A stretch of 64,000 nt of DNA from Vitrella brassicaformis CCMP3155. Lineage: Eukaryota; Protista; Chromerida. Each line of letters starts with the position of its first letter. Position 1 is the stretch's first letter. Position numbers and translations under genes: made by a program. Under the pieces are notes generated by a model. The model ran no database searches. It had not been told where the DNA came from and was given only the letters and a program-made list of their open reading frames with translations. Of this stretch, positions 1 through 64,000 are shown one piece after another. Location of the stretch: assembly GCA_001179505.1 (NCBI GenBank), contig CDMY01000317.1, positions 1 through 64,000 on the forward strand. Reading direction: 5' to 3'.

Positions 1-48
1 GGGGGGCGGGACGGCAGGGAGACGTTCAGGTCGCTGCAGCTGACGTGA
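1..48 (+). CDS. 3' end of an ankyrin-repeat family paralogue (gene begins upstream of the window)
   Basis: Frame 1 reads GGRDGRETFRSLQLT*, matching the C-termini of the copies at 43105 (GRDGRKTFRSLRMT*) and 59966 (GRDGRETFRSLQMT*). The following 3' flank (acagatttgggtgg...ttttgatgtgtggatg) also matches 43120-43166. Confidence 0.85.
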   Translation, partial: GGRDGRETFRSLQLT

Positions 49-1082
49 GAAGCTGACATGCACAGATTTGGGTGGCAGGGAGGTAGGGCAGGTTGGGGGA
101 ATTTTGATGTGTGGATGTCGCTTCCCGACTCACATGAGTGTTTCCCCATAACTTCCGTCTGCGGATGTGGGCCATCGTTGCATTCATGGCGCGATGGTAG
201 ATGGGGCAGTGGATGGAATGAAGGCAGCTAGACAGGCAGGCAGACGGAGAGACGTCACTGTTCATGTGTCGACCCACTATGGAGGTGTCACATGGTTAAC
301 GATGCACCTGCTGCCTGCCTGTCTGCACTGCACGCAACGGGGACAGTGGCTGGTTGGCTGCCCGCGGATGGACATTTTGAAATATGTCATGTGTTGGTGT
401 GTGTAGTGAGTGACTGAATGAGTTTTGTTTGTGTGTGAAACACTCACTTAGTGTGGCCAATAAAGCGGCGCATTGAGAATATGGCATGTTCACGACAAAG
501 CTGTCGAGTGACGAATAGCTGCTATCGACTGACTTCCCTCCATGCATGCACCCACATACCGTGTGTGCGGCGTAGGATTGAAGATATTCACACAATCAGA
601 CGAGTCCCGCACACACTATGAATCCAGCCATCCATCCATCCATCCGCTGTCATACCAGGAGAAAACGGCCTCGCTCTGCTCCTCTTTGGAGCTCCCGCAT
701 ATGAGTGTCATGATAGTGATTCTGCAATGGGACGTGCCCGTGGATAAGGCATGAACGAACGAATCACTCGTCATTCTCTCGAGTCACACGAGCGTGTGCT
801 TGAATGTAAGCCAAGCAATGAATCAATCAATGATGGATCATTGTCATTCATTCATTCATTCAGTGAATCACTGCATCAATGCGGACAACCCCTCTCGGTT
901 GCTTCGCTTGGGAGACGGCCCCTCTCGTGCCGGCCAACCAGGAAGCAGTCGGTCACGCCAGCCATCCATCCATCCATCCACAGCAAAGCCCCCCCACCTG
1001 CCTGTGTCCCTCATTCATCTTCGTCGTCCACTACTCCTCCATCACATCGTCACCGCCGCTCTCCAAATCCCCCTCGAGTCAG

Positions 1083-3386
1083 CTACTGGAGTGCGGCCCC
1101 CAGTTGCTGCCATGTGAACTGGCAGTCCGCATCCCCCAGGTGGGTGTTGAAGCCCTTGACCACCGCCCCATCCGCCAGCCCCCACTTGGCCGCCTCGTCC
1201 ATCCTGGCCCGATGCACCACCTCACGCAGACCCAGATGGCCACGTGTGTGCACCGCCTCGCGCGGACGGCTGTCGAGACCCTCGAGCACGAAGCACTGCA
1301 GCTGCGGCAGACGCACCACCTGGCCGCCCACATCGGCCGTCCCGCCCACCACCTCCCTGTTGCTGCTGGCCTGGTACACTGCCGACTTGACGAAGTGCTC
1401 CGCTGCCGCACACACACGGCGGGCCATGTCGCTGTGCCGCACACCGATGGCCTCACTGATGGCCTCCTGGGCGGCATTCATGTCGACGAGGTATGAGGCG
1501 ATGCGCCAGCCGAAGATAGGGGCCTCCAGCGGACGGACGGCCAGCCAGGGGGCCAGGAGGGCCGCGAGTTGGCGGTGGGGGGCGAGGGCGGCGTTGACGG
1601 CCGACATGACGGCAGCGGGCAGCTCATTGAGCACCGTCGCATACTCAGTGAGCACCAGCTGACGCTGACGGCGGTCCTCCTCCGTGCCTGTGGGGATGAG
1701 ATTGATGTCGGCCCCCGCCCGCAGCAGGCTGCGGATGGTCAGCTTGAGGTTGGGAATCTCAGCGCGACACCGCTCTTTGTCGGGCTCGGGTGTGTCCGGG
1801 TCCTGCAGCTGTTGGGTGTGCCAATCGAGCTGTCTTTCGGCTATGGCGAGGGGCGTGTCGCCGAGGCCGTCATGTCCATCGATCTGGTCAGCGGGCAGCT
1901 TGCGGCAGAGGTAGTCGGCCACTGGGGGAGAGCCATACGCTGCCGCGTAGTGCAATGGCGTCCATCCAATGCCGGCCCCTACCGTCATGTCGGTGCCCTT
2001 CATTCTGATGAGGTCGAGGTAGCTGTCGATGAAGGACTGGGGATAGTGCCCCCCCGCCACCTCGGCTGCCTGGTGCACCAGGTTGAGGCCATAGCGTTCT
2101 TCGGTGGCGAGGGTGGGGTCTCGTGCGACGAGTCGCTCATACAGCGACAGCAGCAGCTCCAGATACTGCGGGGGAGGCGGACGCAGCGGACGCGGCAGCT
2201 GCATCACCATGCATTCGTCTGCTGCGCGCAGGTCGATGTTGGGACGTGCCATCAGTATGTCGAAGGCCGTCTGGTTGCCGCAAGCAGTCGCCAGCCGGAT
2301 GGGCGTCCAGACGCTCCCATCGGCCTCCAAATTGGGGTCGGCGCCTCCGTCGAGGAGTGCGGTCAGGACGGCCGCCTGCAGCTCGTCAGATGACCAGTGG
2401 GGCAGGGCGACGAGACGGGGGACAGCACCATCATCGTCTTCTGCTTTGACAGTCCGAATGGTGTAGCCCGATTTGTTGTCAATGGCGATGGCGAGCAGGG
2501 GGTAGCCGAAGACGGTGGGGATGTTGGTGCTGCCCCTGGCCACCAGCCCAGTCATGACATCTGGGTCGGCGCCCTGCTGCCGGATGAGGTCGGTCACTTC
2601 TCGCGCACTGGTGAAGCGGCGGCCGATGATGCACCGTGACAGCTCCCTGGTGGCGTCGCTGGTGCCCTCGGGGAATCGAGCCTCCAGCTCGTCGAGTCCG
2701 ATATGGCCGTCCGGCACAGGGACAGTGGGATCCGCCAGGCCACTGAGAGGATGACCTGTGACACACACAGAGCCAACACAACGGACGATGCACAGGATCC
2801 TCCCTCGTCTGTCTGGCGTACCTTCCTTCTCATAATCATTGTAGTCGTCATCCAAGTCTCTGTCATCGATATCGTCACCTCGGTCGTCGTCATCACCATC
2901 ATTCTCCTGCACGCAATCCAGACACACAACAAAGAGGCAAGGGAGAACAAACGACGTATGTGCCTCCATCGCATGGACCAGTGCTGTTGTCGATGAGTGC
3001 CTCACCGATTCGTTCTCATTCGCCGCCTGCGGACCCTTCTCACCGTCGGCCATCTCGTGAGCCATCTCGCCCTGCTGCTGCTGCTGGTCGTCTGAACACC
3101 ACCACATAAATCGAGCAACCAGGCCTGAGTGTGCTGCTGATGTGTGTGTGGAACGGTCTGTGTGGCATGGCTTGTAACTCACCCCTATCGACGCTGTCGA
3201 GATCCAGTTCCTCCGCCTGCCCAATGCCACTATGCTCCTCCTCAGCTGCATCGCCTGCATACACCACAGATGCACAGGAATGATACGATGCTGTGTGTCT
3301 GATGCGCTGCATTAGTGTGACGCACCTGCATCGTCCTTTCCACATCCAGTGCAAGAGTGCATCTTGGTATCGTGACACTCAGACAT
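1083..3386 (-). CDS. Ankyrin-repeat protein of an expanded family, copy 1 (5 exons)
   Basis: Exons 3386-3326, 3254-3183, 3091-3006, 2906-2822 and 2755-1083; all GT-AG with consistent phases. Ankyrin motifs LLDGGADPN, WTPLHYAAAYG, DTPLAIA and LLRAGADIN. Acidic low-complexity N-terminus. Homologous to copies 2 and 3. Confidence 0.85.
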
Positions 3387-3908
3387 CACTCAACACAGAC
3401 ACCAACAGCCGCACGATCCACACAAGAGAGGCAACAAGAGGTTGGGATCCCTTTGTGCCCGCGCTGTGGCTGTGCTCACCTTTGATGAGTCAATAAATGG
3501 CTGTGTAGAGGCGTTCAACCAGTCCGTGCTGCCCCGTTGGTAAAACAGCTCTGCATTCCACAATGTCGGCACACAGAGGCAGCAAACCACATGATGATGG
3601 CGTGCTGAGCCAACCAATTGCATCCTCGCTCACCGTGGATGAGAGCTGCCACGTGGCGCACGCTGATCTATGGACGCTAAGTCAGGTAAACCAAACCCAG
3701 CCGCTGATGGACAACTCCCGACTGTCGGTGGGAAAAAGACAGTGTCCTTCTCTGCAATTGCTTCTCTGCAGCGTCAGCTCGCACTGCCTGGGGGCCTGGG
3801 GGGTTCCCCGTCTCCGAGTCCAACTTACACTGGCACGGGCTTAATTTCGTTGTTGCTGTCTCGACGAACGCCATCTTCGTTTCCCGCTTTCCATCCATCA
3901 ACCCAACC

Positions 3909-4778
3909 ATGAAGAGGCTTTCCGCCAGTCCGCAGGCCGGTCCTCATCGATGCAGCACCGCATCAACTTTTCACACGGATGCCGATGCATCGCCCAGGTC
4001 AGCGCCGTCGCCGTTGGCCGACCGGAACGCGGTCTCGACGTGGCTATGGCGCTTGGACATCAGCCTTCTAATCGTCATGGTCCTCTTGACCAGCTACATA
4101 ACTCAGCTAGCCATACTTGCGGACGCTGTGCCGATCAATGTGGCCATCGCACAGCTGGTCATTGGAGTCCTCTGGCTCATCTGCACTGTTTCCATGGGCT
4201 TCTTTGCATCCGACTCGGCCGAGTGGCGCCAGATCACTCCAAGACATTCAACCTTTATCGCCGTCGAGGACAGCCGGGATCAACTATTCGACCTTCGGCC
4301 GCCCATGCGCGAAGGCCATGATGCCCGCGCCATCGACAAGCATTCTCAGCAACCCGCTGTTCCCAGCCCCTCACGGGAAAGTCAGCCTGGCGCACTTAAG
4401 CCAACACGCGACCTGGACGTGCAGGACGCGAATGACGAAGGCATCGTGTCGGAGCTGGTGTCGGAGTCTTTGTCTGATCCATGGCAAGATGCTGCTGCGA
4501 CTGACGCGCCACCAACTGGCGAGCAGCAAGTACCAGCGTCATCTAACGTCGACAGCCTCATCCCCAACTCCCTCAGCTCACTTGCCTGCGAAGACGAGCC
4601 AACTACAGTTCCTCTCACACGAGCGGCACGCCAGAGAGACAAGAGCTGGACAGCCCGCACCTGCGCATGGCTGGGTAAAAGGGTCAGCTTTCGCTCGCGG
4701 CAGGGCGAGATCAAATTGAAAGAAGTGACAGAATGGGATGATGAGGAGAATGGATTCGTTGTGATCGAGAAGAGGTAG
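3909..4778 (+). CDS. Hypothetical membrane protein: two closely spaced TM helices and a long disordered tail
   Basis: Intronless 289-aa ATG-started ORF. Hydrophobic segments ISLLIVMVLLTSYITQLAILA and INVAIAQLVIGVLWLICTVSMGFFA, followed by an S/P/E-rich tail ending EWDDEENGFVVIEKR. Confidence 0.6.
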   Translation: MKRLSASPQAGPHRCSTASTFHTDADASPRSAPSPLADRNAVSTWLWRLDISLLIVMVLLTSYITQLAILADAVPINVAIAQLVIGVLWLICTVSMGFFASDSAEWRQITPRHSTFIAVEDSRDQLFDLRPPMREGHDARAIDKHSQQPAVPSPSRESQPGALKPTRDLDVQDANDEGIVSELVSESLSDPWQDAAATDAPPTGEQQVPASSNVDSLIPNSLSSLACEDEPTTVPLTRAARQRDKSWTARTCAWLGKRVSFRSRQGEIKLKEVTEWDDEENGFVVIEKR

Positions 4779-6023
4779 ATCGAGAAACCTTCCTTTAGAC
4801 AAAGAGACGGACAGCAAACATCTTTGTATGTGTGTTCTCTGTGGATGTCCTTTCATCTTCAGCGAGGTTTTTCCCCCCGCAACACTCCCCGCATCACCCC
4901 AGCCATACAACACTACACGACAGGCGGATCAGAGCAGCCTGCACGTCAGAAAGAGGCCAAGGGCGGAGACATGATAAAGCAACAATGGAGAGACATGGTG
5001 CTTGTCTGCTTGCAGGAACCAACGTTGATAGAGCGGTATCAAAGCTGGATTGAGGAGTCATGAGAGTGGTTCGGAGGCGGAGTTGCCCGACAAGGACGAG
5101 GCGGCATGACACTGTGGGCGGCCTGCTGGCCGCCCGTCGAGACGGACGTCGAGTGGTCCGTCCAGCATAAAATGACACAACAGCCCGCTTTCCGCTCGCA
5201 CAGCTCAAGAGGCAAAGCCAGCATCCTGAACTGCCAGCGGCTCTCGAGGATGCGCAGAAGAAACAGTGACAGAGGGGGAGGGATTGGGGGCTTACAGGCT
5301 GCTTTTTGTGGAAGCGTGACGGGAGGGGCGAGAGGGGCAGCGACGGTTTGTTTTGTTCTCATGTCGATCCCTGTGGGAGGAAAGGGTGGTGTGTTGCTCA
5401 TCTGATACAGATGTCCCACACTAGAGAGTGACTTGACGATTAAAGACCAGACCCCGTGTGTGGAGTGGATGAATATGCAATGACGTCAAAGCTTTAAGAA
5501 CCCGGCTCACGTCTCATGCACAGCGTACACACATAGGCTGAGATCTGAGTCAAAACACACGCACCCTCGCCAGACTTGTCATCACATCGCGAGGCGAGAT
5601 TGCGATCTCCTCAAAAAGTCTCCGAACCTTAAGCACGTCATGGTGGGTAGATGGTATTCAACTGTTGCCGACGAGCAAGCAGCGACACACACACACGCAC
5701 AAATGGATCCACACATAAAGCCAAAACCACACGTACACTGACAGGCGATGTCGCAAGCACCATAGAAACAGGGATATAACAGTCGGCCACTTGCCACCTC
5801 AATACACCACACCGATTTTCCCACACACATAACTACCCTACCTGCATGCCTGTCTGCTTTTGGCCAGAGCTCCATAGCTGTCACGTCGAGCGCGCGAGCA
5901 TCATTGACGCGACAGCACTCACCCACTGCCAGCCAGCAGACGGCTGCACATACACACACACGGACGCACATACGCATACACGAACGCGGAGAGAGAAAGA
6001 TGAGAGAAGGACGCATGCAGGAT

Positions 6024-8543
6024 TTACAGGAGTCTCTCTTCCTCTTCCTCCTTGCTAACCTGCAGTGTGTAGACCTCCAAATCGGCGAGGGTGAACTCAT
6101 TGCTTGAGCCTAGGCTGGCGCGATCTTCGAAGTAGATGGCCCCCAGATACTTCTTGTCGGCCGGCAGGCAGTCCTTCAGCACCCAGTGACGACAGCGGGA
6201 AATGGTGGGATCAGGGGCATCGGGCTGGAAGCCGAGCCACAGACGGCCGGAGGCGCCATCAGTCATGTCACCGATGCACACCTTGCCAACCGGCTCATCT
6301 TGAAGGTTCTTGACGCCGGCTTGTGCGCCGGCCACGCAAATACACTGCTCGGCGTTCGACAGGTCGATCTTGGTGATGCCGTCACCATCAAACGCGCCAC
6401 ATACCGAGTACAGCGACACGGCACAGGAGGTCTTCGCCACTGCAGTGGGGTCGGCGGGCGGGGTGAGCCCGCCCTCGATGTGGCAGGCGATGATGGGGCC
6501 ATCGAGGTCTTTGAGCAGCAGCAGGAGGTCGGTGGCGACTTGCTGCTGCTTCTTTGAGCAGCAGCAGGACCCCACATGCTCGAGCAAGGCCTCGTGCTCG
6601 AAGCCGTCAGCCTCACCCCTGACAGACGAACAACGAAGAGCGAAAATGAGAATTCAGTGAGTCAGCCGCTGCCCTCTCTGGTGACTTACTTGTAGAGTAG
6701 GTGTGGTGTTGCGTCCGTCATGCCGGTCGCGTCGACGAGTGCCCGCAGGCAGGACTCACACAGGATGGGGTCGGCCGGCATGGCATCCCACACCTGCACA
6801 CAAGAAGGGGAAGGGATCTCATGACAGGCAAGCGCTTGTGTGACATCTGGTCCATGCCTGGCTTACTGGACTGACCTGGAAGACCTCCACTCGCTGGGCA
6901 GTGAAGCAGGTCGTCTCAGAGCCGGACAGTAACGCAGCGTGGCCGCCCGAGCCCCTGATGGTCTGTCCCGCAAACTTCTTATTGGCCGGCAGCTCTTCCT
7001 GCTTGACCCACTGATGGCACAGGCGAATGTCGTCAGTCGGGCGGTGCAGGCAGAAGTTGTAAGTCGGGTGGCGCTCGCCGTGTCCCAACCACAGGCCGCG
7101 TGCGATGCACATCTTGCCGCACGGCTTGCCCCATCTGTCCGTCACGCCCCCCTTTGTGCCGGCCACCGACACACGCTGGTAGTCCTTTGGGACGTCGATC
7201 TCGGTGATGCCCTCCTCAAACGCACCAGACACCGAAAACAGCGACACGGGGCACCAGAACTGCAACTCGGATGCGGGGTCGGCCGGCAGCTGCAGCTTGG
7301 TGTCGACGAAGGCTGCGATGGTGTGGGTGTCGCTGCACTTGATGACAAACAGGAGGCCGCGGCGGCCGGCCACCCGCCGCATCATGCTCTCATACAAATG
7401 ACCGTGGAGCGCACTCCTGACACACACCACACAGATGAACGGGTTGATAAAACATGGCACAATGCCCTCCCTTTTTTGCCATCTCTCACTTGAAGACGCA
7501 GAGCATTGTTGGTTCCTTCTTGCCAAGTCTGTCGAGGAGCGTCTGCATGACGTCGTTGGCGAGTATGTTGGGGTACATGGCATCCAGCACGCCGTACATG
7601 TCACTCACACGCAACAGCTTGTCCTGGCAACAGCACGTCGGCGGCGCGACGACGGCGCCATCGGGGGAGAGGCGACACCGACGAGCGAAGTCGACGATCC
7701 TGAACAAACCAACAGACGAATCGGTCCGCTCTGTTGTCGCCGCTGGTGGTTGTCTGGGTGCCTACAAATCGAAGTGGTGCCCAGACACATCGACGATTGG
7801 AGTGGCGCCATACCTGCACAAAGGACACAGGAGAGTGAAGGACATCCAATGATCACCACAACAGCGTCCCCATTTCACCCCCCACTTGTACCTTTCTCCT
7901 CACTTGGTGAATCTGTCGTTGAGCGTGTCGAAGTTGGTCAGCGTGGCGTCGGTGGTCGCCACTGTGCGGCCGCCGACAGTCACACTGAGCACCTCCTCCC
8001 CTCCGCTGCCGCCCTTTATGGACGACTTGATGAAGGCGCCCATCATGGCCATGAAGCTCTTGAACAGCGCCTCGGGATGTCCGTCGATGTCGATGGGCGA
8101 CGTGGCGAAGAATATGTCGTGGTAGAAGGTGATGTGCGGCCCCTCGTTGAAGATTTTGATCTCGTCGACCCACCCATGCTTCAAACGGGTCAGCTTCTCA
8201 CACAACCTGACACACATACACAGACAGACAGACAGACACACAGGCAGACGACAGCGAAGCGATGAGTGAATGACTGAATGAGTGTCTTATCGCCGTCGTC
8301 TTATCGCCGTCACCACACGAAGTAGAGTGGATCTGCGTCGATGAAGATTGTCCTCTCGGCGTCCTTGTGCATCCAGTCACCGAACCGATGAAGCAGCACC
8401 GCCAGGCAGGTGTCCCGCAGCCCATCGCGCAGCAGCACGCCACTCGGGAAGGCCATGACGTACCCGCTGACATTGAGCTGCATCACGCCGCCACTCGTGC
8501 TGTCTGCTGCGTCTTTGCTGTCCGTTGACGAGGGCGCCTCCAT
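6024..8543 (-). CDS. BTB/POZ (KCTD/T1-type) x2 plus TLDc-like x2 protein; 3' end uncertain
   Basis: Exons 8543-8314, 8206-7904, 7813-7766, 7699-7490, 7416-6876, 6793-6690 and 6618-6060 or beyond. BTB starts QLNVSG...IFIDADPLYF and VLSVTVGGRTVATT...IVDVSGHHF. TLDc-like starts LCVFKSALHG and LLYKGEADGF, each ending in a (V/L)EV(F/Y) motif. Confidence 0.65.
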
Positions 8544-8623
8544 GTGATGGTTGGGATGGCTGTCAGAGAATCACGATATGGTGTGTGTGCCTGTGTTTCC
8601 GAATCCCCATCCAATCGCTGGCG

Positions 8624-8657
8624 GGGTTTGCAAACCCTATCGGTTTCCAAACCCTAG
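8624..8657. promoter_or_regulatory. Telo-box-like AAACCCT motifs and a 14-bp palindrome upstream of the BTB/TLDc gene
   Basis: gggtttgcaaaccc (perfect palindrome, 8624-8637) and aaaccctag (8649-8657), about 80-115 bp upstream of the ATG at 8543. Function is inferred only. Confidence 0.3.
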
Positions 8658-8937
8658 CGTAACTCTCAGCGGCACGTATGCAGATTTTCTCCCTATATAG
8701 CATGTGTGAGTTGGTCGATCGATTTTAGGACGACCGTCACACACTGCCTGCCTACCGTCACACAGACACACTTTGAGTGACGTACGTGTAAATCACGTCC
8801 CTCAAGAGTCTGACTCACTCACGTCTCACTGCACGTAGAGAAAGATACATACAGAGGCTGAGATCTGGGAGCAGCAGCTCGAGGGTATCATCACACCACC
8901 GCACTCTCTTATCCATCCACCCTCCCACTCCTGCTCG

Positions 8938-11521
8938 TCACATAAATCTCCTAAGCTGCAAGTCTGTCCGCAGCATCCTCTGCACACACACCATCCCACC
9001 AAGACACACAGAGAGAGAGAGACATTGTTGACATACAGACAGCCCTTCCTCCGGTCTCGCGGGGTCACCTCGTATTGTTTGATGCGCTGCGACACCTCCT
9101 GAAGGCCTCTTTGATTATCCCACATCAGCAAAGGCACAAACCCACCGGTAGCATCCTCCGTCCCCTTAGCTTCCTCATGTTGAACCATTGACGCGCCACG
9201 CCTCTCCCCCACTGCCATAACAGGCTGCGCACGGGTGTCGCCTTCCCTTTTCTCTCCCCCATTGCCTTTGTCTTCCTCAGCTGTGTCTCCGCTTCTATAC
9301 CTCGCGAGGGTCACTGCGGTACCGTCACACTGGGCCACAGCGAGCGAGTGCGGCGTCGCTGCATGTGACTGTGGGATGCGGAGAGAGAAGAGACAGGGCT
9401 CGAGAAAGGAATCCAGTCCAGGCTTGACGGACTGAAAGCCCAGCAACTCGCTGCCGTCAAGAAGTAGCATGTTGATCCTGACCCCCACGGTTGCCTGCAT
9501 CGCCTCTCGCCCGGCTAGAATGTCGTTTGCTATCCACTGCGGACGGTCAAAGACTTGAGTGCCGCCCGTCAAGTCCTCGAAAGCCCCCCAGCCAAATAGC
9601 CTACCGTTGACGTCGCAGGCGAGTGTGCGGTCTCCGCCTATCGAGACATGTGTGATGCTGAAGCCGTGCCGCCAGAGATGGAGCACGAGGCTGGGCGGCA
9701 AAAGGGGAGGGGACGGTGGATTGCACGTCTGGCCGGTGTCGTTCGTCCCCCCCGTCCACAGCCATCCGCCCTGCCGCTGGTGGTCCTTCACCCGTCTGCA
9801 GCCGCCAATCAGGGCATAAGTGCCTCGCGGAGATATTGTCACATCACGGAAACGGACAGGCTTCCCGTCTTTGTCGTCCGACCTCCTGACGGACACAGCG
9901 GCGGGCAGCCGACGGACCTGCAGTGGAAGCATGCGTGTGCAACACACGTGTATGGATCGGTAGAGTCAGTTTCTTGAGACCTTGTCGTTTGGGAGCTGCC
10001 CCCAGAAGAATGGCGTCCCTGAGCGTGTCACACACGCGGAACAGTGCTGCCCAGCCGCCACCTTCGTTGCTCGTTCCTGCGTGAAGCGCCCGTCTCACCA
10101 AATCAGCGACGAGAGAGAGACATGCCTCCTTGTCACTCGTGCACTTACCTTCCTCGCCAGCAGATCGACAACCAGACGCGGTATCTCATTGTCTGTCACG
10201 TGTGTCCTGAGGCCGCACTGGCCCTTCCGATTGCTGCCCCACGCCCACACGGCCCCGTGCTGGTCCATGGCGATCAGGTGGTCATGGCCCGCAGCGATCT
10301 GTTCTATGAGGATGGGGATGTGGGAACGAGCAGAGGGGCCGGCAGGGGCGGGGTGGAGGAGAAAGCCTTCATGAAAGGCATGACATGAAGGGAGGGCACC
10401 ATATTCATTCATCGTATTTTTCCGGCCACACCACACTGACCCAGTTTCGTCCCTTGGCCGTCCCGGACGATCGTGACGCCCCCGTTGCTCCCTCGCACGG
10501 CCACAAAATTTCTCCTGCACAATTGCGCAATGCGCATACCGACGTGCTCCTGTGCATTGCTCCCGACTGACCCCAATGCGATCGACAGCACTTGGGGAGA
10601 GTGGCGTAGCATATCCTCGTCTGCCGGCTGGTTGGGGAAGACGTGCATCAGTGACCTTATTTGGGCGTGTGATGACGCATCCAAAGGATCAAACTCCACA
10701 CACAGGGGCTGCAATAAACGCATCGAAGAGACACGAAGATGATGCCGCCAACGAGACAGCCCGTTCTCCCATCCTACTTGTGCAGGCGTCAGCGGGCTGT
10801 GTGTGGCGCCGCTGGCCGATGAGCGTGGCAGTACCATGGTGAATATAGTCTCCTGGTTACCATCGCCTCCCTCTTGTGCTGCTGGTGGTGCTGCGGCTGC
10901 TGACGCACCCACTGACCCACCACTCGACCTGAATGTCGGCACGTGATGAACAACATCAGATCTCCTTCGACCAATGTCTCTGCCGTCCTCCTGGCCGGCC
11001 ATGTGCCTTCTAGCGGCAACGCCACCGTCATCCAAGAGCTGCTGTGGTGCCGGTGCTGCCGATGAACCATGGTTGCTTGACTGGCCGGAATGTGGACGCC
11101 GTGCAGCACGTGGGATGGGTGTCAGGGGATGGCGGTCGCCTTGGAAGTGATACGAAGGCAAAACGGTGCTTTGCAATGGGAATGCTGGTGGCGGAGGTGC
11201 AACGACGCGATGTGTGGCTGTTGGCGGGCAGGGGTCTGCTGAGATGTCGACTGGGCCAGCAACCCGAGGAGGCGGGGAGGGCGTGCGCGGCCTCTTTCTC
11301 ACGCCCGTCGGCGGACATGGATGTGGCTGGAAGGCTATGAAAGACGAGCCGTGGGGTGCCCAGCCTCTCGCTGCTGTGTGCTCTTTTGACGGAGACGACG
11401 CTGCCTGCTTGAAGCGCTCATATGAACTTCCACCAACAAGAACGTCGCGCAGCTGCAGGACATCAGCTGTGGTAGTCAGGTGGCTCTTGAAGCGGCCACA
11501 TTGAGCATCAAATCCGTCCAT
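8938..11521 (-). CDS. RCC1/BLIP-II repeat (beta-propeller) protein with a disordered N-terminus; start uncertain
   Basis: Spliced repeats IEQIAAGHDHLIAMDQHGAVWAWGSNRKGQCG, KVAAGQHCSACVTRSGTPFFWGQ, WLWTGGTNDTGQ and ITHVSIGGDRTLACDVNGRLFGWG. GT-AG junctions are in phase. Last exon predicted as RMLRTDLQLRRFM*. Confidence 0.75.
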
Positions 11522-11637
11522 ACTGCGGGTTAAAAGTTCAAGCGACGTGTGGGGCCGTGGGGGTCAGCAAGCTCGAGCGCGTCTTCAACTTCAAGTTCAA
11601 GCCCGACTCCCACTTTCGTTCCACATTCGCTTTCCCC

Positions 11638-12551
11638 ATGACTGACCAGCAGCAGCAGCGTCGCTCTCCTTCCATTGTGGTTACCGCGCCAATGCAGCTC
11701 CATCAGCAGAGTCAGCCCCACGCTGCCGTACTCGCGGCCTCGTACCCCACGGGCCCTTTCTTCCAGCACCAGCCCTCGTTCGGTGCGTCGTTCGGGTCGC
11801 CACCGCCGCCCCTGCAGCTCCAGAGACCGGGAGGCGACAACCAGCCCGCTCAGCCCGTCGCCTCACCGGTGCACCTCCAGAAGCACGTGGGGTTCCGTTC
11901 GCCGAGGTACATTCCGTCGCCTGCTCACTCCACCAGTGGTTCGCCCAATCGTTCGTCGCTGCTGGGGATGCCGCCCGGCGACATCCGACCCGCTCCGCCC
12001 GTGTATGTGCCGACGCCACGGTACTCGTACCTGCCTCGCGGCAGCCAGGTGCTGAGCATGTACAGCGCCCAGCAGCCGATGTCGGTGCACCCGCTGCTGG
12101 TGACGGAGCAGGGGTTGAGTCCGGTGTCGACCTATCGTGTGTCGGGGGGTTCGTTGGCCTACGGGGAGGGGGCGCCCTCGTCGCCCAGCGGGTCGATATC
12201 GCCTCCACCACACATGATGCAGGGGGGGTCATCGCCGCTGGCTCGGTGCGAGAAGTGGACCGACGCCGCGAACATCTTCAAGGCGCGCATTGGGTATTCG
12301 CTGCCGGGGCTGCGCGAGGACTTCGCGGCGGTATAGAACACGAAAGGAGGGAGGGAGGAACGAAGAGAGACACGTGCTCTTTGGTGTGTGGGTGTGGTTG
12401 GGTTGTGGATTTTCAGGTTGTGTCGGTGTTTGACAAGGAGTTCCAGACGTTGAAGGCCCGGCTGGAGGAGACGACCAAGCGGCTCGATGACGTGCTCGCC
12501 AATATCGAAAAGGAAAAGGAAACCACTGATAAACCAAAAAAAGAGCATTAA
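11638..12551 (+). CDS. Hypothetical Pro/Ser-rich protein with a C-terminal coiled coil (2 exons)
   Basis: Exon 11638-12330, phase-0 intron 12331-12416, exon 12417-12551 encoding VVSVFDKEFQTLKARLEETTKRLDDVLANIEKEKE...*. Confidence 0.7.
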
Positions 12552-12896
12552 TCCTGAAGGTACGATGGATGCATCGCACAGCTACGCAGGCCGGAAGGGA
12601 GACGCGATTGTTCTTTCTTTGCTGTGTTCGGCAGGGTGCGGTGCGTGGAATGGCTGAAGGGTTATGGAATCATGTGTGGATTCATGTGTGCATTTGTGGG
12701 CTGAAGGACTGACATGACATGGGTGGAGAGTGACTCTCAAAGCAGAGTGGTATGAGCCGATGGATGACACGGCCGGTCGCTCTCGCATGGGGTACTTAAA
12801 CATGCACTGCGCCAATCGTCAACACACAGAGCATCAGACACAAAAACTCCATTCTCAGACACAAAGAACTGCCGCGGCACGCACAAATGTCCATCC

Positions 12897-13196
12897 NNNN
12901 NNNNNNNNNNNNNNNNNNNNNNNNNNNNNNNNNNNNNNNNNNNNNNNNNNNNNNNNNNNNNNNNNNNNNNNNNNNNNNNNNNNNNNNNNNNNNNNNNNNN
13001 NNNNNNNNNNNNNNNNNNNNNNNNNNNNNNNNNNNNNNNNNNNNNNNNNNNNNNNNNNNNNNNNNNNNNNNNNNNNNNNNNNNNNNNNNNNNNNNNNNNN
13101 NNNNNNNNNNNNNNNNNNNNNNNNNNNNNNNNNNNNNNNNNNNNNNNNNNNNNNNNNNNNNNNNNNNNNNNNNNNNNNNNNNNNNNNNNNNNNNNN
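12897..13196. other. Assembly gap (300 N)
   Basis: Run of n. Confidence 1.
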
Positions 13197-13539
13197 CCCT
13201 CCTAGTCGCCTGCGTGGCCTCCGCTCGTCTCATCGCCTGCCTTCTCTGAAGTGCTCTCCGGTCCCCAATTCATGCGCTCTGCCGCACGCAGACACACACG
13301 TACACATCGACCACTGGTCAGTCGTGATATGGTGCTTAAGTGGGCCTACTGTCGAGTGAGTCTAGATTCTCTTGTATCTGACTCAGCAGGTCCGGCCGCT
13401 TCTGGAAGCGTGTGTTGTCCGGCCCACTTGCCGTCTGTTTCGACGGCTTAGCAATCACAGTCTGGCGCCTGCATATAACACACGCAGACAGAGATACAGA
13501 GTAAGGACAAATCGCATACGGGCAATTTATATTGCCACC

Positions 13540-14846
13540 TCACCTTTTGAGGGCCTTCTTGCCGTCGTCGGTGTCCTTGCCGGCCAGATCCTCAGTCGAC
13601 ATCTGTCTGGACTGGCTGGTGAACCTCTCACGCTCGTTTTCGATGGACTTGAAAGCGGCGGTCGTCAGGCGCCTGCGGGCTTCTCGATGTGCATCCGCTT
13701 TGCGAAATCCTTCGAAGGCTCCGCCGCCGGCATCGACGCGGCTGGCGGCGGGCACTCCTTCACGGACCCGCTTCTTGTTGAGGTGTGCTTCGATTGCATC
13801 CCTGCACCCCTCAACGACCTTAACACGGACCTGCATTGCAGGGATGGACACAGGGATGGACAGAGCATCTCTCCCATTCCGGGGCGCCCGTGTGTGTGTC
13901 TGCAGTGCACCGTTTGCGGGTCGATGTTGAGCTGCTTGGCGACACTTGCCAGGTAGTCCAGAAACACCTTGTACGTCAGCCCGCCAGCGCCCCGGTCTCT
14001 GTGGTAATCGAACAGCCGCAGCAGATCGCTCTTGTCGCACCATCGGCTATCATACAGACCCGAATCTCGCACCTGCAACGCACAAGAGAGAGAGAGAGCG
14101 GGCGACAAGCCATATCCCACGCACAAGACCCCCTCACCATCTTCAACAGCCCTGCAAAATGGATGAGCGAATCAGCCTCTGCGTGCCCGTCATACGCCAA
14201 ACGCAGCCTCTTGTCGACCACCGCTTCACTCAGGGGGGCTGGCGCTTCTCTGGCGGCCGACTCAGGCCGGGGAGGGCCAGGGCCCGTCGGGGCACTGGCT
14301 GGGGCGCTGACCGGCGGGGTGGGCCTGGTAGTGTGCGCACGAGCCCTGTCAAAGTCATCAAGCACCGTGTCGATGGAGTGGATGAACCGTTCTATGAGGC
14401 TCGGATCGTCGCTGAAGTGATTTCTCAACGTGTTCACGACATCACTGGCCACAGACCACAAGGCAGGGGAATCCAATGAGGCATGCCCATGCCCTTCATC
14501 GTCTCCAGGACCTGCCTGCTTCTCCTGCCTCTCCCCCACCTCACTTGGCGATGGCGACTGAGGTCACTTTTGGCGGCAGACCGCCGTTGCTTGGGTCGAC
14601 TTTGCCGCTTGAGAAGTCTTCAGGACGCTCCAGAAAGGCTGAACACGAACAACGAGGAAGGGAATCATCAGGATGGCTTTCTGACTGACCGGCACTCTTG
14701 TCGACGTCCGTAACTCACTTTCAGATAGGGAGCGAAAGTCAAAGGGGGTAGAGTCCCGGCGATGGCCAGGGGTGCCGCTGGCCTTTTCTCCTCGGTCTTC
14801 CTCTGTCATCTTTCCTTCATCCAACCCAGAATTTGAAGCGCGCATC
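13540..14846 (-). CDS. p25alpha/TPPP-like (or EF-hand-like) domain protein, multi-exon; 5' exon structure uncertain
   Basis: Spliced core LRLAYDG...IHFAGLLKM|VRDSGLYDSRWCDKSDLLRLFDYHRDRGAGGLTYKVFLDYLASVAKQLNIDPQT resembles the p25alpha pattern (F.K...DSGL.D....D..F......L.F..F...L..+A). Recognised by eye only. Confidence 0.5.
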
Positions 14847-15012
14847 TCAACGGCGGCTAACGGTTTTTCCTGGACCGGCTGGCTGATTGTCCTCTGCCCG
14901 CAGCCCTCCGCAGCTTCCCAACTGTTTGCAGCCCTCCCCTCCCCTGCTGCAGACCCCACCCGCCCCCTTCAGGCAGACGACAGACAGACGGACAGCCCCA
15001 GCCCCGTTGTCG

Positions 15013-16316
15013 ATGGTGACAACGCGACAGATGGAGTACCGGCGGGCGACGGACGTGACTGTCGGTGGTGTGCAGCTGGACCTGAAGAAGATTCAGCGGA
15101 GTGTGTCGTGCTGGGCCCTTGACCGCAAGTTCTGGATGAGGCACCAGAAGGAGGTCAAGGCGTGGGCGGCTTTCGTTGTCGTCCTGCTCGTCTGCTACAA
15201 ATACTTCTCAGATGGAGGTAGGCACCGGGGTGTGCCGGGCGTGGGTGGGGCGGGTGGTCAGGACACACACGTGGGGTGGGGTGGGGTGAGGTTGGAGGGC
15301 ACACTTGCGGCTCGTCCTCCGTGTTGGTTTGCTGGATGGCTGGGTGCAGGGTTCAGTGCGATTCTGACGCTGTCGTCGGCATTTCAGTGTTTCGCGTTTG
15401 TGCTCCTGGTGGTCAAGATTGTGACACAGGGCAACTGTGCGGGCATCAGCACACACTCCCTCGTCATGAACGGGGTGGCGCTACTCTCACGGCTGTGCTC
15501 CACACTCTTCTTCAACGGCTACCTGCCCGTCGACAAGTGCTCACACACACACACACACCCCACACGCGGACGCGGCAACGCACGTGTCCAATGTCTGTTT
15601 CGCTGGTTCAGGTCCGGCGACTGGGTGTACCAGGCGGCTGACGTTTTGTCCCTGGTACTGACGGTCCTCATCCACATCCTCATGAGGACTCGGTACAGGA
15701 GCACCTACCAGGCGCAGCACGACAAGTTCCCCTTCATCCTCCCCACACTCATCGCCGCGGGCCTGGCCTTCCTCGTACACCCCCGCCTCAACAACTGGCT
15801 CCCCGCCGACTTCGCATGGACATTCGGCCTCTACGTCGAGTCACTCGCCATGCTGCCACAACTCTTTATGATGGTACAAGCGGATGGATGGATAGATGGA
15901 TGGATGGATGGTCCCCCACACACGCAGACGCAGACAGATCGGCCACATTGCTTCTGTGTGTCGGGTGGGGTGGGGTGTCCATCAGAGTAAGGCTGGTGGC
16001 GAGGTGGAGGCTCTGAACAGCCACTTTGTGGCGTCCGTTGCGGCGAGTCGGTTCCTGGCCTTCCTGTTCTGGGTGCACTCGTACACAGAACTGGGGCCCA
16101 GGAGGGGCAAGGGATTCAACTATGCCGGTAGGGATCCGTGCCAGCTTGATGATCGATGGCTACACGGCATCAGGTGTTGTGTGTGTTGGCCTTATAGGTT
16201 GGGGTGTATTGGTGGCGTTTGGGACCCAGCTGCTCGCTCTGGCGGACTTTCTGTACCACTACATCAACTCCATCCGGCTGGGCAGGGCGCTCATCATTCC
16301 GGAGATGGGCGTCTGA
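15013..16316 (+). CDS. ER lumen protein-retaining receptor family protein (ERD2-related class with an N-terminal extra TM)
   Basis: Motifs AGIS...L, RLCSTLFFNGYLPVDKSGDWVYQ, YQAQHDKF, LVHP, AWTFGLYVESLAMLPQLFM, SHFVA and DFLYHY. Multi-TM protein; GT-AG introns are in phase. Confidence 0.9.
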
Positions 16317-16783
16317 GTGAGCTAGACGACGCTGTGCATGGTGTCCATGGTGTTATCGTATCGTATCGTATTGCATGGTATTGTTGGTTCGGGGCCTGTC
16401 TGCCATATGCCATAATATGCACACACATGCGATGGGTGTACATGTTTGTATGTATTGGCTGCTCCGGTGTTGCTCTCTCTATCTCTTTCTCCTTCCTCTC
16501 TCTCTCCTGTCTCTCTCCTCTCTCTTTCTCTCCCACCCTCCCTCTCTCTGTGTCTGCACTGCCATGAAATGATTTAAACCGCCTGCCTGCCTGCCTCGGG
16601 TGCCTCCGTGTGTCTATGAAACTCTTTGCTCTCCCTCCCTTCCTCTGGCTGCTGGTTGCTGCTGCTGGTGAGCTAGTCACATAGACCTACGGCACCGTAG
16701 CGAGGGTAGGCACAGACTCTTTTGGCCTTCCTAGGATGGATGGATCGAGAGAAAAGGCAAGGCGGCAGGGGTTGACTTGACGA

Positions 16784-17860
16784 TTGACGAGAACGATCGA
16801 TATTTATCGGGGTGTGTGTCTGTGTGTGTGTGCGTGTGTATGTGTGTGTGTATACGTTAGGTGGAGCTGTCTGGTTTTGTGTGATGCAATGTGTGAGAGG
16901 TGGGTGTGTGGTGTGGAGCGTGGTGTGCAGTGTGGAGTGTGTAATTGCGTGTCTGCATGTCTCTCGCGGTGTACAGCCAGCTCAGCTGTACAGTGACAAT
17001 CGACGTCGGCCGATCGATCCACATCGATATTCCCCGTGTACAAATGTGGGTGGGTGTTGTACATGTGTACTGTATATACATATAACACACAACATACAGA
17101 CGCCTGTCCTTCTGCCTCCCTACCTGACCTGCCTATGCGCCTGCCTATACCCGCCTGCCTGCCTGCGTACGCTCTCGCCTTTCTGTCTGTTCTGTTTGTG
17201 ACCGAGAGCTCGCCTGTCTGCCTGCCCGCCTGCCTGTCTGTCTGTCTGTCTCTGCGTACCTGCATGGCCGTACACACATACAGGTACACACACACACAAG
17301 TACGCTTCATTCATACCATTGGACAGGACAGCATACACAGGGATGGGTTCTGCGTGTGTGATGGATTGTTGCTCCGATGGAGGAAGGGAGGGTGGAGTGA
17401 GTGAGAGGCAGCCAGCGGAGCGGAGCGGGGCAAGACACACACGCATCGATCATATCGATGTGAAGGGCATCGTGTGCGCGCGTGTGTATGTCGATGTCTC
17501 TGCTGGCTTCCAACTCTCTCCGATCCCCAGCAGATCGATAATCGATGTAGGATGATGCTTACGGTAGCCGGATGCTGCAATAAATCGCGGCTGAGTGGCC
17601 GACTGACTGACTGACTGTCTGTCTGCATGGAAGAGAGAGGACGGTGAACGAGAGAGCGAGAGAGGTATGATCGACCAGAGAGAGAGGAAGTGTTTTTTTG
17701 CGGCATGGTAGTGCTGCCTGTGCCTTTGCCTGCCTGATTCATGGTTTGATGGTGAGATTGATGGACTGACTGACTGACTGATGTGCAGGAGTCCATGGGT
17801 CTGTCTGTCTGTCTCTGCGTGTCTCCTGTACGTGAGTGTGAGTGTGTGTGTCTGTGACCA
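16784..17860. repeat. Mixed microsatellite/low-complexity intergenic tract ((GT)n, (CTGT)n, (CCTG)n, (ACTG)n)
   Basis: Visible simple repeats; ORFs here are repeat translations. Confidence 0.8.
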
Positions 17861-17952
17861 TGATGGTGTCGGATTATGCCAACAGGCACCTTCGTGTGTT
17901 AGTCTTCCTGACTCAAAGGTGATCCGCCATCCCCAAAAGGAGCCTCGCCCAC

Positions 17953-17989
17953 GGGGTTAGGGTTGCTGAAACCCTGCAGTTTAACCCTG
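17953..17989. promoter_or_regulatory. Telomere-repeat-like motifs upstream of the PPPDE gene
   Basis: ggggttagggtt, aaaccct and ttaaccct within 40 bp, about 100-135 bp upstream of ATG 18088. Confidence 0.3.
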
Positions 17990-18087
17990 CACTTGACGCC
18001 TTTTCCCGATGAAGAGGAAATGACGGGCGCGTTGACGTGGTGACAGTATCAGCACAGCGCAGCGCAGCTGTGATCCGATTGACGCAG

Positions 18088-20026
18088 ATGGGCGGCCGGC
18101 CTGAGAGCAGCGAGGATACAGTGAGCGACGGTGGTGACATTCCGATTGGCCACTCTCCCTCGCTGAGCAGTGACTTCTCGCCGCACGTGCGGGTCAACGT
18201 TTATGACCTGGACGACTTCACCGGCAGGATCAACCGCATGGTGCGCGTCTTCAACACAGGTCAGTCAAAGACCACAACAACAGATCAATCTGCTCTAGCT
18301 TGTATGCGTGCTGTTTGTATGTGTGTGTGGCTCTCTCTCCTCTCTCTGTCAGGCGTGTTTCATGCTGGTGTTGAGGTCTACGGGGTGGAGTGGTACGTGG
18401 GAATGAAAGAAATGAACACACACAGGGAAAGAACTGGGCAAGTGTTTTGTGTGTTGACCTGCAGGTCGTTCGGTCAGACTGGCGACGACAGCACTGGTGT
18501 GACGAGCAACGACCCGCAAGGCCACACCGGACACATATACAGAGAAAGCATCGACATGGGGTGAGTGAGTGAGACCGGCACACACCGACACAACCAGCCA
18601 ACCACCCACCACCCACCACCGCTCATGAGTGCAGCGATACACGCCTCTCCCCTCGCCAAGTGCTCGACCTGATCGAGCAGCTCGAAATAGACTGGCCAGG
18701 TCAACAACACAACCCAACAAACATCCCTCTGTCTGTCTGTCTGTCTGCCTGCCTGCAGGTGACTCGTACAACATTCTGAAGCGCAACTGCATCACGTTCT
18801 GCGACCAGTTCTGCGAGCTGCTGGGAGTGGGTTCGCTGCCAGAGTGGCTCAAGAGCGCACAGACACAGGGCACACGACTCGGGGAGCGAGTAGATGCCGC
18901 CGTCGATCGCATCAAGGTGCGCCGCGCGACAGACGGAGAGAGACGGAGAGAGACGGAGAGAGACGGAGAGAGAGAAAGAGGGAGGGAGGGAGGGAAGAGG
19001 ATACACGTGTACCTGTGTGCCTTTGTGTTTGTCGTCCGCTAGTGGATCGACTCGTCCTTGGGCATATCCAAGACGGTTCAGTCGATGGGACGGGCCATTA
19101 GCAACAAGAACGAGGTGAGGGAAGAGAATAAGACAAGGTGCGCGCCATGTTGATATGCGTGTGCGTGAATGAATGGTCAGGAGTATGGAGTGACCAGGAA
19201 GGTCGAAGAGGCCGCCAGAAAAGTAGGCAGGCACCTGAAGATCTTGGCCACACGAGAGACAGAAGACAATAGCAACTTCCTTGTCCTCTCCCTCCCTCCA
19301 TTGAACAGGCAGGCAGTGCGATGTCCTCATCCCTCGACCGTCTGGCCGTCGCCGTCCAAGATGCGCTGGCGACCGCTTCTAAACCATCGTTGCCGTCATC
19401 ACCTCGGCGTGTCTACCCGGACCAAGCTGCTGATGGCCCGCTGGAGCCCCCGCACGTCAGGGCGATGCGCGACAAGCTCACGGAAGGCACACATGGGGTG
19501 AGTGGGATGGGCGAATGCATTTGTGTACTGTATGTGCATTTGTGTGATTGTGTGTGTGTGGAAGCAGGTGGTGGAGTGGCGGCGGTCGGATGATCGGGAG
19601 GGTGTCGTGGCGCCGGCGGCGGTGAGCAGCTCCTACGAGAACGGCACACCCGTCCAGCCATCAGCCGCAGCAGGAGCGGGAGCGGGGGAGCAGAGGCCAC
19701 AGGTGAGACAGACGTGTGTGTCAGGCAGGCACCACACAGTCAGGAGGGTGTGAGTGAGACTTAGCCATCCTTTGGCTCTGGGTGTCTGTCTGGGCGTGGG
19801 TGTGTGGTGTGTAGGGTGGGCTGTATCCACCTCTATCGGACGTTGTGGTCAGGCCAGCAAAGGCAAAGGTACGACGTCAGTCAGGGCATGTCAGTCACCG
19901 TGTGGGGGCGGCGGTTTGTTTGTATCCTCTCTCTCTGTTTTTTTCTGTGTGGTGGTTTGTCTGCGTGTGCAGCCTGGCGACGATAGTGAGGGCATCACGA
20001 CCTGGAAATACGACGAGAGGACGTGA
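18088..20026 (+). CDS. PPPDE/DeSI-family (DUF862) deubiquitinating/deSUMOylating-type cysteine peptidase
   Basis: Spliced VRVNVYDL...GVFHAGVEVYGVEWSFG...HIYRESIDMGDT...[33 protein letters not shown], with the catalytic His and Cys motifs present. Ends PGDDSEGITTWKYDERT*. Confidence 0.9.
18931..18970. repeat. (AGACGGAGAG)x4 intronic minisatellite
   Basis: Four exact 10-bp units. Confidence 0.9.
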
Positions 20027-20788
20027 TACACGGCATGCTTCTTTGTCTAGAGACGAAAGAATGTCTGTGTGTGTGTCGTGTGAGTATACAAACATCACAG
20101 CGGCATCGCATCCAGACGTGTGTGTAGATCAGACAGATGTGTGTATATCTGACTTTGCTGCTAGTTCCCCTTGCTGCTGTGGATGCACGTGTGTGTGTGT
20201 GTGGGTCTGAGTGGATGAGAACCTGACTGACTTACGTCGGCGGTCGGCCGCCAAAGGAAGGAGTGAGCCAGCCGTCGGTTGACTGACTGACTAAGTGACT
20301 GACTGACTAGTGCTGACATGACATCATGTGTGTCTGTCTGTGTATGTGTCTCTGTGTCTGTCTGGTGTCTATCCTATTATACATACTGACTCCTGCGTGC
20401 TGTCGTCTGATGTCATTGATCAAAGCAAGCAAGATATGCAGCTTGTATGAAGCTGCATATCTCGGGGTCTAGTGTTCGCAACTAAGTCGACTCCATCCAT
20501 CCATCCATCCCATGTGGTGCCGACGACTACGCTACAGAGCACCAGCCATGCACCCACACACACACGCACGCGCTGCCTCGCAGACAGGCAGGCACAATCA
20601 TCGGACAGTCAGTCAGGCCTCCCACATACTGTACTGCACATAGACAGAGGGGCAGTCGCTTGATTAGCGACTAGAAGCATATATCGCTCTATGGTGTAGG
20701 GCAGGGTAGGGTGGTCCGCCTCCTTTCCTATTAAGTACACGTACGCACACGGCCAGCCTGCCTGCCTGTGGCCCTATCTAGCAGCTAG

Positions 20789-21097
20789 CTATTTCTGAAC
20801 CCTGCCGCACTTCTTGCAGCTCTTCTCCATCATGGCCAGGCAGCAGAGAATACCTGTTGCAATAACGCACACACACAAACACATGATGACAGAGGCCAGT
20901 TGTGTTGCGATGCATGAGTGGCTCCTACCGATGGGGAAGCAGAGGACAGCGAGAGTCAGTCCGCAGCACGTCGGCTGCACCTCTGTGAACTCGCAGACGC
21001 CTCCCCTTTCGCACCCCCCCGACAGCACCACCTGATGGACGACCGGGAGCTGCGGTTGCTGGACCACCGGCGGAGGCAGGGGAGATGGAGCCGACAT
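20789..21097 (-). CDS. BRI3/brain protein I3-like (DUF2367-type) small Cys-rich membrane protein, ~77 aa, 2 exons
   Basis: Exon 21097-20929, phase-1 intron, exon 20853-20789. Gives a Pro-rich N-terminus, then GGCERGGVCEFTEVQPTCCGLTLAVLCFPIGILCCLAMMEKSCKKCGRVQK*, matching the T-CCG...FP-G-+-CC...+-C-x2-CG pattern. Confidence 0.75.
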   Translation of the reverse strand: MSAPSPLPPPVVQQPQLPVVHQVVLSGGCERGGVCEFTEVQPTCCGLTLAVLCFPIGRSHSCIATQLASVIMCLCVCVIATGILCCLAMMEKSCKKCGRVQK

Positions 21098-21266
21098 CTC
21101 TCACTCGCTGCTCGGGACACTTGACGAGGAATCAAGGTGTGAGTGCAGCTAGATAAGGCGCAAGGGAACAACACAGGCTAGCCGGGGAGTAGCACAGAGC
21201 GACACACAGATGTACAGAGATGCAAAGAAGCGACAGATGAATGAATGGGTGAGGAACCAAGCAGTC

Positions 21267-21326
21267 GAGCGGTCTTATGCAAGACAAGATCTCTGCGAGC
21301 GGTCTTATGCAAGACAAGATCTCTGC
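21267..21326. repeat. Exact 30-bp tandem duplication
   Basis: gagcggtcttatgcaagacaagatctctgc x2. Confidence 0.95.
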
Positions 21327-21514
21327 GACAGAGAGAGGGAGGGCGGGAAGGGAGAGGAGAGAGAGGACAAGATGTGTGCGAATCGGGAATGGAGGAGAGG
21401 AGAGATGGGATCATGACACGAACTCCTCCGCCACTCAGATAAAACTGGTCTAAGCCGTAAGGCGTGTCCTTCACCGTCAGGCCTCCTACATTGTACACCC
21501 AAACGTTTACCTAG

Positions 21515-21526
21515 ACCCTAAACCCT
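21515..21526. promoter_or_regulatory. Telo-box-like ccctaaaccct upstream of ORF 21560
   Basis: gaccctaaaccct about 35-45 bp upstream of the first in-frame ATG. Confidence 0.3.
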
Positions 21527-21559
21527 GCCCCTGATTCGATCCATTTGCATGCGCTCGAG

Positions 21560-22510
21560 ATGCGCCCCACACGCGCGGCCGTGCATCAGGCTGGCGTCAG
21601 CAAGGTCACGGCAGCCCTCCAGCAGTGCAACCTCTTCGAGGTGGCCCACCTCCCACACTCACCCGTCTCCCTCGCCATCCAGCGCAAGGGCTCCTCGGCA
21701 GACCTGTGGACCCCTCTCGCCACACGATGCGCATCAGCCTTCCGGCCACAAACGCAGACCTGCTCATTCAGCGGCCTGAAGAGCTGCCACGGCGTCCCGG
21801 TCATCTGCGTCCTGCTTGACCCTTTTCTGACGTGGTTCTTCGATGGGACTCTGCTTGCCAGGATGCGGTCAGGCCGTCTCGAGGTGGTCAAGGGCGGCAA
21901 GTGGGACGCATGCAGCTATCGCTGCAGCGATGGGACGACCACCAAGCCGCTGTGGCTGCGGTGCTGGACAGCTCTGGAAGACCCCTCTTTTCTCAGGATG
22001 TCTTTCGACGAGCTGAGACGACGCCCACCGCCCCAGCAGACATGCACACGGCAGCCCCGAAACGGGCTCTCATCGGTGCTCTCGGCAGCGGGAATCCCTG
22101 TGACCTGCCCCTCATTCGGCCCCATGACATGGCGAGACGGAGACAAAACCGCTCCCATCCGGGTGGCGATGACAAAAGCCAGGCACAGTCGGGTGGAGTA
22201 CAAGCGATATGGCCATTGGGTGGGGTGGACCACCGAAGACACACAGACAGGGGATGGCGTTGACCTGCTCGTGGTGGAAACCGGTGAGCATGTCTACGCC
22301 ATTCCAACCATAGCGCTTCTCAATCACACAGGGGTGTCTAGAAAGGGTTTCCTCCTGTATCCCCCTGGCACACCGGTCGGCACCCGAGGGCCGAAGAGGG
22401 GCGAGATGTGGGCGGAGGAGTATCGCATCGATGTGGGGGAGAAAGAGCATGCCACGAGACAGCTGCGACGCATTTTTGAGATGGTTAAGTGGAGAGGGTG
22501 TGATGCGTGA
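21560..22510 (+). CDS. Intronless hypothetical protein; possible tandem degenerate PD-(D/E)xK (restriction-endonuclease-like) folds
   Basis: 316-aa ORF with globular composition. Two half-domains: DLWTPLATRC...FSG...VPVICVLL...TWFFDG...GGKWD and IRVAMTKAR...GDGVDLLVV...VYAIPT.ALL..G....FLLYPP...WAEEYRID. Fold assignment is from memory of similar families. Confidence 0.55.
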   Translation: MRPTRAAVHQAGVSKVTAALQQCNLFEVAHLPHSPVSLAIQRKGSSADLWTPLATRCASAFRPQTQTCSFSGLKSCHGVPVICVLLDPFLTWFFDGTLLARMRSGRLEVVKGGKWDACSYRCSDGTTTKPLWLRCWTALEDPSFLRMSFDELRRRPPPQQTCTRQPRNGLSSVLSAAGIPVTCPSFGPMTWRDGDKTAPIRVAMTKARHSRVEYKRYGHWVGWTTEDTQTGDGVDLLVVETGEHVYAIPTIALLNHTGVSRKGFLLYPPGTPVGTRGPKRGEMWAEEYRIDVGEKEHATRQLRRIFEMVKWRGCDA

Positions 22511-22931
22511 GAGTGAGTGCATGTGAGACCAGATTCGGACGCGCGAGCGCAGCGCATGGACGGCATTGCACCGATGCAAGTGACTGCATTTACCATGTGA
22601 GACCTTGTCCAGGTTCGTTTGTTTGTTTGACACTTGCTCAGCCAACACCAACCAAGCAGAGAAAGAGTATTCCTTACCTCGCTCGCCTCGCCTGCCCCTG
22701 CCCCGCCCTCCCTGCGCCTTGTATACCTGTCTGCTATCCAACAGACCAGCAATCGACAACAAAAGGGTGCATCCACCGTATGCTACACGTCATACTACAC
22801 AAACAGACGAACACCCTCCTCCCTCCCTTCCCCGGCAGATCAGGATAGTACTGACTCCAATGGATGGACCTCTCAAATCAGTCAATGAATAAGTCAAGCG
22901 GCCGGCCGGACGGACCCGGCCGACCAATCAA

Positions 22932-24763
22932 TCAGGATGTCCGGCCCCCCCGCCCATCCCTCTCCTTCCTCTCCCCTCCTTGGCAAGGCCTGCCCTTGCT
23001 GGCCACGCCTGCCCTCCTCTCGTCTCTCCCTCTCGCCTCGTCAGCCGCCACCGAGCCCTCCCCATCAGCAGCAGACAACGATGCACTCGAGGCCGCCGAG
23101 ATCCGCCTCTCAGAGGGAGGCGACTGAGGCTGCGGCGTCCTCTCCACTTCACTCCCAGATATCCTCCGCTTGGCCCCACGTGCGCGGGGCCGCAGTGTCC
23201 ATCGTCGGGTCAGTCGGGCCACGGTCGAGGTGGACACCTCGCCCACATAGACGAGCCACCTGGTGGTCTGGTGGATGGCGAAGTGGATGAGCCCGAGCCC
23301 TGCCGGCAGGTATGGGCACTGCATGGGCACCAGGCGCCACTGCACGTCGGGCGTGCGGCGGCAGATGGGGCACACTGGTGGCTTGGCCTTGCCGACGCAG
23401 TCGTGGCAGAGGCACAGGTGCGCATGGGGGATGCAGTGGGTGCTGGCGAGCGCCACGGACTTTATCTCGCTGGAGCAGCCGATACCTGCGCGATGGACAG
23501 ACAGACACCAGCCACAGCCACAGATACAGAGACGGAGGTGGCTGCAGAGGTGGCGAGGTGGCCTGGGGTGGGGGGGTGGTGGGTGGTGGTGGTCCTTACA
23601 GTCTTGTGGCTGTGGCAGCGGGTGTGTGATGAAGTGCATGGGCAAAGGCACCAGCTTGGACCACACGAGCAGGGCAAACACGTCGTTGAGGATGTCCGCC
23701 AGGCCCTGCAACAGCGTCAGGCTCACAATGAAGGGCGAGTACGGCTTGAACAGCCACAGGTCGCGGAACAGGAAAAAGCCCCGCTCGCCTGCAGACAGAG
23801 AGGGGAGAGAGGAGAGAGGCAGGTGTCGTGTATGTGTGTGTGTGTGTGTGTATGGTGGAGTGGATGGACTGTCCATCGCTCCCGCCTACCGATGAGCACA
23901 TGTGAGACGATGTGGTAGAGCCAGATGAAAGAGCCGCCCCCCTCCACGTCGAATGACAGTCTGCGCACACACACACACACATACGGCAGGCAATCCATCA
24001 TCCATCCATCCATCCATCCACTTATCCATTGTGGCCGGCCCGGCCCGACTCACTTGACGAGGCAGGCCCGTTTGCATAGCTCGAAGCCAATCAGGTTGCA
24101 CACCACCCGGCCGCCCAGATAAAGGCACTTGAGCGTCGGGTCTGACGGCGAGACTCCCCGCCAGAAGTGGTCAACTGCCTTGACGTAACTGGCCGCAATC
24201 ACGCAGTCCAGCAGACCCCCACCTGCACAGCAAAGGACCAACAACACAGCGATACCTACCGCGACGATCCGATCGCCGTGTGAGAATGCAATGCTGTTTG
24301 GCTGTCCCAGCCACCGACCGATGAACAGCGCCAGTCTGCTGAGCAGCAAGTTCTCGAACTTCCTCGACTCCAGCACCCTCCCCACCACCCCCCGCATACA
24401 GCCAGCCGCACCCTTGACATAACGCCACACACCGCCCCACCAGCCGGCGAGCTGCCTCCCGACGCCCACAACCCACACCGCTGCAGCGAGCAGCGCCAGA
24501 ATCAGGATGACAGGCTTGAAATCGGGATGGGAACGCATTAGCCAGAGGGAGCCGATGCAGCAGGCGAGTGCGAGGCAGCCACAGAGCACTGTCCAGTACT
24601 GTCTGCTGATGAATAGTAATCGGGTTTTGGTGTCAGGAAGAGGGGGGCGGGCCGGGGGATGGGCCTGGTAATGGGGTTGGGAGGGGATGGGGCAGCGCCG
24701 TGGGCTGCCGGTGGGGGGTATAGCTGCAGTGTGCATCTCTACGCGAAGGGGGAGCCTCTGCAT
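22932..24763 (-). CDS. Multi-pass membrane protein with a C-terminal RING-HC-like zinc finger (putative E3 ligase)
   Basis: Exons 24763-24054, 23960-23890, 23788-23528 and 23485-22932. Several hydrophobic segments. Spliced RING reads CIGC-SSEIKSVALASTHCIPHAHLCLCHDC-VGKAKPPV-CPICR. Confidence 0.75.
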
Positions 24764-25182
24764 GGAATCAATGGGTTTGGACGAAAGCCGTCAACCTGGG
24801 ATGGAAGGATGTGACAGAATAAGCCCTCAGGCGTCAGAAGGACCCCTCCGCCTTTCCCGCCTTTCTCTTTTGCGAGCTCAACCACCTTGGAGAGAGAATG
24901 GATCGCTTTCTCTCTTCCCGCGCCAAAATGAATAGAGGCTTGTGTGCGGCATGGTGATGGCCATGCTGTGCACAGCTGAGATCTGAGAATCATTTGTGAC
25001 GTTACGGCTGCCACACCATATGCCGGCGCCTCTCAGACGAAAGCAGAACCCCTTCCACACCTTATGAGCCACTCCGCATCATAACTGTCGATGTAAATGA
25101 CCAAGACGCCAGCAGCTCGGGAGAAAGTTGATGTTTGTCTGACTACTGTCTTGTGTGTGTGTGTGTGTGTGGTGTCCCACCA

Positions 25183-28100
25183 GGTCCGTTGCTGCCCTGC
25201 GTGGTTTCGTGGAGGCATTCTCTAGGGCCGACCTGGCCGCCCTCAGCGGGCAGAGCGGCTGGCTCTCGGAAACGGCCACTCTCTACCAATTCGACGGCTA
25301 CGTGGCCACCGGCCAAGCCGCTCTCTCCCGCCTATACGCCAGGCTGCGGGACCGCGTCATCCACACCACCTGCCTGGGCCTGTGGCGGGTCGATGGCATT
25401 ACGAGTTGCGCGCAGTGCGAGATAGAGGTGGACGGCAGGCCGCACTGCGTCTTCTACATTGCGACGATTGACCCGACAGATGGGCGCATCCAGCATCTCC
25501 AGGAGTATGGCGACGCGCCGTGTCGGCTGGCGGACCTGCCGGTAGACCAGGAGGGGGAGGGAGAGGGAGAGGGTGGTTGTGGTGGTGGGGGCGAGGGCGA
25601 GGCGTATGGGCGGGTGTTCATGTCGGCCCCACTGCCCGCTCACCCCTTTGACGAAACACGGGACGAGCCACCGGAGGGAGAGACGATGGAGAGAGGGAGC
25701 GACTCGGCAACAACACCCCACCACAAGAGGCCGAGGCAGACCCAGAGACTACTACTACCACCATCATTATCTGGGCGTCCACCCGCCCATTTTTCATCCT
25801 TCCTGCGGAGATCGGTCAGCCGCCTCCTCGACGGCTGGCGGCCCCCTCCCAAGCCACTCCCCCTGGCACCCACCATCCTGCCGTCGTTCTTCTCAATGTT
25901 GGAACGGGGCTATGTGCCGGGGCTGGCGTCGCTTTTCGCCGACGAGGCCATCATGGACGACCCTGTGGGCGTGGTGACCTTCGAGGGGGTGCAGGACATC
26001 GAGATGCACCTGCGGTATCTGGTGGACGAGTGGCAGGTCAAGGCCAAGCTCATCCGCACGGGATTCGTCAACGCGTCCACCGAGGGCTGCTTGGTGCGGC
26101 TGCAGTTCCTGTCGCGGCGGACCACGAGCAGCCCCCCACACCCTCCTGCATTCGCCCCCCCGACGGACGTCTACTCCTGGACAGACGAAGGCGATGGGGC
26201 TGATGCCATTGGGGGCGGTGTGCACACGGCCTACTTCGACCAGGCCAACGCTGAGAGCCCCTGGGACACGGGCGCGATCGCCATCGAGCTGTCGATGCCC
26301 ACCTTCACCGTCCTGGCCTTTGTCATCGCCCACGTCGCCACGACCGTCGAGCGGCCCTTCGTCGAGCGCCTCAGCTTCTACTACGACCCCACCGTCTCCC
26401 AGCTCATTACAGCGTCGGAGGGCCACCCGTCCCTGGCCAAGGGCGACCATGCAGCTGGCCAGGGGGAGACCATGCCCTCCCTCCCCCTGCCCCTCCCTCT
26501 CCCCCTCCCCCACCTGCCCCCATCGGCCAGCAGCGTGCAGTGGCCACTCTTCTCTCTGGTCGATCGGTCCCTGCTGTCGATGCCCACGACGGCTGAGGGC
26601 AACTCACCCCCGCAGCGACACATGACGGTGCGGGACGGCATTGACGGGCCGCCGCCACTGCCGTCGGTGTCGGTGTCGCCTGGGTCGTCACACGGCGATA
26701 GGGAGAGGCCGTCGGACGCCGCCGCCGCCCCGACCGGTTCTTCGGCGAGGCAACGGGAGAAACAGAGGGGCAAGGTGAGAGAGATAATGGTGGAACAACA
26801 AGACCCGTGATAAAGGAGACTTGTGGGTGTGTTGTGTGTGTTGGTGATGCAGGTGTGTCTGGTGACTGGGGGCGCGTCTGGTGTGGGGCGAGCCGTTGCC
26901 TTGGCACTGCTGGCCGACGGCCATACTGTGGTCGTTGCAGGTAGGTACATCCCCAACACACACACACTCACACGCACACCTAGGGAGAGCGAGAGAAAGA
27001 GTTGGTGGAGTGAGTGGTAGCGAGACCCCTTCCCCACCCTGTGCTGTGCCTCTGCCCATCCGTCCATTGATCCAGACTCCTACACGGAAGCCGAGGAGCT
27101 GCAGCCCCAGCCGGCCCCGCCCCACGACCAGGGCCAGGGTCACTTCGACAGCGACGAGGCTCTGCAGCGGCTGCACCCCGAGCAGGTGGACGTGAGCGAC
27201 CCCGCCCAGCTGCAGGAGGTGCTCGAGTGGACGCAGCAGTCGTTCCAGACCATCGACGTGCTCGTCAACAGCAACAATGGGGCCATCGTCCACCAGCCCG
27301 GTGAGTACTAAGACTGGACAGAGGGATTCATCCATCCATCCATCCATCCATCCAATATATCAGCTCGGAGGCGTCGACGTCCTGTCGGTGGTAAGGCTGA
27401 AGGCGAGGCTGACGAGGGCGAGCGGGCGAGGTCTGACCCTAAGCACGGCGTGAAGCGGTGAGTGACTGCATTCACTGGTCAAGCGACGCGCTACGCTCAC
27501 ACAAAAGGGGTGGGTGCATTGCCTGCCTGCGTGTGTGTGTGTGTGCAGTATCCGTGAGATCTTGCACTACGGCTCACTGCAGATGGAGAAGCAGCGTGAA
27601 GGCGGCGTCATCGTCAACCTCTTCACGCACTTCGAGTACATGCCCACACCTACACCCACACCCACACCTACACCCGCACTTGACCACCCCCAGGCAGGCG
27701 AGCCGGCGGCGCCGCCTGACGAAGATCACGATATGGGCGAGGAGCTGCTCGCAGGGGCCAAGGAGGAGCTGTCTATGCTGACCCGACAGGCGGCCGACGA
27801 GCTGGCGCCCAAAGGTCAGCCTGTCACCAGAGCGAGGCGAGCGAGCGAGCGACCATCCTTCTCTCTCCCATCGTTTCTGTCTGTGCTGTGTCTGTCTGTT
27901 TTCTGCCTGCAGGCATCCGTGTGGTCGGCGTGTGTGTCACCGGCCGCATCCCCCCTCCCCTCACCGCCCCCGCCCCCGCCCCCGTTCCTCCCCCAGGCAG
28001 CCCTGACTACTTCCCCGGCGAGGCCGAGACACACACTCCCGTGGCGCCACCCACACCTAACGCCATTCCCATGGCGGCAGCGGCGGCCGCCACACCATCA

Positions 28101-28605
28101 CCATCTCCAACACCGCCAACAGCAACAGCAGCCGTCGGACCATCGTCGACGCGATATCGATGGCAGCAGAGAGAAGGGCGACTGAGCGACATTCAGGAGG
28201 AGGGCGAGAGTATGAGCGCCCGGGGCGAAGGTGACCACGAGGGTGCAGGTGCAGGACAGGGAGACGTGGAGGGTGGGGATGAGGGAGAGGGGGAGGGGGA
28301 GGAGACGCCTTTGCCTTTCCACCAGCTGGAGCGGCTCGTCGAGCTGGGGGGAGTCGTACACGCCTGCAAGTTTTTGGTACGCTGAGGGCAATGGTGTTGG
28401 TGTTGGTGTTGCGATGCTGTGTGGCTCAATGGAGCATCTGTTGTCGGTGTTTTGTGTTTTGTGTTGGTTGTCTCTGCAGGTTGGCAAGAGCTGCAGTGGC
28501 GTGACGGGTGTGACGCTGCCGATCGACCTGGACATCGCACGGCAGCTGACGGCCAAGGGGAGGAGAGAGAGAGGAGGGCGAAAAAGTGCTCTCCTCTCGA
28601 CATGA
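25183..28605 (+). CDS. Fusion protein: two SnoaL/NTF2-like domains plus an atypical short-chain dehydrogenase/reductase; first exon/start not resolved
   Basis: Exons 25183-26774, 26853-26940, 27076-27300, 27364-27457, 27549-27814, 27913-28376 and 28480-28605, all in phase. SnoaL-like GFVEAFSRADLAAL...IQHLQEY and LASLFADEAIMDDPVG. SDR motifs VCLVTGGASGVGRAVA, VDVSD, IDVLVN, GGVIVN, ELAPKGIRV and VTGVTLPID. Confidence 0.75.
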
Positions 28606-28659
28606 CATGAACATACCTCGACCTACCTAGCGATATGCGATATCAGATAGACTGCTGCA

Positions 28660-31600
28660 GCTCAGCCCAGCCCAGCTCGCCCTGGAGGGTGCAGGGTGGG
28701 TAGCGGATGTGTGAGCTGGGTTGTATTGTATATGGGGTCATTCGTTGGTTGGCTGGTTGGACGGTTGGTGGGTTCATTCGATAATGATGTGAGTCTTTTT
28801 TCTTTTTTGTCTCCCTCCTGTTATGTATGCCCCGTCATGTGTGTGTATGCGCATCAGCATTCCTTAGTGTCCCTCCCTCCCTCTCCCTCTCCCTCTCTGC
28901 GCCTGCTGGTCTGCCCTCTGTCTGTGCGGGTGTGTTCATACCAACGGATGGATGGATAGATGGCTCGATTGACCAAGACCACCATTTTTATGATGGCTGG
29001 CTGGCTGGCTGGCGGCTGGGTCAGCCGGACGGAAAGACGAATGAGGAGGGTATCGGTATCGTATGTATGCTGCAATGATCGTAGATAGATTAGACATCAT
29101 CATTGGATGAGACCTGACGAGACCTGACGGACGGATTGGATTGCTGATATGTGGGCGGGGGGGGACGATTGATTCTTGGGCTTGTATATGGGCGGTAGGC
29201 AGGCCGGGCGAAGAGGGGAGGGGGGGAGCTGTGGGCGGGGCTGTCTTTTTGTTTGTTTGTTTGTTTGTTTCTTTGTTTCTTTACGGGGTGGGGGAAGAAT
29301 GCTCCAATTGAATGTGACTTGCTGGCTGGCTGGCTGGCCGGCTTGTTGGCCGGGCCCTTGGTGTGTGGTGTGACTCCGAGTGGCTTTGGGTGGGTGTGCC
29401 ATTCCTCGGTGCCTGCTTCATTCCTCCTGTCTGTCACATCACATGAGTCGAGTCAGCAAGGATCAGCCAGGCCGCGGGCGGTCTCGACACACAGAACACC
29501 GGACGGATAGGCGCAGCACACACGCGTCTGCTTGTCAGGGCAGCCTCAGGGACCTCTTTGTGTGTGCGTGTGGGCTGGGTGTTTGTATGGGGGTGTGGGT
29601 GGGGTGCGACGGTACAGCTCACACAGCGAAGGGGGGGGGGGGGGNNNNNNNNNNNNNNNNNNNNNNNNNNNNNNNNNNNNNNNNNNNNNNNNNNNNNNNN
29701 NNNNNNNNNNNNNNNNNNNNNNNNNNNNNNNNNNNNNNNNNNNNNNNNNNNNNNNNNNNNNNNNNNNNNNNNNNNNNNNNNNNNNNNNNNNNNNNNNNNN
29801 NNNNNNNNNNNNNNNNNNNNNNNNNNNNNNNNNNNNNNNNNNNNNNNNNNNNNNNNNNNNNNNNNNNNNNNNNNNNNNNNNNNNNNNNNNNNNNNNNNNN
29901 NNNNNNNNNNNNNNNNNNNNNNNNNNNNNNNNNNNNNNNNNNNNGGGGGGGGGCAGGTGGGCTTGGCTTTGTGGCTTTATGCGAGATATACCTGTTAGAT
30001 CTCTCTCCCTCTCCCTCTCCCTCCCCCTTTCTCTCTCCCTCTCTCTCTCTCTCTCTCTCAATCTCTCCCCCGCTCTCTCTGTGTGAGTGTTTTTTGCAGT
30101 CATCGCATCCATTCCACACAATGCGTAACTCACTCAGCATACATAATATCGATACGATAGATACCCCTGTGGTCTTTATTACAGACGTGTGAATGCAATG
30201 CCATATAGCCTCTCTCTGGATTCTCTATGCCTGCCTCTCTGTCTGTCTGTCTGTCTGTTAAGACGTTTAAGGGGCCGGCCTGCTGTGAGTGAGCGAGGGC
30301 TCGTGTGATGTGGGAAGGGGGATTTTGTTTACGCCGCGCGGATGGATGGATGGATGGGCACACGTCGCTGTGTTAATAATGACAAAGACAGAGATGGCTG
30401 GCTGCCCCGACACCAGACCACACCACACACCACACCACACCCCACTACGACACTGGATTCAAGTTTTTATGTAAGTATGCTGATGGTCGGCTGCCTGACA
30501 CACATTCACCGTTGTTCGTTTTCTGTTTGTGTCGTGCCGACTTTGGTCGGCCCCCCCCAACCCCCCTCTCCCCTCCGTGTGTGACCATCTTTCCTCCTAG
30601 CTGGCCGATTTCGCGCTCGCGGGGTGGTCGATGGATGGATGGATGGGAGGGGGCTTCCATCACAATGCACAATGGCTGGTACACACGGTCGGGTGGCGTG
30701 TGTGTGTGTGCGTGTGCGCGAGGCAGGCAGCCAGGCGGGTGGGCCGCTGGTACTCGGTCTGTCTGTCTGTCTGTGTCTGTCTGTGGTCCGTATTTTCGTG
30801 ATTGTAGTGATGTGTGTGGTGTGGTGGGGGCTGGCTGGTCTGTTCTCGCCTACCTGTCCAGCCGTCTGTCTGTCTAGTTCGTGGTGGCCCATCCATCCAT
30901 CCATCCATCAGATCAGATCTGATCAGCATTTCTCTGTCTGTCTGTCTTGTCAGTCGGTCTTTTCTGGCGCATTGGCGTGTTTTGCGCATCTCGGTTGGCC
31001 TGTCGGGTCGGGTGGGTCTGTCTGCCTGTCTGTCAATCGGTCGGGTGTCTATCTGTCTCTTTGTGAGGGTCAGTCAGTGTAATTTAACTAACGACACGCC
31101 TCTGTAAGATCATGAGATGTGTGTGTTGGTGCGGTCGGATGGGGTGCGGTGGGGTGGGGTGGGGGCGTATAGCTGGCTAGCTAGTTGTGTGTGGGTGTGT
31201 GTGGGTGTGAGAGAGAGTGGGCCGATATGACTTGATAGTTAGTATGCGGTGGGGTGGTGGGTGTGGGTGTGGGTGTGAATGAGTATACGTATGTTTGAAT
31301 GCATTGAATGCGCTTCGTGCCTCCCTCCTCTCCTCCCTCACTGCCTCCCTCACTGCCTCACTGCCTATGTGTCGAGGGAGGGATCCTTACTCAACTCAAC
31401 TCCACTCGGTCTTGCTCAGTTCACTTCACTACCCTCGCCTCGCCTCGCCTAGCCTCACCATGAACAGTTCATCTGTCTGTCTGTCCGCCTGCCTCACCCA
31501 ACCCACCCACCCGCATAGCGTAGCGTACCCCTCTCTCTCTCTCTCTCTCTCTCTTGCCTCTCTCTTATCTCTCTCTGGTCACCCACTGCTGACTACCGAC

Positions 31601-31900
31601 ACAGACCAGACAGCATTTGTGTGTGTGTGTGTGTGTGTCCATCATGTGTTGGGGCCGGGACCCCCACTGTGAATTACATACCATACATATACTGTCCGCC
31701 TCTCGTCACGTCACGCAGACGAAACGGATCCAGACCATTGACCCAATCAAATTTATATATTGGACCCAATCAACCATGCGGCCAGCAGAGCCGTCAGTCA
31801 GAAGGTCCACACACGCAAGCGCACGCACACACACATCTGCACACACGCACGGTCACACACGCGCGTGAGGTAGTCTGCACACAACGAAGGAAGGACGAGT
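28660..31900. repeat. Long microsatellite-rich intergenic tract ((GT)n, (CT)n, (ATGG)n, (TGGC)n, (TTTG)n)
   Basis: Simple repeats; no ORF with protein-like composition. Confidence 0.75.
29645..29944. other. Assembly gap (300 N) flanked by poly-G
   Basis: Run of n with G-runs on both sides. Confidence 1.
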
Positions 31901-32012
31901 AGATAGGGATACCCCCACCACACCCAGCCCCACCACACCCACCACCCAGCAATGGACACCCACACCCACACCCATCAGCAATAGACATCGACGGTAGTCT
32001 CTCACTACTCAT

Positions 32013-33055
32013 TCACTTGGGAAGTGTGGTGACGAGCCACTCCATGCCGTCCTGCAGCCCGTCCCCCGTCTTGGCCGAACACGCCTGGATGTTCCACGTG
32101 CGGTCCCGGATCGCATGCAGCGACAACTGCTCCGCTATCTGACATGACACAGAGGGATTGATCCATCCAGTGAGTGACACGCACGACAGACACACCATAA
32201 GATAGATACACGCTGTGTGTGTGCAGCCCCGTACCCACCTCCTGTGCGGACAGGGCCTGCAGGAGGTCCTGTTTGTTCGCAAACACCAGCAATGGGATGC
32301 CACCTGCACACACACACAGATACACACACACACACACACTCCCTGTCTGTCTGTCTCTCTGTGTGTGTGTCTGTGTGTGTGTGCCTAGTTTGTCCTGCTG
32401 CAGCAGTTCGTTGAGCTCCTCCCCGCTCTCCTCCAGCCGCCGCCTGTCCGCGCTGTCGATCACATAGATCTGCACACACCAACACAACACAACACAGGAC
32501 AAGACAGCAATGAACAGATGGATGGATGGATGGACAGACACTCCAGGCGTCCGTCATTCGCTCTAATACCAGCGCGTCGGTGCCTTCAAAGTAGTTCTGC
32601 CAGTACGCCCTAATGGTCTTCTGACCTGACCACATTGTATGTGCCACATCCATCCATCCATCCCATCAGCCACAGAGCCCGACCCCGCAAGTACCTCCGA
32701 TATCCCAGACGTTGAGCTTGAAGGATCCCTGGACGAGCGACTTGATGTTGAAGCCCTGCGTGGGCATGATGTGGCTGATGTCCTCATCGCTAAGCTTCTT
32801 CAGGATGGTCGTCTTGCCGCTGTTGTCCAGCCCCAGCACCAGGATCCGCGCCTCGCTGTCGCTACGCTTCAGCTTACGCAATAACGTCAACAGTCCCTGA
32901 AAGAAAGAAAGAACGAGCCAACGGACGGATATATGGGATGGGATGGACGGATGAGGAGAGAGAGGCACAGCACCACAGCACACGGCAGATGTTGGTTGGA
33001 TGGACGGAAAGGGGTGAGAACTGAGCAATGCGGTGTGTGGGTGGCTCCTTACCAT
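32013..33055 (-). CDS. ARL3: ADP-ribosylation factor-like GTPase 3
   Basis: M|[10 protein letters not shown]...[37 protein letters not shown]...KLNVWDIGG|[12 protein letters not shown]...|[19 protein letters not shown]...|[12 protein letters not shown]...|[25 protein letters not shown]. The [15 protein letters not shown] signature is ARL3-type. Confidence 0.93.
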
Positions 33056-33205
33056 CAGGCAACTGCGCGCGCCCTCACGCGCGTGCAACCGCCACAAAAT
33101 TTACCGCGATTTGCGAGCTTAGTCGCGTGTTGTCCTCCCCCTCCTCCCTCTTTCTCTGTCTTCAAACCAAGCTCGACCTAGATCTGCAATCTCCGCTTGT
33201 CCACG

Positions 33206-33515
33206 ATGCTGCATTCACCTCTGGCCCTCATCGCAACAGCACTCATCTCTTCCGCATCAGCAGCAGCAACAGCAGCAGCGCTGTCAAGGCTCTCCGCGTC
33301 AGGATCTCCTCTCCACCCATCACCCCTGACACCGCCGGTGCCTCGTCGCATCGCTGCTGCTACCGCTACCGCCTATGTCAACTTCAACTTCCCTGTCGGG
33401 TCGCCGCAGAGCAACGTGCAGCAGGCCAACCCCTACGCACAGCAGCCCCGTTTCTTTGTGGTGAGGGAGGAGAGGAGAGGGGGATGGACACTGCCGTGGA
33501 TGAGTCAGCACAGCA

Positions 33516-33548
<33 letters not shown>

Positions 33549-34746
33549 CTGTTCTGTGTGTGTGTGCAGTTGGATCCTTCTTCGAAGGAGACGATACTGC
33601 TGTTCGGTCGGCTTGCGCAGGAGTACTACCCCGACACACCCGAGCAGTCCGGCAGGCAGGGAGAGCCCTACGCTTACCTCGTGCAAGGTGAGCCGGTGGC
33701 AGTTGACCGATGGATGGATGGATGGCCAAGCACACAAACACTCTCTCTCTCTCATCTCACGGACAGGAGTGTGCTTGTGCTGCTGCAGGTACGGGTACGT
33801 CGATAGCGTCGCGCCTGCAGCCCCCTCCCCCCACCCCCAAGTGGGAGCGGCTGTTCCAGAACCCAACCGGCGGCACCGACCCGAAAATATCTAGGGCAAC
33901 CTTCCAGGTAGTTAGGCCGGGCCAGCGGCATTCAGGGAAGCGAGCCAGGGCTTGCCTGTGTGTGTGTGGTGTGTGTCATGGGATGGGACGTCCGTCAGGT
34001 GCGTATGCAGGAGCTGCCCTTCCTGTGGCCCCTCTTCAAGAACGAGACCATCGTCGAATCAACCATCTACAACGTCATCGTCGAGCAGAACCTACAGGCA
34101 CGTCTTGTCACGTCATGGAAGCCAGCCGCCCCCCGGCCGACCCATTCTTTCTCTGTCGCTGGCTGCAGGCAATAGAGGTGGCCAAGGCTGATGCCGATGA
34201 GCTCAAGGCCTACATCGACAACCTTGCTGGGGGCGACCCCGCCGTCGCACAGCAGATTCGCGGGGCGCTCGCACAGTTTGAGATGGGCGGGGGGAACCTG
34301 CCCGACCTCGGCATACGCAAGGTCCGCCAACGGAGCCGCGCGCAGGCCAGGAAGGTCGTCCATGAGATATTTGGAAACGAAGAACTCTCATCGTAAGCGA
34401 CACAAACACACAGACAAACACACAAACAGACAGACAGACAGACAGACAAGCTTTAGGTTTCTCTCTCCCTCCCTCACTCCTCTCTCTGTGCAGGCGTGTG
34501 TGTCGGGCCTTCCTGGACAGCCTGTTTGGGAGCGAGAAGAAGGAGTTCAGTCGGTATGAGTTCGCCAGGGCCCTGGGCCAGATGAGCAGGGAAGAGTTCT
34601 CGTCCGGCAATGTCGACTTCGAGACCTTCGCCGCGCGGCTGCGTGAGTCGCTGGCCGACTACCCGGTGCCCGCTGTGAGGCCAGCGATGTCGCCTGGCCT
34701 GGGGCAGCTGTTCAAGCTCTTTGGCAAGGCACCTGGGCCGTCATGA
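33206..34746 (+). CDS. Hypothetical protein with a signal peptide and transit-peptide-like leader; possible degenerate EF-hand pair
   Basis: MLHSPLALIATALISSASA followed by an S/P/R-rich stretch. Exons join in phase. C-terminal KKEFSRYEF...GNVDFETF. Confidence 0.6.
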
Positions 34747-35415
34747 TGAAATGATTGGGGGGGATGTGACAGGATGAGATGAGATATGTGTCGGCTTTAT
34801 CGGCTTTATGGGTGTGGTGGGACTGATGAGATGAGAGGCTGGCGGACGGACCTTTTTCTCGTGTGTTGGGGGAGGGAGAGTAGATACGACAGACAGAGGC
34901 GGGGAGGGAGTGAGGGAGGATTGAGAAGCGACAAGTGTCACCGTGCATCACGAATGTATGTCCAAACAATCGATGGATGTCCAAAACACGGGTAGTGGGA
35001 CAAAATACCCCCTGCACACACGCACACACACACACACACACAGACCGTCACCTACAGACATGACATGCATATGGCTACTCAGAAAGCGATAGCAGCGAGG
35101 GGCCTGGACAATCCCGACAGCGATAGATACTGTTTGTCTGTCTGTTCTTTCTGTAGGCTTCATTTGCAAGCAACCGAAGGCAGTGGAGGCAGTCAGTAAT
35201 GAGAGCATTGGCAAGTAAAGGAAAGGGAAAGGGAAAAGGCGAGAGATGGCCCAGAAAAATGCACACACCGCCACTGTCTGTCAGCTCGACACAGCCAGCC
35301 AGCCAGAAGCTCTCTGTACACTAACTACAGGTCCTCTCACTCCACCTGACCCCACCCCACCCTCACACCGTCTGTCTGTCTGTGTTCTGTCTGTCTGTCT
35401 GTCTAATCATGCCGT

Positions 35416-38400
35416 TCATTGCCTCCGCCTGTCGCCCCCACCTACCACCACACTACCCCTGTTCTCTCCCCTCAACCTCAAGCCAGCCAAGTCAACACTC
35501 CTCTCCTCATCTCTTCCAGCATCAGCATCACCATCAGCATCACCCTCCCCCTGCTGCGTGGGGGTGGGGGTGGAGGTGTGGGGGTATTTCCGTATAAGCT
35601 CCGTCCGCATTATGTGGTAGCCGTCCTGGAAGGCCCCCGACGTGCCCTTGAGGGCGTCCAGCGGCTGATCTGACCCCGGCCCACCACCTCCACCCATCAA
35701 GTCCAGCTTCCACTCTCGCAGCGCCATGAGCTTGCCTTCGAGCTTGTCGAGGGTGCGGGTCATTGCGGAGGGCAGCACCTGGTACTCGCTGGCCAGGGAC
35801 GAGATCGAGGGGACGGAAGGCCGCGATGCCACTGAGCCGTCGGGGAGCCGACGCAAGCCGTGGCGACGGCAGTAGAGGGCAGCTGCAGAAAGGGAAATGG
35901 ACAGACACGGAAAGATAGATCGATGGCAAGGGTGGGTTGGCTTCGTGTCCTCCTCCCGCCTTATTTATTCACCTTCCTCTGCCGGCAGTTGTTTGATGAG
36001 GTCCCACACTGCCTGGTCTGAGAAGAACTGCTCCATCACATTCGGCTGCGTCATCTGACCCACCCGACCACCACCACCGACACCACCGCCAGCCCCATCC
36101 GCCAGCAGCTCAGCCACGGTCAGCACCCTCACCCTCGCCCTCCTGACGTCGGCCTGCGGGTGCACGTCTGCCGGTGTCAGCTGCGACAGAGTGGGCTGCT
36201 CCACAACCGCCTTCATGAACTCGGCCGTCTCGAAGCCGTCTGGCGTGCCGGTGAACATGGGCTTGTCGGTGGAGCTGCTGATGCGCGTCTGGTAGATGTC
36301 CTTGAGCCGCCTGATGCCGATGCCCACCGTCTCGCCCAGCTCGTCCAACAGCACCTGGGAGCGCTCCAAGAGGTCCCGCACGACCTCCTGGATCTCCGCG
36401 CTGCTCACGTACGCCGCCATGAGGGGGCTGGCGCTGCTGCCCTTGGCCTGAAAATGCTCTGAGCGGGCTCGTGCAGTGAGGGACACCTCTGCGTCACTGA
36501 GGGCGAGAAGCATGTCGGTGACCTGGTCAAATGAGCCGATGGGCTGGCCGATCTTGTCTGTGAGGAGGGCGTAGTAGCCGTCCTCGAGCAGCGCCTTGAT
36601 GCGGGTGCGCTTGGTCTCTTTGCGGACTTTCTCGACCTTTGGAAGCTTGGAGTAGAAGTCCTCGTTGATGGGCACCATGCGGCGCTGCAGAGCCATCCGC
36701 TTCAGACCCTGCTGCACAAATGGCTGCGCATACCTGATACCAAGCCACACACACACACAGAGAGAGAGTCAGGGAAATGGTTCCTTCCCCTCCCTCCCTC
36801 TGCGCTTGTTCCAGTGCGTTCTGTCTGACCTCTCGAGTGTCGACTGTCGGTAGAGCCCCCTCGGCCCAGCGTAGCGCACGATGGCCTTGGTGAGGAAAGC
36901 CGACCCCAGCTCGTACAGCTCCATCCACTCCATCCCCGATGCCGGCGGGTAGGTCTCCTGGATGCGCGACGCTATCCGGTACACCACCGGCGCAAACTTG
37001 GCCTGGAACCGCATGATTGCGCTGTCGGCCGCACCGCGCTTACGAGCGAACAGCTCCCCCAGGTAGTCGGGGTACTTCTGGTGCAGCATGCGACCGAGTT
37101 CCTCCACAGGAAACGCCTCGCGCCGGTCGTCAGGCGATAGCGGCTCCAGTGCCGACGGCCTGAAGCGTGACCAGAGGTGTTGTTCGAGACGTGAGAGCTT
37201 CTCTTCTGGGGTGAGGCGGTCGAGTGGCTGTGCGGGGGGGCTGACGACGGCCAGTTCCTTCAGTGTGAGGGTGAGGAGGGGTCCGCTGAGCGTTCTGCTG
37301 ACAGATGATATGTCGGCGAGGAGGGATGCGGCGGTGCGGTTGGTGAGATTGCGATCGGGGAAGGCGTCGATCACCGACGGGATGATCGGGTTCACGTCGC
37401 GCAGCACCTCGTCCACCCACCTGACCACAACACGACAAAGCATTCCACACATGCACGGATCGCCATTGTGTGTGCACCCCCTTGGTCACCTACCTTCGGA
37501 ATGCAGGGTGCCACAGTCCAACAGAAGGGTCGTCCCTTGCCTCCTCGGGCAAAGCGGGGCCCTCGTAAGCCTTCCCATCGATGGGCGGTGGAAACCGCCT
37601 GTCGCCCTTCTGGCCCTCCAAGATGAACCTGACAATGGCGTCATACAGCGGGCGCATCTCGATCAGCTCGTCAACCAGCTCGGCCAGTGCCTGGCCAGGC
37701 ACCACGCCAAGACCCAGCAGACGGTCGTATGTCAGGTCCCGCCAGAAGAGCCACGGGGGAGGCGCCTCCAGCACATCGCCGCCAGGGTCGCTGTCTTCTG
37801 GGTGGAGCAGCAAGGGCAGTGGGGGGGCGATGACGGGCTCATCGAGGGGCAGGCGGCTGACAGGGTCACGGTTGAGCTCCTCCCACTTGTGGGCCGCTCC
37901 CGGCAGCACGCCGAACCCCCTCTGTCGGTCTTTGGCTGTCTGCGCCGCCTTCTTGAGCCGCGACCACCGCTCGATCTGCGCCGCCAGCCGAAAGATCTGC
38001 TCACTCTTGAGGCGAGACTTCCCCTTCGCTGCCGGCTCAACAAGCCGCCACACCTTCGCCCGATCACTGGTGGACCGCCCCTTGGAGCTCACTAGAGGCC
38101 GCTCGGGCTCGAGCACTTTCGTGACGTTCATCTCCTGCAGCTCCTCCACAGCTGCGCCAGGAAGCCCCGCCATCGCGGGCAGCGCACCCGGATCATCGAG
38201 GGGCGGCGGGCAGGGGGCAGCGCCGGCAATGATGCGGGCGATCATCTGACCCTGGTTGTAGTGGTCCAGTAGAGGGCCTGAGGGGTCCCGGTGGTCGTCA
38301 AGACCATAGTCGGGGTAAAGAGGGGCGGTTGGCGCCCTCTTCTTCTCGGCGGGCTCCAACAGACCGGCTGACGGGCCGCCCGACATCTCCTCTTTTCCAT

Positions 38401-40426
38401 CCTTGCTCTCGGCGGCACTGTCGACCACCTGCAGGCTTTGCTTCTGGTAGACCCGTGCGAGTGCCCCTCCCAGCCGCCGGCCGAAGTTCTTCCACACTTC
38501 CACCACATAGTAGCGCCTCATCCAGTAGAGCAGCGCCCGATTGAGGTCGTCGAAGATCGACACACCGCCTAGAGTGAGGTCCTTGCCCGGGGTGTAGGTG
38601 ACGGGCAGCGGGGCGGCGAGCGTCTGAAGGAATGTGTGGAGCTCCTTCTCGACTTGATGCATCGTCTTCTCCCGTGCAGACCGGTCCTCGTCTTCAGGCA
38701 GCGAGAACCGCGTCCGAAACGTCCCCATAGGCGTCGAGGATCGGCCATCGCTGGTCGTCTCCGTCACCGTCGACAGGGCCGACACAGCCGCACGCACTAA
38801 GGCCACCGACAAGACTTGCACCGCCCCTCCCAGCCGCACCTGCCTTTTCGCTGCCTCGGTGTCCTTCTCGTCCGTCTGCGCCTCGCCCCCGAATGCCGGC
38901 GGGCAGCTCTGCGCCGAGCCCATGATGACCTCCACAGCGTCCTCCACCAGCGGCTCTAGACGGGCGACCGACGGCAGTGTTCTCGCGACAGATGGGCCGG
39001 GGAGGAAGTCAGCCACGTTCTGGGCGATGGGCTGTCGGCCGTTGTTGCCGAAGGTCTCCCACAGCTCGATGAAGCCCTCCAGGAAGCCGGTGAGGATCTC
39101 CCTCGCCACTGGGATGGAGCCCTCACGTGCGTTGGATCGGTGGTCGAGCAGGTTGAGCCAGTCGGACTGCTCACGACGACTGAGGGGGCCGTCCAGCTCC
39201 GGTCGCCGGGCTGGATCCTTGTCTGTGTCTGTTGCTGACGAGTTGACAGCGACGGCAGCGGCACTAAATGCGTTGGTGGCCCTCTTTCTCGCCGATCTCT
39301 TCTTTGAAGAGGGCGGAGGGATGAGGGCATCACGGTCGAATGCAGATGGGGCATGATCGTCATCAGATGCGGGAGAAGCCGTCGGCGCCTGTCGTGTCGC
39401 CTTTTTGTCCTGCTCCTTGGCCAGTTTCTCCTCCGAGAAGGGCCACTTGACATCTGGCAGGAGGCGGAAGTGGCTGTCGACTTCGTTCCACCCGTACTTG
39501 GACATCAGACGCTCCCGTATCTCGTCAACAGAGGGGGGCCGCTCCGACTTCTCCTCCTCTCCCTGGGAACCATCGCCGCTGTCAGCAAGCTCGCCCCTCC
39601 TCTCTCGCGCCGACATGGTCACATCCGTCCCGCCATTCGCCCTGCCGTTCGCACGCACCGGCACTTCTGTAGCACCATCGTCTTCAGCAGCCTCCTCAGC
39701 CATCCTCATAGGCTGGTTACGCGGCCGCATCCACTCCATGTCAACGCCATCTGCAACGTCGGTATCCACTTCCGGCGGGTCGAGCACAGCGCTGCTCCCC
39801 TTCGCCGATGAGGCCAAGAACATCCCAATATCGCCGAATAAAGGCCGCATGCCATCACGCTCATTGCCGCGGTTTGGCAAAGGAAAGCTGCTGCCCAGCC
39901 AGTCTAGTGAGAGGTAGAGTGTGGTTGGGCGAGGGCGAGGGCGAGGGCGGGGAGAGGAGTGCCGCCATGGAATGCCGCGATGGTGTTTGGGCGACAGGCG
40001 AAGAGCGGCGGCCAGGGGCAGCATGACGTGGTCCCTCAGAAGACCCAGTGCAGCCAGCAGCGGACCCAATACGAGCAGCAGCTTCCACAGCCATGAGCGA
40101 AGACAGAGCTTCAGGCGTGTCTTGAGTGGCACTTGGGGTGCGGTGCTGATCCAGTATGCTCCTCGGCTCCCCTGCGGCTCTGGTGTCCAGTGCTGCAGTC
40201 GGCTAGGTGGAAGATGAGAGCACTGCGGAGGGTCGGAGGGCATCGAAGCTGCAGATCTCCGTCGAGCTGTACTTGTGGACTCCATCGAAGAAGCAGGTTG
40301 CTGAGAAAGACCAAGCTCGCGTTGCGAGCCGAGAAAAATCCTTGCCCTTGCTGACGATGAAGGCCTTTGCGTGAGGTACGGAGTGGCCACGACTCGTTCA
40401 TCACTCAGCTGCCATCCTTGATCCAT
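35416..40426 (-). CDS. Sigma-70-family RNA polymerase sigma factor-like protein (~1,583 aa, 4 exons), probably plastid-targeted
   Basis: Exons 40426-37494, 37420-36830, 36733-35973 and 35882-35416 (4,752 nt, phases 2/2/1). Region 2: FAPVVYRIAS...MEWMELYELGSAFLTKAIVRY..PRG...ST..RYAQPFVQQGLKR. Region 3: LLDELGETVGI...ISSSTDKP. Region 4: LIKQLPAEEAALYCRRHGL...SISSLASEYQV...LDKLEGKL. The start ATG is uncertain. Confidence 0.75.
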
Positions 40427-40722
40427 CAGCTCGTGAGCGACATTCTCTCTGGGCAGACTCAGTCTGAGTGTACACAGACCTGCGGCTTTGATTCGAATCA
40501 ACACGCCGCTTAGAAGCTCTCGTCCGACGGTGAGTGAGAATGCGATTAACTCGCCGCGACGCCATCATGTGATTTGTGTCTTGATGTGATTGCATTGCGC
40601 TGTGCAGGTGATTCAGGCTCATTATTGACAGGCAAGCATGCGCACGACACGTGCACCAGGCGCATGCACATTTCTTCGCTGTGTGTGTGCGGTGGATGCA
40701 GCGGTGTGGGTGTGTTTGAGTG

Positions 40723-43105
40723 ATGTCTGAGGCTTACGGCCTCGGCGCGCCCTCTGCTGCCACGGCAAACCGTTACAACGGCGACGCAGGTACACCACAC
40801 ACAAATCTATAGGACACACCCCACACACAAGCACCATCCCGCCATGTGACTGCGTCTATGCTGTTGTGCGTTTACTTGTGATTGCGGACGACGTAGATGA
40901 GGAGCAGCGTGGCGGTGGCGGACCAGCAGAGGAAGACGATCGCAGCGGCATTGACAGCGGTGAGTGACTGACCAATCATGGTATACAGACCAACCGACAC
41001 ACCAGCAGCACGGCACACTGATGTGTTCTCTGTCGGTGCGTCGCCTGTGTCTGTGGTCAGACGAGCAGAAGGAGGAGCATCACGGCGGGGTGGCCGACGA
41101 GATGGCCGATGAGGAGGGAAGTGATAGCGAATCGGTGAGGCACTCATTCTGTCATTCACGAACACAACACGAGTCAATGCGACTCGATGTCCGGCACGTT
41201 TTCCCTTGCCCCTTTGTGGTGTCGGGATGCCATGCAGGAGGATGGCGATGGGGCTGGTGCTGGCGACGACATGAACGAAGACGACAGTGAGTTGTCAGAT
41301 GAGTACAGTGACTCATCCGACGACGGCTACGAGGAAGAAGGTACGCCTGACAGACAAATGTGACAATGCTAAACACACACGCACTCACTGTGTGCCTCCC
41401 TCGTGTGGTGGCTCTGTGCACTGCAGGTCATCCTGTGGTGGCGGCCACTGGCGTGACTGTCCCAGACGGCTGTGTGGGCCCCACTGACATCGAGGCTCGC
41501 TTCCCCCTCGGCACCAACGAGGCCACCAAGCAGCTGGGGCTGGGTGTCATCGGCCGGACCATTATCGACCCACGCCAAGTGACCGCCCTCATCCGGCAGA
41601 ACGGCGCCGACCCAGACGTCAAGCCTCGGCTGCGGAAGAAGGGCAGCAAGCGTCCTGGGTTCGCCCACTCGCTCTACGAATACCCGCTGCTCTGTCTCGC
41701 CATTGACAACCAGACGGACTACACCGTCACGACCATCGTAGCAGGCAGTGGTGCTCGCCGTTTTGTGGCCCTGCCAAAGTGGTCGTCTGCTGGGCTGCAG
41801 GCGGAGATCCTCACCGCACTGCTCGACGGAGGCGCCGACATCAACGCAACAGACGACGATGCCGTCAGCAAGCCCTTGTGGGTGGCGATCGCACTGGGCA
41901 ACCAGACGGCCTTCGACATCCTGACGGCGCGTCAAGACATCGACCTGCGCCCACCAGGCCCACACATGGTGATGGAGCTGCCCCGTCCCCTGCGTCCGCC
42001 TCCCCCCCGGTATCTGGAGGTGCTCATGTCGATGTATCGGCAAGTCACCGCACGAGACCCCACCCTCGCCACCGAACACGGCAACGGCCACAACCTGGTG
42101 CACATGGCAGCCATGGTGGCGGGGGGACAGTATCCCCAGTCCTTCATCGACGCCTACCTCGACCTCATCACGGCGAACGGCGCCGACATGACGGCAGTGG
42201 AGGGCGATGGATGGACGCCATTGCACTACGCGGAATCGTGTGGCTCTCCCCACGTGGCCGACTACCTCTGCCGCAAGGTGCCCGCTGCTGACGACATCAA
42301 CAGACGGACCCACTACGGTACACTCTTCGGCAACACGCCCCTCGCCCTCGCTGCCGAGGAGCTCGATCGCCGCACCCAACGGCTACAGCACCCGCACACG
42401 CCCGAGAACACCAAGAAGGAGTATCGCGCCAAGATTGACGAGTACAGGCAGATCATCCATTCGCTGCTGCGGGCGGGGGCCGATATCAACAGCATCTCCA
42501 CAGCCACAGAGTGGGACCGCTGTGGCCGCCAGCTGGTGCTGGCCGAGTATGCGACAATACTCAACGAGCTGCCCGCTGCCGTGACGTCGGCTGTCAGCGC
42601 CGCCCTCGCCCCTCACCGCTCCCTCGCGGCCCTCCTGACCCCCCAGCTAGCCGTCGGCCCGCAGGAGGCCGCCATCTTCGGCTGGCGCATCGCGTCATAC
42701 CTCTTCGACATGGATGCCGCCCAGGAGGCCGTCAGTGAGGCCGGTGTGCGGCACACCGACATGGCCCACCGTGTGTGTGCGGCAGCGGAGCACTTCGTGC
42801 GCTCGGCAGTGTACCAGGCCAGCAGCAACAGGGAGGTGGTCGGCGGGACGGCCGATGTGGGCAGCCAGGTGGTGCGTGTGCCGCAGCTGCAGTGCTTTGT
42901 GGTGGGCGGTATGGGTGGCCGCAAGATGGAGCTGCGTGAGATGGTGCAGCGGGCAATCCTGGACGAGGCGGCCCAGTGGGGGCTGGCGGGGGAGATCGGC
43001 AACGGCTTCAGCAGGGATGTGCCCGCGGTGGTGTGGGGGGCGGTGGGGTGGGTCGAGAGGGGGCGGGACGGCAGGAAGACGTTCAGGTCGCTGCGGATGA
43101 CGTGA
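40723..43105 (+). CDS. Ankyrin-repeat family protein, copy 2 (5 exons)
   Basis: Exons 40723-40789, 40897-40959, 41061-41134, 41238-41340 and 41427-43105. Motifs LLDGGADIN, WTPLHYA, NTPLALAA and LLRAGADIN. Confidence 0.85.
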
Positions 43106-44739
43106 GATACTCACAGAGACAGATTTGGGTGGGAGGCAGGCAGGTTGGGGATTTTGATGTGTGGATGGATTGTTGTTGGTGCCTGACCCACCCGAGTGCT
43201 TCCCTGTCGCCCGCCCCAGGTATGTTTGTGATAGAGAGTGCGTGTCTGACTGGACAGCTCGACAGATGGGGATGGATGAATGGATGGATACCATTGGATG
43301 AAAGGTGGTCAGATAAAGAGCTGTCACCCTCATGTGTTCACTGACGCACCACTGAGGCGCCATGTGAACGAACGAACGAACGAACCAGCGGGGTGAGGGC
43401 TCACCTGCTGCCTGCACTGGACGTGCACAGTACAGAGACGGCGGCTGACTGGCTGGCGGACGGCTGCTTCAGCGGCCTCCTGAATTCATTTAGTGGCTGC
43501 TGCCTGGTGTGTGCTCCTGGCTGACGTTGTTGCCCGTTGCTGCCCTTCTTGCTCAGCCGAGGCATGATTTTGTTCTTGCGATTCTCGCCGAGACGGGACG
43601 GCGCGCGGAAGAACGAAAAAACAACATTGTCGTGAACAGCAAATTATCAGCATCGCCGTCTTCTCCACCCACAGATTCATCTTCCTTCCGTGTGTGGTGT
43701 CATGCCGACCACCGGCAGCCAGCGCAGCGTTCAACAACCGCCTTCTAGCACCACCCTAACGACCGGCCTCCATGCCGCCGCCCCTCTCCATGTTGTATGA
43801 ATGGGCTGACTGACCAACCGTTTTCCTCCTCGACTGTTCGGGTTTTTCCAGAGATGTGTCTCTACCTGCCGCCTTTGCGTCACGCTGGCGAGGCTGCGGT
43901 GGTCCGTGACGTACTGGGGACTGCTCGTGATGTGCTTACCATGCTTCGTGGCTGCATTGTGAGCGAACATCGGGTGCATAAATTGGTGCATGCTTGTTTT
44001 GTCTGCCCACCGTACACGCACTGCTATCAGATCTTGCCGGAACAGCGAGTGTTGCGGGCGAAAGTTGGAGTGCAAGAAGCGTGAGCTCTGCTGTGGGAGG
44101 AGAGTGTGGTCGGTGACGTGTGATGGATGGATGGATGGTACCCTGCCTGTGTCTGCCCGTCTGTCTGTCTTTCCGTGTGTGTACGTCTGTGTCTATTGTG
44201 CAGGTGTTGTGCCCTCAGGACGATAGGCGCGGGTGGTGTCGCACCATCGCTACCTGCACTCTATATCGTGCTGTCTCCTTCCCATGTCGATTCGTTGTTA
44301 GTGAGATGCCATGTGCTTGACACCCTCGGTGGATGCCTCCATCTGGTTTTTCGGAGACAGATGGAATGCTGGAGCCAAAATTACGAGTATATTGCTGCCT
44401 ACATTTTATATTGTGTTGTGCCAGTGTTGGCGGTAGCAGGACGCAGGAGAGAGACATCATGGAGTCGGAAAGTGCCGGTGCGCATCTTTCTGATGAATGC
44501 TCCGTCTCGATTGTTGACACGAAATGCATCCACCGATGTGTCACCACTGTGTGTGACTTACTCACTAACCAACCACACGAAAAGGCACTCGATCGGATCG
44601 ACAAGGTGCACACCACACTCACAAAGCCAGCCTGTCAGTCAGTGCCTTACACATACACACATGCGCACACTCGCACACGGCTATCTATCCATGAGAGGTG
44701 CTGTGCTGTCTGCACGTCGGTCTCGATCTTCACAATGCG

Positions 44740-46303
44740 TCAAAACATGGCCGTCATCTCTGCGATTATGGGGTCCTCTAAGGTTGGCTCAGGCAGCTGG
44801 GTGCCGATGACGGCCAGTTCGTCGGCCTTGTCGTTGCCCTCGTTGCCGCTGTGGCCCTTGACGTGCACCATCTCAAGCATGCTCATACCGAAGCCATTCC
44901 GCTCCTGCGTGCAGTGCAGTGCAGTGCACACGGCACACATACGGAGAGATGCAACCAGCGGGAAGTAAGGGGGCCGTGCAGTGCATGTGTGGCTCCACTG
45001 ATTGAATGAATTGGCCGACCCGTATGAGCGCATCGAGAGTCTTGACTAGGTCCTGGTTGCTCACGGGCTGAAGGAGCGACACACAACACAAGACAAGACA
45101 AGAGAGGGAAGGATGAATGAATGCGTGGTCGTGTCAGTATGTTTTGAGTCGATCTTTCGTGGACGTACGTCTTTGTTGGCGTTCTTCCATCCGTTGGAGC
45201 GCCACCTCTGAATCCACTCGCTGACACACTTGATGGTGTACTGGGAGTCCGTGAACAGGCGGACAGGCAGTCCACGAGAATCCCTGCAACGCAACGCAAC
45301 GCAACACCCCACCACACACACACACACACACAGGTGCATTGCTCTGCCTCTTTCTGCGGTCTGTTACTATCATTCACTTCACCACCTGCACAGCTCGAGT
45401 GCCTTGACGGCCGCGAACAGCTCCGCCCGCTGGTTGGTCTGCTTCCCATACATACGACCACAGCAGTTCCTGCACCGCACCGCAACACACCACACACACA
45501 CATGTGGTGCCATCCCTCCCTGATTGATGCACGCCTTGCTGCTCAGCTGACTTACTTGTCATCGCCCTGTCCGAACCACACGCCCCACCCGGCCATGGCG
45601 TTCGGCTTGCCATTGTTCTCACACGCGCCATCGCTGTACACCTCTATCGCATTGGGACCCGCAGACCCATGCCTAAGTCCCGTGGTGCTCCCCGCAGCAG
45701 CGGCACTGCCACCACCCCCACCGGCCTTGTCGTATGGCCCCTGTCGGTACTGCTGGCGGTCTGGGCGGATCGGGCCACCATGTGACGCAGTCGCACTACC
45801 ACTGCCACCCCCATTGCCACCGAACAGACACAGAGGAGCACCGTATAGCGTCTGCTTGGGTTTGTGTGTCCGGTATGCGGGCTGTGCGTGTGTACCCACC
45901 CGTCACTGGTGCCCATCCGCCAGTTGGGTCCGGCGTTCTGGTCCATCCACTTCTCGGCCTCGTCTCGGCTGGTGAAGCTCTTCATCTTGGCACTCTTGTG
46001 CCAGTTGTCATTCTCGTCCTTGACCAGGTTCTTGCACTCGCCCCACGACGTGTAGATGCCCACCGCTCCCTCAGGTGAGTTGGCCACGGCATAGAACTTG
46101 GACGCCTTCTGCGTCTGGGTCCTGCCGCCGCTGTAGGTGTAAGTCCGCGACATGAGGGCGCTGGGAGGGATGAACAGCAAGGGCGGCGGAGGGCTCTGGT
46201 GGGAAGCAGGCGGGATGGCGAGGAGAACGACCAAAACCAGCAGCGGCTGGACAGATGCTCGGCAGATTGGATAGATCTGGACAGTCGTTTCCGAAAAAAC
46301 CAT
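44740..46303 (-). CDS. RNH1: Ribonuclease H1 (N-terminal hybrid-binding domain plus RNase HI catalytic domain)
   Basis: HBD KFYAV...GIYTSWGEC..LV...KSF...EAEKW. Catalytic motifs VYSDGAC.NNG...AGWGVWF, QTNQRAEL.A..AL, LFTDSQY, W..RWRSNGWK, VSNQDL and HVKGHSGNEGNDKADELA (D-E-D-D present). Confidence 0.95.
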
Positions 46304-46495
46304 CCATGCTTAAGCTCAAATTCATCGCCCAGGCTCGCATCATAACCGCGAGGTTGCACGAAGATATTCAGCGACGTTAAGTGCGATTCCAAGTGCGCTT
46401 CCACTGCCATCAATCCCGCTGCATGCAGACGCCGCCCCCACCGCCCCCACGCCGAGCTCGCCCACTTTGGTGGAAGTATTGAACTGCATCAAGCA

Positions 46496-49400
46496 ATGAA
46501 GGAGTTTGAAGTGACCAAGGTGAGAGGCCAACAGCGACGGAGCAGCACAGGGGGATGGGAAAGAATGGGCTGACGCCACGTTTGTGTGTTGTTTTTCTCT
46601 CGTAGGAGGAGCTCACCGATCTGATGAAGGCTTACATACAGAGGACGGCACACGAAGATATCGAGGTGAGCACACGGCCGCAGAAACAAGCTGCTGCTCT
46701 GCAATGGAATCAGCCATGTTTCCATCGCGGTTGCTGTGTTGCCGTTATGTATGTGCCCGCAGGAGATAGGGAGGCACGGCGGCATGGCTGGGCTGGCCAA
46801 GAAGATTGACACCGACCTCGAGAGAGGCGTCGTGTCGGGCGAGTCCATAGAGCACAGGAAAGAGGTCTACGGACTCAACAGATTCCCTGAAAAGAAACCA
46901 ACTTGTATAGACGGACGAAAAGACGACAGACAGAACGGGCGAGCACAATGTTGTGCGTTGCATTGTGCATGGACTTTGCAGCATTTCTTATGCTGTGCTG
47001 GCAAGCGCTTCAGGACTTCACATTGAGGATTCTCCTCGTGTGTGCGCTTGTATCGTTTGTGCTTGCTCTTACTCTTGGAGAGAGACCCGATATAGGCAAG
47101 CCAAACATGCCACAAGGGACTGACTGACTGGCGCATGCCGTTGTTTTCTTCTGTATTGTCAGAGTGGATTGAGGGTGTGGCGATATTCGTGGCTGTCCTG
47201 ATTGTGGTGATGGTCACCGCAGTCAATGACTGGAAGAAGGAACAGCAGTTCAAAAAGGTAATAAATGCAGAAACATGCTCGTCCTGGGCCCGGGAGAAGG
47301 GCGTGTGCCCCATCCATTGCTAATTGACAGTTGAATGAGATGAAGGACGACAAAGAGTGTTCGCTTATCCGTGGCGACATCGTCTCCAAGTACTCGGTGT
47401 TCGAGGTGGTGGTGGGGGACATTCTGAGTGTCGAGACGGGAGACGAAGTGCCCGCAGTAAGGAAAGAACCTCCATTGACAAGGAGGATCGCGGTGAGCAT
47501 TGCCTTTCTTGCTGGCGACCTTTGTGTCAGGACGGTCTGCTGATCAGCGGCTACAATCTCAAGATGGATGAGTCATCTCTCACAGGGGAGACGGAATCCA
47601 TCGCCAAATCGCCCTTTGACGTCTGCAAGCAGCAGGTAGACAAACGGCCTCAAGCCAGGCCAATTGGTAAAGCTCTGCAGGTTTGTGACTGAATCGTGCA
47701 GATTGCGGATCGTCAGGAGAAGTTAGAAAAGGCGACAGGGAAGAAGCACCATGTGATCGACAGCCCGGTGGTGCTGTCGGGGACGACCGTCACAAATGGC
47801 TCAGGGCTCATTCTTGTCCTGGCCGTGGGGCAGGCGTCACAGGTGTGTCCATGCAAAAATAAAAGCGCTCAGAGAAATGTGTCGTTTCCGGTAGGTGGGC
47901 CGTGTCATGGAGCTCCTTTCGGCTCCATCAGAGGCAACACCGCTCCAATGTAAGACGACTGAGGGCGTCCTTCTAGCTGTGTCATTTTCCTTTGTCTCAT
48001 CCAGTGAAGTTGGAGGCGATTGCCCAGGACGTCGGCAGGCTAGGTCTGTACGCAGCCCTGCTGACGATCCTGGTGCTGATCATCGAGTTCTGGATCGTGT
48101 ACGGCCTGGACAAGGAAAACCAGCCCAGCACGATGCAGGCAGTGCGTGAGCACCTGCACTTCCTGATCATTGCCATCACCATTGTGGTGGTGGCGGTGCC
48201 CGAGGGGCTGCCGCTGGCCGTGACGATCTCTCTGGCCTTCTCCATCAACAAGATGCTCGCTGACCAGAACTGGGTTCGGAGACTGGCGGTGAGGCGATTG
48301 ATCGATACATATTTTGAGGTCGAGTGTTGTTGGTGTCTGTCTCTCGGCTGAAAGGCGTGTGAGATCATGGGTGGCGCCAATGAGATCTGCAGCGACAAGA
48401 CGGGCACATTGACGAGGGTACCCTACGCTACATGCAACACAACGGTTGGCAGCTCATAAGTATATATGTGTTGTTCAGAATCGGATGACGGTTGAGGCTC
48501 TGTGGAACGGGTGGGAGGTGAAGGATTACGAGAGGTCGCCCCCCAGGAAGGAGGAGTTCATAGGCGAACACCTCGATATACTTGTCGAGGCCATCGCTGT
48601 CAACTCCACAGCATACCTGGAGTTCCAAAACATCGAAATACAGGCATGGATGAATTTGTATTTCCTCGAGAGAGAGGCTCATTGTGAGTCCGTGCCTTCC
48701 TTACTGCGTGTGTTGTGTTTAGGACGGTACTGGTCGGTTCAAAGAAGTGATCAATCACGTGGGGTCGCCGACAGAGTGCGCACTGCTGCAGTTCATGCAG
48801 AGCATGGGTCGGTCAGGATGGGAGAAAGAAGAGAAATGGTTGCCACGTGCTCTCTGTCATCGCTCAGACTACGACTATCACCATCTGAGGAAAGACTATC
48901 CCATCATACACGTTGAGCAGTTCAACTCGGAGAGGAAAGTAAGAGCTGCGCTGCAAGCAACAGACAGTCTCGGCGTGGACTGACAACATTTGCCATTTGT
49001 GTCTGCCAGATCATGACGACAGTGATTCAGCACCCAACCCAACAGAACATGTACAGGGTGTTCGTCAAGGGAGCATCCGAAAGGGTCAGCACGTGAAACC
49101 GTCTCGAATGAGAGCGTCAAGCCGTTTGGAATGGAAACTCCACTCTTTTGTCTTGTTCAGGTGTTGCGTCTCTGCACGTCGTGCTTCGATTGCAACGGTC
49201 TGAAGGAGCCTTTGTCGAGGGAAGACATTAGCAAAATCGAGCACACCATCATTCACCAGCTGGCAAGCCAGGTACCTGCGCGTTGCACAAGAGACACCAT
49301 TTCTGCATGAGAGTGTGCCACTGCATCTATCCACCAGGCGCTGCGGACCATTTGTCTGGCGTATCGCGACTTCGACCCGTCAGCTTTGCCCGACTGGAAG

Positions 49401-52279
49401 GAGCAGGACCCCGACACGCTCATATACAAAATGGAGACGGACCTCGTCTGCCTCGGTACCTTGGAACAAGCACCAGCAAACCAGCCGACCTGGCCATATG
49501 TGGGTGTCGGCAGGCATCACGGGCATCCGGGATCCAGTGCGAACCGAAGTGCCTGACGCAGTCAAGAAGTGCCAGAGGGCAGGCATCAAAGTGCGCTCGA
49601 GCAGGGAGACAGACAGACAGACACGCATTGAGCAGTCTCTTTGCTGTCAATCACCACTCAGGTTCGCATGGTGACTGGCGACAACATCGACACGGCCAAG
49701 CAGATCGCCATCCGGTGCAACATATACAACCCAGGAAAGGCCGGACTCGCCATGCTGGGTAACACGAAGCACAGAGACACGCACACGCACACATACAAAT
49801 AGGCCGCAGCAGCTTCCCTCGTCTGCTGTGCGTCAGGTCGCGACTTTCTGCAGAAGATCGGAGGCGTTATCTGCGAGTCGTGCAAGACAGAGGTCTGCGA
49901 TTGCCCGAGGGACCCCACACAGGCAGCAGAGTCTGGCAAAGAGGTACCAAGACACCTTTCTGACGCCCATGCCTCATTCGCAGATCTGCGTGTGTGTCAC
50001 AGATCCGCAATGACGTCTTGGGGAAGCCAGAAGAGTTCTCCAAGATCGCCGACCACCTCGAGGTACCCGACATCCACAGCACATCTGCATGCCACCTCAC
50101 GTGGATGTCTATCCGTCAGGTGCTGGCCCGTTCCCAGCCGTCTGACAAGTATGCTCTTGTCACAGGGCTGAGGAATATGGGACAGGTGCGTCATTCCCTC
50201 ATCCATGGAATCGGGCATACAGGAGGCGTCGCTTTCCTGATGTAGGTGGTCGCCGTCACGGGGGATGGCACCAACGATGCTCCTGCGCTCAAGAAGGCCG
50301 ACGTGGGCTTCGCGATGGGCATCGCGGGTGTGTGTGCACAGAGAGAGGCGAGGAACCAGAGACATCCATGTGTGTGCGTCTTGCAGGTAAGGAGGTTGCG
50401 AAGCAGGCGTCCGACATTGTGTTGCTGGACGACAACTTCGAGTCGATCGTCAAGGCCGTCAAATGGGGCCGCAACATCTACGACAACATCAGGAGGTTCC
50501 TGCAATTCCAAATCACGGTCAACATCGTCGCTGTGGCCACCGCATTCCTCTCCTGTGCGTGGGAAGAAGCAAATGGACTGATGCGCATGTGTACCCTTGC
50601 TGTTCTCTCTTCAGCTGTGATATTGCGTGAGTCGCCCATCGGTCCGATTCATCTGCTATGGCTGAATCTGATTATGGACACGTTCGGATCGCTAGGTCGG
50701 CAGCCAGCAGGATAGGAGGGGCCTGTCTTTCAGGAAGTCATCTCTGATATACCTCTTTTCCTCTGGACAGCACTCGCCACGAAGCCGCCAACAGAAGACT
50801 TGCTCGAAAGGCAACCATACAGGTACCAGACACTCACTGATGGGGGAAGAGGGTGAGTGCACGGCATTCCCCCTGATTGTGGCTGTTTGTGTCAGGAAGG
50901 ACGAGTACATCATCTCCAAGATCATGTGGCGAAACATCCTCGGCCAGGCGACATACCAGCTGGCCGTCATGCTCATGCTCATTTTCGCAGGTGGGTGAAG
51001 ATGAACAGTTTCACATGTGCGTGTCTCTACGTCTGTCGGTCTGTCTGTCTGTCTGTCTGTTGGTCTGTTGGTCTGTTGGTCTGTTGGTCTGTTGGTCTGC
51101 TCGTTCGTCATCAGGCGATTCGTTCATCCCCGAGTATGGGTGTGAGTGCAATGTGGACGAGGAGAGGTGTCGCAAGAGCCAGAAGATCCTGTGCGACGAC
51201 GACGGCACCATCGTGTCCGGAAGAAGGTATTTCATTGGTTCGTATGGCAAGAAGGACGAGGACTACTCCCACGACATGTGGAATGACCACGGGCCATCAA
51301 GACACTACACGATAGTCTTCAACACATTCGTATTCCTGCAGGTACGGCCTGACGTGACGTCGGGCAGCCAGCTGGCCAGATGAATGGACTGGACAAGTGT
51401 CCGTCTCTCTCTCTGTCCGTTCTACTATACTAGGTGTTCAACATGATGAATGCGCGCAAGATCCACAATGAGTTCTATATTCTGGAAGGGCTCCTGCAGA
51501 GCCGAATGTGGGGCATCATATGGACAATAATCGTGCTTGCTCAGTTTCTCATGGTGCATAAGACACACGCATACGCCTCCACAGAACACAAGAGCAAAGT
51601 CGCTGGCTGGCGTGCAGGTTCAGTACGGCGGCATCGCCGTCAACTGCCACCTTAATGGTCTTGCTGCCATGCATTGGCTCATATCAGTTGCTATAGGTAT
51701 CAACCACAACGCTCAACAACTCTGTCCGCATGGACTGTGTGCTGCGCGTGTGGCTGTGTCAATGAATCAGGGTTTGGTTCTCTTCCTATGGCGTTTTTGC
51801 TGCGGTTCATCCCGGTGCAGCGGTTCCCAGAGTACGGCATCAGGGAAGCTGAAGGCGAAGATATCACCAACAAAATAAAAAGAGGGTAGGACAGGACTAT
51901 CACTGGACTGAACACTTGCAACATTCTGTGTCTCACGCCACGGTATCATATGCATGCAGACAATCGACATTTTCTGACCGCGGTCGTGTGCGGTCCAGCC
52001 TGAGGTCCAACTCGCCGCCAGGCAGTCCAGGAAGGGTGTCTAAGGAGTCAAAGTATATGACGGCCAGGACCAGCACACCAGGGTCACCCGGCGACAGACC
52101 AGAAGCAAGATATAAAATCGGACAGGTGCGGTTGTTTGTATTCCCCCAAGGAAGGAAGAAAGGAGAGAGACACCTGTGTGTCATGTCATCCACGTGTACA
52201 TATCTTGGCGTGCACTGCACTGCAGGTCGCCCCTCTGCCCCCCACCATTGAGGAAGTCAGGGCAGACGTGGACAGATGA
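46496..52279 (+). CDS. PMCA: P-type Ca2+-transporting ATPase, type IIB (PMCA-like), many exons
   Basis: [103 protein letters not shown] and WLNLIMDT. Ends [17 protein letters not shown]. Confidence 0.97.
51060..51099. repeat. (TTGGTCTG)x5 intronic repeat
   Basis: Five 8-bp units inside a PMCA intron. Confidence 0.9.
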
Positions 52280-52879
52280 CTGGCCGGCCGAGTGCTGTCT
52301 GGTGCTGTATGGTATGTGCGTGTTGTCTTGTCGGAATACTTGCTCTGGGCTGGGTGGGATGGGATGGGATGGGATGGGTGGGGCTCCTCCCTCGCTATTT
52401 GCTCATCGACCATCTCATTGTCGTTGATCTCTTGCTGCGTTTGTACGGGTGTGCGCAGCTGCCCGCAGCGTAGCGCCTTACCTGTTTCCTCCTGGTATTA
52501 GGTTCTTTATTCACACACATTTGGGTGGGGAGGGCGTGTACATCGGGGGCGTGGGTGGGGGAGTCGGCGTGCGTGTTCATCATACCTCTCTGCTTCCTCC
52601 CTGAACATGGGATTGGCTCGCGACATGCCTTTTCGTTGTCGATGGATGCATTCCATCGATTGAGTAGGCGTCTGTGTGTGTCTTCGCGTGTGTGTGCGTG
52701 TGTGTGTCTGGCGGTGTATGTGTGAGCATGACGACTGAGTAGGTAGCTGGTGAACTGCCTGAGTACTTTCTCTTCGTGACCCGTCCATCGTTGGTCAACG
52801 GTGAAACGAGTAGCTGACCGAAATGCGATCAGTGAGGATAAGGGTAACAATATGATAGTGAGTATAGTGAGTACGTAGA

Positions 52880-54100
52880 AGGGTCGCGTCAAATGTCTGC
52901 TCTTCCGTCTCTCCATCCATCCATCCACCCACCCGACATATGGATGGCCATCTGCATACCATACACACATCTACGAAATATACATCAACGCATCCACCAA
53001 CCAACCAACCAACCAACCGACTCACATGACGACTACATATGCACTCCATCCATCCATCCATTCATCCATCCACCAACGCCACCCTCCCCTGTATTGGGAC
53101 ATCAGCCATCGACCGCTACACCTGAATTAGTCAGTCGTGACGCCTGGCAGAAGAGAGAGAGAGAGTGGAAATGCATGTATGGATCGATCGATGGGCGGGT
53201 GGGTAGGTGGGTGGGTCAATCAATAGAGACAGACAGAAAGACCTTTGTTGAGGGTAGAGGGGTCGATACATATGATGCGATCCTACTTACTTATGTACTT
53301 GTGTATGTTAGTACTTACTACGGGTGCGTAAGGTATGGTATGGTATGCAGCGTACGCAGACGGCCAGGCAGGCAGGCAGGCAGGCAGACATGTAAGCAGA
53401 CAGACAGGCAGGCAGGCACCTAGTCAGCGACGTCACGACATGTGTGAAGGAATGCAGTCACGCAGGCAGGCAGGCAGGACAGTCAGGGGCATATATACGT
53501 ACGTGGTCACGTTACTCGTTCGGTTTACATAGACATACACACATCCATGTCCATGAAGGCTAATTACTCCACACCACACCCAGACGGACAGACAGAAAGA
53601 TGGACAGAGAGAGACAGACAGAGAGACAGGCAGAGAGACAGACAGCCAGACGGGCGCCGATATCGGATCGAATTACGCACGGACGCAAGCCCCTCGTGTG
53701 CGATAGATATAGATAGATAGACATGTCAGTCATGTGCCATCATCACCGCTCGTGACATGACATGCTGCATAAAGGCAAACCATCGAACCAATCAGCAGCC
53801 ATTCACTCATCCCGGACGAATTACTCCTTACCCGTCGTGTGCAAACGAACAAGCCCCTCCCCTCCCCTGCCCCTAGCATCCCCTCCCCCTCCAGCCCTCC
53901 CTCCCCTCCCTCCCAGTTGGCCCCGCCCGCTACGCAGACCACCACACAAATAAAAGTGTGCGCCGGCTACGGCTGTGTATGTAGTAAGCAGGTACGCGAT
54001 GGGGGGGTGGGCGATGTATGCGATCGATCGGTCATGCATTCACGTGTGCATCATGTCGAGGAAATGAGTGAATGAGTGCGTACCAAAAAGCGGTCGATGC
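52880..54100. repeat. Microsatellite-rich intergenic tract ((CATC)n, (GGCA)n, (AGAC)n, (ATAG)n)
   Basis: Simple repeats; no protein-like ORF. Confidence 0.75.
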
Positions 54101-54785
54101 ATCGATGGGATGACCGCGTGTGTGTGTCACTACCAACGACTCACTCCTGTCAGCTCGCGTAGAGCTGAGGCATGCGAGCACCCCCCTCATGGCGGACATC
54201 ATGCAGCAAGCAGAAAGTGCTCCCTCCGTGCCCTCCGTGTGTATGCGTATGTCGGCGCCTGTGTGGTCGGGTGGGTATGTGCCTCTGTGTATGTTGGTTG
54301 GTGTGTATGTGTGTAAGGCACACGCAACCAACCACTCACTCCCTCAATGCATTCAATGCAGCCCCTCCCCCTCCCTACACGCACTAATCTGTCTGCCATT
54401 GTTACTCATTCCTCCCTCCGTCAGGAAGGGCCTCATTTGTCCAACCTGGCTGCATGACTCGTGTGTGTGTACGTTTGTATGCAGGCCTCGTCGCATCGGA
54501 GCAGCCACGTGTCTGTCTGTCTGCCTCTCTCTGTCTCTGTGTGTGTTGGTACGAAACGTGGCCTTCAAAAATCCAAAACGATCAACCGACCGACCGCCCG
54601 GCCAGAAGAAACAAAACCCTCTCTGCTCCCGGAAAACGAGGCGAAATCAAAGTAAGCATAAAAGACCTTTTCGTCTCATGCAGACAGCCATGCACTCACT
54701 GAATGAATGGGTGGAAAATCGCAAGATCACAACAAAAGGAAAACCGACAAGAAGAAGAAAAGAAACAGACACGTTCCCCCACGCG

Positions 54786-57769
54786 TCATTGCCCGCCCCC
54801 GCCTCCGCCCCCTCCCCCGCCGCCGTGCTCCATTGCCTGGAAATCGGCATAGTCCCAGTTGGGCAGAGTGGGGGACTCGTCGGCCCCCCGCTCCTCTACA
54901 ATCATCCGCAGCTCACTCTCCCCTCTCTGCTGGTGCACAAAGGTGGGCGTTGTCGACCCAGTGAGCCCGCTGGGAGACGGCGGCAGCCCTGGATCACCGT
55001 CACCCTGCTGCGGCCGTGGCGCGCTGCCCCTCATCGGCCCCCTCAGCATCGGCGGGCTCTTCTCACGCGCCCTAGGCCGCACCGGGGTGTACTCCATTGT
55101 GTACTGCGATCTCATGCGGTAGTTGTAGGCGTCATACTCGATCATTTTCGGGCCTCTTGGAGACGCCATCCGGGTGGCGGCGTCCGTGTGCTGCGCAGCG
55201 GGGGGCGGCATGTCGATGGGGCCTCTGTCGGGGGATGGGGGGNNNNNNNNNNNNNNNNNNNNNNNNNNNNNNNNNNNNNNNNNNNNNNNNNNNNNNNNNN
55301 NNNNNNNNNNNNNNNNNNNNNNNNNNNNNNNNNNNNNNNNNNNNNNNNNNNNNNNNNNNNNNNNNNNNNNNNNNNNNNNNNNNNNNNNNNNNNNNNNNNN
55401 NNNNNNNNNNNNNNNNNNNNNNNNNNNNNNNNNNNNNNNNNNNNNNNNNNNNNNNNNNNNNNNNNNNNNNNNNNNNNNNNNNNNNNNNNNNNNNNNNNNN
55501 NNNNNNNNNNNNNNNNNNNNNNNNNNNNNNNNNNNNNNNNNNGGTTTGGGGCGGGGGCGGGAGGGAGTGGGGGACTACTGGGGGGAGGGGGGGGACGGGG
55601 GGAGGCGACTGCGAATGCGACTGCTGGTGCTGCTGTGCGCGGACGGCCGATACGATGTGTGGCGGTTGTGTGGCTTCTTGGAGCTCTCTCCATAGCTGGT
55701 TGGGGGTGATGTCAACCTCCTGAACCCACTGATCGACGGCCTGAGTGACGCAGGCAGGGGAGGGACAACACATATATGACGGCAAGGCCTTCAGCTTTGT
55801 CATGAGGTCAAAGACAAGTGCGTACCATGTCGAACACTTCACGTTCCGCATCGAAAGTCACCTCGCTGCGGCGGCCGGGTGGAGACTCACTTGCCACGTC
55901 TGCACACACACACACACACACACACAATGAACAAAGGATAGCCCAGTCAATTTTCCGACCACTGGTGTGGTGTCCATTCATTCGACCCACCTGGCATCGG
56001 TTGCCGCCCCTCTGAGGGTGATGAAGTGCTCGTACTAGGCGTGGCCGTCGGCTGACCACCCACACCCACAGCAACGGATGTGCCGCCCCCAGCCCCACCC
56101 ACATGCCGCGGTCTGTCTCTCGGCGACCGCCGCTCCCTCTCCTCCTTGCCGATCGTCGCACCCTGCGACTCGAGAAGAGGGCTTGCAGGCCGCCCCAGTG
56201 GACCTTCCCCAAGCGTCGGCGTCGAGTAGTTTGACGCGCTGGAAGGCGTGACCACGCCCCCCACACTGCTGGGCTGCCCGACGCCCCCACTATCCTCGAA
56301 GGGGAAGTTCTGGTCAAGAACCTCACCCAGCCCCTGCACATCTGGGCTGTCGTCGCCTTCATTCTGGTACCGATGAGACAGCGGGGAGGTCGGCGCCGAG
56401 ATGGCGGATGGGGGCGGGGGTGGGGGCTGGGTGGGATGTCTTGACGTCGCTCTAGGGGGCCGGCCCCTTCTGGCTGCGGGGCCGTCGGGCGGAGGGGGAG
56501 GGGAGGTGGAGTTGGGCGGCGCGTCGGCTTCGAGGTCGTTCTGGGTGTTGCCCGTTTCTCTCTCCTTGTTGTTGTCCCCGCCGAGCTTGCCGTTGGATGG
56601 CGAGTGCTCCCCCCTGTCGTCCGGCCCATCGCCGTCGTCACGCTCGCTGGTCGGCTGCCTCGACTTCCTCCAGTTGCCCAGCCGGGCAAACATCGCCGCC
56701 CGCCGACTCCTCGCCGGCGTGAATGACGGGATGTTTGTGTCGGACTGCACCGACTGCGGCAAGCGTGAGGGCAGCAGGGAGGCCAGGTACCAGCAGACGC
56801 CCAGGGGCACGCCAGTGTGCAGGGGGAGTGCGAGCATCTGGCCGTAGGGCGACCATCCTGAGCAGTTGAGCGATAGGAAGAGCAGGGCGACGATGTGCGC
56901 TGAGAGGGCGGCGGGGATGGTCAGCAGGGGCCATGTGATCGGCAGCGAGTGGACAGAGGACGGCAGGAAGAGGTTCCTCCGCCGCTCGATGCTCCACCAG
57001 GCCCACACTCCCACCCATATCACCACGTCGCTCGTCAGCTCCAGCACATAGTGAGCGAGCGTCCGCCCTTGCAGCGAGAACAGGAAGGTCGTCACGAGCA
57101 GCCCCAGGACGCCACAAGCCACCAGTCCGCAAAGGAACCGCACGCGATTGCCGCTCCTCTTATTACGCCCGGCATGAGCATGGGCATGAACGTGCCCGTG
57201 AGTGCCGTGGCCGCCGGGCGGTGATTGCACCTCCCGCTGCGGGAAGAAGCTCCAGAGCAGCCATAGCTCGGTCAGGTAGTGGACATAAATGAGGAAGAAG
57301 GTGAATGAGACCGGCCCCACGAGGACAATCATGCTGAGGACGAAGAAGAGCACCCACACGTAGGCCATCAGGGAGGTCGACGTGCGGCAGTGCCACGGCA
57401 CCTTGGCCCCCCTCTCGTCGGTCTCCTGCGCGCCCCGAGCCACTAGAGCGGCGGCGGTGAGGCAGCCTCCCAGGTAGACGACGAGTGTGGGCAGACTGAC
57501 GACGAGCCAGGGAGGGGTGAGGAAAGGGCCGTCCAGGGCGCCGCCCATGTTGTAGCCCCAGAAGGGCACGTGCACAGGGGTGATCCGCAGCGGGTTGCAC
57601 AGCGCCTGATGTCATATCATACCATTATCATACCGGCCAATCACACCCAGGGAACAACAGCGAGACAGACAAGGCCTATTGAGAAGGGAGGCCGTTGCGT
57701 GTGTGTTGAGAGTGATGGTACCTGGTCTTGGCTACTGCTCTGCGCGTCTGCGTCTGCCGCTATGCCCAT
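54786..57769 (-). CDS. Putative 7-transmembrane protein with a long disordered cytosolic tail (interrupted by an assembly gap)
   Basis: Exon 57769-57722 (MGIAADADAQSSSQDQ) joins 57605 onward. Seven hydrophobic segments within ORF 55947-57575. Downstream exons DVASESPPG...EVFDM|AVDQWVQEVD... continue across the gap to ...HGGGGGGGGGGGQ* at 54786. Confidence 0.6.
55243..55542. other. Assembly gap (300 N) inside a predicted coding exon
   Basis: Run of n between G-rich flanks. Confidence 1.
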
Positions 57770-57906
57770 ATCCAACGAGGTCCGCTGCTCGAGCGGCTGT
57801 CACCGCCGAAGGAAGCACCAACTTGAGACGCAGTGCCGCTGGGACCCCCTTTCATCTGGGCTCATCTGCGTCGTGTGTGGGCCTCTGCTGCGAGCATTTC
57901 GGGAAC

Positions 57907-57954
57907 AAACGCCTTCTAGAGAGCGGTTTCAAACGCCTTCTAGAGAGCGGTTTC
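57907..57954. repeat. Exact 24-bp tandem duplication in a divergent promoter
   Basis: aaacgccttctagagagcggtttc x2. Confidence 0.95.
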
Positions 57955-58016
57955 ACGGAATGTCCTAAGTGCGAGCTTCCGAGGCATCTACCATCATCGG
58001 CGCCTCCTCAGACACA

Positions 58017-58856
58017 ATGCGAACGCCCTCCATCCTTGTTGTCTGCCTTGCATGCCTCACAAGCTCAAGTCTTGCCTTCCGGCAACCCGGGGCGCCTCTC
58101 TCATCCCTACGACGAGCCTCGCAGACGTCCCTGCAGTCCAGGAGGGCCCGCCCAGATGATCTGGCGCGATCAATGCTGCTCGTCCCGCTGCTGGCCTTGA
58201 CGCCGGGCGTGACGCTGCCTTCCCTCCCGGCGATGGAGCAGCCTGCAGTGGTGTCACCATTCGTGCCGACAGCGAGGGCGGATGAAGGCTTCAAGATCGA
58301 CATTGATGTGAGTCGCTGACACGACGCCCTGAGATGTCCTGTGAATGACGGACGGCATTGTGTTGCTTGTCTGTCTGTTCTCTGTTGGCTGTCGTGTCAT
58401 GGCCTGCAGGTGAGTGGTTTGGACGAGAGCGTCAAGCCTGAGTCTGCCCCAGCGCCGCCACCCCCTGCGCCCAAGAAGGAGGAGAAGGTGGCCAAGGCTC
58501 CCGAGCCAGAGCCGCCCGCCAAGCAGCCCGAACCCGTCAAGGAGATCGCCAAGGCGCCGGAAGCACCCCCACCCGCACCGCAGAAGAAAGAGGAGGTGGT
58601 GGCTAAGGCGCCCGAGCCAGCCAAGGAGGCGGCCAAGCCGGTGCTGAAGGCCGAGGTTACCGCCTCGCCGCCCAAGGCCGCGGCCCCAGCACAGAAGGCC
58701 GCGCCACCCGCACAGCAGCCGGCTGCGGATGTTGGCGGGATGAGCAGCGCTCAGATTCAGAAGCTGAGGGAGAGTATCAAGGGACGACGGCCTGACCCGG
58801 AGTTCTTCACGCAACAGCGGGAGCTCATCAAGAAGACTGGCCTGACCACATACTGA
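58017..58856 (+). CDS. Probable thylakoid-lumen-targeted Pro/Ala/Lys/Glu-rich protein (2 exons)
   Basis: Exons 58017-58307 and 58410-58856. Signal peptide ending SLA|F, S/R-rich transit peptide, RR, hydrophobic SMLLVPLLALTPGVTL and an ARA|DE cleavage motif. Confidence 0.75.
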
Positions 58857-59965
58857 CTGAGAGGGAGGGAGAGTGTTCCGTGTGAGGGGTTTTTCGGTGT
58901 AGTGGCGTTGCGTCAAAAGGCAGACAGACGAGTAGAGCTATGCCTAGGGCATTGCAGGCAGGCAGGCAGGCAGGCAGGCCTTGTGGGCGATGTTGGCGTG
59001 ATTGTTGCGACCAGGCCAGGCGATTTATTGTCGTGTGTGTTTTCTTCCTGCTGAGACAGAGCGTGATTTTTGACCGGTGTGTGTGTGTGTGTGCTGAGAT
59101 TTTTCCGCAGGGGTGTGCATGAGTGAATGAATGCATGCATGAGACTCACATCGTTCAATCAGCCAAGCAGCCTTTTCCGCAATGCGACAGACACTGCTTA
59201 AAATGTGCGAAATGACCTCGAAACACGATGGATGGATGGATGGATGGGGTGTGGCTACCTAATTACTTACATGCTCTCATCCATTCCATCAGATGGAATG
59301 GATGGAATCACGCAGCCGGTAGAGTCCATATGTATGGGCTAACACCTCAGCGAACCAAAAATAGCCAGGAGCCGAGCCATTTCAATCCAGACACGTTGGT
59401 CGTGGTACTTCTTCCGTCGGTCGGTCGGTCGGTCTGTGCGCACTCGGAAGTGTCGGTAAATAATCCGTTCACGGAGATTCACATGCACACGCCGACCCCC
59501 AAACCAGACCACACACGGAGGATTGCGTGACCGGCTTGTGGTTTGGCTTGTCACTGTGCTCGCGTGTGTGTGCGTGTGTGTGTGTACGACCACATCAGTG
59601 CGTTACTCTCTCCCTTCTCTGCATCGTGTCAATCTGGCTCTCGTGCGCGGAGAAGAGTGTGTCCGTGGCTGTGAGTAAGTTTGGTTCAGTCTAAAGGGTG
59701 GGTGTACTCTTGTCTGTCTTCATGTTGGACTGGCCTACTTGAAAGCAACTGACTGACGTCAAGTCATGTCTGTCAGACAGCACACACGCATCGCATACAC
59801 ACGCACGGAGACATACCGTCATAATCACACACGCACACACACACACACAACAAAACACACAGACACTTTCACGTCATAGTGCGCCATATAAAAAACAGAC
59901 GCATTACGAGACGGACAACACGTCATGAACAACACCCCACAGCGAAAAGTGTGTGTGTCCGCATC

Positions 59966-62285
59966 TCACGTCATCTGCAGCGACCTGAACGTCTCCCTGC
60001 CGTCCCGCCCCCTCTCGACCCACCCCACCGCCCCCCACACCACGGCAGCAACATCCTTGCTGAAGCCGTTGTCGATGTCCCCCGCCAGCCCCCACTGGGC
60101 CGCCTCGTCCAGAATGGCCCGCTGCACCACCTCACGCAACTCCATCTTGCGGCCGCCCACACCGCCAACCACAAAGCACTGCAGCTGCGGCACACGCACC
60201 ACCTGGCCGCCCACATCGGCCGTCCCGCCGACCACCTCCCTGTTGCTGCTGGCCTGGTACACTGCCGACTTGACGAAGTGCTCCGCTGCCGCACACAGAC
60301 GCCGAGCCATGTCGGAGTGCCGCACACCGATGGCCTCCTCTGTGGTGGTCTCCTGGGCGGCATCCATGTCGAAGAGGTATGACGCGATGAGCCAGCCGAA
60401 GATGAGGGCCTCCTGCGGGCCGACGGCCAGCCGGGGTGTCAGGAGGGCCGCGAGGGAGCGGTGGGGGGCGAGGGCGGCGTTGACGGCCGACATGACGGCA
60501 GGGCCCACCTCGTTGAGCACCGACGCATACTCCGTCAGCACCAGCTGGCGGCCACAGCGGTCTCTCTCTGTGGCTGTGGAGATGGTGGTGATGCCGGCCC
60601 CCGCCCGCAGCAGACTGCGGATGGTCAGCTTGTAGCCGTCAATCTCGGCGTCGTCCTCATCCTGGGCCTGCTGGCGCTTATAGAGCTCGTAGGCAGCCCT
60701 GGCGAGGGGCGTCCAGCCGCCGTCGTCGGCCCGTCTGTTGATCTGGTCAGCGGGCAGCTTGCGGCAGAGGTAGTCGGCCACGTGGGGAGAGCCATGCGCT
60801 GCCGCGTAATGCAGTGGCGTGCATCCAATGCGGGCATCGACTGCCATCATGTCGGCCCCGTTCGCCGTGATGAGGTCTAGGTAGGCGTCGATGAAGGACT
60901 GGGGATAGTGGCCCTTTGAGTTGACGGCTGCCTTGTGCACCAGGTTGTTGCCGACGTCTCGTTCGGTGGCGAGGGTGGGGTTTCGTTCGATGAGTTGCCG
61001 ATACATCGACATGAGCAGCTGCAGATACTCGGGGGGAGGCGGACGCAGCGGACGGGGCAGCGCCATCACCATGGGTGAGTCTGGTGGTACGCGCATGTGG
61101 ATGTTGCGGCGGGCCGTCAGGATGTCGAAGGCCGTCTGATTGCCGCATGCAATCGCCAAGTGGAGGGGCGTCTGTTCCGTCTCGTCGGCTGCCGCATTGG
61201 GGTCGGCTCGTCCGTCGAGCAGTGCGGTCAGAACGGCCCTCTGCAGCTCGTCAGACGACCACTGCGGCAGGGCGACGGGACGCTCATCATTGTCGCCCAC
61301 ACTGCCTTCGGCTTCGATGGTCATGACCGTGTAGTCCGACTTGTTGTCAATGGCGAGACACAGGAGCGGGTAGCCGAGGACCACACCATTGCTGTCCTTG
61401 ACCACCAGCCCCGTCATGACATCTGGGTGGGCGCCCTGCTGTCGGATGAGGTCGGTCACTTCTCGCGCGCTGGTGAAGCGGCGGCCGATGATGCACCGTG
61501 ACAGCAGTTTGGTGGCGTCGTTGGTGCACTCGGGGAACCGAGCCTCCAGCTCATCGAGTCCGAAGTGGTCGTCAGGCACAGGGATAGTGGGATCCGCAAG
61601 GCCACTGAGAGGATGACCTGCAACACACAGCCACCATACAGCAGACGGCGATTGAACAGCTGTGGGCACAGGACCTTTTCTCGCGTCTGTCTGGCGTACC
61701 TTCCTCCTCATATTCAATGAAGCCGTCGTCGGAGTATCCGTCATCGATATCGTCATCTTGGTCGTCGTCATCCTCCTCCTCCTCCTCCTCCCACATGCCA
61801 TCCTGACACACAACAAAGAGGCAGAGGGGCGGAAAATGACGTACGTGCCTCCATCGCATGGACCAGTGTTGGTGTCGATGAGTGCCTCACCGATTCGCTA
61901 TCACTTCCCTCCTCGTCGGCCATCTCATTGGCCATCCCGTCCTCCTCATGCTGCTGCTGGCCGCCTGGACACCAACACACACACCTGGCATGAGTGTGCT
62001 GCTGGTGTGTGTGTGCGTCGAATGGTCTGTGTGGCAGGTCTAGTCACTCACCGCTGTCTGCGCCATTGCGATCTGATTCCTCAGCCTGCCCACTGCCGCC
62101 ATGCTCCTCCTCAGCTACATCGCCTGCACACACCGGGTCGCCTGCACACACACACACACACACGTAATGGCGAGGACGGTGTGTGTTTGATGTGTTGTCG
62201 TAGTGGTGTGTGGCGTACCTGCATCGCCATCAGCACCGTCCGCCATGGCAGTGGAGGCCATGTGGCTGTCGTGAGTCTCAGACAT
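59966..62285 (-). CDS. Ankyrin-repeat family protein, copy 3 (5 exons)
   Basis: Exons 62285-62219, 62123-62052, 61964-61891, 61802-61700 and 61617-59966. Motifs QTPLHLA, CTPLHYAAAHG, WTPLARAA and LLRAGA. Confidence 0.85.
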
Positions 62286-62915
62286 CACTCAAAACAGACA
62301 CCAACAGCTGCACCGACCACACACACAGAGCTGCACCGACCACACACACAGAGAGGCGACAAGGGATGGGCAGACACCTGGTGCATGTCTTGTGTGTGTG
62401 CTCGCCCACCTAGCTATGAGTCAAATGGTATACAATGGCGCTCAATCAGTCCGCCCCGAGACAGACCTGCACAACACGACAACGACACACAAGGTAGCAA
62501 GCCACCCGTCCATTAACGAGCCCCTTCACGCGCTTTCCTCCTGCTGCTGCTCGTACGTCACCTGATGTGGCGCACGGCTCTGATCGGCCCTCGTAAGCCC
62601 GATGATTGTCCGCCAATCGCGCATGCACCAACTGTCACGCACAGAGAGAGATAGATCTCCACACAACCTATGTGCACAGCAGTGTGAAGCCGCTGTGAGT
62701 GCAGTCCTCCATCACTGCTTCCTTCGTTTCGACGAGCGATTTCCATCTGCGAGCTAATCTGCAAGCCCTCTTGAGCTTGCAAAAGTGAGTGGAAAGAAAG
62801 AGGGAAGCAGGCAGTGACGGGTAGCGAGGTAGGGGATCCACGCGTCAGAGGCGTGCGGCTTCTGTCTGTGTGAGAGTCATCCTGTGGAGGCGCCATTGCG
62901 GCTGTGTCACTTGAG

Positions 62916-64000
62916 ATGATAGGGGAGCACCCCGCTCGGCCTCCCCGTCGGCACATCCAGGTGGTGTCGGCCCTCCACCAGCCGGCGCCGGTCATCGAGA
63001 CAGTGGCCTCGCCCAATGGAGGCCCGAACAAGATACTCGTCAAGAACACTTTCCTGCACCTCTCGGAGGAGCTGCAGGACGTCCTCTCTAGAAGGTACGC
63101 ACCATCACACATTCGCACACAAGAGGGAGGGCATAGCCAACAACAGGTCGGTCCTCACATCACTCTGATTGGTGTGTTGCTGTGTGACACACACAATGCA
63201 GGCCGCGGACGGAGTCTAGCGATGCGGTGTTGGACGGTCCTCGGACGCCCAAGCTCAACATAGCGGAGACTGTGTATGAAAACTCTGTGTTTCCCCCCGT
63301 GGCTGAGCACCCCGAGCACGAGAGCGAGGCCGAGGAGGCGGCGTCGGGCGATGCCAACTCGAACGCATCCACGGCGCCGTCACACGGACACACGGGGGCG
63401 GGGGGAGGGGGAGGGGGGCAGGGCGGCATGCCGCAGATGCAGCAGGGACAGTCGCCCGGCGTGGGAGGGGGTGCGGGTGGTGCCCCGGGTGTGGGCGGCA
63501 TGGGGGCCGCCCAGCAGCCACCTAGTGCAGTGCCGTGCATGACGTCGTCATCGCCGCTGCCGTCCCCGTCCATCCCGCCCACACACGGCCAGCCGCCATC
63601 GGCGCAGGGCGGGCCGGGGGGCGGTGGGGGACCACCCAATCGGAGCGGCAGCATGCCCACACGACACGATGTACGTGACGTGATTGAACACTATGGGATT
63701 GGGGTGAAGCAGAGAGTCTTGAGTGGTTTGTCTGTGGAGTGGATGTCGTATGATTGGATTGGATTGGATGGGTGCAGCGTCCTGTGAGTGCGGCGACTCA
63801 GGGTTTGTTGGATCAGATCAACGCCGTGATGGTCGACACGTCGGACCCTGACTATGTCCCCACGCCAAACATAAGTACACACACACAACACAGCACAACA
63901 CACTGCCGGCACGTGTAGTGAATGTCTGTGTCTGTGTCTGTGTCTGTGTGTGTCTGTCACCTCTCGTCTCGTCTCGTCTCGTCTCGTCTTCTCGTGTGCA
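62916..64000 (+). CDS. 5' part of a low-complexity protein with a VKNTFLH motif (runs off the window)
   Basis: MIGEHP...KILVKNTFLHLSEELQDVLSR, then a Gly/Gln/Pro-rich exon (about 63201-63670) and a further exon INAVMVDTSDPDY near 63817. Confidence 0.6.

What the first reader, a model, noticed from the sequence alone, without database searches (positions are those of the whole stretch)
35416..40426. Giant, cryptic sigma-70 factor: candidate nucleus-encoded regulator of plastid transcription
Seen: four ORF-track fragments splice in phase into ~1,583 aa. The last ~550 aa follow sigma-70 order and spacing. Region 2.1-2.2: FAPVVYRIASR...GMEWMELYELGSAFLTKAIVRY, compared with LRLVVSIAKKY..RGL.F.DLIQEG.IGL.KAV.KF. 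Region 2.3-3.0: PRG...ST..RYAQPFVQQGLKRMALQRRMVPI, compared with RG.KFSTYA.WWIRQAI.R.IA.Q.R.IRIP. Region 3 HTH ends SSSTDKP, compared with SL..P. Region 4: LIKQLPAEEAALYCRRHGL, compared with L..L..RE..VL..RFG+, followed by an HTH. Known: red-lineage plastids use a bacterial-type RNA polymerase with host-encoded sigma factors, and an apicoplast sigma (ApSigma) was recognised only recently because of its divergence. Inference: this is a chromerid plastid sigma factor, about 2.5 times the size of E. coli RpoD, and a possible link to ApSigma. It is invisible in the ORF track because introns split regions 2 and 4.
Basis: partly seen in the sequence, partly recalled or inferred. Interest (0 to 1): 0.9.

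Follow-up and report, generated by a model that had tools for sequence, protein, structure and literature searches.

The report
Giant divergent sigma-like protein of Vitrella
An expressed nuclear gene of the alga Vitrella brassicaformis encodes a very large protein with no detectable relatives, and its tail is a hard-to-recognise relative of bacterial sigma factors, so it may be a further regulator of plastid transcription, though where it works is unproven.

Summary
Four minus-strand ORFs join in phase through three GT-AG introns into 1,583 aa. Transcript contigs from two runs carry exactly those junctions. The gene is already modelled publicly as CEM02069.1 / A0A0G4EUZ2 of Vitrella brassicaformis (1,522 aa, "uncharacterized"), with the same splicing and a later start.

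The sigma-70 reading is partly supported.
- Pfam and NCBIfam find no sigma domain, even on the spliced protein.
- Sigma profiles I built all hit one place, residues 1122-1216, which corresponds to region 2 (best E about 1e-5; 0 of 2,001 shuffles reach it; hhalign P 2e-5).
Region 3 is unresolved.
- Protein-language-model neighbours are Sigma70_r2/r3/r4 families. They remain r4/r3 families when region 2 is left out.
- A no-alignment AlphaFold model is poor, yet about 17 of its top 50 PDB matches appear to be sigma chains.

No homologue exists in 1.8 billion representative proteins. The claimed link to ApSigma is unsupported, because the published Vitrella ApSigma homologue is a different gene (CEL93836). 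Plastid targeting is inferred only.

The scan holds unverified notes of other divergent sigma-like genes elsewhere in this genome, and a sister note on this same stretch.

The parts
35416..40426 (-). The public model CEM02069.1 starts at ATG 40243. The first ATG inside the longest transcript contig is at 40285.
   Evidence: the transcript contig ends at 40303
37494..40426 (-). Exon 1, residues 1-977. No recognisable domain and no homologue. It is continuous in the transcript, so it holds no further intron.
40007..40105 (-). The strongest hydrophobic segment, residues about 108-140 (Kyte-Doolittle up to 1.98); one weaker segment lies near residue 541-545. It is followed by a basic S/P/R-rich stretch of about 57 aa. 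It could be a recessed signal peptide or signal anchor plus a transit-peptide-like region.
   Evidence: the targeting role is inferred, not tested
37421..37493 (-). Intron 1, 73 nt, GT..AG
36830..37420 (-). Exon 2, residues 978-1174. Its end carries the region 2.1-2.2-like sequence.
36734..36829 (-). Intron 2, 96 nt, GT..AG, containing a (GT)n run. It interrupts region 2.3, between the equivalents of T429 and Y430.
35973..36733 (-). Exon 3, residues 1175-1428
35883..35972 (-). Intron 3, 90 nt, GT..AG. It interrupts the region 4.1-like helix.
35416..35882 (-). Exon 4, residues 1429-1583 plus the stop codon
36610..36990 (-). Sigma region 2-like module (sigma-2 domain), residues 1122-1216, spanning intron 2. 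It aligns to E. coli RpoD about 385-470 with 20 of 70 aligned residues identical.
36259..36609 (-). Zone where region 3 should lie, residues 1217-1333. Neither is significant.
35713..36021 (-). Candidate region 4 (sigma-4 HTH), residues 1413-1485, spanning intron 3. It has a 4.1-like helix pair, a 9-aa insertion, and then an HTH at residues 1454-1480.
   Evidence: hhalign P 0.023-0.027; Pfam MarR HTH E 0.0015-0.011; pLDDT 76-90 without alignment cover; Sigma70_r4 language-model neighbours

Best explanation
This is an expressed nuclear gene of Vitrella brassicaformis (CEM02069.1). It encodes a 1,522-1,583-aa protein with no detectable homologue, whose last ~480 aa hold a very divergent sigma-70-family module of ~370 aa (residues 1122-1485) followed by a ~100-aa tail.

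What is shown:
- The gene structure, splicing and transcription.
- Significant similarity of residues 1122-1216 to sigma region 2. This is the domain that binds the beta-prime clamp helices and reads and melts the -10 element.

What is probable:
- A sigma-4-type helix-turn-helix at residues 1413-1485.

What is unresolved:
- Where region 3 lies.
- The role of the ~1,100-aa N-terminal part.

What is inferred:
- After entering the secretory route through the hydrophobic segment at residues ~108-140, the protein reaches the plastid.
- There it binds the plastid-encoded bacterial-type RNA polymerase through region 2.1-2.2 and directs it to a promoter class of its own.

Residue pattern in regions 2.3-2.4 (E. 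coli numbering):
- Kept: Y425, S428, T429, Y430, A431, Q437 and R441.
- Changed: W433 to P, W434 to F, T440 to K.
- P followed by a hydrophobic residue (aromatic in most) at 433-434 is the normal state of SigB/SigF/SigG-type sigmas. The change therefore points to altered specificity, not necessarily to loss of function.
For: Gene, splicing and expression.

Region 2:
- The best BLAST HSP against E. coli RpoD is region 2 (RpoD 363-469). Smith-Waterman against shuffles gives P about 0.003-0.006.
- My 22-sequence HMM of groups 1-3 gives E 6.6e-6 and 11.8 bits at residues 1122-1216. None of 2,001 shuffles exceeds 3.7 bits.
- The 102-sequence HMM gives E 1.3e-5.
- The viral-contig sigma HMM gives E 4.6e-5 at the same place.
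- hhalign gives P 2.1e-5 and probability 77%.
- The best of 452 real GC-rich ORFs of the window reaches only 5.9 bits, and the two exon halves of this gene are among the top scorers.

It covers 56 of 62 profile columns, and 8 of 300 shuffles reach its score.

Language-model neighbours:
- P0001:215-620 scores 0.95, and every named family shown among its hits is Sigma70_r2/r3/r4.
- P0001:335-610, which excludes region 2, gives 72 of 100 hits in the Sigma70_r4 set, plus a diatom Sigma70_r3 cluster.

Fold: about 17 of the top 50 PDB matches of the alignment-free AlphaFold model appear to be sigma chains (inferred from entry titles and chain letters), with a sigma-28 chain on top.

P at position 433 occurs in 20 of 68 bona fide sigmas in my viral-contig set, among them the plasmid SigF and SigB/F/G sequences added to it.
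Against: - Pfam, NCBIfam and PHROGs give no sigma hit on the spliced protein.
- phmmer against the PDB gives none.
- phmmer of exon 3 against 1.84 billion representatives finds only the protein itself.
- Regions 3 and 4 are not individually significant, and MAFFT proposes another layout.
- The single-sequence model has pLDDT 38.
- The better model (pLDDT 64) was fed a sigma alignment, so its sigma matches (Z about 7, E no better than 1.5e-3) are circular.
- No orthologue exists, so there is no conservation evidence.
- Targeting is untested, and the hydrophobic segment lies 47-107 aa (the start codon is uncertain) from the N-terminus.
Confidence: 0.6

Rival explanations
1. It is a sigma-derived module that no longer acts as an initiation factor. 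It could be a pseudo-sigma that binds the plastid polymerase or DNA as a regulator or tether, perhaps membrane-anchored through its N-terminal hydrophobic segment. Alternatively it is a protein working outside the plastid that has merely kept a sigma-like helical domain.
For: - Core-binding residues of region 2.2 are altered: Q406 to E, E407 to L, N409 to S, M413 to T.
- Region 2 carries 5- and 3-aa insertions, and region 3 is not recognisable.
- The protein has a ~1,100-aa N-terminal extension with no recognisable domain.
- It is an orphan, with no conservation in any other species.
- The scan's follow-up of another gene in this genome (s1-218422, unverified here) also described a sigma-like part in a composite protein whose place of action is unproven.
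Against: - The gene is transcribed and correctly spliced, and the long ORF is intact.
- Y430, Q437 and R441 are kept.
- P433 is normal in SigF-type sigmas.
- A sigma-4-like HTH is probably present.
Confidence: 0.25
2. The resemblance is chance. On this view it is an unrelated helical nuclear protein with a generic helix-turn-helix.
For: - All curated libraries are silent.
- Scores are only 9-12 bits.
- The case was selected after the fact from a whole genome.
- The language-model calibration was not measured for parts of proteins.
- Z about 7 is common for helical models.
Against: - Six different sigma profiles put their best hit on the same ~90 residues, in the same register.
- There were 0 of 2,001 shuffles at or above the observed score, and real-ORF controls stay 5-6 bits lower.
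- A region-4 match lies collinear with it.
- Two non-overlapping parts of the protein both retrieve sigma-70 sub-domain families by a method that uses no alignment.
- Sigma chains are enriched among the matches of an alignment-free model.
Confidence: 0.12
3. It is the chromerid orthologue of, or an evolutionary bridge to, the apicomplexan ApSigma.
For: Both are long nucleus-encoded proteins with an N-terminal extension ahead of a C-terminal sigma part (PMC10334805, section 5).
Against: - PMC10334805 names CEL93836 as the Vitrella homologue. It was found by BLAST with E. coli sigma-70, and this protein could not be found that way.
- No apicomplexan protein is retrieved by any search.
Confidence: 0.03

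Closest known systems
Bacterial sigma-70 family (groups 1-3); reference E. coli RpoD (NP_417539.1, L001)
   Same: - The region 2 layout is the same: helix 2.1, loop, helix 2.2 (G..L.K A...Y/F), an RG-Y..ST-YA motif, and the long 2.3-2.4 helix ending in R..P.
- 20 of 70 aligned residues are identical.
- A four-helix region-4-like HTH lies downstream.
   Different: - It fails the curated Pfam and NCBIfam models.
- It has insertions of 5 and 3 aa in region 2 and 9 aa in region 4.
- About 130 extra aa lie between regions 2 and 4.
- Regions 1.1 and 1.2 are not detectable.
- It has ~1,100 extra N-terminal residues and a ~100-aa low-complexity tail.
- It is eukaryotic, nuclear and intron-bearing.
SigB/SigF/SigG-type (group 3) sigma factors and their phage-contig relatives
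   Same: Position 433-434 is P followed by a hydrophobic residue, aromatic in most ('YAQPFV' here; 'FAIPYI' and 'FAVPTM' in SigF and SigB/F/G). The language-model neighbours are mostly Bacillota and phage sigmas of 240-290 aa.
   Different: An HMM built only from P-type sigmas scores lower (4.7 bits) than mixed profiles (9-12 bits). No subgroup assignment is therefore justified.
ApSigma (PF3D7_0621000) and its Vitrella homologue CEL93836 (PMC10334805)
   Same: They are nucleus-encoded, with a long N-terminal extension and a presumed partnership with the plastid-encoded polymerase of a red-lineage plastid.
   Different: Those proteins were found by BLAST with E. coli sigma-70 and have 'highly conserved' regions 2 and 4. 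This protein cannot be found that way and shows no detectable similarity to them in database searches.
Plant and algal nuclear SIG genes (plastid sigma factors)
   Same: The presumed role is the same, and a diatom Sigma70_r3 cluster is among the language-model neighbours.
   Different: Those are typical group 1/2-like sigmas of roughly 400-700 aa (from memory) that Pfam recognises. This protein is 2-3 times longer and Pfam does not detect it.

Membership tests
Sigma-70 family (Pfam clan of Sigma70_r2/r3/r4; NCBIfam sigma models) | Passes a curated Sigma70_r2, r3 or r4 model | tested here: not met
   There is no sigma family at E up to 10 on the exon pieces or on the spliced P0001. HMMER filters drop most hits above E about 0.1 for a 24,736-model search, so this excludes only P below roughly 4e-6.
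Sigma-70 family | Significant, correctly registered similarity to region 2 (sigma-2 domain) in a targeted test | tested here: met
   E is 6.6e-6 to 4.6e-5 with three broad profiles. hhalign gives P 2.1e-5. None of 2,001 shuffles reaches the score, and real-ORF controls reach at most 5.9 bits against 10.9-11.8.
Sigma-70 family | Region 4 helix-turn-helix collinear with region 2 | tested here: inconclusive
   The best downstream hhalign hit is at residues 1413-1481, with P about 0.027 from shuffles. Also: MarR-type HTH at E 0.0015-0.011, Sigma70_r4 language-model neighbours, and four helices with pLDDT 76-90. A rival HTH-like site lies at residues 1304-1323.
Sigma-70 family | Region 3 between regions 2 and 4 | tested here: inconclusive
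   hhalign gives P 0.24-0.26, and there are two competing placements.
Sigma-70 family, groups 1-2 | -10 melting and recognition residues Y430, W433, W434, Q437, T440, R441 | tested here: not met
   Y, Q and R are kept. W433 is P, W434 is F and T440 is K. P433 is the group-3 SigB/F/G state.
Sigma-70 family | Sigma-2/3/4 fold | tested here: inconclusive
   The single-sequence AlphaFold model has pLDDT 38. Its Foldseek hits are not significant, but about 17 of the top 50 appear to be sigma chains. The alignment-fed model has pLDDT 64 and superposes on sigma-2 at rmsd 2.5-4 A with Z about 7, but that test is circular.
Sigma-70 family | Binds core RNA polymerase and confers promoter-specific initiation | not testable with these tools
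   This needs biochemistry or genetics.
Plastid-targeted protein of a complex red plastid | N-terminal signal peptide followed by a transit peptide | tested here: inconclusive
   One hydrophobic segment at residues ~108-140 is followed by a basic S/P/R-rich stretch. It lies 47-107 aa (depending on the start codon) from the N-terminus. No predictor was available.
ApSigma clade | Groups with apicomplexan ApSigma and Vitrella CEL93836 in a phylogeny of regions 2-4 | not tested
   Those sequences could not be fetched. No apicomplexan protein appears in any search.

The most novel reading that the evidence does not exclude
Vitrella carries a lineage-specific class of giant sigma-like proteins that curated domain models do not recognise, and this is one of them. 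On this reading the protein has a membrane-anchoring N-terminus and a SigF-like P433 region 2. It either gives the plastid polymerase a promoter class of its own or acts as a non-initiating decoy or tether for it. If so, the count of 'one sigma per species' in the apicomplexan and chromerid lineage is an artefact of BLAST-level searching. The 'missing' sigma factors of piroplasmids could then be similarly hidden.
Probability: 0.2. Interest if true: 0.7.

Novelty: new variant of a known kind. Interest (0 to 1): 0.45.

Why it matters
Transcription in apicoplasts and chromerid plastids is poorly understood. A 2016 review (PMC5404108) stated that no apicoplast sigma factor had been identified. The 2023 ApSigma paper (PMC10334805) reports one sigma per species and none in piroplasmids.

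A second, expressed sigma-like gene in Vitrella that BLAST and Pfam both miss would show that the sigma repertoire of this lineage is under-counted. It would also give a concrete candidate for localisation, ChIP and polymerase-binding tests.

Its value is limited for three reasons:
- It has no orthologue, so it cannot yet be used to find hidden sigmas in parasites.
- Several nuclear sigma genes are the norm in photosynthetic algae.
- Its function and location are still inferred.

Tried and rejected
Searches that found nothing:
- Pfam, NCBIfam and PHROGs on the exon pieces and on the spliced protein gave no sigma hit.
- phmmer against PDB sequences gave nothing relevant.
- Homologue searches with exon 1, the middle part and the sigma-like part found nothing. 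Self was missed only because the cluster representative is the 699-aa fragment.
- phmmer of exon 3 against 1.84 billion representatives found only the protein itself, plus two repeat-driven artefacts (P0002, P0003).
- A metagenome scan for relatives found none.

Profiles that were too narrow or uninformative:
- A gammaproteobacterial RpoD-only HMM gave 0.8 bits.
- A six-sequence full-length HMM (four cyanobacterial sigmas plus Listeria and Rhodococcus) gave no region 1.2 match.
- I tested whether the protein belongs to the SigF-like P433 subgroup. The P-type-only HMM scores lower than mixed profiles, so I rejected this as an assignment. It remains useful in showing that P433 occurs in working sigmas.

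Structure:
- Single-sequence AlphaFold gave pLDDT 38.
- The alignment-fed AlphaFold model is circular, so I use it only as a compatibility check.

Literature: supplements of PMC10334805 are not held as text, so I could not compare residues with ApSigma or CEL93836. No paper mentions CEM02069 or A0A0G4EUZ2.


Full report
1. OBSERVATION

On the minus strand, four ORFs lie head to tail: 37490-40504, 36769-37452, 35965-36756 and 35416-35856. The introns are 73, 96 and 90 nt, and each join keeps the frame. Joining the exons from ATG 40426 gives 4,752 nt = 1,583 aa with one terminal stop.

Public reads settle the splicing:
- A 5,029-nt transcript contig of run X6 lies on 35300-35882, 35973-36731, 36828-37418 and 37492-40303 with contiguous record coordinates.
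- Contigs of run X1 bridge the same three gaps.
- Run X3 carries the unspliced stretch in one piece, so it is genomic DNA.

Exon 1 is continuous in the transcript, so it holds no further intron.

2. IDENTITY OF THE GENE

A phmmer search of exon 3 against 1.84 billion representative proteins returned one true hit, P0001.

Its cluster also holds P0004 = CEM02069.1 / UniProt A0A0G4EUZ2. This is a 1,522-aa protein labelled 'unnamed' or 'uncharacterized', from Vitrella brassicaformis CCMP3155.

The gene is already modelled correctly in public annotation; only its function is unannotated. No paper in the library mentions either accession.

3. IS IT A SIGMA FACTOR?

3a. Curated and database tests are negative
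- Pfam, NCBIfam and PHROGs give no sigma family, either on the pieces or on the spliced protein. The only hit is a sub-threshold MarR-type HTH at spliced residues 1454-1479.
- phmmer against all PDB sequences shows no sigma.

However, a library-wide scan is blind to similarities with P above roughly 1e-5 to 1e-6, so I ran targeted tests of the one pre-stated hypothesis.

3b. Targeted tests support region 2
I fetched E. coli rpoD, 80 gammaproteobacterial RpoDs and 16 diverse sigmas of groups 1-3 from plasmids. I also fetched 80 group-1/2-like sigmas from metagenomes and 80 SigF-related sigmas from viral contigs.

- Pairwise BLAST of the spliced C-terminus against RpoD puts its best HSP on RpoD 363-469, which is region 2. 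Smith-Waterman against 500 shuffles gives P about 0.003-0.006.
- A 22-sequence mixed HMM of regions 2-4 hits residues 1122-1216 on profile columns 14-100, with 11.8 bits and E 6.6e-6 for a one-sequence search. None of 2,001 shuffles, nor the reversed sequence, exceeds 3.7 bits.
- The 102-sequence HMM gives E 1.3e-5.
- The viral-contig HMM gives E 4.6e-5.
- The six-sequence full-length HMM (four cyanobacterial sigmas plus Listeria and Rhodococcus) gives E 1.4e-4.
- hhalign gives P 2.1e-5 and probability 77%.

All of these use the same register. As a real-sequence control I scored all 452 ORFs of at least 80 aa in the window (64,168 aa, same GC bias). They reach at most 5.9 bits, and the unspliced exon-2 and exon-3 ORFs of this very gene are among the top scorers.

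Region 2 similarity is therefore real at about P 1e-5 per protein. I note that this equals only about 0.2-0.4 expected false hits had a whole ~23,000-gene proteome (gene number from memory) been screened. It needs corroboration.

3c. Corroboration
(i) Region 4. It covers 56 of 62 columns, and 8 of 300 shuffles reach its score. This is weak alone, but it is collinear with region 2.

(ii) Protein-language-model neighbours, a method that uses no alignment.
- Residues 215-620 of P0001 give top scores of 0.95. Every named family shown is Sigma70_r2, r3 or r4, from Bacillota and phages.
- Residues 335-610, which exclude region 2, give 72 of 100 hits in the Sigma70_r4 set, plus r3 clusters that include a diatom one, at 0.89-0.91.
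- The tool warns that these calibrations were not measured on parts of proteins.

(iii) Fold.
- AlphaFold without an alignment is poor (pLDDT 38), and no Foldseek match is significant.
- Even so, the top PDB match is a sigma-28 chain, and about 17 of the top 50 of 350,542 chains appear to be sigma factors (inferred from entry titles and chain letters).
- A second model was fed a MAFFT alignment with 41 sigmas. It reaches pLDDT 64, and its residues 47-117 superpose on sigma-70 383-448 at 2.5 A. All of its top 50 Foldseek matches appear to be sigma subunits or sigma-containing polymerase complexes. That result is circular, and I use it only as a compatibility check.
- One feature of that model is not circular. 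This is the sigma-4 topology.
- The stretch that MAFFT had aligned to region 4 (residues 1278-1328) folds instead as one long helix plus one short helix, at pLDDT 59-71.

3d. What remains open
- Region 3 is not significant (P 0.24-0.26).
- Region 1.2 is not detectable.
- The spacing differs from sigma-70. There are 5- and 3-aa insertions in region 2, the second one at the exon 2/3 junction. About 130 extra aa lie between regions 2.4 and 4.1. A 9-aa insertion precedes the HTH.

4. RESIDUES

In the hhalign register:
- Region 2.2 keeps G408, L412, K414 and A415. It changes Q406 to E, E407 to L, N409 to S and M413 to T.
- Regions 2.3-2.4 keep R423, G424, Y425, S428, T429, Y430, A431, Q437 and R441. 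They change W433 to P, W434 to F and T440 to K.

The sister note s1-212244 reads this as 'rewritten' promoter recognition. My alignments add a different point. P433 followed by a hydrophobic residue (aromatic in most) is the ordinary state of SigF and SigB/F/G-type sigmas, and of 20 of 68 sigmas in the viral-contig set. It is therefore not a sign of inactivation.

A P-type-only HMM does not score better than mixed profiles (4.7 against 9-12 bits). No subgroup can be assigned.

5. THE REST OF THE PROTEIN

- Residues 1 to about 1100 have no domain hit and no homologue anywhere. A metagenome scan with P0001 also found nothing.
- One hydrophobic segment (residues ~108-140) is followed by a basic S/P/R-rich stretch. 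This could be a recessed signal peptide or anchor plus a transit-like region. That is inference only.
- The start codon is uncertain. The longest transcript contig begins at 40303, which favours ATG 40285 or 40243. A separate low-depth contig covers 40351-40533.

6. COMPARISON WITH THE LITERATURE

PMC10334805 identified ApSigma by similarity search with E. coli sigma-70. It reports exactly one homologue in V. brassicaformis, CEL93836. The present gene is a different protein, and one that such a search cannot find.

I found no evidence that links it specifically to ApSigma. PMC5404108, written in 2016, stated that no apicoplast sigma had been identified.

The scan holds unverified notes of further divergent sigma-like genes elsewhere in this genome. 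I did not examine them.

7. VERDICT

I put the chance that this is a genuine but extremely divergent sigma-70-family module at about 0.8-0.85. I put the chance that it works as a plastid sigma factor at about 0.5.
- The ApSigma link and the 'hidden by introns' explanation are not supported.
- It is best described as a new variant of a known kind. Interest is moderate.

Noticed in passing
window 35370-35404: A (CAGA)n-type microsatellite lies just downstream of the stop codon. Word depth there is 10-40 times that of its flanks in all four runs, so the repeat is multi-copy in the genome. A 1-nt length variant sits at 35385.
   Followed up: no
window 36739-36775: A (GT)n run lies inside intron 2. 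The read-laying tool dropped rows there, which is why that junction appears only in the table of contig pieces and not in the table of joints.
   Followed up: partly
window 40351-40533: A separate low-depth contig of run X6 lies upstream of the main transcript contig's end (40303), leaving a gap at 40304-40350. It could be a longer 5' UTR, an upstream start (ATG 40426) or another transcript.
   Followed up: no
window 41360-43105 (+): A 581-aa ORF on the other strand, just upstream of this gene, has ankyrin-repeat-like motifs (for example '...GADINATDDD...', '...TPLHYAESCG...'). It is probably the neighbouring, divergently transcribed gene.
   Followed up: no
window 37088-38095 (+) and other long antisense ORFs: Long ORFs (up to 335 aa) run antisense to exon 1. 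The stretch has 62-66% G+C, so these look like composition artefacts, not genes.
   Followed up: no
spliced residues 1304-1323 (window about 36289-36348): A second HTH-like stretch ('LDELGETVGIGIRRLKDIYQ') matches the region 4.2 consensus about as well as the downstream site does. It may be the region 3.1 HTH, a duplicated HTH, or chance.
   Followed up: partly
L178-L257 (viral contigs): Among 68 sequences (64 distinct sigma-like genes on viral contigs plus four plasmid sigmas added for reference), the residue at the E. coli W433 position is W in 41, P in 20 and Y in 5. The 'wedge' tryptophan is thus often replaced in phage-borne sigmas.
   Followed up: partly
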